Shown: positions 1 to 64,000 of the stretch, one piece after another
Layout of the letters: every line of letters starts with the position of its first letter
Position numbering within the stretch: position 1 is the stretch's first letter
Assembly (NCBI GenBank): GCA_910588615.1
Contig: CAJUOI010000003.1
Coordinates: 15,057 to 79,056, forward strand
Direction: 5' to 3'
From: an uncultured Christensenellaceae bacterium
Lineage (GTDB): Bacteria > Bacillota > Clostridia > Christensenellales > Borkfalkiaceae
Length of the DNA: 64,000 nucleotides
Notes under the pieces: model-generated
What the model was told of the DNA's origin: nothing
The model's database searches: none
The model's input: the letters and a program-made list of their open reading frames with translations, nothing else
Program-made: the position numbers and the translations under genes

Positions 1-645
1 GAGCTTCATAACGACCATGATGTCGCAGATAGACATCGCCTCCTCCTGATCGTGCGTAACGAACACCGTCGTAATGCCGGTTTCGCGCTGGATACGCTTG
101 ATTTCTTCGCGCGTCTGCAATCTGAGGCGGGCGTCGAGATTGGACAAAGGTTCGTCTAATAAAAGAACGTTGGGCATCTTGACGAGTGCACGAGCGATTG
201 CCACGCGCTGCTGCTGTCCGCCCGAAAGTTCGGAAGGCTTGCGCGCCAGCAAATCCTCAATCTGCACGAGCCGAGCTGCATCCAACGCCTTAGCTTTTGC
301 TTCTATTTTGGGGATTCTCATATTGGTGAGCGGAAACATAATGTTCTGCTCGACCGTCATATGGGGATATAGCGAATAATTCTGAAATACGAGCCCGATA
401 CCCCTCCGTTCGGGGGCAAGCGTCGTTACGTCCTGTTCGTCGAAGAGAATCTGACCCGACGTGGGAGATTCCAGACCGGACAGCATGAACAGCGTCGTCG
501 ACTTCCCGCAACCCGAGGGACCAAGAAGTCCGATGAGCTTGCCGGAAGGAATTTCGATGTTCATGTCGTTTACGGCAATGACGGGCGCGCCCTTCTTTAC
601 ACGGCTGGGGAACGCCTTCGTCAAATGTCGGATTGAAATTTTCAT
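1..645 (-). CDS. Sugar-type ABC transporter ATP-binding protein (MalK/MsmX/UgpC-like); the C-terminal part runs off the left window edge
   Basis: Absent from the ORF track because it is open at the edge. My translation from ATG 643-645 gives MKISIRHLTKAF..GPSGCGKST (Walker A)..LSGGQQQRVAIARA (signature)..LLLDEPLSNLD (Walker B)..VTHDQEEA (H-loop). Confidence 0.9.
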   Translation of the reverse strand, partial: MKISIRHLTKAFPSRVKKGAPVIAVNDMNIEIPSGKLIGLLGPSGCGKSTTLFMLSGLESPTSGQILFDEQDVTTLAPERRGIGLVFQNYSLYPHMTVEQNIMFPLTNMRIPKIEAKAKALDAARLVQIEDLLARKPSELSGGQQQRVAIARALVKMPNVLLLDEPLSNLDARLRLQTREEIKRIQRETGITTVFVTHDQEEAMSICDIMVVMKL

Positions 646-768
646 CGCGTTTTTCCTCTCGTCTTGTTAAATCTCTTTATGTTAGCTGTCCGCTAACATA
701 CCGAATGGGCGCGCCCATTCGAATAAATTCAATATCCGAAACCTGTTTTCGGGCAATTTATTCGGTCT

Positions 769-2040
769 TTACGCTTTCGCTTCGCCGTTTGCTTCGGGGA
801 GGGCTTCGTTCACCGCCGTCTTTTCTTCGGAAGCCCCGCCGCGCGTACGCCGCAAAATCTTTACCGTAAACGTCTTGCGATACCCTTCGACCGGAAGCTC
901 CTCCGGCAAATCCTGCGTGGCGTATTCGGTTTTATTCAAATCGATCCACAGATTTACGTAGACCCCCGCTTTCACACGCTGCGTGGTTTGATAGTTTTCC
1001 TGTTTGATAAGAATAAAAGAAATTTCTTCGCCCTTCGCGTCCGTATATCTGATCTGTACGCTCTCGGCGAAATCGTCAACTTCCGTAACGTCCAGCTCAA
1101 ACGTAACCTGACAGTAATAATCGTTGCCGAACACCTCGCTCCGCTTGGGCGTTTTTTTCTGTTTGGGCTTGATTTTGCACACCTTGAACAAAAACCAGCG
1201 GAAGAAGCGCAGAATAAAACGGTGTCCCAACAAAAAGTCTGCAATCACGTACACGCATACGAAGTACGCCACCACGACGATTGCGGCTTTCGTATCCGCC
1301 TTGCTGTTTGCCACGACGCCCGTCGTACTGATTTTATAGTTTTCGGATTTCGCAAGAAACGCTTCGTGCAACCGATCCAACTGCTCCGATTTCCAATCTC
1401 GGTTGTATTCCTCCACGAAATCGCGAACGTCGGCGAAAAACGGTTGGTCGTAATTCAGATCCAGCGTAACCGTCTGAAAAACCCGTCCGTCTTTATCGTA
1501 AAACGTCAGCTTCCTCAACGAAGGGAAGGTATCGCTACCGAAATCGAAATAGAAAAACCGATTGGAGCGGAGGGTATTTATCGTATCCTTTTTTCCGTCG
1601 CCGTCCGAATCGACGTTCAGAATCTCTACGACGTGCTCCTTGCCCGCGCCGTCTTCCGCTACGAGACGCGTCCGGTTGTCCGTAGCCGAAGTTACGGCAT
1701 AGTTCTCCGCGCCGTAAACGAACCCCGCGTAAGCCTCGTGTATCTTGGTTTCGCCCGCCGTTTCCTCGCCCTCGGCGTTCACCAGCGTCGCGGCGCAGAA
1801 AATGACGATCCCCCCGCCGCCTTCGAAATTCTGCTGAAATACCTCGCGGCTGTCGAAATATCCGCCGACGAGCTGCATCGCGCTGCTGTAATTTCCTTTT
1901 TTCAGCGACGATTCCATGGAGTTAAGGATCTCGCCGTAATCGGAACCGAAGATATAGGGCAAAAACAGTGCCAGCAGAATGCCTATCGTAAACGTAAAAA
2001 TATAATAGACGATTTTGGCGAAAAGCTTTCCGTTCCTCAT
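769..2040 (-). CDS. Hypothetical membrane protein (N-terminal TM segment plus a central TM segment), no recognisable domain
   Basis: 423-aa ORF with coding-like composition. Hydrophobic segments are IVYYIFTFTIGILLALFLPYIF and AAIVVVAYFVCVYVIADFLL. The opposite-strand ORF 988..2232 looks like a shadow. Confidence 0.6.
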   Translation of the reverse strand: MRNGKLFAKIVYYIFTFTIGILLALFLPYIFGSDYGEILNSMESSLKKGNYSSAMQLVGGYFDSREVFQQNFEGGGGIVIFCAATLVNAEGEETAGETKIHEAYAGFVYGAENYAVTSATDNRTRLVAEDGAGKEHVVEILNVDSDGDGKKDTINTLRSNRFFYFDFGSDTFPSLRKLTFYDKDGRVFQTVTLDLNYDQPFFADVRDFVEEYNRDWKSEQLDRLHEAFLAKSENYKISTTGVVANSKADTKAAIVVVAYFVCVYVIADFLLGHRFILRFFRWFLFKVCKIKPKQKKTPKRSEVFGNDYYCQVTFELDVTEVDDFAESVQIRYTDAKGEEISFILIKQENYQTTQRVKAGVYVNLWIDLNKTEYATQDLPEELPVEGYRKTFTVKILRRTRGGASEEKTAVNEALPEANGEAKA

Positions 2041-2043
2041 GGA

Positions 2044-2391
2044 TCATTCGCCGTCGGGCGCTTCCGCAGTTTCCTCGGCTGCCCCCGCTTCGGGTTCGCC
2101 GTTCCCGCTCTGCGGTTCGGCGTTCTCGTCCCCCGCTTCCGCGCCCTCTTGCTTTTCGCCTTCCTCTTGCGCCGCTTCGGCAGCACGCGCATTTTGAAGA
2201 TTCGATTTGAACGACGCTTCGCGTTTCTGTAAATTTTCCCTCTGTTCGCGGTAAAATTTCTTATTGAACACGGGGATCAAAAAATATACCGCCACGATCA
2301 GCGCGACGATCGCCGCGCAGATGATAAAAAATGCGATATCCACGTCCTTGAGTTTGTTTAAAGCGCACACCGCGCTCCTCATGCCCGACAT
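2044..2391 (-). CDS. Hypothetical small membrane-anchored protein with an acidic E/A/G-rich tail
   Basis: 115-aa ORF ending 4 nt before the next gene. One TM segment (IAFFIICAAIVALIVAVYFLIPVF) is followed by a low-complexity acidic C-terminus. Confidence 0.5.
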   Translation of the reverse strand: MSGMRSAVCALNKLKDVDIAFFIICAAIVALIVAVYFLIPVFNKKFYREQRENLQKREASFKSNLQNARAAEAAQEEGEKQEGAEAGDENAEPQSGNGEPEAGAAEETAEAPDGE

Positions 2392-2580
2392 ATGTAATCT
2401 CCGTATTTACCGTTAGTTACTGTAAACCGTTTGCCACGGGCAAAAACAGCCGCCCGCTTTTTTCCTATTCACGATTATATCACACCGCAACCAAGAAAGC
2501 AACACTTTCACGAAAAAAAACTTGCGCAAAAATGGAATAAGTTTTTCCATATTTTTCCCCGATCGGGGCAAATGCCGATT

Positions 2581-3468
2581 TTATCCCCAAATCGCCGCGG
2601 CATATTCGGGATGGTCGACGAAGGGATTGCGGTTGCCCTGTATTGCAAATACGGCGTCGTTGCGCGCCGTTTCGATTTCATCCACAGGGTCGGCGGCGTG
2701 CCAGCGCAACAACAGCCCGATTGCCTCGCTCTCGCTTGCCGCCGAGGTGATCTGGGTAAAATTCAACGTACCGAAATAGTAGGCGTACCCGCTTCCGTCG
2801 GTGGTGCCGTATACGTTCCCGTAAGTATTGTAATGCGCGTACACGTACATAACGATACGCGCGACGTCCCCCTTTACCTTGTCGAGCGGCTCGAACGTGC
2901 CGCCGTCCACCTTGCCGCCCACATACTTTTTGCTTCCGTCGGAACCGATGAAATAGGCAAGCCCCCCGCCGCTCGCCTCGCCGAACTTATGGTTGCCGCG
3001 CGTAGCGTTCAGCCGCACCTCCGACGGACGGATATGGTGCATATCGCTTCCGCCGCCCACCTCGTCCTCATTCCACAATCCGCCCGAAAGACTCTTGCAC
3101 CACACGTGCTCCCTGTTCCACGTGCCGGCGTTCTGACCGCCCGCCCACGGCGACGGGATGCTCTCCTGCGTGTAAAAATCCATGACGGTATTTTCCTCCC
3201 TGCCCTTGTCCGTCCGCACGACGAGCTCCGTCGTCTTGCAGTCGGCATAAGAGGTATAGTGCGTATGCGTCGTCGTAATCAAATCGTGCAACTGCCCTAA
3301 AAGCGCGCCGCCCGCCGATGCGGTGATGCTTGCATAGTAGCCGTCGCCGCCGACCTCAGAACCGCCGTCGCCCTTTTCAAATCGTTCGCTGCAGCCCGCC
3401 GCCACGGCAATACAGCCGATAACCGCCGCCAGCGCAAGCGCCTTAAAAGCTTTTTTTATACTTCTCAT
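2581..3468 (-). CDS. Endonuclease I family extracellular nuclease, lipoprotein
   Basis: Motifs REHVWCKS, DMHHIRPS..N..RGN and NRNPFVDHPEYA are typical of endonuclease I. The internal start MRSIKKAFKALALAAVIGCIAVAAGC has a lipobox. Start 3468 overlaps the tdk stop by 4 nt. Confidence 0.75.
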   Translation of the reverse strand: MRSIKKAFKALALAAVIGCIAVAAGCSERFEKGDGGSEVGGDGYYASITASAGGALLGQLHDLITTTHTHYTSYADCKTTELVVRTDKGREENTVMDFYTQESIPSPWAGGQNAGTWNREHVWCKSLSGGLWNEDEVGGGSDMHHIRPSEVRLNATRGNHKFGEASGGGLAYFIGSDGSKKYVGGKVDGGTFEPLDKVKGDVARIVMYVYAHYNTYGNVYGTTDGSGYAYYFGTLNFTQITSAASESEAIGLLLRWHAADPVDEIETARNDAVFAIQGNRNPFVDHPEYAAAIWG

Positions 3469-4052
3469 ACCGATCCCCTCTCCCGCGCCTGCCGTTTCAG
3501 CCAGCACTTTCTGCACATGGCAACGTACCTGTCGTTACCGCCGATGCACACCTGCGATCCCTCGGTTACGATTCTGCCCCGTTCATCGATACGCGCGTTC
3601 ACCGTCGCCTTTGCGCCGCAGGTGCATACCGATTTGATTTCGCTGATGGACTGTGCGATTTCGAACAGCCGCTTGCTCCCAGGAAAGAGGTGCGTCGTAA
3701 AATCGGTGCTCAGCCCGAAGCACAAAACGGGCACGTCCCGCTCCATGACGATGTCGGCAAGCTGGTCTACCTGCTCGGGCGTTAAGAATTGGCACTCGTC
3801 CACGATAACGACGTTGCAGTCGGAATACGTATTTAAGTACGTTTCGTAAATATTTTCTTCCGCCTGTACGACCGCCGCCCCCGCACGAATCCCGATGCGC
3901 GATCGAACGGCGTCGACGCCGTCGCGGTCGTCGACCGCGGGCTTTAAGAGCAGCACCTTCATGTTTCGCTCTTCGTAGTTGAATTTCGTAATCAGCGCCT
4001 GCGCCGTCTTGGAACAGCCCATCGCCCCGAATTTGAAGTATAATTTCGCCAT
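3465..4052 (-). CDS. tdk: Thymidine kinase
   Basis: 195 aa. P-loop FGAMGCSKT, VIVDECQF, and a C-terminal Zn-ribbon cysteine pair (CTCG..CRKC). Confidence 0.9.
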   Translation of the reverse strand: MAKLYFKFGAMGCSKTAQALITKFNYEERNMKVLLLKPAVDDRDGVDAVRSRIGIRAGAAVVQAEENIYETYLNTYSDCNVVIVDECQFLTPEQVDQLADIVMERDVPVLCFGLSTDFTTHLFPGSKRLFEIAQSISEIKSVCTCGAKATVNARIDERGRIVTEGSQVCIGGNDRYVAMCRKCWLKRQARERGSV

Positions 4053-4058
4053 AAATCT

Positions 4059-5360
4059 TTACTCGATAACGCAGTAAACGAGCGGCTCGTCCTGCGGTTT
4101 TTTCTCTTGTATCCGGGTTGCTGAAAGCAGCTTTTTCTCCGCCTCCGCAAACAGCGACCGATCGTCCGCAAACAGCGTTGCGATTTCCTCGCCTTCCTTT
4201 ACCCTGTCGCCCGTCTTGCGTTTGAGCAGAATGCCCGCACCGTAATCGATGGTATCCTCCGCCGTATTGCGCCCCGCGCCCAAAATAAGGCTCGCCAGCC
4301 CGTACGCTTCGGTGTCCGACTTGCAGATATATCCGCTCCGCCCGCTCTTTACGGCGTGCGAATATTTCGCTCTTACGAACTTCGAAGGGTCGTCGATCAG
4401 TCCCGCGTCGCCGCCCTGCGCCGCAACCGTCTCCCTGAACTTTTTAAGCGCGCTGCCGTCCCCGATCGCACGCTTCGCCGCTTGTCTGCACTCTTCCACG
4501 CTCCCCTTGCCCGCAAGGGAGAGCATATAGCCCGCAAGCGTTAAACATACCTCGGTAAAGTCGGCGGGGCCGCGCCCGTTCAGCGTCTCTATCGCTTCGA
4601 TCACTTCGAGCGAATTTCCGATCGCCGAACCCAAGGGCCGATCCATATTCGTGATGAGCGCAACCATTTTTTTACCCGCGTTCTTTCCGATGTCCACCAT
4701 CAGTCGCGCCAGCGCCTTGCTGTCGTCGAGGCTCTTCATAAACGATCCGCTGCCCGTCTTGACGTCCAGAACGATGCAGTCGTCGTCGGCGGCAAGCTTT
4801 TTTCCCATAATGCTGGCGGCGATCAGCGGCATACTGTCCACGGTTGCCGTAACGTCGCGCAATGCGTACAGCTTTTTGTCCGCAGGCGCAAACTGCTTGC
4901 TCTGCCCCACGATCGCAAACCCGATATCGTTCACCTGCCGGATAAAGTCCTCGTCGGAAAGCGTCGTCCGAAAGCCCGTAATCGCTTCCAGTTTATCCAC
5001 CGTGCCGCCCGTGTGCCCCAATCCTCTGCCGCTCATCTTGGCGACCTTGACGCCCAGAGACGCGACGACGGGCGCAACCACCAGACTTGTTTTGTCGCCC
5101 ACGCCGCCCGTGGAATGCTTGTCCACGCGGATTCCGTTCACGGCGGAGAAGTTTACCTTTTCGCCCGAATCGCGCACGGCAAACGTCAAATCGCACGTCT
5201 CGCGCACGCTCATGCCGCGAAAGTAGATCGCCATGCACAGCGCCGAAATCTGATAGTCGGGAATGCTCCCGTCCGTAACGCCCGCAACAAAGAATCGGAT
5301 TTCTTCGGTGCTCAGCTCCTGCCCGTCGCGTTTCTTTTTGATAATGTCGTAGATCCTCAT
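4059..5360 (-). CDS. pdp: Pyrimidine-nucleoside (thymidine) phosphorylase
   Basis: 433 aa. N-terminus MRIYDIIKKKRDGQELSTEEI and KHSTGGVGDKTSL are typical of Pdp/DeoA. Confidence 0.92.
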   Translation of the reverse strand: MRIYDIIKKKRDGQELSTEEIRFFVAGVTDGSIPDYQISALCMAIYFRGMSVRETCDLTFAVRDSGEKVNFSAVNGIRVDKHSTGGVGDKTSLVVAPVVASLGVKVAKMSGRGLGHTGGTVDKLEAITGFRTTLSDEDFIRQVNDIGFAIVGQSKQFAPADKKLYALRDVTATVDSMPLIAASIMGKKLAADDDCIVLDVKTGSGSFMKSLDDSKALARLMVDIGKNAGKKMVALITNMDRPLGSAIGNSLEVIEAIETLNGRGPADFTEVCLTLAGYMLSLAGKGSVEECRQAAKRAIGDGSALKKFRETVAAQGGDAGLIDDPSKFVRAKYSHAVKSGRSGYICKSDTEAYGLASLILGAGRNTAEDTIDYGAGILLKRKTGDRVKEGEEIATLFADDRSLFAEAEKKLLSATRIQEKKPQDEPLVYCVIE

Positions 5361-7204
5361 AACAAACCCTCCGTCAATGCAGCGTAAGTTTCGAGAGCGC
5401 CGAATCCTGAAAGACTGCTCTTCGGCGCGCTCCAGCCCCCCTCGGAAATGAAATCGGCAAGCAAATCCCGCGCGTACTTTCCGTTTTTCAGCCGCGCGAT
5501 TTCCGTAATGCGGTTGGGCGCGTACGTGGAAGTATAGCTGTCGACGATAATATAATAATCCTTACCGTTCGATACCTCGGACGGAGAGATCGTCGAATAA
5601 ACGTGATAGTTGGCGTTGCTCGTTCCCAAAAATTTCGCCTTTAAATCGACGCCCCTGATCCTGCCCAGAACGATTTCGTTATCGAAGGGAAGAACGGAAA
5701 ACAGCGAGGCGTATGTAACCCCGCCCGCCGCAACCGAATAGGGCGAACGCGTCTTTAAATATCCGCCGCCCGACACGATATCATAGCTTGCGCCCCACGT
5801 TTGCGTACCAACGGAATAGTACAATTTTGCCACCTGTTCGCAGATATCGCCGTCGTTCTTTCTCGAATCGTTGGTCCCCAGAACGGCGGTATAGGGATTG
5901 TCCTCGGGGAAATACTTTTCGAAGATCTCCCCCACGACGGGGTCGCCCGTAACGGAATCGCTCGCGTACACCCGATTGGACAGGATTCGCGGCGTAACCG
6001 CGTATCCGTGCGTAACCGTATTAAAAGAAACTTCGGCGCAACTGACGTAATTGTTTTCGCCGCCGCCCTGTAAATGGTAGACGCCGTACTCGTCCTTTAA
6101 AATATAACTTTGATGCGTGTGCCCCTCGAACACGAGGTCGACGTAACCGTCGGAAAGTGCGGTGTCGTAATACGAAATATCGCCGTTCGTAACGGAGGCG
6201 ACGCTCGAAGAAACGCTGCTGCCATAGCCGTCGTGTACGGAATACACGATGAAATCGCATTGCTCTTCCCCTCTCAGCCGCACCGCCTCATTCTTTACGA
6301 GCGCGGTCAGCGCATCGCCCGTGGCAAACTGCAGTCCGTCGGTAAAGTCGCCCGAAATCGAACTCAGACAGTCGCCGATTGCACCGATGATCCCGATTTT
6401 CACGCCGCCCTTTTCCACAACCGTGGACGCGCGGCAGTAATCCACCGCTTTGCCCCGATAGGTTACGTTGATGGCGAGAAAGGGAAATTCGGCAAGCTCG
6501 CTGTTGGGCGTCAGCGTCGCCGCGCCCCAGTCGTATTCGTGATTCCCGAGGGTCATGGATACAAACCCGACCTCGTTCATCCACTCCGTCATCAGCCGCC
6601 CCTTGTTGGTTGACGATTCCACCGTGCCCTGCCACATATCGCCCGACGAGAGCAGAATCTCTTCCCGCGTCTTATCGGCGTACAGCGCTTTGAGATAGGC
6701 GGTAAACTCGTCTACCCCCGGCTGCCTGTCGGTGTCCATATACTTGCCGTGCAAATCGTTTACGGCATAGAAGGAAAGCTCCGCCGTTACGCTTTCGCCG
6801 CACCCGTCGCAGATCCCGTTGCCGTCGAAGTCGGCGTGCAAATGCTCCGTCGGAGAGACGGGGCTTACGTATTGCTTCGGCTGAGAGAACTCGCTGTCCG
6901 CATACTCCTTGCCGTCGCCCACCGCCTTCACTCTTACGCTCTGCCCGTCGCTAAGGAGTACGCGCCGCTCCTGCGTCTGCTTCTCCCCGCCCCCGTCCAC
7001 GACGTAAACGTAGGCGATCGCGTGCTCCACGCCGCCCCACTGCGCCACGCCGCTATCGCTCACCGTAATCTCGGGCACGGCAAGCCCGGGCAGGTTTTTT
7101 CCGCGCGAAAAAAGCGAACAGCCGACCGCCGTAAAAAGCAGCAGCGCGGCAGCGAACAATGCAGAAATTTTAACCGTAAATTTTTTCATATTCTTCCGCA
7201 GCAA
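5357..7204 (-). CDS. Secreted 5'-nucleotidase / calcineurin-like metallophosphoesterase, lipoprotein
   Basis: Motifs NDLHG, SGDMWQG, GNHEYDWG and GHTHQ, with a lipobox LLLFTAVGCS. The start may instead be the ATG at 7189 (MKKFTVK). Confidence 0.8.
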   Translation of the reverse strand: MLRKNMKKFTVKISALFAAALLLFTAVGCSLFSRGKNLPGLAVPEITVSDSGVAQWGGVEHAIAYVYVVDGGGEKQTQERRVLLSDGQSVRVKAVGDGKEYADSEFSQPKQYVSPVSPTEHLHADFDGNGICDGCGESVTAELSFYAVNDLHGKYMDTDRQPGVDEFTAYLKALYADKTREEILLSSGDMWQGTVESSTNKGRLMTEWMNEVGFVSMTLGNHEYDWGAATLTPNSELAEFPFLAINVTYRGKAVDYCRASTVVEKGGVKIGIIGAIGDCLSSISGDFTDGLQFATGDALTALVKNEAVRLRGEEQCDFIVYSVHDGYGSSVSSSVASVTNGDISYYDTALSDGYVDLVFEGHTHQSYILKDEYGVYHLQGGGENNYVSCAEVSFNTVTHGYAVTPRILSNRVYASDSVTGDPVVGEIFEKYFPEDNPYTAVLGTNDSRKNDGDICEQVAKLYYSVGTQTWGASYDIVSGGGYLKTRSPYSVAAGGVTYASLFSVLPFDNEIVLGRIRGVDLKAKFLGTSNANYHVYSTISPSEVSNGKDYYIIVDSYTSTYAPNRITEIARLKNGKYARDLLADFISEGGWSAPKSSLSGFGALETYAALTEGLL

Positions 7205-7207
7205 AAC

Positions 7208-7612
7208 TTACAAATCTTTTTTCGTAAACGAAAAAGGCAGCAGAGAGCCGAGCGTATGCACGCCGAACTCCTCTTCGTTGCCGAGAATTATTTTAAAATC
7301 ATCGCCGCAGAACTCGGCAATCACCTGCCTGCAAACGCCGCAGGGCGCACAAAAGCCGCCCTTCTCCTCCGCCTTCCCCCCCACGATCGCCATTGCCTCG
7401 AATTCGCGCTCGCCCTCGCTGACCGCCTTGAAAATCGCCGTGCGTTCGGCGCAATTCGTGGGTGTGTAAGCCGCGTTTTCGATATTGCAGCCCGTATAGA
7501 TCTTTCCGTTTTTACAAAGCAGCGCCGCCCCCACGCAAAAGTGCGAATAGGGAGAATAGGATTTTTTCCGCGCCTCCTGCGCAAGTTCCGCCAAATATTT
7601 ATAGTCCGTCAT
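7208..7612 (-). CDS. cdd: Cytidine deaminase
   Basis: 134 aa with CAERTAI and CAPCGVCRQ zinc-ligand motifs. Confidence 0.9.
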   Translation of the reverse strand: MTDYKYLAELAQEARKKSYSPYSHFCVGAALLCKNGKIYTGCNIENAAYTPTNCAERTAIFKAVSEGEREFEAMAIVGGKAEEKGGFCAPCGVCRQVIAEFCGDDFKIILGNEEEFGVHTLGSLLPFSFTKKDL

Positions 7613-8772
7613 TTTTTTACCGCTCCCAAAAAGCTTTCGCCCTGCGTGCCCGCCTGCGCCGTACCGAAATACTCGAGAACCGTTGCGCCGATGTCGGCAA
7701 AGCTTGCGCGCGTGCCCAGATCGACGCCGCTCTTAATTCCTTTGCCGTATACGAGCATGGGGGTGTATTCGCGGGAATGGTCGGTGGAGGGCGTTGCGGG
7801 ATCGCAGCCGTGGTCGGCGGTGATCATAAGCACGTCCTCCTCTCTCATATCCTTGACGAACGAAGTCAGGAAGCCGTCGAATTCCGTTGCGGCGGCGGCG
7901 TAACCCGCCACGTCGTTCCTGTGCCCGTACTTCATGTCGAAATCGACAAGATTGACGAAGCAAAGCCCGTTGAAATCTCTATCCTGCATATCCTTCGTTA
8001 CCTGCATTCCGTGCGTGTTCGAAGTCGTGCGGTTGCTTTCGGAAATGCCGCTGCCCGCGAAAATATCGTAAATCTTGCCCACCGAAATGGTGTCGAAGCC
8101 CGCCCTTTGCAGCACGTTCAGCATCGTGTCGGAGGGCGGCTGCAACGAAAAGTCGTGCCGGTTCGCCGTGCGCGCAAACGGATACTCTCCGTTAAAGGGA
8201 CGGGCGATCACCCTGCCCACGCCGTGCTTGCCGACGAGCAGCCCCCTTGCGATTTCGCAGTATTCGTACAGCTCCTTTACGGGCACGACGTCCTCGTGCG
8301 CGGCTATCTGGAACACGCTGTCCGCCGAGGTGTATACGATCAACGCGCCCGTTTTCACGTGCTCGCGTCCGAAGTCCTTGATGACCTCCGTCCCCGAATA
8401 CGGCTTGTTGCAGAGCGTCCTTCTGCCCGTCCGCTTCTCGAACTCTTTTATGATTTCGTCGGGGAAGCCGTCGGGATAGGTGGGCAGAGGCTTGGGCGAA
8501 ACAACGCCCGCGATCTCCCAGTGCCCGATCGTGGTATCCTTCCCCATGGACTTTTCGCGCATTCTCGCGTAGCTTGCCGCGGGCGAAGCCACGCCGCCGC
8601 CCACGCCGTCGATATTGAAGAGCCCCATTTTTTTCAGCTCGGGACAGTTGAAATTCGGATGATTGCGTATCGCTCCCAAAGTATTGCTGCCCTCGTCGTG
8701 CCACAGATTCGCGTCGGGCAGCTCCCCTATGCCGAAACTGTCGAGAACGATCAAAAAAAATCTCTTTGCCAT
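7609..8772 (-). CDS. deoB: Phosphopentomutase
   Basis: The conserved N-terminus MAKRFFLIVLDSFGIGELPDA starts at ATG 8772, preceded by AAGGAGGGG. The track ORF extends to 8979, but that extension overlaps deoD. Confidence 0.92.
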   Translation of the reverse strand: MAKRFFLIVLDSFGIGELPDANLWHDEGSNTLGAIRNHPNFNCPELKKMGLFNIDGVGGGVASPAASYARMREKSMGKDTTIGHWEIAGVVSPKPLPTYPDGFPDEIIKEFEKRTGRRTLCNKPYSGTEVIKDFGREHVKTGALIVYTSADSVFQIAAHEDVVPVKELYEYCEIARGLLVGKHGVGRVIARPFNGEYPFARTANRHDFSLQPPSDTMLNVLQRAGFDTISVGKIYDIFAGSGISESNRTTSNTHGMQVTKDMQDRDFNGLCFVNLVDFDMKYGHRNDVAGYAAAATEFDGFLTSFVKDMREEDVLMITADHGCDPATPSTDHSREYTPMLVYGKGIKSGVDLGTRASFADIGATVLEYFGTAQAGTQGESFLGAVKK

Positions 8773-8783
8773 AATTCCCCTCC

Positions 8784-9512
8784 TTACGCGAGCTCCAGCG
8801 CAATTTTCATCATCGCCGTAAACGAATTCTGCCGCTCCTCGGCGGTCGTATTCTCTTCGGGATAAATAAAGCTGTCGCTTACCGTGCAGATACACAGCGC
8901 CTTTTTCCCCGCGCGCGCCGCGTTGCAGTAGAGGGCGGCGCTCTCCATTTCCACGCCGAGCACGCCCATTTTCGCCCATTGCATTCCGCTGTTGCCGTCG
9001 TCGTAGAAGGTGTCCGATGAGAAGATGTTCCCCACTTTATAGCGGACGCCCGCATCCTCGCACAGCTGCGCCGCACGGCGCGCCAACGAGAAATCCGCAA
9101 TCGGGCAGAACGTGCCGGGGAGGTTGTACTGCGCGGCATAGTTTCCGTTCGTGCACGCGCCGAGCGCAATGATGATATCGCGCGCGTGCAAATCCTTGTC
9201 GAACGAACCGCACGAGCCGATGCGGATGATATTTTCCACACCGTAGAAATTGAACAGCTCGTACGAATAAATTCCGATGGACGGCTGCCCCATGCCCGAC
9301 GCCATCACCGAAACCCGCTTGCCTTTATAATAGCCCGTATACCCGTTGACACCGCGCACGTTGTTGACGAGAACGGCGTCGTTAAGAAAGTTTTCCGCAA
9401 TGAACTTTGCCCGAAGGGGATCCCCCGGCATTAAAACGGTTTCGGCGAAATCGCCGTACTTTGCGGTGATGTGCGGCGTGGGAACGTTGGGATGCTTTTT
9501 TTCTGCGCTCAT
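8784..9512 (-). CDS. deoD: Purine nucleoside phosphorylase, DeoD type
   Basis: 242 aa with [26 protein letters not shown] and GMGQPS motifs. Confidence 0.92.
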
Positions 9513-10165
9513 GATTTGCTCTCCTTTACGATTTTTACGATACGGGACGTGCCCAGCCTGTCCGCGCCGAGCGTTACGAAATCCTCCGCGTCCTGCATGG
9601 AGGCGATGCCCCCCGCCGCCTTGATTTTTACGCCCTTACCGACGTGCTTTTTAAAGATAACCACGTCCTCGCGCGTGGCGCCGGCTTTGGAAAATCCCGT
9701 GGAGGTCTTGATAAAGTCCGCCTTCGCCGAAGTTACGATTTCGCACATCCTGATCTTCTCTTCCTCCGTAAGAAGGCAGGTCTCGATGATGACCTTTAAA
9801 ATCTTACCGCCGCAAGCGGCTTTAATTGCGGAAATTTCGTCCTCGATTTTATCGTACGCGCGCGCCTTTAAATCACCGATATTGATCACCATGTCGATTT
9901 CGTCCGCGCCGTTTTCCACAGCCTCCGCCGTTTCGAACACCTTCGCTTCCTTCGTGTTGTAGCCGTTCGGAAAGCCGATCACCGTGCAAATTGCAATTTT
10001 TCCTTGGGCATACTCCTTCGCGCGGCTTACGTAGCAGGGCGGAATGCACACCGACGCGGTGCCGTATTCGATTCCGTCGTCGATCAGCGCCTTGATATCC
10101 CCCCACGTTGCCGTTACGGCAAGCTGGGTGTGGTCGCACTTGCTTAAAATATCCCGAATGTCCAT
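9509..10165 (-). CDS. deoC: Deoxyribose-phosphate aldolase
   Basis: Starts at [15 protein letters not shown] and contains FIKTSTGF (Schiff-base Lys region). ATG 10165 lies downstream of the consensus promoter at 10202-10230; the longer track ORF start lies upstream of it. Confidence 0.9.
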
Positions 10166-10201
10166 CGTTTTCTTATTTCTCCCTATGGTTTTTTTGAATC
10201 T

Positions 10202-10230
10202 ATTATAACCCGAAATCCCCTGCATGTCAA
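10202..10230 (-). promoter_or_regulatory. Sigma-70-type promoter of the deoC..nuclease operon
   Basis: The minus strand reads TTGACA, a 17-nt spacer, then TATAAT (perfect consensus), about 30 nt upstream of the deoC ATG. Confidence 0.55.
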
Positions 10231-10270
10231 TAGAAAATAAAAAATTAAGAGGCAGCATTTGCGCCTCTTA
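10231..10270 (-). terminator. Rho-independent terminator after the HAD-like gene
   Basis: An 8-bp stem TAAGAGGC/GCCTCTTA overlaps the stop codon and is followed on the minus strand by TTTTTTATTTT. Confidence 0.65.
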
Positions 10271-10738
10271 TCCGTTTAATATTTCGATTGCCCGAAGCAC
10301 GTGCCCCTCTTCCAATCCGAGCCCGAAACGGGGGTTGGTCTTCACAAAAAAATCGGAAAGCTTTCCCCAAGCGTAACGGTAATCGTCGAGAATCACGAAA
10401 CGCTCAACAGGTTCCGCCGCGGCATCGAGCCACGCCCGGATTTCCTCCGGTCTGTCCCCGTCCATTCCCAAATCGGGCGTTTTTGAAAATATTTCGAGCG
10501 AGCACTTCGAAAAGGTTTCGTTGAGATACCCCCCGTCCGCATCGCATTTTTCCGCGTCCGTATCCCAATGGACGCGCCAGGTCGAACTCAAAACGATTTT
10601 CGCGCCCGTTTCGTCGACGATTCGTTTTACGAGCGGCAGACGCGATTCGTCGATATTCGTCAGCTTATCCCAATCCCTCTTCCTGTCGTACGCGCTCGAA
10701 TTCAACACGCCGTCGATATCGAGAAATATCACCTTCAC
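10268..10738 (-). CDS. HAD-superfamily phosphatase-like protein
   Basis: 156 aa. N-terminal MKVIFLDIDGVLN (DxDG nucleophile motif), then LSSTWR and ILDD. Confidence 0.6.
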   Translation of the reverse strand: MKVIFLDIDGVLNSSAYDRKRDWDKLTNIDESRLPLVKRIVDETGAKIVLSSTWRVHWDTDAEKCDADGGYLNETFSKCSLEIFSKTPDLGMDGDRPEEIRAWLDAAAEPVERFVILDDYRYAWGKLSDFFVKTNPRFGLGLEEGHVLRAIEILNG

Positions 10739-10960
10739 TTTTTTACCTCCCTGTTGCTAATATTATATCACAAACCCGCCGCATTCGTACCGTTTGATCG
10801 GATTTTTTCAAAAGGTTTTTATGCCTCTGTTGTGCAAAGCGAAAAATTTTTTGTATAAAGCGTAAAATATTAAGCTCCTTCGTCGCTCCACTTGGTAAAT
10901 GACGGGCGCACCAACACCTCTCGCACCGCCATGCGGCAACCAAAAAAACGCACTCTTCCG

Positions 10961-10998
10961 AAAACAAAAACCCGACGGGGCACGAGGCTCCCGTCGGG
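10961..10998 (-). terminator. Rho-independent terminator after the esterase gene
   Basis: An 8-bp GC stem CCCGACGG/CCGTCGGG is followed on the minus strand by a T-run. Confidence 0.7.
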
Positions 10999-11024
10999 AA
11001 AATAAAGGAGGAATGGGGTCTGAG

Positions 11025-12695
11025 TTAGTCTTGCTTATCCTGCGGCTGCTCTTCATCCGCTTCCGTCTTACTGCCCTTTTTTGCTTTCTTCAAACCAAAG
11101 AACACGCCCGAACCCGCGCCCGCCAGAACGAGTACGCCGCCCACTGCGATCAGCGCAATGCCCCAGGCGGGAAAGCCTTCTTCTTCGGGCTGCTCTACGG
11201 AAGGCGGAGGCACAGCCGCCTTTTCTTTAAACGTAACTTCGAGAACGTAATTCCCCGCGCCGAGAACCGCCGAATATTTGCCGTCCGCTTCCGTCATGGG
11301 TACGCCGTTTAACGTAACCGTATCCACCACGTAGCCGTAGCTCGGCTTGGGCGTTACGGTAAGCGTTTCGCCCTCGTACACGGTACTGCCCGACGGCTTG
11401 CGTTCAATGGTTCCGCCGAAGCCCGTTTTCACGCTAATCGACTGTTTTTCGCGGTCGCGGAAGGTAACGTTGATATTGCTCGACGAACCGTGGCTCTCTT
11501 CGGGCGTCAGGGTAATCACGCCGTCCGCATAGACGGATGCGGGAAGCTCGACGCCGTTCAGCGTGATTTTATCCACCAGCTTGCCGCGCGCAGGTGTTAC
11601 GTGAATCTTCACCGCTTCGCCGTTGGAACGCACCGTCTTTTCCTCTACTGCGCCGCCCGCAGCCGCCGTTACGTAATAGGTATATTTCGACATATTCGAA
11701 ATTGCGGCGGTTGCAAAGCGTTTGCCGAGATCGTACATATCGCTTGCATTGAAGTGCCAATCGTCCGAACCGACGAGGGTCGAACCGTCGTGAATTTTGT
11801 ACGTGTCGGTATCCACCGTGAAAACGTCGTTTAAGGCGTTTGCGACCTTATCTTCCGCGGCGCGCACCGTGGCGATATTGCCGCCGAACCAACCCGTAGA
11901 ATTGATTTTACCGACCACGAAGGGGCGATTTACCGCCTCCGCATCCTCCGCGCGCACGGCAACGTCCTTGCGCAGATCGTTGATAAAGTCGGTAAGATTT
12001 TCTTCGTAGGCGTTTGCAAGCTCGGACGTAACCGCATCCGCTTCGCCCTGCATCCAGATATAGCCCTTGATCGAAGGCGTAAACCCGCGCGTCTTTAAAT
12101 CGGCGCAGCTCGCTTCCAATGTATCCAGCAAACGGGAGTAAAGCAAACCGTTATTCGCGTGCAGCATCTTGTCCGCTTCCGTCGCCTTCTTCGTCATGGT
12201 AGGCGAAGCCCAGTTTCCGTAATCTTCCGTCTGCTTCCCCGCTCCGCCGAAATCGCCCAGATAGGTGCCGCCCACCGCGTACTTTACGATGACTGCGGGA
12301 TTATCCGAAGTATGCGTTTCGGACAGCACGTTTGCCATGCCGAGCTCGGGACCGATTCTGTCGCCCCAAGCGCCCTGTCCCATAACGACGTTGGTGCGTT
12401 GCGGCTTGGGAAGCTCGGCGGTTGCCCGAACCTCCGTCAAGCCGTAATAGACGACGTTAGAATAGCCCGAGGCGTTGCGTCCGTCCTCGCTTGTAAGTTT
12501 GGTGCGATACGTGCCGCTACCGCCGTATACGGTTTGGTTGAGCTGAGAATACCCTGCGGCGTTGCTCTGTCCCGCAACGATCCAGATATCGGCGGTTTTT
12601 GGTTCTGCCGCCCGTGCCCTAAACCCTATGCCGGCGGGCGCGATTGCCGCCGTTCCGACGGCGATCAACCCGAGGGTCAATAATGCTTTTTTCAT
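11025..12695 (-). CDS. Secreted SASA/DUF303-type carbohydrate O-acetylesterase with Ig-like domains and a C-terminal membrane anchor
   Basis: Signal peptide, IWIVAGQSNAAGYS (GQSN esterase motif), a DDWHF block, two beta-rich repeats, and a C-terminal TM segment (WGIALIAVGGVLVLAGAGSGVFF) with a charged tail. Confidence 0.7.
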   Translation of the reverse strand: MKKALLTLGLIAVGTAAIAPAGIGFRARAAEPKTADIWIVAGQSNAAGYSQLNQTVYGGSGTYRTKLTSEDGRNASGYSNVVYYGLTEVRATAELPKPQRTNVVMGQGAWGDRIGPELGMANVLSETHTSDNPAVIVKYAVGGTYLGDFGGAGKQTEDYGNWASPTMTKKATEADKMLHANNGLLYSRLLDTLEASCADLKTRGFTPSIKGYIWMQGEADAVTSELANAYEENLTDFINDLRKDVAVRAEDAEAVNRPFVVGKINSTGWFGGNIATVRAAEDKVANALNDVFTVDTDTYKIHDGSTLVGSDDWHFNASDMYDLGKRFATAAISNMSKYTYYVTAAAGGAVEEKTVRSNGEAVKIHVTPARGKLVDKITLNGVELPASVYADGVITLTPEESHGSSSNINVTFRDREKQSISVKTGFGGTIERKPSGSTVYEGETLTVTPKPSYGYVVDTVTLNGVPMTEADGKYSAVLGAGNYVLEVTFKEKAAVPPPSVEQPEEEGFPAWGIALIAVGGVLVLAGAGSGVFFGLKKAKKGSKTEADEEQPQDKQD

Positions 12696-12706
12696 GCCTA
12701 TGCCTC

Positions 12707-15700
12707 TCAGTCAATCTTCAAACGCGTCATGTCGATGCCTTCGCCGACCTGCCACAGCAAATCTTCGTAAACCGCATTGGCAGTTCCTGCAAGCTTTAAC
12801 GTCGTGCAAAGTCGGTTGCCCCATTCATCCGCACCCGCATCGCGTTCGCAAACTTTTACCATGACTTTTTTGCCACCTACCGTTCTTTCGATAAATGCCA
12901 TCCACTTATTGTTGAACCTACCCGCACCGACGCGCACGCCTTCGCCCGTCGCCCACGCTTTGGTTTCTTCGGCTGTAAATTTTCCGCCGGGATAAGTACC
13001 GTCCCCGTCGAGTTTTAAGGTAACGTTGACCTCCGTATTTTCCACGAAGGTTGCCGCAACCGCAAGCGTTCTTGCCGCAACGTAATTGTTCAGCGTAACC
13101 GTGAAAGCGTCGCCGTTTTGAGTAGCCTCCGTTACCGTGCCGTTGATCGTAACCTGCGAAAGCGTGTAGCCCGCATCGGGGGTAAGCGTTACGGTGATAT
13201 TTCCGCCGAGCACGGGATTTGCGGAAACTTCCACCGTGCCGTTTGCCGCAGCCGCCATGTTCACCGTAACGGGAAGATTGCCCGTAAGAATTTCGAAATC
13301 GTTATATTCCGCCCCGGAAGCCGAACCCCAGGCAACGAGTTCGATTTTCAGCTCGTCGTTTGCGATATACGCATACGTATTCGTCTCGTGCACGAGTTGC
13401 ATTGCGCCGTTCTGTTCGATATAAATACAGAATTTTCCGTTGACTCTGGCAATTCCGAAGTAAAGTCCTTCCGCACCGTTATACAGGGCAAGCTGTTCGG
13501 CAGTCAGCAAATGTCCGCCCCAACCCCAATCCGTCCAGTTGGTAAACTGAATCAGCCAATTACCGTTTGCAACGTCATGCGTAAACCGACAGATGAGCTG
13601 TCCGTTCACGCCCGTTAAAACGTAACCGAATGACACATCGTTTTCAAACGTATTTTGCGCCTTGATACGGGTGAGGATCATCATATTTTCGTTAGCGGGG
13701 ATTCTCTGTTTCAGCGTCATATACGATTCGCTCGTGCCCGTAAATACGATCTTCTTTTCTTCGTAACCTGAAACGTCAAAGTTTTCCGCGCCGCTTTCCA
13801 CGTACTTGTTCGCCATAATTTCCTGCGCGGTGAACGCGGTCAGCCCGACTGCAACTTCGCCGTCCGCAGATACGGTGAATTCCGCCGAATGGCAGTTCGC
13901 CGCGGACGCCGTGTACGTGCCCTTGACCATTTCGATTGCTGCTTCGCCGTTATTGACCGTAACGGTATAAGTGTTGCTCGCGCTTTCGAGCGTAACTTCT
14001 GTGCCGTCTGCAATACCCGTGAATTTGAGCGTTACGTTCACTTCCGCCTTTTCGATAAACGCCGCGTTGACGTTTAATTCCTTGGACAGGAAATTGCTAA
14101 GCGTTAGCGTGTATACGCCGTTATTTTCGGACAAGCCCGCCGCCTTGTTTTCGCCGTTCACCGTAAACGAAGATACGATATAACCGCTTGCGGGGGTAAG
14201 CGTTACCGTAATATTTCCGCCCATTACGGGATTCGCCGAAACTTCCAACGTACCGTTTGCAGGCGTATTCTTGGTAACCTTCACCGCAATGTCGTTGCCG
14301 ATTTCGTAACCGAAGCTGTTGTACTCCAACCCCCTCGCCTGATACCAGGTAGCAAGCCCGAGGTTCACCGCCTGCGTCGCAATCTGTCCACCCGTCGTGG
14401 AAAGCATCGACTTCATGTTGCCGTTGCCGTCGTCCGCAAGCAGATAAACCGTTCCGTTTATCCTTGCAACGGCAATCCGCAAGCCCGCGCCGTTGATCAG
14501 GTTCTTTTGCGCGTCGGTCATGGCGCACTTCATATCGATATCGCCCCAATTGTTGATTGCAAAGCCCGCGTTGTCGAGAACGGTGAAGTGCGTTTCCGTT
14601 CCGCCGAAAATCGTAAATCCGTAACGGAATCCGCCCGGCGCGCCCTGCAAGAACGAGTTTTGCACCTTCACCGTGCTCTCCATCCAGAAATTTTGCGACG
14701 CCGTTGCCGATGCCTTAAACTTCAAGTGCGATTCGCCACTCGTGCCCGTATAAACGATTTTCTTTTCGCTTTCGATCTTGCCGAGGTCGTAGCATTCGCC
14801 TTCGGCTTCCACGTATTTTTCCTGCATGGCAGCGTTGTAATCGAATTCTTTCAGCGTAACGTTGATTTCGCCCGCCGCAGTGATTTCCACCGTCTGGTCC
14901 TCGTAGCCGTCGACCGAAACGGTATAACTGCCCTTTGCTACGTTTTCAAACGCGGCTTTGTTTGCCGTAACCGTTTGCGTCTTGCTGCCGCCCGCGCCCT
15001 TTAAGGTTACGAGCGTGCCGTCGGCAAGCCCCGTAACCACAAGCGTTACGTTTACTTCCTGCTCTTCGATAAACGAAGCGTTGATTTTCAGCGTCTTTGC
15101 GGTAACCGCATTGAGCGTAAGCACGTAATTGTCGCCGTCCTTTTGCAGCGCCGCCGCCTTGTTCTCGCCGTTGATCAACAGCGATTCGGGCAGATACCCG
15201 CTTGCGGGTGTGAGCGTTACCGTTACGTTTCCGCCGATAACGGGATTTTGCGAAACCGCAACCGTACCGTTTGCGGGAGTATTTTTTACAACGTCTACGG
15301 GAACCTTGCCCGTGATCCAGCTGAATTCATTGAACTCCGCGCCTTTGACCTGCGTCCAGCAGACAATGCTCATCGTAATTTCCTTATCCTTGAGGGCGCT
15401 GCCCGTTTCCGTGGCAACCTGCTGCATGACGCCGTTTTCGTCCTCGAGGTAGAAGAAGAACGCACCGTTGATACGCGCTACGCCGATACGCAAGCCCGTG
15501 CCGTCCGTCCAATCTTCGGGCGCATCAACGCCGAATTCCTTTCCGCTCCACAATGTGCCCCAGTCGGTAAACTGCATCAGCCAATTGTTATGCGCTCTGT
15601 CATAAGTGAAGGTCGCGACCAGTTCGCTGCCGCCGCCGTCTTTGAACATGAAGCCGTAACGAATCCCGCCCTCGTTGTTCATAACGAACGTGTCTTGCTT

Positions 15701-17947
15701 TTTGATGACCGCGGTTACGTAGAAGTCCTCGTTTGCCTTTGCCTTTTGTTTAAACACGAGCTCGTGGCTCATGGTGTCAAACACCTCTCCGCCGTAGGTG
15801 TAAACGATTTTTCCTTCCGTAATCTTCGAATAATCGTAAAAGTCGCCGCCGCTTACAATCTGGTCTGCACCTGCCGTAAACCCGGAAAGCGTAATTTCCT
15901 TTATCACGCCCGCGGAGGTTACGAGGAAATCACCCTCGTATTTGTTGTAGCCGGACTCCTCGATCGTAAGCGTATAGTTCCCGACCGCGACTTTGCCGAA
16001 GTCGAACGCGCCGTTCGCGTTGGTGGTCTGCGTCAACGCCGTACCGTTTGCGGGGGTCAGCGTTACCGTTACGTTCGAAAGCGTCTTGCCGTCCTTATCC
16101 TTCAACGTACCGTTGACCGCGCCCCGTCCTTCGAGCGCGAAATCCAAATCGTAATACGCACCCTTGCCGCAGGTGGTAAGCCCGGGAACGACCTTCGTAT
16201 CCGCCGTGAACCCGTATTTGTCGTTAAGCGCAATCGCGTCGCGCACGCAGGTGCCGTTGACCCATACGGAAAGCTTTCCGTCCTTCCACTGCACCGCGAA
16301 GGGAACGCCGTCGCCCGACGCAAGCGCGCGGATCTCTTTGCCAACCGTCGATTCGAGGTCGCTGACGTCGCCGTTGCCCCATTCGTCGCCTCCGCCGCCG
16401 TTTGCAATAATCTGTACGACATAGGAATCCGCACCCTTCTCGCCATTCGCCAGCAGGCACACGTACACTTTTTTGTTGCCGTCCCAAAGCGTAAAGCCGA
16501 TACGCGTATCCGAGCCCGCAACCATGGGCACGACGAGTCTGCCCGAAACAAACACTTCCGTGCTCTTTATTTCCGTATGCCGCGAATGCACCATCCAGCC
16601 GCCGCTCATGCCGATGACCGTGCCCATTCCGAGGTCGGTAAAATCCCACTCGGCGGCGTTGTCCGCCTGCATGAAGCTTCTCGACAGCACGATATTTTTC
16701 GTAATATTCGCAACGAGGTTTACCGTCTGCGCCGTGGTGAGATACCCGTTCGCTTCGGTGAAAATCGTCCATTCTCCGTGCGCAAGCTCTACCGAATAGG
16801 TGCCGTCCGCCGCCACCGCGATGGGTGCGTACGCACCCGCACGCCCCGCGTAAAGCGTAAGCGAGGGAAGCGCCGCGCCGCCCGACACGCTCACCGTTCC
16901 GCTGAGCGTGTGCTTCTGTTCGGGAAGCGCTTCAAACCGAGCCGTAATATTCAGCGCCGTGCTTTCCTTAACCGCGCAGAGCGCAACGCCGCTGCGGTAA
17001 TAAATTTCATCCTTTACCTCTTTGCCGTTGACTTTCAGCGAGGATACGCAATAACCTGCGTCGGGCTTCACCGTCATCACGTAGTTGTCGCCCAGGATAT
17101 ACCAGTTCTTGCCCTCCACGCTGCCGTGCTCGCCCGCAGCGATCGTAACGTCCTCGGCAATGAGTCCGTCCTCGTTGAACTGGTACCAGTTCTCCGCGGG
17201 ATAGTTCCAGCCGATGCCGCGTTCCTCGCTACCGATGCCGTACCAAAGCCGTTGCGACCAATCGCTCGTCGCGTAAGGCGACGACGAGCGCACCAGCGCG
17301 GGAGACACGTACAGGTGTTCGGGCTTCGCGTCCTTATCGGCGACGTCCTGTTCGTGGAACATACTGTAAGGCATATAGAGCTCGACGGAATACCCCTCGC
17401 ATTCGCCGTTGATTTCGCCGTTCATCCACACCTTGCTGTGCATATCCTTCGACCAATCCGCAAAGCCGTCGTTGGTTTCCGTCGAGGGAGACACCCATTT
17501 TTTGATAAGTTTAGCGCCTCCAGCATTTACGGAAATTCTATATGCGTTTTCTTCAACTGTCGTCTGCGGATTGGACGCTAAATTCGGACCGATACAGAAC
17601 TGCACGCCCGAGTTGATTTCCGTCAGCGTGCCCTCGTTGAAGTACACTGCGTCGTCCGTAATATCAAAGCCGAAATACACGCCCTTTTCGCCGTAATAGG
17701 AGGTCATGCGGAACACGCAGTTCGTATCGCGGATATCCGCGTCGAGCACGCGCTGCCCCTGCCACTGCGCCTCGTCCAATTTACCGTCCAGCACAATTCC
17801 GTCGCCGAAATCTTCCGTCTTGATATAATCGTAATTAAAAGGCGGGAAGGTTACCGTCTTTCCGCAAGCCGCCAGAGCGGTAACGCCCGTAGCCGCGATG
17901 CAGCCCGTAAGAACGCCGATCGCTATTTTTCTCGTTTTCTTTTTCAT
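12707..17947 (-). CDS. Giant (1746 aa) cell-surface lipoprotein with an N-terminal CBM9/DOMON-like module and repeated lectin-like, Ig-like and carboxypeptidase-regulatory-like modules
   Basis: Lipobox VTALAACGK. DGKLDEAQWQG is CBM9-like. Three full ~340-aa repeats each contain (N)TPANGT.EVS.NPV.GGN.TVTLTP.SGY and EVNVTL..TG, plus a partial fourth lectin-like module at the C-terminus. Confidence 0.8.
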   Translation of the reverse strand: MKKKTRKIAIGVLTGCIAATGVTALAACGKTVTFPPFNYDYIKTEDFGDGIVLDGKLDEAQWQGQRVLDADIRDTNCVFRMTSYYGEKGVYFGFDITDDAVYFNEGTLTEINSGVQFCIGPNLASNPQTTVEENAYRISVNAGGAKLIKKWVSPSTETNDGFADWSKDMHSKVWMNGEINGECEGYSVELYMPYSMFHEQDVADKDAKPEHLYVSPALVRSSSPYATSDWSQRLWYGIGSEERGIGWNYPAENWYQFNEDGLIAEDVTIAAGEHGSVEGKNWYILGDNYVMTVKPDAGYCVSSLKVNGKEVKDEIYYRSGVALCAVKESTALNITARFEALPEQKHTLSGTVSVSGGAALPSLTLYAGRAGAYAPIAVAADGTYSVELAHGEWTIFTEANGYLTTAQTVNLVANITKNIVLSRSFMQADNAAEWDFTDLGMGTVIGMSGGWMVHSRHTEIKSTEVFVSGRLVVPMVAGSDTRIGFTLWDGNKKVYVCLLANGEKGADSYVVQIIANGGGGDEWGNGDVSDLESTVGKEIRALASGDGVPFAVQWKDGKLSVWVNGTCVRDAIALNDKYGFTADTKVVPGLTTCGKGAYYDLDFALEGRGAVNGTLKDKDGKTLSNVTVTLTPANGTALTQTTNANGAFDFGKVAVGNYTLTIEESGYNKYEGDFLVTSAGVIKEITLSGFTAGADQIVSGGDFYDYSKITEGKIVYTYGGEVFDTMSHELVFKQKAKANEDFYVTAVIKKQDTFVMNNEGGIRYGFMFKDGGGSELVATFTYDRAHNNWLMQFTDWGTLWSGKEFGVDAPEDWTDGTGLRIGVARINGAFFFYLEDENGVMQQVATETGSALKDKEITMSIVCWTQVKGAEFNEFSWITGKVPVDVVKNTPANGTVAVSQNPVIGGNVTVTLTPASGYLPESLLINGENKAAALQKDGDNYVLTLNAVTAKTLKINASFIEEQEVNVTLVVTGLADGTLVTLKGAGGSKTQTVTANKAAFENVAKGSYTVSVDGYEDQTVEITAAGEINVTLKEFDYNAAMQEKYVEAEGECYDLGKIESEKKIVYTGTSGESHLKFKASATASQNFWMESTVKVQNSFLQGAPGGFRYGFTIFGGTETHFTVLDNAGFAINNWGDIDMKCAMTDAQKNLINGAGLRIAVARINGTVYLLADDGNGNMKSMLSTTGGQIATQAVNLGLATWYQARGLEYNSFGYEIGNDIAVKVTKNTPANGTLEVSANPVMGGNITVTLTPASGYIVSSFTVNGENKAAGLSENNGVYTLTLSNFLSKELNVNAAFIEKAEVNVTLKFTGIADGTEVTLESASNTYTVTVNNGEAAIEMVKGTYTASAANCHSAEFTVSADGEVAVGLTAFTAQEIMANKYVESGAENFDVSGYEEKKIVFTGTSESYMTLKQRIPANENMMILTRIKAQNTFENDVSFGYVLTGVNGQLICRFTHDVANGNWLIQFTNWTDWGWGGHLLTAEQLALYNGAEGLYFGIARVNGKFCIYIEQNGAMQLVHETNTYAYIANDELKIELVAWGSASGAEYNDFEILTGNLPVTVNMAAAANGTVEVSANPVLGGNITVTLTPDAGYTLSQVTINGTVTEATQNGDAFTVTLNNYVAARTLAVAATFVENTEVNVTLKLDGDGTYPGGKFTAEETKAWATGEGVRVGAGRFNNKWMAFIERTVGGKKVMVKVCERDAGADEWGNRLCTTLKLAGTANAVYEDLLWQVGEGIDMTRLKID
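13000..15880 (-). repeat. Three diverged tandem coding repeats of about 1.02 kb inside the giant lipoprotein gene
   Basis: Repeat landmarks recur at about 13.03-13.28, 14.04-14.29 and 15.06-15.30 kb (protein motif ANGT.EVS.NPV.GGN.TVTLTP). Boundaries are approximate. Confidence 0.7.
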
Positions 17948-17965
17948 AACTTTACCCCTTTTCTC

Positions 17966-19780
17966 TTATTTTCCGAGCACGACGATTTCGGAAATCGCAA
18001 CGCTCTTCTGGTCGATAATATAGCCCGTCTCCTCGTCTATGATCGCAATGTCGTCGGGACGGTTCTTGGGCAGCTCTACCGTAATGCGGATCTCCTTTAC
18101 GAGCAGCGGATTGAATACCGCGACCGCGCTTCCGCCGGGGCGCATGGCTTTTAGGGTTTCCATCTTGTAGAAATCCCAGTCGAACGCAAGGTTCTCGATG
18201 AACGCCGTGCAGTTCTGTCCGTCGTAGTTGCAGTCGAACTCGATTCGCTTGACGTCGACGAACGACTTTTCGAACGTCTTGCTGTTGTATACCATGATTG
18301 CCGAAACCTCCTTGTATTCCGCAAATTTCAGCGTGATCGTGGTCGTCTTTTGCGCCTCAAACTCTTTTACGTAGGTGTTGTTCGTGTAAATGGAGAGCAG
18401 TCCGTCGGTCAGCGCGCTTACGTTGCTGCCCGTGCTCGCCTTGACCTCCGCCTCCGCGGCAAGGTTGCGGTAGCCGGAATGTTTGGCGATGCGCGGTTGC
18501 AACGACCAAGTCGGTCCGTTGCAGTAAAGCACGTCGTCGCCGTTGTTATTCTTTGTCCAGACGACCTTATCCACCGCGACGTCGCGCTCGCCGTAGCCGC
18601 CCGTCTGGCGCGCCACGTGCTCGTGATAAGCCATGTACAGCTCGCCGTCCACGGGAATGAAACTGTGGTGTCCGGTGCCCGAAACGTGATCGAACCGTTG
18701 CCAGTCGCATCCGAGCAGAATGCCGCCCTCTTCTTCCGTCAGCTTGCGGAAGGGACCCATGGGACTGTCGCCCACCGCCTGAACCACCGAATAGCTCTTA
18801 TCCGCATAACCGTTGATCGACAGCGTGAGGTAATATTTCCAGCTTCCGTCCTCCTGCTGCTTCTGATACATATAGGGTCCTTCGTTGACGCCGTTGCCCG
18901 ACTCGTAATTGGGAATATTCGAGCCGCTTTCATCCGTCCATTCCTCGTCCACCGTATAGTAGCCGCACCTCGTTGCCTGCGTCAGCGTGTCGAGCTTGGG
19001 CGTTTTCCAATCCTCCATTTCGCATACGAAGATGTCCGACTTGGAGCCGTAAGACGTACCCTCGCTGACGAAGTACAGGTACTTCGTACCGTCCGGCGCA
19101 ACGTAGGGGTGCGGGTCGATACAGTTAAAGATGTCTTTGCCGTCGAACTTACCCACTTTAATGCCGAAGCTCTTCATATAAGCAACCATAACGTCGTTGT
19201 CGAAAATCGGCTTCGAAGGATCGCCGCACGGCTCGAAGGGACCGTATGGTTCGTCGGCAACCGCAACGCCGATCATGCGGTGAGCCTCTTCGTAATCGGT
19301 ATACTTATTCTTCATCTCCATCGCGCCCGAATAGAAAATATAATATTTCCCTTCATCCGCTTCGTAAATCACCTCGGGCGCCCAGAAGTGCCCCTTGCCG
19401 TAGGCGTAGTGCGAGGGCTTCGCCTCGAACGCCAGATAGTTTTTTATCGGCGTTACGTCCTCCCACTTGCCCGTCAAATCCTTATTCCGGTAGGCGCGGT
19501 AGCCCATGTCGGGGTCGGTGGTGCCGTACAGATAGTAATATCCGTACTCCGTGCTTTCTTCGTCCGTAATCTGTATAACGCACGGGTCGGGCGCAAGCGT
19601 GCCCAAATCGTTGCGGTAGAATAGCTCGCTGACGAATGCCTGATCCAAATCGGGATGAATCTGATTGTCGTGCGGAAGCTGCCCGCCTCCGCCGCCGTTG
19701 CAGGCGCTCAGGCAAATAAGCCCCGCCGCAAGCACCCCGATCGCTGCCATCTTCTTTTTCATGTTCGTTCTCCTTATCAT
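17966..19780 (-). CDS. Glycoside hydrolase family 43 enzyme with a C-terminal discoidin/F5-8-type-C-like domain, lipoprotein
   Basis: LAPDPCVIQ..YYYLYGT, FWAPEVIY..YYIFYSG, CIDPHPYVAPDGTKYLYF and NEGPYMY are GH43 five-bladed-propeller motifs. Lipobox LICLSAC. The start may be the ATG at 19762. Confidence 0.85.
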   Translation of the reverse strand: MIRRTNMKKKMAAIGVLAAGLICLSACNGGGGGQLPHDNQIHPDLDQAFVSELFYRNDLGTLAPDPCVIQITDEESTEYGYYYLYGTTDPDMGYRAYRNKDLTGKWEDVTPIKNYLAFEAKPSHYAYGKGHFWAPEVIYEADEGKYYIFYSGAMEMKNKYTDYEEAHRMIGVAVADEPYGPFEPCGDPSKPIFDNDVMVAYMKSFGIKVGKFDGKDIFNCIDPHPYVAPDGTKYLYFVSEGTSYGSKSDIFVCEMEDWKTPKLDTLTQATRCGYYTVDEEWTDESGSNIPNYESGNGVNEGPYMYQKQQEDGSWKYYLTLSINGYADKSYSVVQAVGDSPMGPFRKLTEEEGGILLGCDWQRFDHVSGTGHHSFIPVDGELYMAYHEHVARQTGGYGERDVAVDKVVWTKNNNGDDVLYCNGPTWSLQPRIAKHSGYRNLAAEAEVKASTGSNVSALTDGLLSIYTNNTYVKEFEAQKTTTITLKFAEYKEVSAIMVYNSKTFEKSFVDVKRIEFDCNYDGQNCTAFIENLAFDWDFYKMETLKAMRPGGSAVAVFNPLLVKEIRITVELPKNRPDDIAIIDEETGYIIDQKSVAISEIVVLGK

Positions 19781-19839
19781 AAAATTTCAATTTTCCTTGC
19801 GGAAATACCGTTTGGGATCAAGGGGTCGAATCCTGCCCG

Positions 19840-20772
19840 TTAAGCCTTTAACCCCGTCATTGCAATGCCCTGCGTAAAGTACTTTTGCAGGAAGCAGTAC
19901 AGCACCAGCAGCGGCGCCAGCGCAATAATGACCGACGCGCACACCTCCATCGTATTCTGTGCCTGCCCGCCCTGAAAGTCGGCGAGCGCCAAGGACAGCG
20001 GGCTGAGCTCGGGATGGTTGGGCAAATACAGTTTGGGTCCCTGATAGCTATTGTATCCGCCGATGAACATAAACACTCCCTGCGCGATGAACGCGGGCGC
20101 GGTCAGAGGCAGCACGATTTGCAGATAGATCCGGAAATCGTTCAGCCCGTCGAGGCGCGCCGCCTCCATGAGCTCGTCGGGCAGTCCGCAGAAGAACTGC
20201 CGCAGGAAGAAGGTTACCCCCGCCCCGCCGAACAGCCCGGGAATAATGAGCGGCAACACGCCGTCGGACCAGCCGATCGCGTCGTAGAAAAGGTAGGAGG
20301 GAACGGTAAGCACCGCGCCCGGAATCATCATCGTAGCGAGCAGCCCCATAAAGAGCGTGTTCTTGCCCTTAAACGGAATCTTTGCGAACGCATACGCGCT
20401 CAAACCCGATACGAGCAAACTGACGAGCGTCGAGGGTACGACCTGCCACATGGTGTTCAAAAACGCCTTCCAGAACGGGGTGAACAGGTTTTCGACGAAC
20501 ACCCCTTTGTAAGCGACCAGCGTCGGATGCTTGGGCATCCAGATGAATTTCATCGAGAGAATGTATTCCTCTTCGGGCGTGATCGACGTGATCAGCACGA
20601 CGAGGAAGGGAATGAGAATCCAGACGGCGTACAGCACGAATACGGCGTAAATCGCAACCCGTGCGATAATTTTTCCGACATTGCGTTTCTTTTCTCTCTT
20701 GTCGGCGGGCTGTGCCGCCCCGTTCGCCGCCGCGCCCTCGGTGAACCCGACCGTTTTCTGATTAGTTGTCAT
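19840..20772 (-). CDS. Carbohydrate ABC transporter permease
   Basis: 310 aa, multi-TM, with the EAA loop EAARLDGLNDFRIYLQIVLP. Confidence 0.9.
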   Translation of the reverse strand: MTTNQKTVGFTEGAAANGAAQPADKREKKRNVGKIIARVAIYAVFVLYAVWILIPFLVVLITSITPEEEYILSMKFIWMPKHPTLVAYKGVFVENLFTPFWKAFLNTMWQVVPSTLVSLLVSGLSAYAFAKIPFKGKNTLFMGLLATMMIPGAVLTVPSYLFYDAIGWSDGVLPLIIPGLFGGAGVTFFLRQFFCGLPDELMEAARLDGLNDFRIYLQIVLPLTAPAFIAQGVFMFIGGYNSYQGPKLYLPNHPELSPLSLALADFQGGQAQNTMEVCASVIIALAPLLVLYCFLQKYFTQGIAMTGLKA

Positions 20773-21760
20773 AGCTCACCCACTTATCCGACAGCTTGAA
20801 GTTGATAAACAGAATGACGAAGATAACGACGAAAAGGAACATACTCATTACCGACGCCACGGGCATGTTTACGCTCTTGCCCGCGCTTCCGCCGCCGATT
20901 CCCTGAAAATAAATGTAAAGCACCGTGGTAAGCCCCGCGTCCTTGGGCCCCGCGTTCCCCTCCCACGAGCCGCTGAACATCATGGGAATATCGAACGTCT
21001 GCAAGCCCGCGATGATACCCGCGATCAGCAGGTAGAAAATCGTCGGGGTAATGGCGGGCAGCGTAACGTGCAGAAATTTCTGCATCGCGCCCGCGCCGTC
21101 GAGCTCCGCCGCCTCGTACAGGCTGGAACTGATGTTCGTAAACGCCGCCGAAAACATGACGATACCGTACCCCGGCGCCTGCCACACCATGATGATGATA
21201 AGCATGAGGGTGAATTTCCCCGCATCCTTATACCATTGCGGTCCGTGCGCCGCGCCCGTCAGACGGACGATAATATCGTTTAAAATTCCGTTTTCGGGAT
21301 TGAAAACCCAATTCCACATGATGGCGACCGCAACGCTCGAAACGATGTAGGGAACGAAGTACAGCGCCTTGAAGAATTTATGCCCCGGAAGCTTTTGCGC
21401 GATCAGCGCGCTCAGGAACAGGGAAATGAGCAATCCCAGCATATGAGGCACGGTAAGGGTGAAGCTCACCCCGATCGACCGCCAGAAGCGCGTATCCTTG
21501 AACGCCTCCGCAAAGTTTGCAAACGAATTCCACTTCATGGTGGAAAAATCGTACCCATCCATGCTGACGAACATCGTGGAAATCGTAATTGCGAGCGGCA
21601 CGACGCTGAATATCAGGAACGCGATCAGCGGGATCGCGGCGGTAATAAAGCCATAAATCGCGCGCAGCTGCGTCTGTTTTATCTTTTTATGCGGTTTCTT
21701 TTCGGGCGCCGCCGATTCGGGCTCGCCGCGAACCTCCGCGTCTAATACAATCTCTTCCAT
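20762..21760 (-). CDS. Carbohydrate ABC transporter permease
   Basis: 332 aa, multi-TM, with the EAA loop EAAELDGAGAMQKFLHVTLP. Confidence 0.9.
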   Translation of the reverse strand: MEEIVLDAEVRGEPESAAPEKKPHKKIKQTQLRAIYGFITAAIPLIAFLIFSVVPLAITISTMFVSMDGYDFSTMKWNSFANFAEAFKDTRFWRSIGVSFTLTVPHMLGLLISLFLSALIAQKLPGHKFFKALYFVPYIVSSVAVAIMWNWVFNPENGILNDIIVRLTGAAHGPQWYKDAGKFTLMLIIIMVWQAPGYGIVMFSAAFTNISSSLYEAAELDGAGAMQKFLHVTLPAITPTIFYLLIAGIIAGLQTFDIPMMFSGSWEGNAGPKDAGLTTVLYIYFQGIGGGSAGKSVNMPVASVMSMFLFVVIFVILFINFKLSDKWVSYDN

Positions 21761-21763
21761 AGA

Positions 21764-23548
21764 TCAACCGTTGAATTTTTTCGCGTGCATCAGCTTTAAC
21801 GCCGCGTTCGTCTTTTCGATACAGTCGTGTCGGAAGAATTCGTCAAGCGTCATCTTTCCGTTTCTGACGTCCGTATTCAACACGTTCGCCCAAACGTTGA
21901 CCCAGCTTCCGTTTTCGAGATACGACCAGTCGCCCACCGACGAGTTTGCCGTCTGCATGAGAATCGCTTCCTTGTTCGAACAGATATAATTATCCGTCAT
22001 ATTGAGATATTCGTCGCTGTAAGCCACGCTCTTCTGGTTGGGAAGGCTCTGGTTTGTCTTCATCATCACCTTCTGCGCTTCGGGTCCCGCCATGAATTCG
22101 ATGAACTGGAACGCGCCGTCCTTCGCCTTTGCGTTCTGCGGAATCGCCCAGCACACCGTGCCGCTGTGCGCGGACATTTTACCCTTGACCTCGGTGCCGT
22201 TCACCGTTTTCAGCGTGCCGTCGTCGTTGTATTCGCGGTATTGGTACAGCGGAGCGATATTCCAATTCTTTTTCGCCGTCTGCATCAGACGCCCCAGCTC
22301 GCGCGCCGAGTTGTAACCCTCGACGACGAATGCAACCTCGTTCGACGTGAGAAGATTCGACTTGGACTTATTGCCGATAATATCGGGCGTGGGAGAAATC
22401 TGTAATCCGTATTCCTCCTCCGTTACCGGCTTGCCCTTCTCCTGCGATAAGCTCAAAAAGAGCTTGAAGGCGTCGCGGATAGAGGGAAGCGCGTAAAGCT
22501 GCTTTCCTTCGACGTATCCTCTGACCGCGTCGTAATTTGCGCCCGAGCCTGCGGCAAGCGCATCCTCTACGAAGTGTTTATCCGGATAGGAAAGAATCTC
22601 GCCTTCCTTGTACTGCGTGCCGTTTACGGTAATTACGTCCTTGCCCGTAACGAGATAATTTGCCGTCTCTTCGCCAAGTGCAAACACGTACTGATCCTTT
22701 TCCTCGTCCCATTCGAGGCAGTCGCCGCCGACCGACCAGCCAAACGAGAACCACCACTCGTTATAGAAGCCGAACGTCGTGGGAGAGCCCGCGCCCTCGG
22801 CGTACGAACGGGTGAACAACTTGGAAATAGACACGAGTTCGTCCCAATTCATTGGAATTTTGTTATTAAAGACGTGATACTTTCCGCCCTTTGCCGTAAG
22901 CCCCGTTGCGGGCGCTTCATCGTATACGTAGTAGCCGTGCGGGAGGTATTTCGTGCCCGCGATATCCTCTTCCGCAATCGAAATAACGTTGATTCCGTTC
23001 TCTTTTAGCGCATCCTCGTTATAGTACATGACCGAAGGGGCGATCCCGTTCGGAAGCCCGTAGAGCGGCTCGTTGCCGCCCGAGTAGCCCGTGTCGGGAT
23101 TGTAACGGTAGCGCGCCACCGCCGTTTCCCAGATGTCGCTCAAATCGAGCGTGGAAGCGGCGCGGACGACTTCGCCGTTTTCCGTTTTATCCACGAAATA
23201 TTCGTCGAGATTGGTAATCAGCTTTTGATCGACGTAGCCCTTGAAATACCGTTCGTCCTCGATTTGCACCACGTTCGGCGCGCTGTTGCCGCGCAGAGTT
23301 CCGTCGATCGAGCTCGAAAAGCCCGCAGGTTTTGCGATAATTTTCGCAAAATACCGATCGTTGCTCTCGTTAAACGCTTTTTCGAGGGCGTTCATTTCCG
23401 TACGGTTGTTTTTGTCGGACACCGCCCATACGGTAATCTGCACCTTTCCGCGCCGCGTTCCGCTTCCGCCGCCGTTGCATCCGACGCCCGCGAGCGCCAT
23501 GACCGCGCAACTTGCGAGCGCCAATCCTGCCAAAAGTTTCTTTTTCAC
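21764..23548 (-). CDS. Extracellular solute-binding lipoprotein of the sugar ABC transporter (unusually large, 594 aa)
   Basis: Lipobox MALAGVGCNGG and position at the head of the permease genes. Confidence 0.8.
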   Translation of the reverse strand: MKKKLLAGLALASCAVMALAGVGCNGGGSGTRRGKVQITVWAVSDKNNRTEMNALEKAFNESNDRYFAKIIAKPAGFSSSIDGTLRGNSAPNVVQIEDERYFKGYVDQKLITNLDEYFVDKTENGEVVRAASTLDLSDIWETAVARYRYNPDTGYSGGNEPLYGLPNGIAPSVMYYNEDALKENGINVISIAEEDIAGTKYLPHGYYVYDEAPATGLTAKGGKYHVFNNKIPMNWDELVSISKLFTRSYAEGAGSPTTFGFYNEWWFSFGWSVGGDCLEWDEEKDQYVFALGEETANYLVTGKDVITVNGTQYKEGEILSYPDKHFVEDALAAGSGANYDAVRGYVEGKQLYALPSIRDAFKLFLSLSQEKGKPVTEEEYGLQISPTPDIIGNKSKSNLLTSNEVAFVVEGYNSARELGRLMQTAKKNWNIAPLYQYREYNDDGTLKTVNGTEVKGKMSAHSGTVCWAIPQNAKAKDGAFQFIEFMAGPEAQKVMMKTNQSLPNQKSVAYSDEYLNMTDNYICSNKEAILMQTANSSVGDWSYLENGSWVNVWANVLNTDVRNGKMTLDEFFRHDCIEKTNAALKLMHAKKFNG

Positions 23549-23599
23549 GTACCCTTACCTCCTTTATTTATGAAAAAAAAGAAAATTTTTTCTGATTTA

Positions 23600-23628
23600 T
23601 TGACATTTTTCCCTATTTGTATTATAAT
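23600..23628 (+). promoter_or_regulatory. Sigma-70-type promoter of the AraC-family regulator
   Basis: TTGACA, a 17-nt spacer, then TATAAT on the plus strand. Confidence 0.55.
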
Positions 23629-23687
23629 TTGTGCAAAGGGCATAAACCATACTCAAAAATGCCAGATAAATGAGGAAAAGTTGCAAT

Positions 23688-24629
23688 ATGCCGCGCGTAA
23701 CTTTTATCGGTGGCACCAACGTCGTTATGCGGGGAACGGAGAGCGAAGACAGACAATTCGTGTACTGCCCGAACGAAAATGTTCCGTTTATTCTCGACGT
23801 AACGGGCATTACCCCGCCGACCCCCAAATACTATATCTCCCGCGAACGGTGCGACCACTTTATTCTTGCCTACATCGTAAAAGGAAAGGGCGTTCTTCAA
23901 TTCGGCGACGACGTTTACGAACTGAACCCGCACGACACCGTGATCCTTACGCCTAAAAGCAGACACATCTACTATTCCGACCCCGACGAACCCTTCGAAT
24001 TCGTCTGGGCTAATTTCTTCTGCGATTATATGGACGGATTTCTGTCGGGGATCGGGCTGCGCGATACTCCCGTCGTGCACGGCGTGGATTGCGAAGCGCA
24101 GTTCCGCGAAATCGTGCGCATCACCAAGGCTTCGCCCAATAACAACGATATCTGTTTTCCCGTGATGCGCCTCGTGCACGAGATCCTGATAACTCTGTCC
24201 GAAAAGGTGTATTTCGAAAAACATAAGCACATCTATTCCCAATTGGGGCACACGATCAAGGATATGCTCGACGAAAGCCTGTACGGCAAGACGGATATCG
24301 GAGATATTGCCTCCGCGCTGTACGTATCCAAGAGCTCCGTATACCGCGAATTTCAAAGATATTACGGTATGAGCCCCTATCGCTACGTGTTGAACCAGAA
24401 AATAGAAATCGCGAAATCCATGCTCGTCCGCACGCGCTATACGGTTGCGGAAATCGCCGCAATTCTGAATTTTACCGACCAGTTTTATTTTTCGAATCTG
24501 TTCAAGAAAAAGACGGGACTCTCCCCCAATTCGTACCGAAAGAACGCAAGTAAAACGCCACCCCCCCCCTGCAGAATCAACTCCTCCGACGGAGAAAACG
24601 AGGATGCCGAGGACGACTCGGAGGAATAA
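23688..24629 (+). CDS. AraC-family transcriptional regulator (cupin sensor plus dual HTH)
   Basis: The C-terminal block SKSSVYREFQRYYGMSPYRYVLNQKIEIAKSMLVRT..VAEIAAILNFTDQFYFSNLFKK is AraC-type. ATG 23688 has a GAGGA upstream and the track start 23670 does not. Confidence 0.85.
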   Translation: MPRVTFIGGTNVVMRGTESEDRQFVYCPNENVPFILDVTGITPPTPKYYISRERCDHFILAYIVKGKGVLQFGDDVYELNPHDTVILTPKSRHIYYSDPDEPFEFVWANFFCDYMDGFLSGIGLRDTPVVHGVDCEAQFREIVRITKASPNNNDICFPVMRLVHEILITLSEKVYFEKHKHIYSQLGHTIKDMLDESLYGKTDIGDIASALYVSKSSVYREFQRYYGMSPYRYVLNQKIEIAKSMLVRTRYTVAEIAAILNFTDQFYFSNLFKKKTGLSPNSYRKNASKTPPPPCRINSSDGENEDAEDDSEE

Positions 24630-24641
24630 ACGCAAAAGGAA

Positions 24642-24668
24642 AACCCACGCGCAACCCGCGTGGGTTTT
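24642..24668 (+). terminator. Rho-independent terminator of the AraC-family gene
   Basis: A 10-bp stem AACCCACGCG/CGCGTGGGTT is followed by TT. Confidence 0.7.
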
Positions 24669-25000
24669 CAGATTCTTCGCTTTGACCGATATGGGGGAAC
24701 CATCATATCCTTTTTTCCTTATGATCCAAGCGAGGAATCGCACAAACGCCCCCCCTCCGCAAAAAATATTTTATAAAACGGTTGATTTTTGTTTTGAAAT
24801 ATGTTATTTTGAAGTTGCCAAACAAACTGAATGAAATGCATCGAAAGGGATATTCTTTTATTTTGCCCTTTTTTTGCGCACGCGTATTTTTAGGATTTGG
24901 TAAAAATGCAAATTCCGAGAGGTTCCCGACAAAGTAAAAGGCAACGCTATCGGTTGGGGCAATAATTTAAACGACGCCGAATATTATATCCTCTAAACGT

Positions 25001-25031
25001 AAAAAAGGACTTCCCGCAGGAAGTCCTTTTT
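25001..25031 (-). terminator. Bidirectional hairpin terminator after the M23 peptidase gene
   Basis: A 9-bp stem AGGACTTCC/GGAAGTCCT is flanked by an A-run and a T-run. Confidence 0.7.
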
Positions 25032-25039
25032 GTTTCATC

Positions 25040-25693
25040 TTATTTCTCGTCGTATTCGATATCGAGGTATTTCGCGGGGTCGACCTTCTTCCCGTTCTCC
25101 TCCATTTCAAGGTGCAAGTGCTCTCCGTCCTTCGCTTCCGAGCCGTAAGCAGTGGCAACCTCTGCGATCTTGTCGCCCTTCTTCACGCTGTCGCCCTTCT
25201 TCAGCGTGGAAACGGGTTCCACGAAACGATAAAGCGATTTCAAACCGTTGCCGTGATCGACCGTAACGATGTTCCCCGTGGTTTCGTTCAGGCTTATGCT
25301 CTCCACCGTGCCGTCCGCAACCGCGGCAACCGCCGTGCCTGCCGCCGCCGCGAAGTCCACCGCTTTATGACGGTAGATAAAATTCGTGGTCGCGCTCTTG
25401 TAGATGACGTCGTACACCGAAACGGTTTCCGAAACGAGCGGCACCGTAAACTTTACGACGTCGTCGCCCGTGGAGGGTACGTCGGGGGGAGTGGGATCTT
25501 TGGAGTCGTCGGGATCATTCGAGTCGTCGGGAACGACGGGCGTCGAGGGATCCTTATCGATGACGTTGTCGTTTTTCGCGTCGCTTACAAAGTAAACCGT
25601 AAGGACGGTAGCCGCCACCAAGAGACACACGCTGATCGCAAGAATTACGTAATAAATCAGTTTCTTTCGTTTGGAAGTTTTTTCGCCTTTCAT
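25040..25693 (-). CDS. M23 (LytM-type) metallopeptidase, membrane anchored
   Basis: HKAVDF, VTVDHGNGLKSLY and GEHLHLEM match HxxxD and HxH-type M23 motifs. ATG 25693 is preceded by GGAGG, with a TM segment after the start. Confidence 0.85.
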   Translation of the reverse strand: MKGEKTSKRKKLIYYVILAISVCLLVAATVLTVYFVSDAKNDNVIDKDPSTPVVPDDSNDPDDSKDPTPPDVPSTGDDVVKFTVPLVSETVSVYDVIYKSATTNFIYRHKAVDFAAAAGTAVAAVADGTVESISLNETTGNIVTVDHGNGLKSLYRFVEPVSTLKKGDSVKKGDKIAEVATAYGSEAKDGEHLHLEMEENGKKVDPAKYLDIEYDEK

Positions 25694-25772
25694 GTTTTTT
25701 GCCTCCGAAATTTGTTTGTATGTAAATGCTTGCCAACTTTTCTGCGGTTTATACACAGAAAATAAAAATATT

Positions 25773-26201
25773 TTAAAATCCGCCGAAGATGAGGGGCGTG
25801 CCTGCCGCCGTCTGTTCCGCGTTGACGGACAGATGCAAATTGACGGCGTAGCCGTTTAAAGCCACCGTCTTGCCGAGCAGAGGTGAATAGCAGTAATAGT
25901 TTACGGTTTCCCCCACCCGTTCGGTGAACAGCGTTTTTGCCCGAAAGCGCTTCATCAGCTCCTGCACCTTATCGCCCGCGTAACGGACGCTTTCCCCCTG
26001 CGCGTCGGAAAGCAAAAGCTTATCGAGCGCGGGATGATCCGATTCCACGACGAGGGCGGACGAGGACGCGCCGAGATAAAATTCGTAGCGCTCCCCCTTT
26101 TCGAATACGGGGGAGGAAATCAGAACGTATGCAAACACCGCCGAGGCGGCGCACGCGATCACGGCGACGACCGATTTGACGGCAGCTAAAAATCTCCGCA
26201 T
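25773..26201 (-). CDS. Hypothetical membrane-anchored protein
   Basis: ORF starting MRRFLAAVKSVVAVIACAASAVFAYVLI. No domain recognised. Confidence 0.5.
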   Translation of the reverse strand: MRRFLAAVKSVVAVIACAASAVFAYVLISSPVFEKGERYEFYLGASSSALVVESDHPALDKLLLSDAQGESVRYAGDKVQELMKRFRAKTLFTERVGETVNYYCYSPLLGKTVALNGYAVNLHLSVNAEQTAAGTPLIFGGF

Positions 26202-26533
26202 AAAAAAATCCTCCCGACCCGCAGGATTTCCCTGCAGAAGTCGGAAGAATGATTGACCGAATGCGCGCGTTTTATACACGGTTTCAGCTTAAAAATTCCA
26301 ACCGCGTCGGGACGAAGGATCTGCCCCGCGTGATTATCCGTATTGCCGAGCACTCTCTTTTCTCCCTCCGCCACGCGGTCGAAATTGTCGAAGCTCTTGG
26401 AAAGATCGAACATATCGAACATATAGTGCACGGTACGCACGGAATACTGGCGGTACCGGTCTGCCCAGAATCCGTCGTTCAGTCTGACTTCGTTTGCATT
26501 GAGTTGCTTGATTTCGTTGAAATTATAACGCAT
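26186..26533 (-). pseudogene. Possible remnant of the N-terminus of a GH127/DUF1680-like glycosidase
   Basis: MRYNFNEIKQLNANEVRLNDGFWADRYRQYSVRTVHYMFDMF resembles GH127 N-termini (FW..R...). It then degenerates and ends after about 115 aa, overlapping the next gene. Confidence 0.3.
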
Positions 26534-26544
26534 TTCATCCGTTC

Positions 26545-26922
26545 CTATCGTATAGATTCTCGTCTTGCCGCCGCGCGCGCTTCGTCGTACGCCCGTTTTA
26601 CCTCGTGCAGCTTTTTCAGCCACCCGCCGATGGGAAACACGTTAAAACGGTAACGCTTTTCGTCCGTGATGATCACGATGCTGCGCGTAAGAACGGGAAT
26701 TCCCGTCTTCCCTATTTCGATGATATCTGCAATCGGGATCTCAAACGTGAGATAATACCCGCTGCGCCCGTCCGAGTCGAAGTGCAGCCGCTCGTTCGTC
26801 AGATAGGCGTAGCCCATCATCGAATGTGCGAACGTACCCGCGGGCGCATAGTCTATTCCGCCCTGTTTGACGAGGATTTCCCCCTTTTTTAAACGAAATC
26901 TCGACATCTTTCGTTTGCTCAC
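26545..26922 (-). CDS. Hypothetical small protein, bacterial PH/GRAM-like by eye
   Basis: 125-aa ORF containing YLTNERLHFDSDG..IPIADIIEI..VIITDEKRYRF. Confidence 0.45.
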   Translation of the reverse strand: MSKRKMSRFRLKKGEILVKQGGIDYAPAGTFAHSMMGYAYLTNERLHFDSDGRSGYYLTFEIPIADIIEIGKTGIPVLTRSIVIITDEKRYRFNVFPIGGWLKKLHEVKRAYDEARAAARRESIR

Positions 26923-27060
26923 GTTTCCGCCTCCGTAACGATGATACCCTTACACCTTGCTTTTATTGATAAAAAGACCAATTTCGATACGCTTTGCATA
27001 CGCCTTAACAATGTGTACGGTTCTTAATTTTTGCGTACAATGATTAAAAATCAGATATGA

Positions 27061-28143
27061 CTATCCTTCAAATACGTAATCATACCCTTCTAATCGTTTT
27101 TTAATGATTTCTATTGACACACTAGACATATCCATGCCTATAAATTTTCGTCCGGTTGCTATTGCAGCCATCAATGTAGATCCGCTACCGGCAAAGCAAT
27201 CCATAACGTATCCCCCCTCATTTGATGATTGCTTAATAATCAATTCAATCATATCCTGATTTTTTTGAGTTGGATAAAGCGGATATTGTGGATCCTTAAA
27301 CGACCAGACGTCTTGAATCTTCTTTCCTTTATGTTCATCGGCATATTTTTTGATTCTCGGGTTTCCAGTTGATGACCATTCGATTATCCCGGCAGCATCC
27401 ATTTTTTCAAATTCCTCCGGTGAAGTTCGCCAGTGTCTCCCTTCCGGAGGCATCATTCCACGCCAAGACCGTCCTGTGATTCCCTTACTTTCGCCCGGTG
27501 CATGTAAAGGTATTGTTGTATATCTTCTGCCATCAAAATCAATTTTAGGGAACTTGCTCTCGATTTCGTTTTCTTCAAGAGTTTCTTTTATCTCATTCCA
27601 GATATTTTTCTTGGGATTTTTGGAATAAAACAATATCATATCCTTCTGATTTCCATATGCTCGTCGATCAAAGTTTTTAGGATTAGACTTAATTCTGGTC
27701 AAATCATTTTTAAAACATTCCTTGCCGAAAATTTCATCAAGCATAACTTTGAAATAATGTCCCATTTTAGTATCGATATGTACATAAAGACTTCCTTGTT
27801 CAGACAGCAATTCTTTAATTAGAATAAATCGTTCATACATCATCTTCAAAAAACTATCTGTATCCATCACATCGGAATATGCACTCTTATCGTTTTTCTT
27901 TCTGCTGATTGTACTCGTCCTATGTTCACCAACAGAAAAAATCCGGTTAGTGTTAAAAGGAGGATCTATATATACTAAGTCAACAAATCCTTTATACAAC
28001 TTTAGAATTTCAGACATACCAATAAAATTATCACCTTGAAACAAAAATGACTCCCCCATCGTGAAAATCGTTGAAGTTTGACAAGAACCAATATCATTCA
28101 CGATAGACTCCTTAGGTCTTTTATTTTCAAAAATGATTTTCAT
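27061..28143 (-). CDS. Beta-class N6-adenine or N4-cytosine DNA methyltransferase
   Basis: Motif IV VYIDPPFNT lies N-terminal and motif I DCFAGSGSTLMAA lies C-terminal, which is the beta-class order. TQKNQDMIELII resembles the TQKP block. AT-rich relative to its flanks. Confidence 0.85.
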   Translation of the reverse strand: MKIIFENKRPKESIVNDIGSCQTSTIFTMGESFLFQGDNFIGMSEILKLYKGFVDLVYIDPPFNTNRIFSVGEHRTSTISRKKNDKSAYSDVMDTDSFLKMMYERFILIKELLSEQGSLYVHIDTKMGHYFKVMLDEIFGKECFKNDLTRIKSNPKNFDRRAYGNQKDMILFYSKNPKKNIWNEIKETLEENEIESKFPKIDFDGRRYTTIPLHAPGESKGITGRSWRGMMPPEGRHWRTSPEEFEKMDAAGIIEWSSTGNPRIKKYADEHKGKKIQDVWSFKDPQYPLYPTQKNQDMIELIIKQSSNEGGYVMDCFAGSGSTLMAAIATGRKFIGMDMSSVSIEIIKKRLEGYDYVFEG

Positions 28144-28154
28144 AGATTACCTCG

Positions 28155-28955
28155 TTATAATGAGTACAAAAATTCCCTCAACAACAAACTTGAAATAACT
28201 ATTTGATCCTCATGATTGATCAAATGCTTGTGCATTTTATTATTTCCTTTAATAAATAAAACACCATCACAAATAGCTATTTTTACAACTTCTGCATGAA
28301 AACGATTGGGCAATAAAGGTGATGTGATTGTAGAGATTGCATCAGCAAACTGTGCATCCTGATGTCCTCCGAAATCAGTAAGAAATTTTGCTTCACCAAT
28401 TACATATTTATCATTAAATCGAGCTAGAAAATCAAGTCCTTTTTCGTGATTATATCCCAGATATTCTCTAGCAAACTTTTCCATTTCTGTGTCTGATGAA
28501 TTTAGGATCGCGTTCCCGGTAGACTGCATGAATGACAAACAATTTGTATACACAGGTGCTCCTAGTGTACCTTTAGCAATCCATCTTTTAAACAAAGGTC
28601 CCATTTGTCTATTTGTTTCCTTGGGCTCAGTACACTTTTCATATACTTGATCAAGTCCTAATTCATATAAATTACCCGCTAATCTCGCAATAGTATTTGG
28701 ATTACGATCGATTGAACCAGGGTCTCTTTTTAAATAAGCAACATAAGAATCTTTGATTGGAAATAAATCTAATTTTAATAAAGTTTTAACTAAAGTCTCA
28801 TTATCCTGTTCATTAAATGCGCGTTCAATTTTTGCCCATCGATTTTGATCGATTTCTCTTCTGATGTTTGGTGAAATAGGGTAAACTTTAAATAAAGAGT
28901 CTAAATAATTTCTTTGATTCGCATATTGAACACTTAATTCAGTCCAGTTATTCAT
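28155..28955 (-). CDS. Putative type II restriction endonuclease
   Basis: Sits between the C protein and the methyltransferase. Candidate PD-(D/E)xK core: LDFLARFNDKYVIGEAKF. ATG 28955 overlaps the C-gene stop by 8 nt. No family assigned. Confidence 0.55.
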   Translation of the reverse strand: MNNWTELSVQYANQRNYLDSLFKVYPISPNIRREIDQNRWAKIERAFNEQDNETLVKTLLKLDLFPIKDSYVAYLKRDPGSIDRNPNTIARLAGNLYELGLDQVYEKCTEPKETNRQMGPLFKRWIAKGTLGAPVYTNCLSFMQSTGNAILNSSDTEMEKFAREYLGYNHEKGLDFLARFNDKYVIGEAKFLTDFGGHQDAQFADAISTITSPLLPNRFHAEVVKIAICDGVLFIKGNNKMHKHLINHEDQIVISSLLLREFLYSL

Positions 28956-29157
28956 GCAAATTATCCTCCATTTTAATATTATTTTCTTCGCATAATAATC
29001 TGATTTTTTCTTTGGCAAGTCTAGTCGGCTCATATTTTCCGTTTTCCCATCTATTAACCGAAGTAAAAGAAACGCCCAGCATGTCAGCTAAGGCTGTTTG
29101 TGATAGGTCTAGTTTCGCTCTTAGTTTGATTAATGTTGCAGGGTAGTTCGCTTTCAT
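28948..29157 (-). CDS. Controller (C) protein, XRE-type HTH
   Basis: 69 aa with LSQTALADMLGVSFTSVNRWENGK. It is the first gene of the C-R-M unit, behind an extended -10 (TGCTATAAT on the minus strand) and an AAGGAGG RBS. Confidence 0.75.
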   Translation of the reverse strand: MKANYPATLIKLRAKLDLSQTALADMLGVSFTSVNRWENGKYEPTRLAKEKIRLLCEENNIKMEDNLHE

Positions 29158-29271
29158 AACTTATGCCTCCTTGCAAATTATTAAATGATATGTAAAATTA
29201 TAGCACTTTTTTAAGAAAAATACAAGAATTTGCCGTAAAATATCGAGACTAAAATACTCCCTTTATGTAAA

Positions 29272-29305
29272 GAAAAAAAGGTTCAATACTTTTCGTATCA
29301 AACCT
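29272..29305 (-). terminator. Terminator after tRNA-Gly
   Basis: Imperfect 10-bp stem AGGTTCAATA/TATCAAACCT (8 of 10 paired), followed on the minus strand by TTTTTTT. Confidence 0.5.
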
Positions 29306-29317
29306 ATGCTTCTTAAA

Positions 29318-29392
29318 TGGAGCAGGAAACGGGAGTCGAACCCGCCGGAATCAGCTTGGGAAGCTGACGCCATACCGCTAGGCGATTCCTGC
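29318..29392 (-). tRNA. tRNA-Gly (anticodon CCC)
   Basis: Minus strand reads GCAGGAATCGCCTAGCGGTATGGCGTCAGCTTCCCAAGCTGATTCCGGCGGGTTCGACTCCCGTTTCCTGCTCCA. It has a 7-bp acceptor stem, anticodon loop TTCCCAA, a GTTCGA T-loop, discriminator U73 and an encoded CCA. Confidence 0.9.
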
Positions 29393-29404
29393 AAAGTTAT
29401 CGTT

Positions 29405-29433
29405 ATTATACCCGATAAAACGCCGTCTGTCAA
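29405..29433 (-). promoter_or_regulatory. Sigma-70-type promoter of tRNA-Gly
   Basis: The minus strand reads TTGACA, a 17-nt spacer, then TATAAT, ending 12 nt upstream of the tRNA 5' end. Confidence 0.6.
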
Positions 29434-29479
29434 GCACAATGATAAAAAAATGAAAAATTTTCTTTTCCGAACAAAAAGT

Positions 29480-30106
29480 TTATTCTCTGTTTTTCGGATC
29501 GTAAGTAATTTCTCCGTTGCGTTCGCAATAGCCCCAGATCGTGCAGCACCGCGCGATCTCCCAACCGTCGTCCGCCGATACGTCGAAATCCGCATCCCAC
29601 CCGTGCGGCTTTTCCCGTGCCTCCGAAAAGATCGTTTTAAATCCGCCGCCCGCAAGCACCTCTTTGCCGACGCGCTCCACGCCGAGCGGAAAATACAGGC
29701 AGAGCAAACTGTCGCACTCGCCGAACGCCGACGCGCCGATTGCTTTCAGCGTGCGCGGCAGGTATGCTCTCGAAAGGTTTTTGCAGAATTTAAACGCACC
29801 CGTGCCGATTTTTTCCAGTCCTTCCGAAAACGCCGCCTCCTTCAACGCGGCGCACCCGAGAAAGGCGCCTTTGCCGACACTCTTTACACTCGGCGGAAAG
29901 AACACGCGCTCCAAGCGGACGCAGCCCGCGAACGCCCAATCGAGAATGCATTCCACGCCTTCCGGAATCTCGATTTCCCGCAATTCCTTCTTTCGGTAAA
30001 ACGCATTATAGCCAACGGCGCGAACGCCGTCGGGAATTTTTACGCGCGCGGCGCTTCCGCAATACTCGGTCAATACGCCGTCCGTTATTTTAAAATCGTC
30101 CGTCAT
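29480..30106 (-). CDS. BspA-like leucine-rich-repeat (LRR_5-type) protein
   Basis: Repeated I/LP.GV..IG..AF..C..L motifs, for example IPDGVRAVGYNAFYRKKELREIEIPEGVECILDWAFAGCVRLE. Confidence 0.75.
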   Translation of the reverse strand: MTDDFKITDGVLTEYCGSAARVKIPDGVRAVGYNAFYRKKELREIEIPEGVECILDWAFAGCVRLERVFFPPSVKSVGKGAFLGCAALKEAAFSEGLEKIGTGAFKFCKNLSRAYLPRTLKAIGASAFGECDSLLCLYFPLGVERVGKEVLAGGGFKTIFSEAREKPHGWDADFDVSADDGWEIARCCTIWGYCERNGEITYDPKNRE

Positions 30107-30161
30107 GTCTCATTCGTAAAATCCCCGCGCTTAAAGCGCGGGGAAATCAATTATATTAGTA

Positions 30162-31601
30162 TCAGTCGAATAACGTAAACTGCGAGCTTTCCGAATATAC
30201 GACCTTCTCCGTTACGAGTTCGTCGCCGCGCGACACCGTGATTTCCAGAGTATCGCCGAGGCGCATATTGAACAATATGGAATAAATCTGATGTCTTCTC
30301 GTAATCACCTTGTTCACGCGCTCGTTGTCGTTATGCGACGTAACCTTAACGGAATAGAACACGTCTCCCGCCTTTAACGCGCTTGCCGCCGCGCCCGACT
30401 GCACGCCCTGCACGGTAACCGTTTCCATAATATACGTTTTTTGCGCCGTAGCATCGTACACGCTGGAACTGTCCGCCGTCATGACGGTAATGCCGAGCGT
30501 TGCGCGCAACGCACCCCTGCTGCCGCTCGGTGCATTGTCGATGATATTCTGCGCAATCGAAAGAGCAAGATTGGCGGGGATCGCGTATCCGAACGCCGTA
30601 ACTCCCGTCTCCTCCGAGCGCGCGTTTACGATTCCGACAAGCTTTCCGTCCTTATCGAACAGCCCGCCGCCCGAATTGCCGTGATTGATCGCCGCGTCGA
30701 TGCGCATTTCCAAAAGGGATAAGTTCTTCTTTTCGTCGGAGGATTTGATGTCGATGTACTCCGCGTCCACGGAAACGACGCCCGACGTTACGGACATGCC
30801 CTCCCCCTTGGGATTGCCGATCGCGTACACCCTCTGCCCGACGGAGATCGCATCGCTGTCTGCCGCGGAGATCGCGCGGGCGGAGCTCTTTTTCAGAACG
30901 TCTCCGTTCTCGTGTGTAAAGCGCGTGCCTGAAGAATCGACGATGTTCACCGTCTTGTCCCCGTCGATGAACAGCACCGCGATATCGTAATCCATCGCGC
31001 CGCCGACGTACGACGCCGCCATCGCCTCCGCCGCAGTCTCTCCGCCGTAGAGATACACGAGAATGTTGTCGCTGATATGCTCGATTTCCTCTCTGCCCGT
31101 GCTCTTTGCGTCGTAAATCACGTGGTAGTTGGTTACGATATAAGCGTCCCACGAGTTTTTATCAAGCGAATACACCACGCCCGCGCCTGCATAAACCGCC
31201 GACTCCGTGCGCCGCGTGCTCGTATTGTAAACGCTAAACTCGCTCGTAATGCTTACGGCGGAGGTTACCGCTGCGGCAACCGAAGACGCGTCGTCCGTCG
31301 CCGTGCTCCAATTCAGTTCCTTTAAAAAGTCGAGGAATGTGCCTTGATAGCCGTCCGCCCTTGCTTCCTCGTACATACGGCGCGCTTCCGAATCGGACGA
31401 AACCGCCCCCGAAAGCCATTCGCCGACGTTCCCGCCGTAGCCCAGATCCGTTGCCACCTCGTAGGGATTTTTCTTTCCGCCGTCTACGTTTCCTTTTCCG
31501 CCCGAAACCGACGAAAACCAATCGCAGCTGCAAAACGAAAGGCTGACAAGCCCCGCAAGCGCCGCAGATAACGTAATAGCCAATGCTTTTTTTGCTTTCA
31601 T
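30162..31601 (-). CDS. Trypsin-like S1C (HtrA/DegP-related) serine protease, lipoprotein
   Basis: TNYHVI (His), NHGNSGGGLFDKDGKLVGIVNA (Ser block), a C-terminal PDZ-like region, and an N-terminal LSFCSC lipobox. Confidence 0.85.
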   Translation of the reverse strand: MKAKKALAITLSAALAGLVSLSFCSCDWFSSVSGGKGNVDGGKKNPYEVATDLGYGGNVGEWLSGAVSSDSEARRMYEEARADGYQGTFLDFLKELNWSTATDDASSVAAAVTSAVSITSEFSVYNTSTRRTESAVYAGAGVVYSLDKNSWDAYIVTNYHVIYDAKSTGREEIEHISDNILVYLYGGETAAEAMAASYVGGAMDYDIAVLFIDGDKTVNIVDSSGTRFTHENGDVLKKSSARAISAADSDAISVGQRVYAIGNPKGEGMSVTSGVVSVDAEYIDIKSSDEKKNLSLLEMRIDAAINHGNSGGGLFDKDGKLVGIVNARSEETGVTAFGYAIPANLALSIAQNIIDNAPSGSRGALRATLGITVMTADSSSVYDATAQKTYIMETVTVQGVQSGAAASALKAGDVFYSVKVTSHNDNERVNKVITRRHQIYSILFNMRLGDTLEITVSRGDELVTEKVVYSESSQFTLFD

Positions 31602-31663
31602 AGTATACCTCCACCAAGATATAATACGGCTATATTATACCACACAACCACCCGAATTACAAC

Positions 31664-31699
31664 AAAATAAGACGGAAATTTTCATTTCCGTCTTATTTT
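31664..31699 (-). terminator. Strong bidirectional terminator ending the rbr/micro-ORF unit
   Basis: Perfect 16-bp stem AAAATAAGACGGAAAT/ATTTCCGTCTTATTTT with a 4-nt loop. Confidence 0.8.
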
Positions 31700-31701
31700 G
31701 C

Positions 31702-31830
31702 TTATAAATCATCTGCGTCCTGAACGGGTTTTTCCCATTCATCCTCGGCGTATACACCCGTATAACTACCGAGCGCGTCCTCGTCCGAGCGCATCTTCGC
31801 GCCGTGTTCGAGCTTTTTCTTGGCGCTCAC
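31702..31830 (-). CDS. Candidate micro-ORF (42 aa from GTG, or 30 aa from ATG 31794), acidic
   Basis: Not in the track (below 60 aa). (V/M)SAKKKLEHGAKMRSDEDALGSYTGVYAEDEWEKPVQDADDL, with AAGGA 6 nt upstream of the GTG. It lies between micro-ORF 1 and the terminator. Confidence 0.35.
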   Translation of the reverse strand: MSAKKKLEHGAKMRSDEDALGSYTGVYAEDEWEKPVQDADDL

Positions 31831-31832
31831 GG

Positions 31833-31952
31833 TTAGTCCTTCGTACCGTTGCACTTGCCGCCGCAATTCTTGTTGCCCGAAGCCTTCGTAGAATTTTTCG
31901 TGCTGTTCGTGCTCTTGGAATTTACGTTCGTCTTGTTGTTGGTCTTTTTCAT
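31833..31952 (-). CDS. Candidate micro-ORF (39 aa), N/K/S/T-rich with a CGGKC motif
   Basis: MKKTNNKTNVNSKSTNSTKNSTKASGNKNCGGKCNGTKD. The ATG overlaps the rbr stop (ATGA), with AAGGAG 7 nt upstream. Confidence 0.4.
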   Translation of the reverse strand: MKKTNNKTNVNSKSTNSTKNSTKASGNKNCGGKCNGTKD

Positions 31953-32542
31953 ATATTCTCCTTTTTGAAAGGAAGATGAAGCTCCACGTCCCCTTGCGGC
32001 GCACCGCAGAGCGGGCAGACTTTCCAAGCAGACTTACTCGTGTGCATATAACCGCACTCGCTGCAAATCCACAGCATAGGACGCTCCGCGTTGAAGAGAG
32101 AGCCGTTCTCAAACGCCTCGTGCAGGTACTCGAAAATAATTCTGTGATTATCCTCTACCACCGCAACCTGTTCGAATTTGAGCGCGATTTGCTCAAACCC
32201 CTCTTCCCTTGCGGTCTTTGCGAAGCCGGAATAGATGACGTCGTGTTCTTCCCGCTCGTCCTCCGCCGCGAATTTTAAATTTTCGGATAGCGTTCCTGCG
32301 TGAAAGGGATATCCCGCGTCAATGCGGATATTTTCCTTGCTTCCCGCCGTCTGAATGGCCTCGAAGAAAACTCTTGCGTGATTCGTTTCGTTCTTGGCAA
32401 TGGTGCGGATCGTGTCCGCCAGCGTAACGAAACCCTCTTTCGTGGCCTGCCGAGCGATCAGCTGATAGCGCATTCCCGCCTGACATTCTCCTGCAAACGA
32501 CCGTGCAAGATTGATAAAAGTCTGCGATTTTTGAAACTCCAT
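31949..32542 (-). CDS. rbr: Rubrerythrin
   Basis: Ferritin-like diiron domain (ECQAGMRY, ETNHA, EEREH, EDNH) plus a C-terminal rubredoxin-like CSECG..CPLCG. ATG 32542 follows GGAAGGTGAGG. Confidence 0.9.
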   Translation of the reverse strand: MEFQKSQTFINLARSFAGECQAGMRYQLIARQATKEGFVTLADTIRTIAKNETNHARVFFEAIQTAGSKENIRIDAGYPFHAGTLSENLKFAAEDEREEHDVIYSGFAKTAREEGFEQIALKFEQVAVVEDNHRIIFEYLHEAFENGSLFNAERPMLWICSECGYMHTSKSAWKVCPLCGAPQGDVELHLPFKKENI

Positions 32543-32591
32543 GTTCCTCACCTTCCTTTACGCTACTTATTTTGACCGCTTTGCGCAAAGG

Positions 32592-32876
32592 TTATACGCC
32601 GTACAAAGAGGAAATTTTTTGCAACTGCGCGTAAAATTTAAAAATTCTTCGCTTCACTTCGTTCCGCCCTGAATGACAGACGCGGACAATCGCGCACCAC
32701 GCGAAGAGCGGCACCCAAATTCGGAGAAGCCGTTTTACGAAGGAGCCTCCCTTTTCCCGCAATAGAAGCCGGACGCCGAGCGCATAGAACACCGCGCCGA
32801 ACGGAAAAACGATTGCGGGCAGCCTCTTCCCGATAAAGTCTTTCTCCGTTTGGATATGCTTCTTTTTCTTGCTCAT
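32592..32876 (-). CDS. Possible small membrane protein
   Basis: 94-aa ORF with two hydrophobic segments. Weak support only. Confidence 0.3.
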   Translation of the reverse strand: MSKKKKHIQTEKDFIGKRLPAIVFPFGAVFYALGVRLLLREKGGSFVKRLLRIWVPLFAWCAIVRVCHSGRNEVKRRIFKFYAQLQKISSLYGV

Positions 32877-32885
32877 GACAGGCTT

Positions 32886-34520
32886 TCAAACACCGCGTCG
32901 GATCGATTCCTCTTTTGGCTCTTCCTCGATCCGCGAGCCGACGATGGACACCATCGTTTCGTAAAACTCGTTTTTGTCTGTCGTTTCGGCGCGGACGGTG
33001 ATCAAGTCTCCTTCTTCCAGAAGCGTGTTGCCTTCGGGCATCACCTTTTCCTCCCCGCGTTCGACGAGCGTAACGATCACCCCGCTCGGCCAGAGCACGT
33101 CGCGGATACGCTTGCCCGCCGCCGTACCGCGGGCGGATGCCTGAAAACGCTCCGTAAGCCGCAATACGGGGTGAAGTTTGCGCTCTTCCTCCATAACGCC
33201 ATCGAGCAGCTTGTCGTAAAGTGGCGCGGTGCGGAAAATCGAACCCGTCAGATACCCCACCGCAATGCCTAAAATGACGGGCAGTAAAAACGTAAAGCTC
33301 CAAGTGAGCTCGCTCACCATAACGATGCCCGTGATCGGCGCCTTGACGACGGTCGTAAAGAAGGTAGCCATACAGATAATGATCAGCGCGTCGGAATAGG
33401 CGGAATCCATGCCGATTTTCAAACAGACGAAGTTCAGAAGCGCGCCCATGCCCGCCCCGACGGAAAGCATGGGAATAAACGCCCCGCAAGGAATTCCCGC
33501 CCCCGTATTGACGGCAGTGAACGCGATTTTAAAAACAACAATAAGCAGCACGACCGCCCAGACGGGCATCCCGTACGGGCTTTCAAACGAGCCGCCGCTG
33601 CCGAGCGCCTCGATAAAATGATGACCGCCGCCCATAACGTACGCCAGAAACAGCCCGCACGCCCCTGCAAGCAGAAAGGGGATCACGGGCTTGAAGAGCC
33701 CCTTTTGAAAGTTGAGTCTGTCGAAGAGCTTTTTCGATAAAAAAATCAGATAATAGAACGCCACCCCGACGAGCGCCACGATAACGGAGCAGACGAGAAC
33801 GATTGCGAGAAACTTCAAATCGAAGGGCGACGTGCCTGCAAAGGAATAATTCTGAAAGAAAGGCGTCAAGGGGAAGCCGAGCAGCGGGCGCAGCACGTTG
33901 CGCACGATGAGCGCCACCACGACGGACGAAAACGAACAGATGAATACTTCGGGCGTAAAGCGCTTGTGCGCTTCCTCGAAGGCGAACGCCATGCCCGTCA
34001 GGGGCGCGTTGAAGGCAACCGCAATTCCCGCGCACGCGCCGCTCGTGATGTGGTAACGTCGCATGACCGCCTTGCAACGAAACAAATCGCTCATGCCCGA
34101 ACCGCACGCGCCGCCGAGCATGATGCTGGGGCCTTCCGCCCCCGCCGAAAGCCCCATGAATATGGTAAACAGGCTTGCGGCGAACATTCCCGTAAGCACC
34201 TGATACCACTTAAAACGCAGCAGACCGCGCGTTGCGCCCTCCGTCTGCGGAATACCGCTTCCCCTGACGACGGGCAGAAAGCGCGTAACTCCGCCCACGA
34301 TGATCGCGCCGAGAAAGAGCGCAACGAACAGGAGCGGAATAAACGCGGGATGCGTACGGAAAAAACCGTAGTAGCAGCGCGCAAACTTTTCCGCGTACGA
34401 CGTGGCGATATTATACAGCGTAACCACGATTCCGACGAACAACCCCGTAATTGCGCCCACGCCCGTAATTTGTATTCCGATCCGCGCTTTTTTGCCGAAC
34501 CGTTTCATCATATCTTTCAT
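32886..34520 (-). CDS. ClC-family chloride channel / H+-Cl- antiporter with a C-terminal TrkA-C-like domain
   Basis: GSGIPQ, GAEGP and GIPCGAFIP selectivity motifs. The start is set at the ATG (MKDMMKRF) below the upstream terminator; the track start is a GTG inside that hairpin. Confidence 0.85.
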   Translation of the reverse strand: MKDMMKRFGKKARIGIQITGVGAITGLFVGIVVTLYNIATSYAEKFARCYYGFFRTHPAFIPLLFVALFLGAIIVGGVTRFLPVVRGSGIPQTEGATRGLLRFKWYQVLTGMFAASLFTIFMGLSAGAEGPSIMLGGACGSGMSDLFRCKAVMRRYHITSGACAGIAVAFNAPLTGMAFAFEEAHKRFTPEVFICSFSSVVVALIVRNVLRPLLGFPLTPFFQNYSFAGTSPFDLKFLAIVLVCSVIVALVGVAFYYLIFLSKKLFDRLNFQKGLFKPVIPFLLAGACGLFLAYVMGGGHHFIEALGSGGSFESPYGMPVWAVVLLIVVFKIAFTAVNTGAGIPCGAFIPMLSVGAGMGALLNFVCLKIGMDSAYSDALIIICMATFFTTVVKAPITGIVMVSELTWSFTFLLPVILGIAVGYLTGSIFRTAPLYDKLLDGVMEEERKLHPVLRLTERFQASARGTAAGKRIRDVLWPSGVIVTLVERGEEKVMPEGNTLLEEGDLITVRAETTDKNEFYETMVSIVGSRIEEEPKEESIRRGV

Positions 34521-34545
34521 TCTGATTATTTTATCACAAACACTT

Positions 34546-34590
34546 AAAAAAAGAAAGGATTTCACCCGTTGAAACGGGTGAAATCTTTTT
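34546..34590 (-). terminator. Bidirectional terminator after the alpha-galactosidase gene
   Basis: Perfect 12-bp stem GATTTCACCCGT/ACGGGTGAAATC flanked by T-runs on both strands. Confidence 0.75.
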
Positions 34591-34616
34591 TAACGTTTTA
34601 TTACGTTGTTAAATTT

Positions 34617-36779
34617 TTAACGCACTTGCTTCAAATGCCACGCCCAGCTGCCGAAATCGGGCAGGCGCGGAAGCAACAGTCCCGCGTTCATCAACGCTTT
34701 GCCGCTCGCCGTAATTTTCAGCTCTTCGATTTCGTAGAGTCCGTCCGCATCCAGTCCGCGCAGATAAAGATATTGGTTATAGTCGCAGGGATTTCCGTGC
34801 GTGCGCTCGCCCACGACGTACGCCTCGCTCTTGTCCTTACTCACCACGCTCATACAGAAATAATCGCCCTCGAGCGGGTTTTTCAAGCGGTACAGATCGC
34901 CCTTTAAAACGAGCTCCGCCGTCCTCCGGTACGCTTCCACCTGCAACTTTGCCAGCGCCTTCTCCTCATCCGTCATTTTCGAAAGATCGAGCTCGTAGCC
35001 GAACGCGCCGAGGCTTGCGATATTCCCGCGCGTTTGAAAGGGCGTCGTCCTCTGCGTCTGATGGTTGGGACAGACGGACACGTGGCAGCTCATCGCCGAA
35101 AGCGGATAGCAGACGGAAGTCCCCCACTGAATTTTCGCGCGCTCGTAGCCGTCGGTGTCGTCGCTCGTCCAGATTTGCGGGAAGTAGTACAGCATTCCCG
35201 CGTCGAACCGTCCGCCGCCGCCCGCGCAGCCCTCGAAAATCACGTTCGGGAACGCACCCGTCAGCCGCTCCGCCAAATCGTATACGCCCAGTATGTAGCG
35301 GTGCATAAACTCACCCTGTCGCTCGGCGGGCAGAGCCGCCGTAAAGCACTCTGTAATATTTCTGTTCATATCCCACTTGACGTAGGAAATATCGTTTTCC
35401 TTTAAAACCTTGCCGACCGTCCCGAACACGTAGTCCACGACCTCTTTCCGCGTGAAATCCAACACGAGCTGGTTGCGGCAACGGCAGGGCTCCACGCCCT
35501 CCTTGCATATCGCCCAGTCGGGATGCGCGCGGAATAAATCGCTGTCCTCGTTCACCATTTCGGGCTCAAACCAAAGCCCGAACTTCATGCCGTTCTTTTT
35601 ACAGCGGTCGATCACCGTTTTTAAGCCGCCCTTTAAAACGTCTTCGTTTACGAACCAATCGCCCAAGCCCGCGCGGTCGTTCCTGCGCGCACCGAACCAG
35701 CCGTCGTCCAGAACGAAGGTATCGATGCCGAGCTTTGCGGCTTCGTCGATGATGGGGAAGAGTTTCTCGTTGTCGAACCCGAAATAGGTCGCTTCCCAAT
35801 TGTTTACCACGATCGGACGCTGCCTGTAAACGTAGGCAGGATCGATCATCTTCTCCCTTAAAAAGTCGTGAATGCTGCGCGACATCCCGCCCAAACCTTC
35901 GTACGAATAGGTGAGTAGCGTCTGCGGCGTTACGAACGTTTCGCCGCCGTTCAATTGCCAACCGAATCCCACGTCGTTGATTCCGCCCTGCAAGGTCAGG
36001 GGTCCGTTCTTGCACCACTCCGCCGTCAGCGCGAACGCGCCGCTGTATACGAGCTGCACCCCGTAGCATTCGCCCCGTTCCTCCGTGCACCCCTCGGTCA
36101 AAATGCCCATAAAGGGATTCGTGTTGTGCGAAGACGCCCCGCGCAAAGTATGTAACCGCGTAACGCCGTGAGCGATCGGAGCGATTTCCGGAATACGCTC
36201 CTGCGCCCAAGTTCCCGCAAGACGCATCATGCGGTAGCTGCCGTTGGGCAGCTCCGCGCGGAAGGAGAACGCCTTTTTCAGCATAACGGCTTCTCTGCCC
36301 GTATTGCGGACGACCGCGTTTCTGACCAACACGTCCGAATCGTCGCTTGCAGTATAGTACAGATCAACCTCGATCTCCGAAAAGTCGTCTTTCAGCGTGA
36401 TAATCAGCGTTTCGCCGCCGCTGCGCGCGTGCGGCATTCCCGCGACTGCGGGCGCTCCCTTCTGCGTGCGGTAAGCGCGGTAGCGAAGCCTGGTCATGCT
36501 TGCGCCGTCCCGCCGTTCGAAAATCGCCGTCGGCTCTTTGTAATCGCCGCGGGCGTAAAAGCCGTATTCCCCGAGCATGGAGTCGAACGCCATATCGGCG
36601 TTGAAATCGTCTTTATGCGGCGCAACCGTAGCGCCGATCGCAAACAGGTAATCCAGATCCCGTTCCGTGATCTTTCCGCCGTAATGCAGGTGTTGCAAAA
36701 AGCCCGTTTCCGTTACCGCCATGGCGTAACCGTAACTCTTTCCGCTCAACAAAAAACGCTTTCCGTCCGCAAGTATCAT
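34617..36779 (-). CDS. Alpha-galactosidase, GH36
   Basis: DDGWFGARRNDRAGLGDW, KFGLWFEPEMV, KWDMNR and CAGGGGRFD motifs. ATG 36779 is preceded by AAGGAG. Confidence 0.9.
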   Translation of the reverse strand: MILADGKRFLLSGKSYGYAMAVTETGFLQHLHYGGKITERDLDYLFAIGATVAPHKDDFNADMAFDSMLGEYGFYARGDYKEPTAIFERRDGASMTRLRYRAYRTQKGAPAVAGMPHARSGGETLIITLKDDFSEIEVDLYYTASDDSDVLVRNAVVRNTGREAVMLKKAFSFRAELPNGSYRMMRLAGTWAQERIPEIAPIAHGVTRLHTLRGASSHNTNPFMGILTEGCTEERGECYGVQLVYSGAFALTAEWCKNGPLTLQGGINDVGFGWQLNGGETFVTPQTLLTYSYEGLGGMSRSIHDFLREKMIDPAYVYRQRPIVVNNWEATYFGFDNEKLFPIIDEAAKLGIDTFVLDDGWFGARRNDRAGLGDWFVNEDVLKGGLKTVIDRCKKNGMKFGLWFEPEMVNEDSDLFRAHPDWAICKEGVEPCRCRNQLVLDFTRKEVVDYVFGTVGKVLKENDISYVKWDMNRNITECFTAALPAERQGEFMHRYILGVYDLAERLTGAFPNVIFEGCAGGGGRFDAGMLYYFPQIWTSDDTDGYERAKIQWGTSVCYPLSAMSCHVSVCPNHQTQRTTPFQTRGNIASLGAFGYELDLSKMTDEEKALAKLQVEAYRRTAELVLKGDLYRLKNPLEGDYFCMSVVSKDKSEAYVVGERTHGNPCDYNQYLYLRGLDADGLYEIEELKITASGKALMNAGLLLPRLPDFGSWAWHLKQVR

Positions 36780-36877
36780 GCTTCGACTCCTTAACAAAGA
36801 TGATTTTTTTCATTATATACTAAAACGCGCCTTCTGTCAATGTAAAATAAAACCCCTTACGGGGTTCTCGGAATAAA

Positions 36878-37759
36878 TTATTTCTGATTGAATTTCCGCA
36901 TCGTCATGCGGTCGACGAAGCGTTCGGGCAGGAGCTTGTTGACGAAGCGCAGAAAGCCGTTTTTCCCGCCCGCCGTAACCACGGGCGAAGGATTCCTTTT
37001 CTCGGCAAGCCTTACGATCGCGGCGGCAACAAGCGAGACATTCATGCCCCCCTGTTCCATGTTCGCAAGCGCTGCGGAAGCCTTTTTCACCGCTCCCGCG
37101 TACTCCGACGCCTCCTCTCTGCCGTAGATGCGGCGGTTATAGGTAAAGTCCGTCGCAGTGCCTCCGGGAAGCAGCGCGCTCACCCGTACGCCGCGGGTTC
37201 GAAGCTCCATATCCGCTTCGCGCGCCAGCATACTCAAAGCCGCCTTCGAGGAAGAATAAAACCCGTCGTAGGGAATGGGAATATCCCCGCCGAGCGATCC
37301 TACGAGCACCGCTCTGCCGCCCCGTTTTTTCAGGTAGGGAACGGCGGCGCGCAACGCCTCGATCGCGCCGAAATAGTTGACCTCGAAAAGGTAGCGATAA
37401 TCGCCGCTCTTGGCGTTTTCCACGGGCGCAGCCATGGAAAAACCCGCGGAGTAAATAAGAAGATCGAGTCCGTGCTCCTCTGCGACGGCGCGGATCGCGC
37501 GCGTAAGTTCGCCCTCCTGCGCGGCGTCCGCCGTAACCGATTTTACCCGTTCGCCCGTGAGCGCGGTGCGCGACACGTTGACGACGTGCCAACCCTTCGA
37601 TGCGAGCATCAACGCAGTTTCCCGCCCGATTCCGGACGACCCGCCCACGACGATCGCCGTACGCCGCGGCACGCTTCTCTCCACCGTCTTTTCTACCGTT
37701 TTTTCCACCGTTTTCGTTTCTTTGAGTTCCATAAATTTAAGAATAGCCGACTTTCGCAA
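36878..37759 (-). CDS. Short-chain dehydrogenase/reductase (SDR) family oxidoreductase
   Basis: VVGGSSGIGRE (TGxxxGxG-like) and YSSSK (YxxxK). The start is uncertain (TTG 37759 or ATG 37732). Confidence 0.8.
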   Translation of the reverse strand: MRKSAILKFMELKETKTVEKTVEKTVERSVPRRTAIVVGGSSGIGRETALMLASKGWHVVNVSRTALTGERVKSVTADAAQEGELTRAIRAVAEEHGLDLLIYSAGFSMAAPVENAKSGDYRYLFEVNYFGAIEALRAAVPYLKKRGGRAVLVGSLGGDIPIPYDGFYSSSKAALSMLAREADMELRTRGVRVSALLPGGTATDFTYNRRIYGREEASEYAGAVKKASAALANMEQGGMNVSLVAAAIVRLAEKRNPSPVVTAGGKNGFLRFVNKLLPERFVDRMTMRKFNQK

Positions 37760-37770
37760 AAAATATACGC

Positions 37771-37802
37771 TAAAAAATAAGCCGACGAAACCGTCGGCTT
37801 AT
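37771..37802 (-). terminator. Hairpin terminator upstream of the SDR gene
   Basis: 11-bp stem ATAAGCCGACG/CGTCGGCTTAT, followed on the minus strand by TTTTT. Confidence 0.6.
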
Positions 37803-38230
37803 TCGTGTCGATCTGTTTGAATTTTTACGCAATCGGCGGCGTATCGGGCGGGTAAACGGGCGGATTCACGGGAAAATTCGGTTCGATTCCCGATCCCCCG
37901 GTCATCGTTGCTTTTCCTCGTCCAATTCTCCAAATCCGTAACAGAAACCGTTGACGGTTGATCCACCCCGTCATTTCACCGTAAAAGAGCCAAACACCGA
38001 ACCCGCAAATGCATACGGCGAAAATTCTAAAATCGCATAATAAGTATTAGATTATTCTTCGAGATACGAACAAAGAAAATCGACATCCAACCCGATATAA
38101 TCCAGCCCTTGACCGACAATTACAGAATAACCGACACTTCCATCCCGTTCAATCTGTTCACACCCCGCGTCATTTCCGTAAATTACAACATTGGCATCAT
38201 TTTTCCAATTGCTGAATAAAAACGCCCAAA

Positions 38231-38265
38231 ACGTAAAAGCAGTCCCGTCTTTAAAAACGGGACTG
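38231..38265 (-). terminator. Terminator of glnN
   Basis: 9-bp stem CAGTCCCGT/ACGGGACTG located 19 nt after the stop, followed on the minus strand by CTTTT. Confidence 0.6.
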
Positions 38266-38283
38266 TCGATAAACGCAATAGCG

Positions 38284-40362
38284 TTACTTCACGCTGTACA
38301 TCAATTCGGTATAACCGGGGAAGGGCCAATAGTCCTCGGCACACAGCTTTTCCATGCCGTCGGCAAGGCGGCGCACCTCCTCCATATCGGGCACCACGAC
38401 GTGCGCCATTTTCTGCGAAGCCGCCTTTTCGCCCGCAGGCATTTCGGAAAGATCTTTTTCCAACTTCTTCACCGCGTCGAGCATCGCGTCGTTCATGCAG
38501 GCAAGCCGTTCGGCAAGCGCGTAGTCGTTTCCGCAGGCGATTTTATCGCTGACTGCGCGCTTTGCGGCAATCGCCGAGCAGAGCTCGGTAACGTATGCGT
38601 TGACGGCGGGATAAATCTGACGGCGCGCCATTTCCGCCATAGTGAGCGCCTCTACGTTGATCGTCTTGGTATAATTTTCCAGCTGAATGTTCGCGCGGGC
38701 AATCACTTCCTTTTCGGTATACACACCCTGCCCGACGAACACCGCGATATTCTCTTCCTTGAAAAATTCGAGCGCGGCATCCGCCGTGTTCTTATTGTTT
38801 AACAGTCCCCTCTTTTCCGCCTCCGGCTCCCAATCGGGACCGTAACCGTTGTAATTGAAGATGACCCTGTAATGCTCCTTCAACAGTTTTACGATATACG
38901 CGCGACATGATTTTTCAAAGTCCTCCGCGCCCGAAAGCGCCTCTACCGCCTCCGCAAACACCTGCGCCGCAATCGTGTTGAGCACGATGTTGGGATCGGC
39001 GACGGAAGCCTGCGAGCCGAGCATACGGAACTCGAACTTGTTACCCGTGAACGCAAAGGGCGAAGTTCTGTTTCTGTCGGTAGTATCAATGGGAAAAATG
39101 GGAGATTCGGGCACGCCGATCGAGCCGGGGATCGCCTTTTTGGGCACGTAACGTTTGCCCATAACGAGGCTGTCTACGATAGCGCCAAGCTGGTCGCCGA
39201 GGTACACCGAAATAATTGCGGGCGGCGCTTCGTTTGCGCCCAGACGGTGATCGTTCCCCGCAGAGGCGACGCAGGCGCGCAAAATACCCTGATATTTATC
39301 CGCCGCCGCGATGACGCAGGAGAGGATCAGCATAAACAGCGTGTTATTTTCGGGATTCTCCCCCGGTTCGAGCAGATTCAGCCCCGTGTCCGTGGAAAGC
39401 GACCAATTGTTGTGCTTGCCCGAACCGTTGACGCCTTCGAAAGGCTTTTCGTGCAGAAGACAGACGAGCCCGTGCTTCTTCGCCACCTTCCTCATCAGTT
39501 CCATCGTCAGCTGGTTGTCGTCCACCGCGACGTTCGTCGTCGTGAACACGGGCGCGAGCTCGTGCTGCGCGGGCGCAACCTCGTTGTGCTTGGTCTTGGC
39601 AAAAATGCCGTAGCTCCACAGAGTTGCGTCCAAATCGCGCATATAGTCAGCAATGCGCGTCTTTAACGTGCCGAAGTAATGATCCTCCAGCTCCTGCCCG
39701 CGCGTCGGGGGTGCGCCAAACAGCGTTCTGCCCGTTAAAATCAGATCCTTCCGTTGAAGATATACTTCTTCGTCGATCAAGAAATATTCCTGTTCCGGTC
39801 CGACCGTCGTAGAGACCTTACGGCATTCGATGCCGAATAATTTTAAAAGCCGTTTCGTCTGCGTGTCGAGCGCCGTCATCGACTTTAACAGGGGCGCTTT
39901 TTTATCGAGCGTTTCGCCCGTGTACGATACGAACACCGTGGGAATGTACAGCGTGCCCTCTTTCACGAATGCGGGCGAGGTGGGATCCCATGCGGTGTAG
40001 CCGCGCGCCGCGCTCGTCGCGCGCGTTCCGCCCGAGGGAAAGCTCGAAGCGTCGGGCTCGCCGACGATCAGGCTCTTTCCCGTCAGCTGCAAAATGACTT
40101 TGTCGCCGCAAGGTTCGATAAAGCTGTCGTGTTTTTCCGCCGTCAGGTTGGTAAGCGGCTGAAACCAGTGCGTATAGTGCGTCGCGCCCTTTTTTACCGC
40201 CCAATCCTTCATGGCGTTGGCAACGGCGGAGGCAATCGACGAATCGAGCGGATACCCCTCGTCGATCGTTCTGCGAAGCGATTTGTAAACCTCTTTGGGA
40301 AGCGAATTTTTCATCACTTCGTCGTTGAACACATTGCAACCGAACGTTTCGGTAACATTCAT
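38284..40362 (-). CDS. glnN: Glutamine synthetase, type III
   Basis: About 692 aa. The N-terminus MNVTETFGCNVFNDEVMKNSLPKEVYKSL is typical of GSIII. ATG 40362 has a GGAG-containing RBS and lies downstream of a consensus promoter. Confidence 0.9.
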   Translation of the reverse strand: MNVTETFGCNVFNDEVMKNSLPKEVYKSLRRTIDEGYPLDSSIASAVANAMKDWAVKKGATHYTHWFQPLTNLTAEKHDSFIEPCGDKVILQLTGKSLIVGEPDASSFPSGGTRATSAARGYTAWDPTSPAFVKEGTLYIPTVFVSYTGETLDKKAPLLKSMTALDTQTKRLLKLFGIECRKVSTTVGPEQEYFLIDEEVYLQRKDLILTGRTLFGAPPTRGQELEDHYFGTLKTRIADYMRDLDATLWSYGIFAKTKHNEVAPAQHELAPVFTTTNVAVDDNQLTMELMRKVAKKHGLVCLLHEKPFEGVNGSGKHNNWSLSTDTGLNLLEPGENPENNTLFMLILSCVIAAADKYQGILRACVASAGNDHRLGANEAPPAIISVYLGDQLGAIVDSLVMGKRYVPKKAIPGSIGVPESPIFPIDTTDRNRTSPFAFTGNKFEFRMLGSQASVADPNIVLNTIAAQVFAEAVEALSGAEDFEKSCRAYIVKLLKEHYRVIFNYNGYGPDWEPEAEKRGLLNNKNTADAALEFFKEENIAVFVGQGVYTEKEVIARANIQLENYTKTINVEALTMAEMARRQIYPAVNAYVTELCSAIAAKRAVSDKIACGNDYALAERLACMNDAMLDAVKKLEKDLSEMPAGEKAASQKMAHVVVPDMEEVRRLADGMEKLCAEDYWPFPGYTELMYSVK

Positions 40363-40389
40363 CTCTCTTTCTCCTTTGATTCTTCCCAT

Positions 40390-40418
40390 ATTATATGAAA
40401 TTTTCACTTTCAAGTCAA
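40390..40418 (-). promoter_or_regulatory. Sigma-70-type promoter of glnN
   Basis: The minus strand reads TTGACT, a 17-nt spacer, then TATAAT. Confidence 0.55.
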
Positions 40419-40431
40419 TCGTTTGCGCCTG

Positions 40432-40458
40432 AAAAAAGGACGCGGATTTCTCCGCGTC
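40432..40458 (-). terminator. Terminator of gdhA
   Basis: 8-bp stem GACGCGGA/TCCGCGTC, followed on the minus strand by TTTTTT. Confidence 0.75.
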
Positions 40459-40473
40459 GTTTTTCACCGGTCC

Positions 40474-41832
<1,359 letters not shown>

Positions 41833-42111
41833 TTATGCGCCGAACTGAGATATATTATATCACATTTTTATGCTCTTTGCGCGATTTTTTCGCAAGTTTT
41901 TTTTATCTTTGCAATCAGAATCAGTTATATCAGGTATAAGTAAAACTTATTATTCCGCGCTTTCCATAAGCTGAAATTATTTTTTATTGATACGATATTG
42001 AATTTCTTCCGTTTTTATCGGTTTTGTTATAAGTTGCGCTTATATAAAAAATCTTTGTTCGAAGCCCTCCCTTTCGCAAACGAAAGGGAGGGTAAAAAAA
42101 TGCGGTTCACT

Positions 42112-42786
42112 CTAAAATCCGCTCTTTTTACGCACCGAAAAGCCGCGGCGGCGCACTTCGATCAGATGATATTCCTGCTCGCGCTCGAAATCGTACATGC
42201 AGGGGCTTTGCGGCGAGGCAAACCGCAACTTTCCAGAAATGTCCGCCGCCGACGCGTAGCCGTACGCGCACAGACAAACGGGTACGCCGTAGAGATAGGC
42301 GTGCGCCCGAATCAGCGTCTGTTCGAGCCCCTCGTTCAGTTCCTCGAACACGCAAAGCGCAACCTCCGCGCCACAGACCGAAAGCGTTTCGAACACCTGC
42401 GGAAAATAAAAGTCCTCGGCGACCACAACGCCGAGCTTTCCCGCCCGCGTTTCGTAAATTTTTATGCCGGCGCCCGCGCGGTATTCCGATTCGTCGATGC
42501 GGTTCACCATATCGGAAACGCCGAGAATACGCCCGCGCTCCGCCACGACCACGGACTTGCGCCTGACGCCGCGCGCATCGGAATAGCACCCGCTGACGAC
42601 CACGTTCTGCCGCTCTTTGGAAAGCAGCGCCACGTCCTCGAAGAGGCTGGTTTCCCCCTTCAGTTCCCGCTCGTAACTGACCTGCCCGAGCGCGGAAAAT
42701 GGAAAGAGCAGAACGTCCGCCCCCGCACCCTCGTTCCGTTCGGAAAATTCGTTTAAACCGCCCGCCGTTACAAAACAAATCCGCAT
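42112..42786 (-). CDS. Carbon-nitrogen hydrolase-fold protein, apparently lacking the Glu-Lys-Cys triad
   Basis: 224 aa. ADVLLFPFSAL replaces the ..fPE motif and GVVVAEDFYFPQ replaces ..ICyDlrFPE, judged by eye. Confidence 0.5.
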   Translation of the reverse strand: MRICFVTAGGLNEFSERNEGAGADVLLFPFSALGQVSYERELKGETSLFEDVALLSKERQNVVVSGCYSDARGVRRKSVVVAERGRILGVSDMVNRIDESEYRAGAGIKIYETRAGKLGVVVAEDFYFPQVFETLSVCGAEVALCVFEELNEGLEQTLIRAHAYLYGVPVCLCAYGYASAADISGKLRFASPQSPCMYDFEREQEYHLIEVRRRGFSVRKKSGF

Positions 42787-43037
42787 ATCGTCTCCCCGAC
42801 TATTATATAGGATTTTTATAAATTTGGTGCATCCGCTCGATTGCTCTTTTTAAGTAAAATCGACAAACCCCTTGCGGAATTTATCAATTTTCGGTGGACG
42901 ACAATGTGTGCCGTAAGAACCGTTTCAAAGGCAAAATCACGTAGACTCAAAAACCGCAAAAAATAGTCGCTCGGCACAAAGAAAAAAAGACTGACAAGAT
43001 AGTTAGTCTTATCAGCCATTCTAGGATAAATTGAAAT

Positions 43038-43493
43038 TTATCTTACTTGTTTTTCCATTACATAATTAGTCAAGGCAATTCTGTTTCTTACAACTTGATG
43101 CTCTTTGACAACCTTAAAACCTCTTTGCTCAAAAAAAGGTTTAGCCGTTATAGATGCGTGAGTAATTATTTTATTTACTTTTACCGCTTGTTCCAATTTG
43201 TCGCAGATTATCGTTGCAACACCTCGACGCTGGTAATCTTTATGCACATATAGCCTATCAAGATAACCCGAATTGTCAATATCGCCAAAACCGACTATAA
43301 TATTATTTTCAACTGCAACAACAGTAAAATGTTCGGAAAGAGATTTGTTCCACACCTCTAAATCTATTTTGTCAGTAGCCCAAACTTTTAACTGTTCTTG
43401 CGAATAATCTTTGGCATTTATAGTATGAACTGTATGATAAAACAGTTTAACTAAATCCTCGCAGTCTGTCGGCTTATATTCTCTGATAATCAT
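43038..43493 (-). CDS. GNAT-family N-acetyltransferase
   Basis: 151 aa with the acetyl-CoA motif YQRRGVATIICDKLE. AT-rich. Confidence 0.85.
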   Translation of the reverse strand: MIIREYKPTDCEDLVKLFYHTVHTINAKDYSQEQLKVWATDKIDLEVWNKSLSEHFTVVAVENNIIVGFGDIDNSGYLDRLYVHKDYQRRGVATIICDKLEQAVKVNKIITHASITAKPFFEQRGFKVVKEHQVVRNRIALTNYVMEKQVR

Positions 43494-43666
43494 TCAGTCC
43501 TCTAAATTACTGATTATCGTACAATTATTATAGCAAAAACAAAATATTCAATCAAGCAAACCGTAAGGCACTCCGAGACTTCTTTCAAATAACAAAAAAT
43601 GACCGACAAAATAGCGGTTCTTATCAGTCATCTAATGGTGGGGCGGTAGTAACCTAAAACGAATAT

Positions 43667-44131
43667 TTATTTAGACTTAACGCGAATATTCAAAAAGTGA
43701 TTGACAATGCTTTCGACTGTACGATATACGCAATACACAATCCAAACTATCCAAGTGTACTGCCATTTTTGTGATATTAAACTAATTACAATATATAATA
43801 AAGCCACAACAATGGCTATAATCCAATTCATAATTTTTTTGTGCTTACGTATTATGACGTTACTTCTATTCAGTGCGCATTTTACGTTTTCTTCCGAAAC
43901 TTTTTTATAATCGCTATCGTTTATCCGTTCGCCGTTTAATATTTCATTTATGCTCACGTCATAAAATTTGCTTAAAATTTGTAGCATTTCAACAGGTGGT
44001 AAATAATTACCGTTTTCCCAGCGTGAAACGGTTTTATTCGTTACACCAATTTGTTCACCCAATTCATCTTGCGTAAGATTTTTTTCTTTCCGCAATTCAG
44101 ACAAAAAGACACCGATTTTTTGTATATCCAT
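43667..44131 (-). CDS. XRE-family HTH protein with a C-terminal transmembrane segment
   Basis: LTQDELGEQIGVTNKTVSRWENG, then WIIAIVVALLYIVISLI and WIVWIVYCVY. AT-rich. Confidence 0.8.
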   Translation of the reverse strand: MDIQKIGVFLSELRKEKNLTQDELGEQIGVTNKTVSRWENGNYLPPVEMLQILSKFYDVSINEILNGERINDSDYKKVSEENVKCALNRSNVIIRKHKKIMNWIIAIVVALLYIVISLISQKWQYTWIVWIVYCVYRTVESIVNHFLNIRVKSK

Positions 44132-44320
44132 AATGAATACCTCCCTATGTCCGTTATCATTATTATATCATACAAATATGGAAAAGCATTGCCCATAAAC
44201 AGCGAATTTCAAACAAATATCGGATATGTTATAGAATTTGTGGCACTGTGGCGGGTGCCTGAATAATGTATGAACAAGTGCGCCGCGTTCGTCATACGCG
44301 TGCCGCCTGAAAAACGGCAA

Positions 44321-44367
44321 AAGAAAAAACCTAACCCGAACACTTATTTTGTGGTTCGTTTTAGGTT
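44321..44367 (-). terminator. Terminator after tRNA-Ala
   Basis: 14-bp stem (12 paired) AACCTAACCCGAAC/GTTCGTTTTAGGTT, followed on the minus strand by TTTTTTCTTTT. Confidence 0.6.
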
Positions 44368-44372
44368 TGGAC

Positions 44373-44448
44373 TGGTGGAGCTAACCGGGTTCGAACCGGT
44401 GGCCTCTTGAATGCCATTCAAGCGCGCTACCAACTGCGCCATAACCCC
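44373..44448 (-). tRNA. tRNA-Ala (anticodon GGC)
   Basis: Minus strand reads GGGGTTATGGCGCAGTTGGTAGCGCGCTTGAATGGCATTCAAGAGGCCACCGGTTCGAACCCGGTTAGCTCCACCA. It has the G3:U70 identity pair, anticodon loop ATGGCAT, discriminator A73 and an encoded CCA. Confidence 0.9.
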
Positions 44449-44590
44449 GAATTCAGTTTTATTACCACCTCTTACGTTCTCAATAGCATTCACGAAATCG
44501 GGAATCTTCTTCCCGATTTCGAATGCAATTTTGCGATTCAGGCGCAAAAGCGTCGCTTTACGGCTTGCACAAGCGCGCTAATGTTTCATT

Positions 44591-45754
44591 TTATTTCTTA
44601 TGATTATACGGATTTACGCCGTAGAGCGCGCTCATGTTGTCTGCGTATTTCTTTGCTTTGTCGTAGTTCTTTACGTCGAAATTTTTAAGAGCCTCTTCCA
44701 TCAGCTTCTTTTCGTGTTTTACTTTCATGGGCACTTCCACGAGAACACGAATAAACAGACTTCCCGCACCCGTCTTGGTCTTAATACCCTTGCCGCGTAC
44801 CGTGAATACCGTGCCGGACTGCGTACCTTCGGGAATGGGATACTCGAACGCGTTGTCCAAATCGGGTACCTTCACCGTTCCGCCGAGTGCCGCCGTCATG
44901 TAAGGAATGGGCAGATCGACGTATAAGTCCATATTCTTGCGCGTAAAAATTTTATGCGGCTCGATTTTAAACGCGATAATCAGATCGCCGGGCTGTCCGC
45001 CGAGGGTAGACGCCTTCCCAAAGCCCTTCTTCTTCATGTAAGAGCTGTTATCCACGCCCGCGGGAATGGTAACGGAAATCTTTGTTTCCTTGCGCGCGTA
45101 ACCCTTGCCCTTGCAGTCGGGGCACTTGTCGGTAACCACTTTGCCCTTGCCGTTACATTCGGGACAGATCCCCATGCGCACCGTTCTGCCGAACATGGTG
45201 TCCTGCGTAACGCGGATCTGACCCTTTCCGCCGCACTTTAAGCACATTCTCATCGCCGTGCCGAACTTTGCGCCCGTTCCGCGGCACGCCGCGCACGGCT
45301 CGTTGCGGGTATAAGTAAACTCTTTCGTGCAGCCCTTTGCGGCATCCATAAACGAAAGCGTCATTTCCGTCTGGATATCTTCGCCCGTGGTAGCCGCCTG
45401 CTGTGCTCCCGCCGCCCCCGCGCCGCCCGCAGCGGCATTGGAGAAGCCCTGAAACATACTTTCGAAAATATCGCTGAAACCGCCGAAGCCGCCTGCGCCG
45501 CCCATATTGCCCATATTGGGCATTCCTTTGGGACGGTTGAGCTCGAAATCATACGCCGCGCGCTTTTGCTTATCGGACAGGATTTCGTTTGCCTCGTTAA
45601 TCTCCTTAAACTTTTCAGCCGCAACCGCGTCGCCGGGATGAAGGTCGGGGTGATACTGTTTTACGAGCTTTTTATACGCCGCCTTGATTTCCTCTTCGCC
45701 GGCGTCGTTTTTCAGCCCGAGAATTTCGTAGTAATTTTTCTTCGTGTCTGCCAT
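44591..45754 (-). CDS. dnaJ: Co-chaperone DnaJ
   Basis: J-domain with YHPD, a G/F-rich linker, and four CxxCxGxG zinc motifs. Confidence 0.95.
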   Translation of the reverse strand: MADTKKNYYEILGLKNDAGEEEIKAAYKKLVKQYHPDLHPGDAVAAEKFKEINEANEILSDKQKRAAYDFELNRPKGMPNMGNMGGAGGFGGFSDIFESMFQGFSNAAAGGAGAAGAQQAATTGEDIQTEMTLSFMDAAKGCTKEFTYTRNEPCAACRGTGAKFGTAMRMCLKCGGKGQIRVTQDTMFGRTVRMGICPECNGKGKVVTDKCPDCKGKGYARKETKISVTIPAGVDNSSYMKKKGFGKASTLGGQPGDLIIAFKIEPHKIFTRKNMDLYVDLPIPYMTAALGGTVKVPDLDNAFEYPIPEGTQSGTVFTVRGKGIKTKTGAGSLFIRVLVEVPMKVKHEKKLMEEALKNFDVKNYDKAKKYADNMSALYGVNPYNHKK

Positions 45755-45857
45755 AAATAAATCCTTTTCTTCGTCCCTGAACGCAACTTATTTTTCCCGA
45801 ATTCAACGCCGACGACCCCGTTGAGGGGTCGCCGAAACGTCGTTTCAGATTACTCGA

Positions 45858-47672
<1,815 letters not shown>

Positions 47673-47682
47673 TCACCCGAAT

Positions 47683-48705
47683 TTATTTTGTAACTACCAC
47701 CTGCGCGTAACGCAGGATTTTCCCGTTTTGTTCATACCCCTTCTGATACACTTCCTTCACGATCCCGCTCGCCTCGCCCGCCTTGCACTCGACTGCGGCA
47801 ATCGCCTCGCTGTCTTTCGGGTCGAATTCCTGCCCGATGGGGTTGATTTCCGCGATGTTTTCATCGCTGAGCAATTTATGAAACGCGTTGAGCACCATCT
47901 CCACGCCCTTGCGGGTATTGGCGTCGGCGCAGCTTTGCAGCGCGCGTTCGAGATTATCGCCGATCGGGAACAGCTTCTTCACCACGTCCGCCCTGCCATC
48001 GGCATAAGACTGCGATTTCGTGTTCTGCGTGCGCCTGCGGTAGTTGTCGTACTCCGCCGTAACCGCGATCCACTTGCGCTTGTACTCTTCCGCCTCCGCC
48101 GCAGACGCCCCGCCCGACGTTTTGCCCGCTGCCGTGCCCGCGCCCGAAGACGCCGCACTCGGTTTGGATTCGCTCTGGGACGAGCTCGCTTTCGCAGGCG
48201 TTTTCCCTGCGCCCGATGCTTTGGAAGCGGCGCCGTCTGCGGGCTTCGCCGTCTTGGTTTCCGTAACGGGCTCCTCTTTCGGCTCTTCCTTTACCGATTC
48301 TTTTGCAGGCTCTTCCGCCTTCGGCTCCTCTTTTATCGCTTCTTCGGACTCTTCGGGATAATTCCCTTCGGATTGTTCGGTATAGTTCTGCGCAGGCTGT
48401 TCGGGATAGGGCTGCTGTCCGTCGTAATTCTCCGGATACCCTTCGGGATAGCCGTACCCCTCGGGATAACCCTCCGGATAGCCTTCGGGATAACCGTAGC
48501 CTTCGGGGTAAGCATAGCCCTCCGGATAGCCGTACCCCTCGGGATAGCCGTAGCCTTCCGGATAACCGTAGCCTTCCGGATACCCCTGCCCGTCGTAATT
48601 CTCGGGATAGCCCTCGGGATAGCCGTAGCCGTCCCCGTAAGGCGCGCCGTCATAATTTGCTTCGTCCGGCGCGTAGCCGTCTTTTTTCTTCTTGTCGGGC
48701 TTCAT
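47683..48705 (-). CDS. grpE: Nucleotide-exchange factor GrpE with a long low-complexity N-terminal extension
   Basis: The C-terminal ~170 aa is GrpE-like ([25 protein letters not shown]). ATG 48705 follows GAGG. The N-terminal ~170 aa is repeat and low-complexity sequence. Confidence 0.85.
48415..48640 (-). repeat. Tandem 12/15-nt coding repeats, (G)YPEGY units
   Basis: The protein reads [72 protein letters not shown]. The DNA shows reiterated CCTTCGGGATA/CCCTCGGGATAGCCGTA units. Confidence 0.85.
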
Positions 48706-48835
48706 CTCGACCTCACTTGCGCTTTTTGCATCTTCAATGCGACAATTTAACACTTTTATATAACAGATTTTGAAGCGGCTTAAACAAAATTCCGCAAAAA
48801 AAGTTTTTCTTTTTTAAAATTTTTTCCCGCAGTAC

Positions 48836-48864
48836 TTTACATTCGGAAGATTTTATATTACAAT
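48836..48864 (+). promoter_or_regulatory. Sigma-70-type promoter of the PRTase-like gene
   Basis: TTTACA, a 17-nt spacer, then TACAAT on the plus strand. Confidence 0.45.
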
Positions 48865-48909
48865 AGTTTCAGACGGTCGCAAATACCCGTCCGTCGGGGG
48901 GAGAGGAAC

Positions 48910-49554
48910 ATGAAATCGGAATCTTACGAACTTATTTCGGCACGCAATAAAACCGTTTCGATGCAAGCCATCGGCGGACATTTCGTAACGCAGCACTCGC
49001 ACGTGAGCCACTGCATCGATTTAACGAAGTTGAAATCGGAAACGACAAGCGCGAAGGGCGCCGCGAAGCTGCTTGCCGCACGCTTTCTGACCGCGCCCGC
49101 AGACACCGTAATCACCTTGGAGCGCACGAAAATGGTAGGCGCGTTCCTCGCGGAAGAACTCGCGTTTTCTGGCATCAACGTCGGCAAGAACTTTGCCGTC
49201 GTAACACCCGAAATCACCGACGATAAAATGTTTCTCAGGGACAACCTGATCCCCTACGTAAAACACCGCCGCGTCATATTACTGAGCGCGACGGCAACAA
49301 CGGGCATTACTTTGAAGAGCGCCCTCGAAGGCATCGTTTACTACGGCGGCGAGCCCGTCGGCGCAGCAGTACTGTTCGGCGGCAATTTCGGCGAAACAGT
49401 GCAGATCGGAAAATTCACCGTACCCGTGGAGCGTCTGTTCTCCGCAGAGGACGTAGACGGCTACGCCTCCTATCCCGCCAATGCCTGTCCCCTCTGCCGC
49501 GCCGGAAAGAAGGTGGACGCGGTCGTCAATTCTTACGGGTATTCGAAGCTTTAA
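48910..49554 (+). CDS. Phosphoribosyltransferase-fold protein with a degenerate PRPP loop
   Basis: 214 aa. RRVILLSATATTGITL resembles the PRTase VLLVDDV.TTG.T loop without the acidic pair. C-terminal CPLC. Confidence 0.5.
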   Translation: MKSESYELISARNKTVSMQAIGGHFVTQHSHVSHCIDLTKLKSETTSAKGAAKLLAARFLTAPADTVITLERTKMVGAFLAEELAFSGINVGKNFAVVTPEITDDKMFLRDNLIPYVKHRRVILLSATATTGITLKSALEGIVYYGGEPVGAAVLFGGNFGETVQIGKFTVPVERLFSAEDVDGYASYPANACPLCRAGKKVDAVVNSYGYSKL

Positions 49555-49683
49555 ATTATTTTCCGCACCGTTCGTTTCGTCCACGTCGCTTTGGGCGAGC
49601 GGTAATTTCTTTGCATATTAAAACAGACCCCGACGGCGTTCGGGGTCTTTTTTTATCGGAATCAATCGAAATTTTCAACCGAT

Positions 49684-50514
49684 TCAATTCAGAAAATCCT
49701 TTCTGTAATTTACGCCGAAGTATTCGGCAAGCTCTTTTAATTGCTCGTCCGTGATGGTATTGACTCTCGGGCGGTTGCAGGCGAGCATATAGATTTGCGC
49801 CGCCTTCTCCACCGTTTCGATAAGCCCGAACGTTTCGTCCAGACTCTTTCCCGCGCCGTAGATTCCGTGCATCGCCCAGATAACGAGGCGGAATTCCGCC
49901 ATTTTCTTTGCCGTCGCCTCGCCGATCCCATTCGTTCCGCAGAGCATCCAAGGCAGAATCCCAACGCCGTCGGGAAACACCACGATACATTCCGTACACA
50001 TTTCCCAAAGGGTATGCGTGAACTTCTTTTCGTCCAGCTCGTGCACGAAATTCATGGCAAGCGTATGCGTCGGGTGCGAGTGCATGACAACTCTGTTTTC
50101 GGGATCCTTTTTAAGCCGCGCCATGTGGCACATGAGGTGTGCGGGAAGCTCGCTCGTCGTTCTCCCCCCGTCTTTATACCCCCACAAGAGTTCCACGCCC
50201 TTGTTGTCGGGCGCGATCCTCACGATTCCGAGATTCGTTTCGGGGCCGTCCTCTACGTTCTTGAAATATTTGCCCGTGCCCGTAACGATAAAAATTTTTC
50301 CCGCAAGAGGCGCGGTATCGAACTCCCCCGCGTTTACTCCCATCAACGGAATGGTACGGATCGCCTTGTCCGGATCCAAGTATTCGGCAACCTCGCGTTC
50401 GTCTAAAAGGTAACTGATATTCCCGCCGTTGCGCTCATCCCAGCCGAGGCGGTACATATTCGCCGCCGTCTTACACAGTTCCCGCACGAAAGGCGCGCTC
50501 ATAATGTCTTTCAT
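49684..50514 (-). CDS. rhaD: Rhamnulose-1-phosphate aldolase
   Basis: Starts at MKDIMSAPF and contains GWDERNGGNIS, FIVTGTGKYFKNV, TSELPAH and VVFPDGVGILPWM. ATG 50514 overlaps the rhaA stop. The upstream part of the track ORF is spurious. Confidence 0.9.
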   Translation of the reverse strand: MKDIMSAPFVRELCKTAANMYRLGWDERNGGNISYLLDEREVAEYLDPDKAIRTIPLMGVNAGEFDTAPLAGKIFIVTGTGKYFKNVEDGPETNLGIVRIAPDNKGVELLWGYKDGGRTTSELPAHLMCHMARLKKDPENRVVMHSHPTHTLAMNFVHELDEKKFTHTLWEMCTECIVVFPDGVGILPWMLCGTNGIGEATAKKMAEFRLVIWAMHGIYGAGKSLDETFGLIETVEKAAQIYMLACNRPRVNTITDEQLKELAEYFGVNYRKDFLN

Positions 50515-51737
50515 CTTTTTAACAACTCCTCTTTTTCGTATGCTCTGATTTCGGACAGATAGTCCTCTTTCGCTCCTTCTCGTTTTAAGTACTCTTTCCA
50601 CACCGCGCCGAAAGGCAGATCCTTTCCTTCCTCCTGCTTTACCATAAGCGCAGTGAAGTCCGCGTTGTCCTGCAATTTCTTCAACCGATCGTGGTCGATA
50701 AGCAGCGCATACAGCAACGCTTTCTGCATTGCCCTCTGCCCCGTAACCCACGCAGACAGGCGGTTGATACTTGCGTCGAAATAGTCGAGACCGATCAAAA
50801 CTTTTTCCGTTGCGTTGTTGCGCACGATTTCCTTTGCGATCTCTTTGAGTTCGTCCTCGAACAGTACGACGTGGTCGCTGTCCCAACGCACGCCGCGCGT
50901 AACGTGCAGAGCTACTCTGTCATAAAACGCCAAAAGTGCGGGGATCTTATCCGAAACGTATTCGAGCGGATGATAGTGCCCGTTGTCGAGCAAACAGCAG
51001 ATATCGTTCTTTGCGGCGTAATTCTGATAAAACTCGTTACTGCCCACCGTATAACTCTCAACGCCTATCCCGAACACCTTACTCTCCACCGCAACGACGA
51101 CTTTATTTCTATCGTAATCGCAGGACAGGATTTCGTCCAAGCTTTTTTTCAGGCGCAGGCGCGGGGTCAGTCTGTCCGCAGGCACGTCTTTGAAACCGTC
51201 CGGAATCCAGATATTCATAAGACAGTGCGTGTTCATTTCGCTTGCGAAATACTCCGCGATTTTCAAACACGCCTTGCAGTGCCGTACCCAGAATCGGCGG
51301 ATATTTTCATCGGGGGAGGATAGCGTCAACCCGTCTTTTACGTTCTTATGAGAAAACATCGTCGGGTTGAAGTCGATCCCCTGTAAACCGAGTTTCTTTG
51401 CAAACTTCACCCATTCGGCAAAATGCTTCGGCTCGTATTGGTCGCGGTCGCAATCCGCGCCCACCGCATAACTTGCGTGCAGGTTCAGCCGTTTCGTGCC
51501 GGGCATAAACGAAAACGCCTTTTCGATATCCGCCTTCAACTCCCCGAAGTTCCGCGCCCTGCCTTTGTAGTTCCCCGTCGTCTGAATACCGCCCGACAGC
51601 GCGCCGCCTCCGTCCAAGCCCACGACGTCGTCCCCCTGCCAGCAGTGGACCGACACGGGAATTTCTTTGAGTTTTTTAAGCGCGGCTTCGGTGTCGACCC
51701 CGTAAGCGGCGTATTCTTTTTTTGCCTGTTCGTACAT
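50511..51737 (-). CDS. rhaA: L-rhamnose isomerase
   Basis: 408 aa with the typical VSVHCWQGDDV and following blocks. Confidence 0.9.
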   Translation of the reverse strand: MYEQAKKEYAAYGVDTEAALKKLKEIPVSVHCWQGDDVVGLDGGGALSGGIQTTGNYKGRARNFGELKADIEKAFSFMPGTKRLNLHASYAVGADCDRDQYEPKHFAEWVKFAKKLGLQGIDFNPTMFSHKNVKDGLTLSSPDENIRRFWVRHCKACLKIAEYFASEMNTHCLMNIWIPDGFKDVPADRLTPRLRLKKSLDEILSCDYDRNKVVVAVESKVFGIGVESYTVGSNEFYQNYAAKNDICCLLDNGHYHPLEYVSDKIPALLAFYDRVALHVTRGVRWDSDHVVLFEDELKEIAKEIVRNNATEKVLIGLDYFDASINRLSAWVTGQRAMQKALLYALLIDHDRLKKLQDNADFTALMVKQEEGKDLPFGAVWKEYLKREGAKEDYLSEIRAYEKEELLKR

Positions 51738-51740
51738 GAT

Positions 51741-53039
51741 TTACCTCTCCATTTGGATTTTTAAGTTTCCGAGCGCCGTAGCCTCAATCGGGATCGCCTT
51801 TACCTTGATTTTGCAAACCTCTTCCGTAAGCTCGTTCAAAAGCTTGTTCTTTGCGCCTCCGCCCACGATATAGAGCGTGTCGAAATCTTTTCCGCTATTT
51901 CGCTTCAATTCATCCAACGCGGTTCGATAGGTTACGGCAAAACTGAAAAACGCACATCGGAAATAGTCTCCGACCGTCTGCGGTTTATCGCTTAAACACG
52001 AATCAAACGCCTCCTTCATACTGTCTGGCGCAAGGAATCTGCCGTCGTTTACGTCTACGCATCCCCGATACGCGCTTCGCCTCGCCTCCGCCTCGATTTG
52101 CGGAAAGGACTTTTCGGGGCAGAGCTCGCCGCGCAAACGGTTGACCACCCACATACCCATAACGTTCTTCTGATATCGGTAATAACCTACACCGCCCTCG
52201 TTGGAATAATTTGCCGTGCGGCTGTTATCGTCCGTAATTGCGCTCGGCACCTTCAAGCCCAGAAGCGACCACGTTCCGCTCGAAATATAGGGGCTGTTTC
52301 CCTCCATAGGAATCCCCTCCACCGCGCTTGCCGTGTCGTGGGAGGCGCACAGCACCACCTCCGTCTGCCCGCCGACCGCCCTTGCGATTTCCGGCTTTAA
52401 CTCCCCCACGCAAGTACCCGCGGGGTATAGTTTTCCGAATAGCCTTTCGGGCAAACCGAGCCGCGCGATGATTTCCCCGTCGTACTCTCCCGTTCTTGCG
52501 TTGACGAGTCCCGTCGTGGTGGCGTTGGTATACTCGTGCAGTTTCCTTCCCGTGAGTACGTAATTAACATACTCCGGAATCATCAGAAAATCCGTTGCGC
52601 CGTCTAAAATGTCGGACAATTTATCGTCGTACAGTTGATAGACGGTATTGAAGGGCTGAAACTGGATTCCCGTTCTTGCGTACAGCTCCCGGAAAGGCAC
52701 GGCTTCATGCACCCGCTCTATCGCCCGTTCCGTGCGCCGATCACGGTAGGCGTAGCAGGGCAAAATCTCTTCGTCCCCGCTCATTAAAACGTAGTCCACA
52801 GCCCACGTGTCCACGGCAAGCGATTGAATTTGCGGATACCTTTCAAACGCAGCTTTCACCCCTTTGATAACGTGTTCCGCAAGGCTCTCAATATCCCATA
52901 CGAGATGCCCGTTTACTTCCTTAACACCGTTCGGAAAGCGGTATACCTCGTCCGTTTGAATTTGGTCGCCCTCCTTCCAGCCGACGATATGCCGCCCGCT
53001 CGACGCCCCGATATCGATTGCAAGATAATACTTTTTCAT
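51741..53039 (-). CDS. rhaB: Rhamnulokinase (FGGY family)
   Basis: LAIDIGASSGR, GTWSLLG and IVGGGAKN motifs, in rha context. Confidence 0.85.
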   Translation of the reverse strand: MKKYYLAIDIGASSGRHIVGWKEGDQIQTDEVYRFPNGVKEVNGHLVWDIESLAEHVIKGVKAAFERYPQIQSLAVDTWAVDYVLMSGDEEILPCYAYRDRRTERAIERVHEAVPFRELYARTGIQFQPFNTVYQLYDDKLSDILDGATDFLMIPEYVNYVLTGRKLHEYTNATTTGLVNARTGEYDGEIIARLGLPERLFGKLYPAGTCVGELKPEIARAVGGQTEVVLCASHDTASAVEGIPMEGNSPYISSGTWSLLGLKVPSAITDDNSRTANYSNEGGVGYYRYQKNVMGMWVVNRLRGELCPEKSFPQIEAEARRSAYRGCVDVNDGRFLAPDSMKEAFDSCLSDKPQTVGDYFRCAFFSFAVTYRTALDELKRNSGKDFDTLYIVGGGAKNKLLNELTEEVCKIKVKAIPIEATALGNLKIQMER

Positions 53040-53109
53040 AAGTCCCGTCTATTATATCATAATTACCCAACAAAACAAGGTCATTTTTTTAGATAAAAAC
53101 TGACTGTAT

Positions 53110-53138
53110 TTGACTTTACGGATAAAGTATGCTATACT
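53110..53138 (+). promoter_or_regulatory. Sigma-70-type promoter of the AraC-family (rha) regulator
   Basis: TTGACT, a 17-nt spacer, then TATACT, ending 6 nt before ATG 53145. Confidence 0.5.
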
Positions 53139-53144
53139 GGTTGT

Positions 53145-54098
53145 ATGGAACAGGAATTAATGAAAGCGCTGAGCGAGCTCACCGACGAGGAAAAAGACGT
53201 CTTAAAGGGCAAAGGAATACAAAAAACGAATTATTCGCAGACGGAACGTTTTATCGTCGACGGCAAAAAACTGCTGGAAAACCAACCGTTCAACCTTCGA
53301 CGGCACACACGGTTTATTGAATTTCCGGAGCACGGGCACGACTATATGGAAATGATGTATGTTTATGCAGGCACCGTTACGCATTGGATCGGAAAAGAAA
53401 AAATCAAGCTGCAGCGGGGAGATATTCTGTTTTTAAATAAACATATCCGCCACAGAATTATTCGGGCGGATACACAGGATCTCGGAATCAATTTTATTTT
53501 GTCGGATACTTTTTTGCAAACGCTAATGAACGGCGTAAACAACAATCCCGTCATGAAACGCTTTCTCGAAGAAAATCTGACCGAATACGGCGAAGGGGAA
53601 TATCTGTACTTTCAAACTCAAAATAATTTTTGCATTCGCAATCTGATGAACAACCTGATTTACGCCATAGTAAACCGCACCAAAGAACTGTACGGCGAAA
53701 TTTTAGCGCTTCTCTTTTCATATCTCTCATATTACGAAAACACCTTGGTCAACGCCAGCCGTTATTCCACCCCCGAGGCGCGCTTTCAAAAGGCGGTGCT
53801 TTCCTATCTGGAAAGCAACTATCAGACTGCCACGCTGAAAGAACTCGCAAAAAACATGGGTTATAACGAAGCATATCTTTCGAGGCGGATCCGCCTTACG
53901 ACGGGGACGGACTTCCGAACGCTGTTGCAAAACAAACGAATGGATTGCGCCGCCGACCTTCTCTCATCCACCGCCCTTACGGTAGAACAGGTGATTCACG
54001 CGGTCGGCTACGAAAACCAAAGCTTTTTTCACCGCAATTTCCGGTTGCGTTACGGATCAACTCCGCTCCGATACCGAAAGCAGTTTACAAAACAATAG
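53145..54098 (+). CDS. AraC-family regulator (RhaR/RhaS-like by context)
   Basis: Cupin-like N-terminus (EFPEHGHDYMEMMYVYAG) and a C-terminal AraC HTH (LKELAKNMGYNEAYLSRRIR..GYENQSFFHRNFR). The start may be 53160. Confidence 0.85.
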   Translation: MEQELMKALSELTDEEKDVLKGKGIQKTNYSQTERFIVDGKKLLENQPFNLRRHTRFIEFPEHGHDYMEMMYVYAGTVTHWIGKEKIKLQRGDILFLNKHIRHRIIRADTQDLGINFILSDTFLQTLMNGVNNNPVMKRFLEENLTEYGEGEYLYFQTQNNFCIRNLMNNLIYAIVNRTKELYGEILALLFSYLSYYENTLVNASRYSTPEARFQKAVLSYLESNYQTATLKELAKNMGYNEAYLSRRIRLTTGTDFRTLLQNKRMDCAADLLSSTALTVEQVIHAVGYENQSFFHRNFRLRYGSTPLRYRKQFTKQ

Positions 54099-54122
54099 AT
54101 AAACCCTTAACGCACTCATTCT

Positions 54123-55031
54123 TTATCGGTGAAGCACCTCGTCAAGCGTCGGGATAGACGAGGACGCGCCGATACGGGAAACGGTGATCGCCGAACACCT
54201 TGCCGCAAATTCCAACGACGACGCAATGCTATACCCGCTTGCTTTGCGCACCGCAAGCGCACCGATAAACGTATCGCCCGCCGACGTCGTATCGACCGCT
54301 TCGACCTTTTGGGCAGGGCAATAAACGCAATCTCCATTGAGATAATAACACCCCTTCGCGCCGAGCGTGATCAGCGTTTCACGTACGCCGTGGTCTGCAA
54401 AAAATGAGTATACGCGCTTTGCCGCATCCTCGCCGTCGACAGAAATTTCCGCAATCAGCTCGCACTCCGTTTCGTTTAATACGATTAGGTCGGTATATTT
54501 TAAAAACTCTTCTCCGATCTTTACGGCGGGCGATGGGTTCAAAATCGTATACATGCCCCGTTCCTTCGCCTTTTTTAATCCCTGCCGTGTGGCGTCCAAC
54601 GTAATTTCGAGCTGTGTAATAAACAAGTCGCCCTCTTCGCCATAAGAATCCAGATAGTCCAAAAAATCCTCATATTCTACCCGTTCGTTAGCGCCCAATT
54701 CCACCACGAGCACATTGTCGTTTTTGCTTTTGTCCAATAAAATCATGCACACGCCGCTGTTGCAATCCTTAACGGAGACCGCACTTACTTCGACGCCATA
54801 CGACGACAACGAGCGCAACAAATCTTTTCCGAACGAATCGTTACCCACCGCGCCGATAAACGCCACCCGTTCGCCGCCGAGCTTTTTACAGGCGACCGCC
54901 TGATTTGCGCCCTTTCCGCCCTGATTGATGATAAAACGACTACCTTTTAACGACTCTCCCGTCATCGGCATTCGATCCGCCGTCATAACGAGATCGGTAT
55001 TGATGCTTCCGAGTATAAATATTTTTTTCAT
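54123..55031 (-). CDS. rbsK: Ribokinase (PfkB family)
   Basis: ILGSINTDLV, GGKGANQAVA and DTTSAGDTFIGAL motifs. Confidence 0.85.
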   Translation of the reverse strand: MKKIFILGSINTDLVMTADRMPMTGESLKGSRFIINQGGKGANQAVACKKLGGERVAFIGAVGNDSFGKDLLRSLSSYGVEVSAVSVKDCNSGVCMILLDKSKNDNVLVVELGANERVEYEDFLDYLDSYGEEGDLFITQLEITLDATRQGLKKAKERGMYTILNPSPAVKIGEEFLKYTDLIVLNETECELIAEISVDGEDAAKRVYSFFADHGVRETLITLGAKGCYYLNGDCVYCPAQKVEAVDTTSAGDTFIGALAVRKASGYSIASSLEFAARCSAITVSRIGASSSIPTLDEVLHR

Positions 55032-55056
55032 GCTTTTCCCTCACATTCCGCACAGT

Positions 55057-55740
55057 TTATTTTATAACGGCGCGCAGCGCTTCAAGCCCCTGTTCCAAAT
55101 CGGTTGACGGAGCAAAAATACTGCTCGTGCCGCCGACGAAGATATCCGCACCGTTCTCCCGCATGATCTTTGCATTCGGATAACTGACGCAACCGTCCAC
55201 CTCGATCATCACGTTAGCGTTCCCGTTGCCATCAAGATAGTTGCGGGCGTCGCGGATTTTTTCGAGCGTCTGGCTCACCACTTTTTGTCCCGCGAATCCG
55301 GGATTTACCGTCATCAACAAAAGAAAATCAATATCGCATGCCAGATAATCGAGTACGTTCAGCGGCGTAGCAGGATTGAGCGCCAGCCCTGCTTTAACGC
55401 CTTTGTCCTTGATTTTTCCGATTGCCCTTTGCACGTGCGGCGTACTCTCGTAATGCACGGACATAAGATCTCCTTCTCTCAAATCAAACCAATCGATTTT
55501 CATTTCGGGATCGGTGATCATCAAATGATAATCGAACGGGATTTCCGTAATTTTACGGATCTGCCTGATAAGACTCTCGCCCAACGTGATATTCGGCACA
55601 AAGTGGCCGTCCATAATATCAAGGTGCAGGTATTCGACACCGCACCGTTCAAACACTTCGAGCGTTTGTTTCAATTCGGTAAAATCGGCGCACATCATCG
55701 AAGGCGAAATTTTTCCTTTTATCATATGCCCTCCCATCAC
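55057..55740 (-). CDS. rpe: Ribulose-phosphate / allulose-6-phosphate 3-epimerase family protein
   Basis: ISPSMMCADF, LHLDIMDGHFVPNIT, VNPGFAGQ and VDG motifs. The start is uncertain (GTG 55740, ATG 55737 or ATG 55725). Confidence 0.85.
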   Translation of the reverse strand: MMGGHMIKGKISPSMMCADFTELKQTLEVFERCGVEYLHLDIMDGHFVPNITLGESLIRQIRKITEIPFDYHLMITDPEMKIDWFDLREGDLMSVHYESTPHVQRAIGKIKDKGVKAGLALNPATPLNVLDYLACDIDFLLLMTVNPGFAGQKVVSQTLEKIRDARNYLDGNGNANVMIEVDGCVSYPNAKIMRENGADIFVGGTSSIFAPSTDLEQGLEALRAVIK

Positions 55741-56204
55741 TTATATAAAGGTCCGAGATCGCGGCAAGCCATAAAATCGGTGCCCTGACGGCTTTCGTTC
55801 CCATACGCAGACCACACGTGAGGGCGAAAAATCCGCTCGAAAGCAACGTTATGCAAACTGACGGGAATGCGCAGCATACTTGCAAACGCCAATACGTCCG
55901 CGCCGATATGTCCGTAGGTAAGACAACTGTGGTTGGCTCCCCAATTCGCCATAACGTCGTACACGCTCTCGCACCCCGCCACGCCCGTATTCGGAACGAA
56001 GAATGTAGAAGGCCACGCCCTATCGGTGCGTTTCTCGATCGCATCGCTTACCTCGCGCGGCAAATCGACGGAATACCCCTCTACAACCTGCAACACGGGA
56101 CCCAATTTGTTGACGCGGTTCAACCGCATCATCGTCATGGGCATTTCCGCACGCGTAACGAAGTGTCCGCTGAATCCACCCGCCTTGAAGTATTCGAGAT
56201 TGGC
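55737..56204 (-). pseudogene. fucI: 3' fragment (C-terminal ~155 aa) of L-fucose isomerase
   Basis: ANLEYFKAGGFSGHF..VYDVMANWGANHSCLTYGHIGADVLAFASMLRIPVSLHNV..ACRDLGPLYK matches the C-terminal domain of the ~590-aa FucI (E. coli sequence recalled from memory). Homology stops at about 56204, where element sequence begins. Confidence 0.8.
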
Positions 56205-56758
56205 AGGATTCTTCCAATTTCGGGATAACTCAATCCCGCCATTCTGCATTCAAGCGCAATTCGCATATTATCGGTCAGATTTAGGCTCTCTACGATTTTA
56301 TCGCATTGCTCATAGTCTTGTTGGACTTCTTCCTTCATTTCGACTGTCGGTTCGCTTTTCCGCGTTAATTCTTCGAGGCTGATATTGCGGTAACGGTCGC
56401 GTGATTTCCTGTTTATCAGTTTGTTCATTCTTCTAATGCAAGCCATCTGTACGGTGATCTTCTTGCCTTTCTTGGTATAGCCTATTATTTCGTTTAAATG
56501 CTTTCCGTAGTGCTCGCAGAGGCACAACGCGCATTCCTGTACCAAATCGTACCCGTCGCTTAATGCGCGGGTTACGTCGTTTTTGTTCAAGATGTCCTTA
56601 TACAAATCAATGTACATCTTTTGCATTTGCGTTCCCATGTAACCTATGAGATAGCGCGTTTCCGTAAACGCTATGATTTCCGCCATAGCGAATACGTTGT
56701 CGGGTGTGATTTCCTCTTTCATTACTTCGTAATTGAGGAATGTGCTTTTGTTGTTCAT
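56205..56758 (-). pseudogene. Sigma-70-region-4-like regulator, copy A, 3'-truncated at the fucI junction
   Basis: About 60-65% identical by eye to copy B (60407..61060) up to ..LSYPEIGRIL. It then reads through into out-of-frame fucI sequence (track ORF 56135..56758). Confidence 0.75.
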
Positions 56759-56768
56759 TTTGGATTTC

Positions 56769-57020
56769 CTCCGATTGTTTTATTTGCCTTTTCGGCAACC
56801 ACAACGGAAGCACGAAGAAAAGTTAAAAAACATATTCTTCGAGAACGGCAACACGGAAGTCAACGACCAAGAAAAAAGTTTTGCATAAAAATAACGCCTA
56901 ACGGTTTAGTTCCGTTAAGCGTTATTTTCTTTTATTCAAGTCGTGCGCAAAAGTTTTTTCCGTTTACTTCCGCTTTTCTTTGTGCTACCGCCTATACCCG
57001 AAAAGGCAAATCAATCGGAG
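56769..57020. repeat. Imperfect inverted repeats (56769-56795 and 56998-57020) bracketing 202 bp with a central hairpin, upstream of sigma-like copy A
   Basis: The left arm is CTCCGATTGTTTTATTTGCCTTTTCGG. The reverse complement of the right arm is CTCCGATTGATTTGCCTTTTCGG. The proximal arm contains the SD of copy A. Confidence 0.7.
56888..56928. terminator. Long hairpin with flanking A-run and T-run (bidirectional terminator-like) at the centre of the IR-bracketed segment
   Basis: 17-position stem with one mismatch (AAAATAACGCCTAACGG / CCGTTAAGCGTTATTTT) and a 7-nt loop. Confidence 0.6.
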
Positions 57021-57054
57021 TGTCCATAAAAATGTGTTACAGTCTTGATACAAG

Positions 57055-57175
57055 CGCGGCGGCTTCGCCGCCGCGGACCAGCACACGCCGCAACGCAACT
57101 GAACTCACTTACAAAATAACGAAAATCGGGCGACGGAGCGGGCGTTCGCCGCTAAACCGCTTGCGAACCGCCCGC
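57055..57175. other. Paired GC-rich hairpins H1 (57055-57075) and H2 (57138-57175), element copy 1
   Basis: H1 has a 9-bp stem CGCGGCGGC/GCCGCCGCG and loop TTC. H2 has a ~12-bp stem GCGGGCGTTCGC/GCGAACCGCCCGC (one bulge) and loop CGCTAAACCGCTT. Their homologues are at 62586-62686. Confidence 0.7.
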
Positions 57176-57269
57176 GCTTACCGTCGCGCGGTATTCCGAT
57201 TTTGATCCGTATTTTGACATGCGTTTTTTCAGTTTTATCGCGGCGTCCCCTGCCCGTTCTTCTATCGAC

Positions 57270-58316
57270 TTATTGTTTCTTATAATATTTCGTATTACGC
57301 GCCGAACCGATTTTAACGATCTTGCCTTCTTTTACCATCATTCCCAACACTGCTTCAACCGTTGTAGGCGATACGTCTACCAACAAATTACATATTTCTT
57401 TTTTTGAAATCGGTAGAAACGCATTTAATACTGTTTCCTCAATTCGTTTTGTCTTTGTAATTTTACCGCTGTTTAACGTCAAAAAACGTTTATCCAGCTC
57501 TTTATAGCAACAATACAACGTGAAAACAAAATTCTCCATAAACGGTAAATAATTATTTCTATTTTCATGCCATCCGACAGACGATTGTTTTAATGCTTCG
57601 TAATAATTCCCTTTCGTCCGATTAATCTGTTCCTCAAAAGAGATATATTTGGAAATATCAAATCCGCTCTTATAAAGCAATAACAGCGATAATAACCGCG
57701 ACATCCTTCCGTTTCCGTCGCGGAACGGGTGTACGCATAAAAAGTCCAAAACAAAGCAGGGTATCAAAAGCAGTTGGTTAATCCCCGAATCGTCTCTCGC
57801 TTCCGTATATGCCAATAACAGTTGCTCCATCGCAGAAGGCGTTTCTTTTGCCGATACGGGAACCCAACGCACACGGCTCGTCCCGTCCGAATAAGACTCG
57901 CGTATGATATTATCTTCCCGCTTATAAACTCCTCCCCGCATATCTGTATGAGAAAGCAGAACTTCATGTAAATGCAAAACCGTTCTTTCATTCAGCGGAA
58001 TACTTTCATAGTTTTCATGGATCAATCTTAAAGCATCGCGATATCCTGCTATTTCCTGTTCGTTATGATTCAACGGTGCCGAACTGTTTTTAACGATCTC
58101 CTCGATTCTCTGATCGGTCGTTATAATTCCTTCGATTGCATTACTTCCCTTTACCGACTGAACGATTGCCAACTCTTGCAATTTCGTAAAAATTGCAGGG
58201 AAATCCGTTTTTTTCTTTTCCTCCTCACTACGCAAAGCATAAATTCCGTTTGTTACCGATAAAAAGGATGTCGGCACAGTCATTGCTTTCAAAAACTGAT
58301 AATCATATTTCCTCAT
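57270..58316 (-). CDS. Fic-family protein (class II, internal inhibitory helix) with a C-terminal winged-helix domain
   Basis: Fic motif HPFRDGNGRMSRLL and inhibitory motif SNAIEG ((S/T)xxxE(G/N)). ATG 58316 follows GAGGTG and lies downstream of the consensus promoter. Confidence 0.85.
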   Translation of the reverse strand: MRKYDYQFLKAMTVPTSFLSVTNGIYALRSEEEKKKTDFPAIFTKLQELAIVQSVKGSNAIEGIITTDQRIEEIVKNSSAPLNHNEQEIAGYRDALRLIHENYESIPLNERTVLHLHEVLLSHTDMRGGVYKREDNIIRESYSDGTSRVRWVPVSAKETPSAMEQLLLAYTEARDDSGINQLLLIPCFVLDFLCVHPFRDGNGRMSRLLSLLLLYKSGFDISKYISFEEQINRTKGNYYEALKQSSVGWHENRNNYLPFMENFVFTLYCCYKELDKRFLTLNSGKITKTKRIEETVLNAFLPISKKEICNLLVDVSPTTVEAVLGMMVKEGKIVKIGSARNTKYYKKQ

Positions 58317-58339
58317 TCTACACCTCAGTATCTGCACAT

Positions 58340-58368
58340 ATTATAGGATTTTTTATGCAAATTGTCAA
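58340..58368 (-). promoter_or_regulatory. Sigma-70-type promoter of the Fic gene
   Basis: The minus strand reads TTGACA, a 17-nt spacer, then TATAAT. It is flanked by repeated TATGCAAATT motifs at about 58354-58363 and 58404-58413. Confidence 0.55.
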
Positions 58369-58481
58369 CAAAAAATCCACTCGAATCTGCATATTATTAA
58401 AAAAATATATGCAAATTCATTATCGTTATTTCAAGATAGTCAACTATTTGAAATAAGGAATAAACAGCAGTGATTTTTATT

Positions 58482-59957
58482 TCAATTACTTTTCCGCAGT
58501 TGCTTAATAACCTCTTGGCTTACCTTGCCCATATACTCACCCTCGTCCCAGCAGGCGAAATCGTCAAAGAGCAACAGCTTTTTATCCTCCAATCCGACCG
58601 TCGTTACAACGTCGTCGTCCATCACGTCCGAAATGAAGTATTGCGGCAAGCCTTTACTGTATACGATTTTCTCTCCCGTCTTTTCGAGGTATTTCATAAG
58701 ATAGGCAACCGACCTTCCAAGCATGGTATTATCTTCTATCTTCTCAAAATCCGAACGCCCGAATCGTTCGTTGAAATAGGTATTCTGCACCGTGATCTGT
58801 CTGCGGCGACTTTTGAAGCTGTAATCGCTTTTTTCAACCAACAGCCCCGGCATCGTTCCCTCGGGGATATAGAGCAGCCCGTGAAAATGCAAACTCTGTT
58901 TTTCGGGAGAACGTTCCCATACGTCCACATACTTCCAGCCTTTCCTCGAAGCAAAATTTGCAAGCGTCTTTTTCAAGCCCTTCTTAAAACTTTCCTCGGT
59001 ATGAAGTTGTCCGTTGTAGGTAAACGTTACAAAATGGGTAAACGTCTGTAAATTTACTTTCCGCGTCAAACGGATACGTCTGCAAATGAGATTGCGCCGC
59101 TTGCGTTCGATATTGCCGTCTACATAATTCTTTACCGTCGTTTCAGTCTTAAAGAACGGGCGTAGAGCCGCGATAATCTTTTCCCGCCGTTCGCCTTTCT
59201 TCAAATGGAGATATTCTTGATATAATTCGTTGAACAGTTCTTTCTTTGTCATATAATAATTTTTATTGAAAGCGTGCATTGAGCCAAAAAACTGTATTTC
59301 AGATTTGCTATTGGAACCTCTTCCCCTCTTTAAATTAATCAATTCAAAAGTTGTTATCATATCAGCTATTTGAAACAGTCTATATTGCGCAGGGCTAACA
59401 TTACGTCTAAATTCGACGTTGTTTTCTGTAAAAATTGATGCCATTATTTGTGTCAACTGCGTTTGTCCGTTATCGTAATAAATTATTATTTTATCATATT
59501 CAGACAGCAATTCACTTTTGCTGTCTATAAATTCTCTAATTTGCTTTGAAAGTAATGAAATAATCTTAAATTGATTAAAGTCTTCTCTTTTCTCTACGAC
59601 AAAAGTTATATATTTAAATTCCACTTTACTTGCGAAATTCATAAAGCAATTTAAAATACTTTTTCTTTCGTCTATCGTCATTAACTCATATACTTCTTCT
59701 TTTCGAATCAACGGTCCCGTATGTAAACAATGTTCCGAATAACTTTTCATCGATAGACTGTCAGATAAGTATTGTAATAATTCGTTAATACTATGTTTTT
59801 GATCATGAAAAAGCATAGTCACCAAATAATATGGTGCAATATTATTATACTTTCCAAAGTCCCCAGACTCATCAATAAAAATACTCAAATTCTTTCTCAT
59901 ACGCAAAAAAAAAGTGGCGAGGAATACCCCCGCCGCGGTGGACCTCGGGAATTTCAA
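58482..59957 (-). CDS. In-frame fusion of a DUF3800-like N-terminal domain and a phiX-A-like HUH (YxxxY) rolling-circle Rep domain (Rep copy 1)
   Basis: N-terminal part (about 59253-59900, very AT-rich): LSIFIDESGDFG. C-terminal part (58482-59252): FVTFTY (motif 1), LHFHGLLY (HUH), AYLMKYLEK (YxxxY). There is no stop between the parts. The start is TTG 59957 or ATG 59900. Confidence 0.7.
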   Translation of the reverse strand: MKFPRSTAAGVFLATFFLRMRKNLSIFIDESGDFGKYNNIAPYYLVTMLFHDQKHSINELLQYLSDSLSMKSYSEHCLHTGPLIRKEEVYELMTIDERKSILNCFMNFASKVEFKYITFVVEKREDFNQFKIISLLSKQIREFIDSKSELLSEYDKIIIYYDNGQTQLTQIMASIFTENNVEFRRNVSPAQYRLFQIADMITTFELINLKRGRGSNSKSEIQFFGSMHAFNKNYYMTKKELFNELYQEYLHLKKGERREKIIAALRPFFKTETTVKNYVDGNIERKRRNLICRRIRLTRKVNLQTFTHFVTFTYNGQLHTEESFKKGLKKTLANFASRKGWKYVDVWERSPEKQSLHFHGLLYIPEGTMPGLLVEKSDYSFKSRRRQITVQNTYFNERFGRSDFEKIEDNTMLGRSVAYLMKYLEKTGEKIVYSKGLPQYFISDVMDDDVVTTVGLEDKKLLLFDDFACWDEGEYMGKVSQEVIKQLRKSN

Positions 59958-59986
59958 CCCAGCCCAAATTTATTTTTCTTGATAAT

Positions 59987-60015
59987 ATTATATGCTATTG
60001 AGGGATAAAAGTCAA
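59987..60015 (-). promoter_or_regulatory. Sigma-70-type promoter of the DUF3800-Rep gene
   Basis: The minus strand reads TTGACT, a 17-nt spacer, then TATAAT. Confidence 0.55.
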
Positions 60016-60103
60016 CCCCTTTTTTGCAAATTTTTATTATCATCAACATTATTATAACATATTTTTACTTGTTCCATACCGTTAACTGACAAATTCTATA
60101 TAT

Positions 60104-60398
60104 TCCTCCGAGATTTTTTGCCGTTTCGTCGGGCTTATCGTAGCATAGTCCTTCTCCGATGTCAACGGGCAAAAAATTGCTTTGAATTTGAAACCGAACT
60201 TAATATTTTCAGCACCGCATTTTCCGTTCGGTGTTTTTTCTTTTAACGCAATTTTTTGGTTGTGGGGCATCTCCTCCCGTCATTATTTCACTTTTATTGC
60301 CACCGTTGACATCAAAAATTAGACGAAACACAACATCCTCCGAATGAAGTCCTATGCCTCGTTCGCCCTGCCGAACGGCAAATCAAAAATCTCGGAGG
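60104..60398. repeat. Imperfect inverted repeats (60104-60127 and 60372-60398) bracketing 244 bp with a central terminator-like hairpin, upstream of sigma-like copy B
   Basis: The distal arm is CCTCCGAGATTTTTTGCCGTTTCG. The proximal arm is CGAACGGCAAATCAAAAATCTCGGAGG and contains the SD. The whole segment is homologous and collinear with the copy A leader. Confidence 0.7.
60211..60240 (+). terminator. Weak terminator-like hairpin inside the copy B leader
   Basis: CACCG..CGGTG stem followed by TTTTTT on the plus strand. Confidence 0.4.
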
Positions 60399-60406
60399 TA
60401 TCCAAA

Positions 60407-61060
60407 ATGAAAAGAAGGACAAACAAACATGAGAGCAGAATAAGGTACAAGAACTTTGATTACAATATTCTGAAAGATCCTATCTCGCCCAATAACGTAT
60501 TCGCTATGTCCGAAATCATAGCGTTTATGGAAACGCGCTATCTCATTAGTTATGCAGGAACGCGTATGCAGCAGTTAAATACCAATCTGTTCAAAGACAT
60601 CAAGAACAGAGACGACGTAAGCCGTTCGTTAAGCGATGGTTACGATTTGGTGCAGGAATGTGCATTGTATCTCTGCGAATACTACGGGCAGCATTTAGAT
60701 GATGTTATAGGCTATACAAAGAAGAAAAAAAAGATAACGGTAAGAATCGCCTGTATCAGAAAGATGATGAAACTGATTAACCGCAAATCGAGAGACAGTT
60801 ACCGCCTTATAAGCCTTGATGCTTTAACGCCCATAAGCGAACCTACGATCGAAATAAGAGAAGAAATCGAGCAGGATTATACAAAATGCGATAAGATTGT
60901 AGAGAGCCTGAATTTATCCGATAATATGCGAGTTGCGTTGGAATGTAGAATGTCGGGGTTAAGCTATCCCGAGATAGGAAGAATCCTTGAAAGAGCGCAA
61001 GCGACCATTTACGAATACTTTATCAAAATGCGTAAGCGGTACACGGCGATTTACGGTTAA
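60407..61060 (+). CDS. Sigma-70-region-4-like transcription regulator, copy B (full length)
   Basis: 217 aa from the ATG after CTCGGAGG. C-terminal LSDNMRVALECRMSGLSYPEIGRILERAQATIYEYF is a region-4-type HTH. Paralogue of copy A. Confidence 0.7.
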   Translation: MKRRTNKHESRIRYKNFDYNILKDPISPNNVFAMSEIIAFMETRYLISYAGTRMQQLNTNLFKDIKNRDDVSRSLSDGYDLVQECALYLCEYYGQHLDDVIGYTKKKKKITVRIACIRKMMKLINRKSRDSYRLISLDALTPISEPTIEIREEIEQDYTKCDKIVESLNLSDNMRVALECRMSGLSYPEIGRILERAQATIYEYFIKMRKRYTAIYG

Positions 61061-61080
61061 TGCGCAATATAGAGTCGAAA

Positions 61081-61160
61081 CTATACCCCCACTGTGAAAC
61101 GGTGCGTTATTCTTACTGTTTCATAGATTTTAACCGCAATTCTATCCCCCACTGTTAAAC
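61081..61160 (+). repeat. Two 19-20-bp direct repeats spaced exactly 60 bp apart
   Basis: CTATACCCCCACTGTGAAAC (61081-61100) and TCTATCCCCCACTGTTAAAC (61141-61160). Confidence 0.7.
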
Positions 61161-61302
61161 CACTGTTTTAAGTCGAGAAACAGCGCTGTAACCGCCGCGA
61201 ATTACTTTATCGGAATAACACTCATCCTAACGCAATAAACGTTTCTAATCGAAATAGAAATGGCATTTGAAATTCGCAATGGTTAGCGCTAAAAATGCTT
61301 TC

Positions 61303-61330
61303 AAGAGTGCGAACGACCACGCTCTTTTTT
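61303..61330 (+). terminator. Terminator of sigma-like copy B
   Basis: 7-bp stem AAGAGTG/CGCTCTT-type (one G-U pair), followed by TTTTTT. Confidence 0.5.
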
Positions 61331-61823
61331 AAGCCGGTACAGTATAGTTATAAGCGTACTTGTTTAACCGCTCGCCTTTCAAATTCAGAATATAACCATC
61401 CTCCACCTTGCAGCCCCATTCGGGATTATGAAGCGGTAATTCTTCTAAAATATCCTCATCCGTTACATCTGAACTTTCTATTACTTCCAAATCCTCTATT
61501 TTAATAGAAGCGCTCAAATCATCCGCAAGCGTTTTAGGATCTTCTCTATAAAACAAAAACGTTCCGCGACGAATTTCAGCGGCTAAAATATGACCTTCGT
61601 CCCCCTTGTGAATTCCGTATTGTTCATATTCATCCGTAAGAACGCAAACCCGATCTAAATACTCGCGCTTTCCTGCTAATTCCACTGCAATGCTCACTCG
61701 TTGCCCGTATCTATTCAACACGCCCAGTTCATATTTCCCTTTCAAAAATTCTTTTTTGGCAGATTCTGCAATGATATTGTAAACTTCCTCGGCATCGTCA
61801 ATAATATATCCCATACTTTTCAT
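61329..61823 (-). CDS. Hypothetical protein; the C-terminal half resembles DUF4926-type small beta-barrel proteins by eye
   Basis: 164-aa ORF whose start overlaps the upstream stop (TAATG). VCVLTDEYEQYGIHKGDEGHIL has a DUF4926-like pattern, with low certainty. Confidence 0.45.
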   Translation of the reverse strand: MKSMGYIIDDAEEVYNIIAESAKKEFLKGKYELGVLNRYGQRVSIAVELAGKREYLDRVCVLTDEYEQYGIHKGDEGHILAAEIRRGTFLFYREDPKTLADDLSASIKIEDLEVIESSDVTDEDILEELPLHNPEWGCKVEDGYILNLKGERLNKYAYNYTVPA

Positions 61824-62140
61824 TAAGTCAACCTTTTTGACGAATAGTAATCCTTGATTTTTCCCATTGAAAATTCAAGCGTAACTTCATTCAATTCGGT
61901 AGGAATTTGTGTGCATTTACAAAACGGATGTTGTTCTTCATCAGGTTTATTATTATTTTTGAATATTGTTTTATTGATTGCAACGCAAATTTCGCAAGTA
62001 TGCGTCATCGGATCCGCCACCGCAATTCCTCCGCACACCTCTATATCCAACGGACTATCATTCTGCCGCTGCCGTCAACCGTCTCCTTCTTTCAAAAACG
62101 TAGCCACTTTTTTCTTAAAAAACCCGTCAAATAAACTCAT
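61823..62140 (-). pseudogene. Fragment resembling the C-terminal zinc-ribbon of phage MuF/SPP1-gp7 proteins, interrupted by an in-frame TGA
   Basis: THTCEIC...HPFCKC resembles the MuF C-terminal C..C...HPNCRC. ATG 62140 has a strong AAGGAG RBS, then 21 codons, a TGA at 62075-62077, and then the same frame continues into track ORF 61823..62050. Confidence 0.4.
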
Positions 62141-62219
62141 TAAAATTCTCCTTTTGTTTTACTCTAATTATAACATGCAATTTTTGGGTAAAGGGGGTAT
62201 CATGACAAAATTTTTTGCA

Positions 62220-62515
62220 TCACAATAAAAAATTCTGCAAATACAGCAACAGCCGCTTGTTGAATATCTGAACGTACTTCTCCGTAACGCCCCATTCTGC
62301 TGCTAACGCCTTTTGCGTTAGACCGCTTTCGTACAGCCCGCGATAAACGCGCCGAAGGGGTTTGGACGCACTCTCAATCGCACGGAAATAATTCTCCACA
62401 AACCGCTTGATATCGGCGGGAACTAAAATTTCCACGCCTTTTCCGCCGATTTAAGTGCAAAATGATATTCTCGGATAATCTTCAATTCCGCTCTGATTTC
62501 CTGTAAATTTTTCAT
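62220..62515 (-). pseudogene. Small sigma-region-4/DUF1492-like HTH gene split by a frameshift
   Basis: ATG 62515 (GGGAGG RBS) encodes MKNLQEIRAELKIIREYHFALKSAEKAWKF and stops at 62423. The HTH part (LTQKALAAEWGVTEKYV) continues in another frame from 62435, and the two frames overlap at an AAAATTTT tract. Confidence 0.45.
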
Positions 62516-62585
62516 ACTATTTTCCTCCCAAATTTCCCCAAAAGTTGGGGTATTGACACTTGCGCGTGCGCTTGGTTTATACGAG

Positions 62586-62686
62586 CGGGTGCGCGCTCCG
62601 CGCGCACCCGATACAAGGTGTCGTCAACCGTGCAGACCACCGCGCGGGGCGGGGGTTGCGCTGAACCGCTTGCAACCGCCCGCCCC
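62586..62686. other. Paired GC-rich hairpins H1 (62586-62610) and H2 (62646-62686), element copy 2
   Basis: H1 has a 10-bp stem CGGGTGCGCG/CGCGCACCCG. H2 has a ~14-bp stem GGGGCGGGGGTTGC/GCAACCGCCCGCCCC (one bulge) and loop GCTGAACCGCTT, nearly identical to the copy 1 H2 loop although the stem sequences differ. Confidence 0.7.
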
Positions 62687-62730
62687 GTTCTCGCGGTGGT
62701 CGTTTCTTGCGTGTTCTTGTTGCCGTTCCT

Positions 62731-63708
62731 CTAATATATGTATCGGGGTTCATACCCGCGCGGGGGTGGTGTTGCGTAGTGTTGTATATCTCTTTCCCAA
62801 TCTATCACGTCGTCGAATAGAACGTACTTTAATACGAAATTTCGGATTTTGCTTGCAATGTCGTCATTGTCTATTGTGGTGTATAGTTCGGCGGGAATGC
62901 CTCGACTATACGTTATCTTTTCGCCCGTCTTTTCTATGTATTTGAGTAGATAGGAAACGGCGTTTCCGTGTTTGAGTTCTACGGGGCTGATTTCCTCGAA
63001 GTCGTTCCGCCCGAACCGTTCCGCGAAAAAGTCATTTTCATGCGTGGTCTGCATTTTGTGTTGTTTCGTGCTATAATCTTGCTTTTCCGTTATCGTGCCT
63101 ATCATTTCATTTTCGGGTACGTACACGAGCGCATGAAAATGCAAACGCCCCGTTTCGGGCGCGCGCTCGAATACGCCCATATACCGCCATTTATGGCGCG
63201 TGTGCAGGTTGGAAAGACATTTACGGAGCTTTGCGCGGAACTCTGTTTCCGTGTGTTTTTCGTCCGAATATGTTATCGTTACAAAGTGCGTCCAACGGTT
63301 CATATTTGCTTTGTTCCGAAAGCGTTTCTTTCGGTGATGCAGGTTGTTTAACTTACGCTTTATATTCTCGTCTATAAAGGCATTTACGGCGGTTTCGTCC
63401 TCGAATAGGTGTATTAAGTTATCTTGCAAAAATGCGCGCGTTTCGGCTTTGCCTTTGCCCTCTGTAAGTGTTAAGGCGTATAACCCGTCAAAGAGTTCGC
63501 GGGCGGTATCTTCTTTCCGTTTGCGGGGGCGTTGGGGCTTGTGTTTCGTCCTCGTAAGCGGAACGGCGACAAAATGCCCGCCGTCGTTGTACACTCGGCA
63601 AAACTGACCCTTGCGCCGTGTCGGGCGGGGGTCGTCGAAGAATGTCGGTTGATAGTAACGGTCAAACGGGTTTTTGCCGTAGCCGTTTGCAATGGCTGTT
63701 GCGGTCAT
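62731..63708 (-). CDS. phiX-A-like HUH (YxxxY) rolling-circle Rep protein (Rep copy 2)
   Basis: 325 aa with HFVTITY (motif 1), LHFHALVY (HUH) and VSYLLKYIEK (YxxxY). Collinear with residues ~236-491 of the 58482..59957 ORF. Confidence 0.75.
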   Translation of the reverse strand: MTATAIANGYGKNPFDRYYQPTFFDDPRPTRRKGQFCRVYNDGGHFVAVPLTRTKHKPQRPRKRKEDTARELFDGLYALTLTEGKGKAETRAFLQDNLIHLFEDETAVNAFIDENIKRKLNNLHHRKKRFRNKANMNRWTHFVTITYSDEKHTETEFRAKLRKCLSNLHTRHKWRYMGVFERAPETGRLHFHALVYVPENEMIGTITEKQDYSTKQHKMQTTHENDFFAERFGRNDFEEISPVELKHGNAVSYLLKYIEKTGEKITYSRGIPAELYTTIDNDDIASKIRNFVLKYVLFDDVIDWERDIQHYATPPPRGYEPRYIY

Positions 63709-63767
63709 TTCTGCTTTTCCTTTTCGGGGTTTCGGTTTTGTTCTTGCCTTTGTGGTAGTCGAGGACG

Positions 63768-63990
63768 GGGGGAAACAAATTCACCCGAGCGCGCTGCTTA
63801 CTCTTTGTTTCCCCCTCTTGACCCCCTTCGTCTATTATGGGAAGTGTTGCGGGGTGTCTGGGTTCTCAGCTTATATTTTGCCCCCGTCGCAAAGGAGGAA
63901 AACGGCGGGGGCGGGTGTGGGCTTATACTGCGTATTCGTAGTAACCTACTTCGTATAGCCAATTTTTCAAAGTGTCTGCGTTACTACGAA
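63768..63990. other. Cluster of strong hairpins upstream of Rep copy 2
   Basis: Perfect 12-bp IR GGGGGAAACAAA..24 nt..TTTGTTTCCCCC (about 63769-63816). GCCCCCGTCG/CGGCGGGGGC with 9 of 10 paired (about 63881-63918). Perfect 11-bp IR TTCGTAGTAAC..TTACTACGAA-type (about 63937-63990). Confidence 0.6.
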
Positions 63991-64000
63991 ATTTTTTGAA

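Follow-up and report, generated by a model that had tools for sequence, protein, structure and literature searches.

Genes and boundaries of the island

The window (the whole stretch of DNA that was analysed, 64,000 nucleotides) ends inside an island of ~11.7 kb, which extends from 56.2 kb through the window end to ~67.9 kb (window-equivalent coordinate, as for all positions beyond 64,000). Its left border lies in fucI, next to the first of two sigma-like genes:

55737..56210, minus strand: fucI 3′ remnant, the last ~158 of ~590 codons; NCBIfam and Pfam matches to the C-terminal part only
56200..56210, minus strand: putative deletion junction sigmaA/fucI, …GGAAGAATCCT followed directly by GCCAATCTCGAATAC…, with ATCCT microhomology, from a three-way comparison with sigmaB and the intact fucI of loci L029 and L031
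56205..56758, minus strand: sigmaA, a sigma-region-4/LuxR-type HTH gene; last ~23 codons missing, the ORF running into fucI DNA to 56135
56759..57035, minus strand: sigmaA leader, an extended hairpin (~280 nt) with the Shine-Dalgarno (SD) sequence and the region just upstream paired in the outer stem
60105..60406, plus strand: sigmaB leader, a ~300-nt extended hairpin with the GGAGG SD sequence predicted to be sequestered
60407..61060, plus strand: sigmaB, inverted relative to every other module; 217 aa with the ATG at 60407 as start (mechanical ORF start 60344)

The ORF at 55737-56249 (minus strand) matches positions 434-590 of the 591 of NCBIfam PRK10991, as well as Pfam Fucose_iso_C, and in relatives (77-88% aa identity) fucI is intact and followed by rpe, homology to the window ending at ~56210, where the tblastx alignments with the intact fucI of L029 and L031 also stop. 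The truncation of fucI to its C-terminal part, proposed in an earlier reading of the sequence only, is thus borne out by the profile matches and by the relatives. That reading also had the element replacing fucI, which is not supported: the homology of sigmaA to sigmaB stops exactly at 56205, and sigmaA and fucI are both cut at the ATCCT microhomology. Since the junction truncates both genes and close relatives keep fucI intact, it points to a secondary, microhomology-mediated deletion, a later event that would have removed the 3′ end of sigmaA, whatever came next and the 5′ ~73% of fucI.

The two sigma-like genes are indeed paralogues (71% aa identity); at the nucleotide level they form an inverted repeat, 56205-56733 / 60459-60987, with 76% identity along its 529 nt. 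SigmaA matches TIGR02937 weakly (20.5 bits), and the profile of this sigma family matched LuxR and sigma HTH structures, also weakly. Most sigmaB homologues have 208 or 217 aa, and genes of the sigA/B type lie directly upstream of Rep, co-oriented with it, in four other loci (L161, L170, L173, L191). Concerning the leaders, which had been described as homologous, the sequences align only over ~45 nt at the RBS, and what the two have in common is the predicted fold, an SD-sequestering hairpin of ~300 nt (MFE -107.8 kcal/mol, z = -8.7 for sigmaA; MFE -98.8 kcal/mol, z = -6.0 for sigmaB, with 17-nt arms at 60102-60118 / 60385-60401). The same long-range SD pairing is predicted in 10 of 10 family members. 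The sigmaA leader is near-identical in the unrelated loci L020 and L026, and an Rfam search with it returned no match.

Rep proteins, cargo and hairpins

The replication-type genes, their neighbours and the associated hairpins are the following:

57138..57176, minus strand: H2′, candidate Rep origin of copy 1, conserved loop AAGCGGTTTAGC
57270..58337, minus strand: Fic/DOC family protein (cargo or addiction module), Pfam Fic E=5e-14
58482..59252, minus strand: Rep1 core, with its catalytic part (HUH, Y-x-x-K-Y) present and the N-terminal YNDGGH domain of the family missing
59253..59957, minus strand: DUF3800 domain fused in frame to Rep1 (continuous 491-aa ORF), Pfam DUF3800 29.5 bits (cutoff 21)
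59919..59966, minus strand: RNA motif DUF3800-XI, a full-length match to Rfam RF02975 (E=4e-4; 31.6 bits, gathering score 37.8) where the DUF3800 cassette begins (5′ end)
62636..62700, minus strand: H2 of element E2, candidate Rep2 origin, loop AAGCGGTTCAGC, DNA fold z = -5.4
62731..63708, minus strand: Rep2, the complete 325-aa HUH/Y2 initiator of E2, AF2 model pLDDT 74

Residues 237-471 of Rep1 (ORF 58482-59957, minus strand) and the ORF at 62731-63708 (minus strand) share 44% aa identity (E=1e-62), and in the profile search both exceed the threshold of Pfam PF23343 (40.4 and 47.1 bits, respectively, against 27.8), so that the two Rep paralogues read from the sequence stand. Their HUH/two-tyrosine motifs stand as well, FVTFTY, HFH and Y-L-x-K-Y-x-x-K being invariant in a family alignment of 23 sequences. 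Rep1 is a Rep, as had been stated, with the correction that it is an in-frame DUF3800::Rep fusion lacking the conserved N-terminal domain; its closest relative found (L019, 57% identity) is a normal 337-aa Rep, after which comes an integrase. A Fic gene adjoins Rep there and in four other loci (L112, L159, L162, L176), and profile matches agree with the earlier Fic, DUF3800 and MuF-like-fragment calls. Foldseek returned no significant structural match for Rep, and the homologues of Rep2 form 1,886 clusters at 90% identity, every one of them unnamed or labelled “hypothetical”.

The H2 loop, AAGCGGTTYAGC, occurs at 57151-57162 and at 62660-62671, each time followed by a short GC-rich hairpin (H1); to these homologous hairpin pairs, already recognized in the sequence, a third can be added past the window (66968-66979). 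In the canonical element, H2 has a variable stem and an invariant loop (AAGCGRTTTAGCG) and lies ~130 nt downstream of Rep. In 17 family members, 10 of which were chosen by a stem-complementarity filter, compensatory changes are found in 14 of the 15 stem pairs, the loop is invariant, and 84% of cells are paired, against 62% in shuffles. H2 is likely the Rep origin, judging from these patterns, with a putative role of Rep in replication or as a relaxase, and putative nicking at H2.

An intact element and its attachment sites

The remaining features of the window are attachment (att) sites, the start of E2 and the right part of a resident remnant:

57041..57075, minus strand: att′ of copy 1, consisting of H1′ (CGCGGCGGC-gaa-GCCGCCGCG), core CTTGT and the arm that starts the sigmaA module
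61329..61823, minus strand: 164-aa ORF, without Pfam, NCBIfam or PHROG match
61823..62050, minus strand: MuF/SPP1-gp7-like head-morphogenesis fragment, 75 aa, PHROG 1657 E=2e-5, TIGR01641 weak
62220..62435, minus strand: 71-aa HTH protein, TIGR02937 region-4 match, 18 bits
62562..62625, minus strand: attR of E2, consisting of P arm GACGACACCTTGTAT, hairpin H1, core GCTCGT and B′ arm AACCAAGCGCACGCGC
63926..64000, minus strand: 3′ end of sigC, the ECF-type sigma gene of E2, cut by the window edge (E2 runs on to ~66,900)

E2 is complete (~4.35 kb). Besides Rep2 and small ORFs, it carries the ECF-type sigma gene (sigC reaches 50.9 bits on TIGR02937, above the sigma70-ECF cutoff of 42.9), an HTH_3 repressor and an Xer-like (Xer/integron-like) tyrosine integrase. 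The integrase lies 1.9 kb beyond position 64000 on the same contig; its lack in the window is a window-edge effect, and the statement that no integrase accompanies the Reps is valid inside the window only. Upstream of the integrase is attL (B-arm / hairpin / CTTGT / P′-arm), containing the inverted partners of both attR arms: attL and attR are reciprocal hybrids with exchanged inverted-repeat arms (exact inverted partners of 15 and 16 nt), the resident att site has other arms than E2 itself, and the identity between partner sites at the core is just ~5-6 nt. Excision of E2 would regenerate GACGACACCTTGTAT-H1-GCTCGT-AAAATACAAGGTGTCGTC. For E2 itself, neither an empty site nor an excised form was seen, every long contig having the same fixed array.

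A sister element, with a Rep 64% identical, is integrated in L007, and L008, with which E2 is collinear gene for gene, is its circular permutation, broken exactly at the shared 6-nt core; together they provide an attP/attL/attR triple with core GCTYGT and a unit of 4,723 bp (circular-looking Logan contigs could be tandem repeats instead). The layout of this triple is also that of the attR of E2 and, as hairpin plus core, of att′, whose right flank ACTGTRACACATTTTTATGG precedes the sigma module in L026 as well. The resident remnant has neither Rep nor integrase and is classed as a related element by its H2″/H1″ module; the C-terminus of its 71-aa HTH protein resembles that of the 187-aa ORF across E2 from it (37% identity in a 38-aa stretch).

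The element family

The canonical element is 4.4-4.7 kb long. It encodes an integrase (tyrosine type, Xer-like) and a divergent HTH_3 repressor, and it has an operon in which three small ORFs are joined by the genes of a sigma-70/ECF-type protein and of a two-tyrosine HUH Rep (PF23343). After Rep come H2 and then H1, which is placed between inverted arms of 13-16 nt, beside the GCTYGT core that is the crossover site. In a survey of 38 loci, the first large ORF after Rep encodes an rve DDE enzyme (9 loci), a large serine recombinase (5), a tyrosine recombinase (4) or an IS110 enzyme (1), and in ~7 further loci it has HTH matches alone, as in the probable DDE enzyme of L127; the integration modules of the family are, judging from these genes, interchangeable.

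Origin of the layout

In the region, a single intact copy of a small integrating rolling-circle element is stacked with several decayed ones; the elements belong to a widespread and unnamed family of gut Clostridia. On the minus strand, the proposed order is: the left part of the resident remnant (187-aa HTH ORF, H2″), attL, intact E2 (from Int to Rep2, H2 and H1), attR, the right part of the remnant (71-aa HTH, MuF fragment, 164-aa ORF), the sigmaB module with its leader (inverted), a decayed E1 (DUF3800-XI motif, DUF3800 fused to the N-terminally truncated Rep1, Fic, H2′, H1′), another att core and, finally, leader and sigmaA. The island probably arose by tandem accretion, elements integrating site-specifically, one after the other, into one another's attachment sites, with later decay, a reading in which we have good confidence; insertion of related elements into one another, suggested from the sequence, is backed by the arm-exchanged hybrid att sites around the intact element. 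Such accretion in tandem is described for integrative mobilizable elements, as are decayed remnants that can be mobilized in cis (PMC5704250). No recombination sites were identified for the sigmaB inversion and the sigmaB/DUF3800 boundary.

Given diverged repeats, a metagenome-assembled source contig and a GC content that falls to 30-37% at 59.0-60.5 kb (other island dips being near 35%), an assembler might have joined repeats of related elements from different genomes into a mosaic. We consider such a chimera hardly credible, since four independent assemblies, from differing samples and pipelines (one an NCBI MAG), agree on the layout, three of them at 100% identity and the fourth differing by 3 mismatches over 14,979 nt (L018 and the window are identical across 13,657 nt), and since repeats of just 70-76% nt identity are too diverged for k-mer-graph mis-joining. 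A mechanism of the IS91/ISCR/Helitron kind, with Rep as a Y2 transposase, one-ended copying with cargo and missed termination producing both the mosaic and the fucI break, would suit the two-tyrosine HUH signature common to Rep, IS91 and phiX A, the Fic and DUF3800 cargo adjoining the Reps, and the CTTG contained in the att cores, which we take to resemble the IS91 target tetranucleotide. It is nevertheless very improbable: IS91 transposase families are unmatched, PF23343 being the sole above-threshold match of both Reps; the inverted arms are reciprocally exchanged about a short core, the pattern of conservative site-specific recombination; in half or more of the surveyed loci, the gene after Rep is a recombinase; and the fucI junction falls inside the sigma ORF at a microhomology, where there is no element end. 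One-ended rolling-circle events, put forward earlier as an origin of the layout, are unsupported because the junctions fall at a recombinase-type core by H1, ~60 nt from the conserved, Rep-associated H2.

A graveyard of phage satellites or defective prophage remnants, in which a helper phage would induce the Rep-sigma elements and package them (as rolling-circle concatemers, with the sigma factor hijacking late transcription), seems unlikely, if less so than the two preceding mechanisms. The lysogeny-like layout (integrase and divergent cI-like HTH_3 repressor), the match of sigC to phage sigma-factor PHROGs (E=3e-11), the MuF-like head-protein fragment, the naming of PF23343 after inovirus/plectrovirus replication proteins and the position of a few family members at the ends of viral contigs in IMG/VR, or close to them, are in its favour. 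Nevertheless, 2.9 million IMG/VR contigs yielded just 4 loci and 50,697 phage genomes a single unverified record, whereas the metagenome scan gave at least 407; terminase, capsid-remodelling and Zot-like morphogenesis genes were not found among the island ORFs and the scanned proteins of larger relatives, nor was a helper phage identified.

Comparison with known systems

Tn916 carries a sigma-like gene, orf7. As proposed for Tn916 and ICEBs1, a single HUH protein of the element may serve both rolling-circle replication of the circle and initiation of transfer (summarised in PMC5704250); those elements are, however, 18-20 kb long and self-transmissible and carry a complete type IV secretion module and a relaxase of the Rep_trans (MobT) type (PMC5704250), whereas the ones described here have ~4.5 kb and no transfer genes. 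Streptococcal IMEs, whose relaxases (Rel_PHA00330, Rel_PF01719, MobT) are related to rolling-circle initiators (Coluzzi et al. 2017, PMC5357655; Guédon et al. 2017, PMC5704250), are likewise small chromosomal elements with a site-specific recombinase and an HUH-type initiator, have exchangeable tyrosine, serine and DDE integration modules and often lie in tandem with decayed relatives (CIME accretion), function being predicted from sequence in both cases (PMC5357655, PMC5704250). The present elements differ in their host clade (uncultured gut Clostridia), in their PF23343 Rep (possibly equivalent to the CDD domain PHA00330), in the absence of TcpA or another recognisable coupling protein, in the ECF-type sigma gene immediately upstream of Rep and in an att site built on a hairpin right after the putative origin hairpin.

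With inovirus G2P and plectrovirus ORF2 they share the HUH Rep family name (PF23343, REP_ORF2-G2P), and with CTXphi/RS1 and the TLCphi satellite (PMC6744903) the small circular replicon, integration by tyrosine recombination of the Xer type at sites with a hairpin or palindrome, and common tandem arrays; those borrow the host XerCD, while here the integrase is encoded by the element. Unlike in filamentous-phage-type replicons, genes for a coat or for Zot-like morphogenesis were not found. For the elements described here, integration as folded single-stranded DNA is conjectural. The HUH motif with two tyrosines spaced Y-x-x-x-Y is common to IS91/ISCR, phiX174 A and P2 A, but the match of Rep to the Phage_GPA profile is weak (23.3 bits, under the 31.4-bit threshold), there is no IS91-type transposase domain match, the borders are recombinase att sites, and a capsid gene is absent.

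The Rep has a Pfam family and to that extent is not uncharacterised, but the element family is unnamed in all sources that were searched, no paper on it was found (its ~1,900 Rep clusters being unnamed or “hypothetical”), and it appears to be undescribed, in line with the earlier remark that the gene combination was not recognised as a described architecture. In the proposed life cycle, the repressor would hold the operon silent; upon induction, the integrase would excise the circle, the element's own sigma factor would direct element transcription, and Rep would nick the H2 loop, driving rolling-circle replication, and possibly transfer, of the excised circle.

Gene content and continuity of the island

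Exact protein look-ups with Rep2 and sigmaB recovered the same locus in independent assemblies, including three ENA metagenome assemblies from different samples, which are 100% identical, and the NCBI MAG GCA_948487155.1, which has 3 mismatches in 14,979 nt. ERZ28569575 and ERZ28568754 are among the samples with the locus. An assembly chimera is ruled out because these independent assemblies are concordant. One of the loci, L018, has no difference from the window over 13,657 nt and then continues for 7 kb, in which the remainder of an intact element (E2) is found. The inventory of the sequence-only reading is borne out by the ORF listing and the profile searches, and all island genes within the window except sigmaB lie on the minus strand. 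That reading also reported that no integrase accompanies these genes in the window; this was an edge effect, since an Xer-like tyrosine recombinase (305 aa) and the rest of E2 lie past position 64000 in L018.

Features of the island, within the window and beyond its end (position, strand, description; basis in brackets)
55737-56249, minus, L-fucose isomerase (fucI) C-terminal fragment (ORF listing, profile searches)
56135-56758, minus, sigmaA, sigma-like ORF (ORF listing, profile searches)
57270-58337, minus, Fic (ORF listing, profile searches)
58482-59957, minus, 491-aa ORF: DUF3800 N-terminal half, HUH Rep (Rep1) in the C-terminal 255 residues
60344-61060, plus, sigmaB, second sigma-like ORF (ORF listing, profile searches)
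61329-61823, minus, 164-aa ORF of unknown function
61823-62050, minus, MuF-like fragment, 75 aa
62220-62435, minus, HTH protein, 71 aa
62731-63708, minus, Rep2, complete, 325 aa
Beyond 64000, upstream of Rep2, minus-strand side, sigC, 217-aa sigma (NCBIfam sigma70-ECF)
Beyond 64000, upstream of Rep2, ORFs of 126, 56/74 and 69 aa
Beyond 64000, upstream of Rep2, divergent HTH_3 repressor
Beyond 64000, adjoining attL, tyrosine recombinase, 305 aa, best matches Xer and integron integrases
Beyond 64000, 187-aa ORF, then host genes PIG-L, nagB and GH20

The two Reps are 44% identical and both exceed the gathering threshold (27.8 bits) of the Pfam family PF23343, REP_ORF2-G2P ("Replication-associated protein ORF2/G2P"), with 40.4 bits for Rep1 and 47.1 bits for Rep2; the same domain is carried by all Rep2 homologues listed. 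The motifs FVTFTY, HFH and Y253-x-x-K256-Y257-x-x-K260, invariant in a 23-sequence family alignment, place them in the two-tyrosine (Y2) class of HUH proteins. Their other Pfam matches are DUF3800 (in the Rep1 fusion) and, for Rep2, a chance-level RNR_N and a weak Phage_GPA (23.3 bits, under the 31.4 cutoff). PDB sequence searches with Rep2, sigmaB and a Rep profile gave chance-level matches only, and a Foldseek search of the PDB with the acceptable AF2 model of Rep2 (pLDDT 74) returned nothing below E=0.06, only faint, non-significant HUH Rep domains. For sigmaB, AF2 gave no usable model (pLDDT 41.5). SigmaA and sigmaB share 71% identity; their DNA makes up an inverted repeat of 529 nt at 76% identity. 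On TIGR02937 (sigma-70, ECF type), sigC reaches 50.9 bits against a cutoff of 42.9, over model positions 4-163 of 165; sigmaA and sigmaB fall under that cutoff (20.5 bits) and show a region-4/LuxR-type HTH only.

Attachment sites and the canonical element

Homologues of Rep2 form 1,886 clusters, all unnamed, and their contexts repeat one small unit, composed of Int, an HTH_3 gene on the opposite strand, small ORFs, a sigma gene and Rep. The search for intact copies proposed in the sequence-only reading delivered a canonical gene order, together with a sister element (Rep P0013) that provides a complete set of att junctions. For E2 itself neither an excised form nor an empty site was found; each of the 24 long contigs examined has an unchanged array. 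E2 is collinear, gene for gene, with the sister element in locus L008. The sister element occurs in two forms: it is integrated in L007, and contig L008 connects the sequence lying downstream of Rep to that lying upstream of int. Alignment shows the L007 copy and L008 to be exact circular permutations of each other, with a 6-nt segment overlap and a unit of 4,723 bp. The junctions (slash) read …CATCACCTTGACA-C-GGGCGCGCggagCGCGCCC-GCTCGT/TTAATGTCAAGGTGATG… for attP, …GGCGTGAGCTTGT/TTAATGTCAAGGTGATG… for attL and …CGCGCCC-GCTCGT/CTTGACAAGCGCGCGGCTACGCCGCGCGGACAAGCTCACGCC for attR. From these three sequences we conclude that the crossover is at a GCTYGT core, between a GC hairpin (H1) and the right-hand inverted arm, and that the integration target, too, is a palindrome around a GC hairpin.

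The sites of E2 have this same architecture. Downstream of Rep2 (62562-62625), the attR side consists of GACGACACCTTGTAT, H1, GCTCGT and AACCAAGCGCACGCGC, and upstream of the E2 integrase the attL side consists of GCGCGTGCGCTTGGTT, a hairpin, CTTGT and ATACAAGGTGTCGTC. The arm pairs are exact inverted partners, exchanged between attL and attR, so E2 (~4.35 kb) has recombined with a resident site built in the same way. The predicted attP of E2 is GACGACACCTTGTAT-C-GGGTGCGCGCGGAGCGCGCACCC-GCTCGT-AAAATACAAGGTGTCGTC and the predicted repaired resident site is GCGCGTGCGCTTGGTT-CGGCGAGCGTAGCGAGCCGA-CTTGT-ATAAACCAAGCGCACGCGC. The B and B' arms (GCGCGTGCGCTTGGTT and AACCAAGCGCACGCGC) are split by E2, the arrangement by which tandem accretion and CIMEs are recognized.

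The resident site is preceded by a hairpin of its own (H2''), of the type found downstream of Rep (H2) and with a third copy of its loop motif, and it keeps a GC hairpin (H1''); no Rep or integrase belonging to it was found. We read this site as a probable decayed relative, now divided by E2 into a half with the 187-aa ORF and a half with the 71-aa HTH protein, the MuF fragment and the 164-aa ORF. A C-terminal HTH is common to the proteins of 71 and 187 aa.

The element of Rep1 (copy 1) follows the same grammar, with Rep1, Fic, H2' (57138-57176), H1' (57055-57075) and the core CTTGT (57050-57054), directly after which the sigmaA leader begins. The sequence 3' of this core also precedes a sigma module in the unrelated locus L026. 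The closest relative found for Rep1 (57% identity, in L019) is a normal 337-aa Rep with an integrase after it; in Rep1, which is damaged, a DUF3800 cassette occupies the place of the conserved N-terminal YNDGGH domain. A full-length match to the DUF3800-XI RNA (Rfam RF02975) lies at 59919-59966 on the minus strand, precisely where the DUF3800::Rep1 ORF has its 5' end, as expected for this motif; it scores 31.6 bits (E=4e-4), short of the gathering score of 37.8. This suggests that the DUF3800 gene came in as a cassette with its own upstream motif. SigmaB lies inverted between the two halves, and no recombination sites for its inversion were found.

Several other observations were made on the sister element. 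L011 (3,492 nt) and L012 (3,340 nt) correspond to the sister unit of L008 (4,749 nt) minus 1.25 and 1.4 kb, with int and the repressor gone, and are assembled from palindrome to palindrome in the same way as the full unit, a hint that circles or tandems without an integrase may be maintained by Rep. The palindrome in question, GTAATACTTTTCCGACGTCGGAAAAGTATTAC, is perfect over 34 nt (L007:2954-2987) and stands between the 72-aa and 78-aa ORFs; the assemblies break at it, at both ends of L008, L011 and L012, and its role could be that of operator, terminator or second origin. Additionally, the sigC-Rep intergenic region is conserved between L018:13366-13579 (window-equivalent 63709-63922) and L008:1385-1685, whose Reps are 64% identical: a GC hairpin follows sigC, and then comes a ~120-nt conserved block including GGGGTCAAGAGGGG…GAGTAAGCAGCGCGC, which may be a Rep leader or promoter.

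Candidate origin and associated recombinases

In many members of the family, H2 is located ~130 nt downstream of Rep, with stems that vary and an invariant loop, AAGCG(A/G)TTTAGCG. In a 17-sequence alignment, of which 10 sequences had been selected with a stem filter, compensatory changes affect 14 of the 15 stem pairs, 84% of the cells are paired (62% in shuffles) and the covariation score was reached by none of 500 shuffles. A sister class has an analogous hairpin, with the loop AAGTGCATTGC…. For HUH initiators, an invariant loop on a variable stem beside the HUH gene is the expected nick site. H2 is thus a candidate origin, on which Rep probably acts, and Rep2 would nick it within AAGCGGTTCAGC.

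The first large ORF downstream of Rep was scanned in 38 distinct loci, using Pfam because local iterative HMMs recognized few neighbours in distant loci. It is an rve DDE enzyme in 9 loci, a large serine recombinase in 5, a tyrosine recombinase in 4 and an IS110 enzyme in 1, and in about 7 more the matches are confined to HTH domains, as they are in L127, where the ORF is a probable DDE enzyme. A recombinase gene therefore adjoins Rep in at least 19 of the 38 loci. In the serine-recombinase subfamily (L161, L170, L173, L191), genes of the sigmaA/B type lie directly upstream of Rep; these are the counterparts of sigC in E2.

Profile scans found at least 407 family loci in public metagenomes and 4 in IMG/VR; single-protein scans of IMG/VR gave no match with sigmaB and one locus with Rep1, and a 29-nt conserved leader pattern had no match there. 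With Rep2 as tblastn query, 50,697 phage genomes yielded a single record, an UNVERIFIED "Bacteriophage sp.", and plasmids yielded none. At 90% identity there are ~1,200 sigma and ~1,900 Rep clusters, with every member "hypothetical". The single INPHARED match (MT835493.1, 21790-40500; L196) holds an element of the large type and, after it, dnd-like genes (PAPS_reduct, DUF4007, an ORF of 1,202 aa and a class-V aminotransferase), and is probably bacterial chromosome rather than phage.

Such larger elements are common in the family (L146:294-6859, L127:1519-6718, L134, L143, L186, L001:1311-3608 and MT835493). Upstream of Rep they carry co-directional genes for a ~750-aa protein, for proteins of 360, 210 and 470-750 aa with predicted TM segments, and for very basic proteins of 125-170 aa, none with a significant Pfam or PHROG match; among those scanned with NCBIfam there was one marginal match (E=0.026). 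The ~750-aa protein begins with a membrane part of 4-5 TM segments and contains a P-loop-like motif, GTMGKKKT; it forms a family of more than 2,300 clusters, all hypothetical, and received no annotation from Pfam, PHROGs, NCBIfam, PDB profile or 5.8-billion-protein profile searches. These proteins, several of them predicted to sit in the membrane or at the surface, might constitute a new transfer, morphogenesis or virion apparatus, parasitised by the small elements.

Sigma leaders and stand-alone sigma modules

All ten sigmaA/B-type genes examined are preceded by a 200-320-nt leader with a predicted long extended hairpin (window 56759-57035, minus, and 60105-60406, plus; L020:8671-9006; L026:8671-9006; L159, L161, L170, L173, L175 and L191). 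Its outer stem is predicted to form between the Shine-Dalgarno region and a stretch 150-320 nt further upstream, and most leaders have in common the complementary blocks GTCAACGG/CCGTTGAC and TTTGCCTTTTCGG/CCGAAAAGGCAAA. The folds of the window leaders have z = -8.7 (56759-57035) and -6.0 (60105-60406), and no Rfam match was found. RNAalifold gave no consensus on the ten leaders because the MAFFT alignment was too gappy; a five-leader subset gave one, with few compensatory pairs. The leader could represent a cis-regulatory RNA that has not been described so far, or a palindrome at the level of the DNA.

Leader-plus-sigma modules also stand alone, with no Rep nearby, at the edges of defence-type islands. 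The module at L020:7969-9627 (GCA_948790825.1) has AAA_15/AAA_21, ResIII and Eco57I genes as neighbours and adjoins a 69-aa DegV fragment, a second host gene truncated beside a sigma module; the one at L026:4619-9654 neighbours an AIPR gene.

The fucI break

The sequence-only reading took the 5' part of fucI to have been replaced by the element. In relatives with 77-88% identical fucI fragments, fucI-rpe is intact and homology to the window stops at ~56210; the homology of sigmaA to sigmaB stops at 56205. The junction reads …GGAAGAATCCT/GCCAATCTCGAATAC… and shares ATCCT with ancestral fucI, represented here by L031 (…TTATCCTGCAAAT…). Since sigmaA and fucI are both cut at this microhomology, the break bears the signature of an illegitimate deletion, later than the formation of the island, rather than that of an element end. 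On the same grounds, insertion of the island into fucI is rejected. The island is fixed and partly dead, and the locus itself is ordinary, largely a graveyard, in a host that has lost fucI. In the closest relative (L029:10197-12446, compared with window positions 55031-55057), rpe and the PfkB kinase gene are separated by a 749-aa gene that the window genome lacks. The fucI of this relative is preceded by ABC-transporter-like genes, for which the window has only distantly related paralogues, at ~20-21 kb.

Discussion

We consider it likely that the island arose by accretion of elements and decay. In IMEs, tandem accretion and decay to cis-mobilizable remnants are well established (PMC5704250), and the family has the module by which IMEs are defined there, namely its own integration and excision functions with att sites (the Xer-like integrase, attL and attR of E2, and the sister triple). 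The sequence-only reading had favoured related elements inserted into one another or one-ended rolling-circle events, and its two-tyrosine Reps invite a comparison with IS91/ISCR. Rolling-circle transposition is disfavoured: the borders are reciprocal att hybrids, a recombinase gene so frequently adjoins Rep, and the crossover is not at H2, on which ground Rep-mediated insertion was also rejected. Moreover, the Pfam scan of both Reps contained no IS91-type domains.

A Microviridae (phiX174-type) or P2-type module is opposed by the sub-threshold Phage_GPA match and by the 75-aa MuF fragment being the sole capsid-related match. Nothing but the name of the Rep family connects these elements with an Inoviridae/Plectroviridae prophage; no Zot or other morphogenesis genes were found in the nine island ORFs (Pfam, NCBIfam) or in the E2 proteins (NCBIfam, PHROGs). 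A satellite lifestyle, as in PICIs, is possible: integrase, repressor and replication module are all present, but no packaging or capsid-redirecting genes were found.

Building on what was observed directly (gene content, att exchange, the attP-type junction of the sister element and the conservation of H2), we propose a cycle in which the repressor would control induction, the integrase would excise the element, Rep would nick at H2 and start rolling-circle replication of the circle, and the element sigma would direct element transcription. For streptococcal IMEs with initiator-like relaxases, mobilisation via a helper conjugation pore has been proposed (PMC5357655, PMC5704250), and Rep and H2 could likewise act as relaxase and oriT with a helper pore; no coupling protein or helper was identified. 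Helper-pore mobilisation and packaging are each, taken singly, rather unlikely, and the elements may also not spread horizontally at all.

The family had been called uncharacterised. This does not apply to its Rep, which belongs to an existing Pfam family, for which the literature search (PF23343, REP_ORF2-G2P) returned no paper; it stands for the elements, as no description was found of a family combining a sigma gene, a PF23343 Rep, an origin hairpin, a hairpin att site and interchangeable recombinases. The Rep-sigma elements would be an undescribed and very widespread kind of integrative rolling-circle replicon in gut Clostridia, of minimal size (~4.5 kb), the defining traits of which would be their own ECF-type sigma, an invariant-loop hairpin origin and an att hairpin directly beside it. 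Recombination at this att hairpin could take place on a folded single strand made by Rep, a mode of integration like that of CTXphi and integron attC sites, with the difference that here the integrase is element-encoded and Xer-like. The complete picture, joining an undescribed replicon family, folded single-stranded att integration and an apparatus in the larger relatives, is a tentative one, and rather unlikely to hold in all its parts.

Since the origin hairpin adjoins the att hairpin, these elements offer a compact system for the coupling of rolling-circle replication and site-specific integration. They also mark a blind spot in mobile-element annotation, being abundant in gut Clostridia and near-absent from phage and plasmid references and from the IME literature searched. 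They can be detected by a sigma-like gene, a PF23343 Rep, a hairpin with the AAGCGRTTTAGCG loop, a GC hairpin with a GCTYGT core and a recombinase of any type, and the same logic explains other mosaic islands, often with cargo such as Fic, DUF3800, GmrSD, AAA_15/21 or Dnd.
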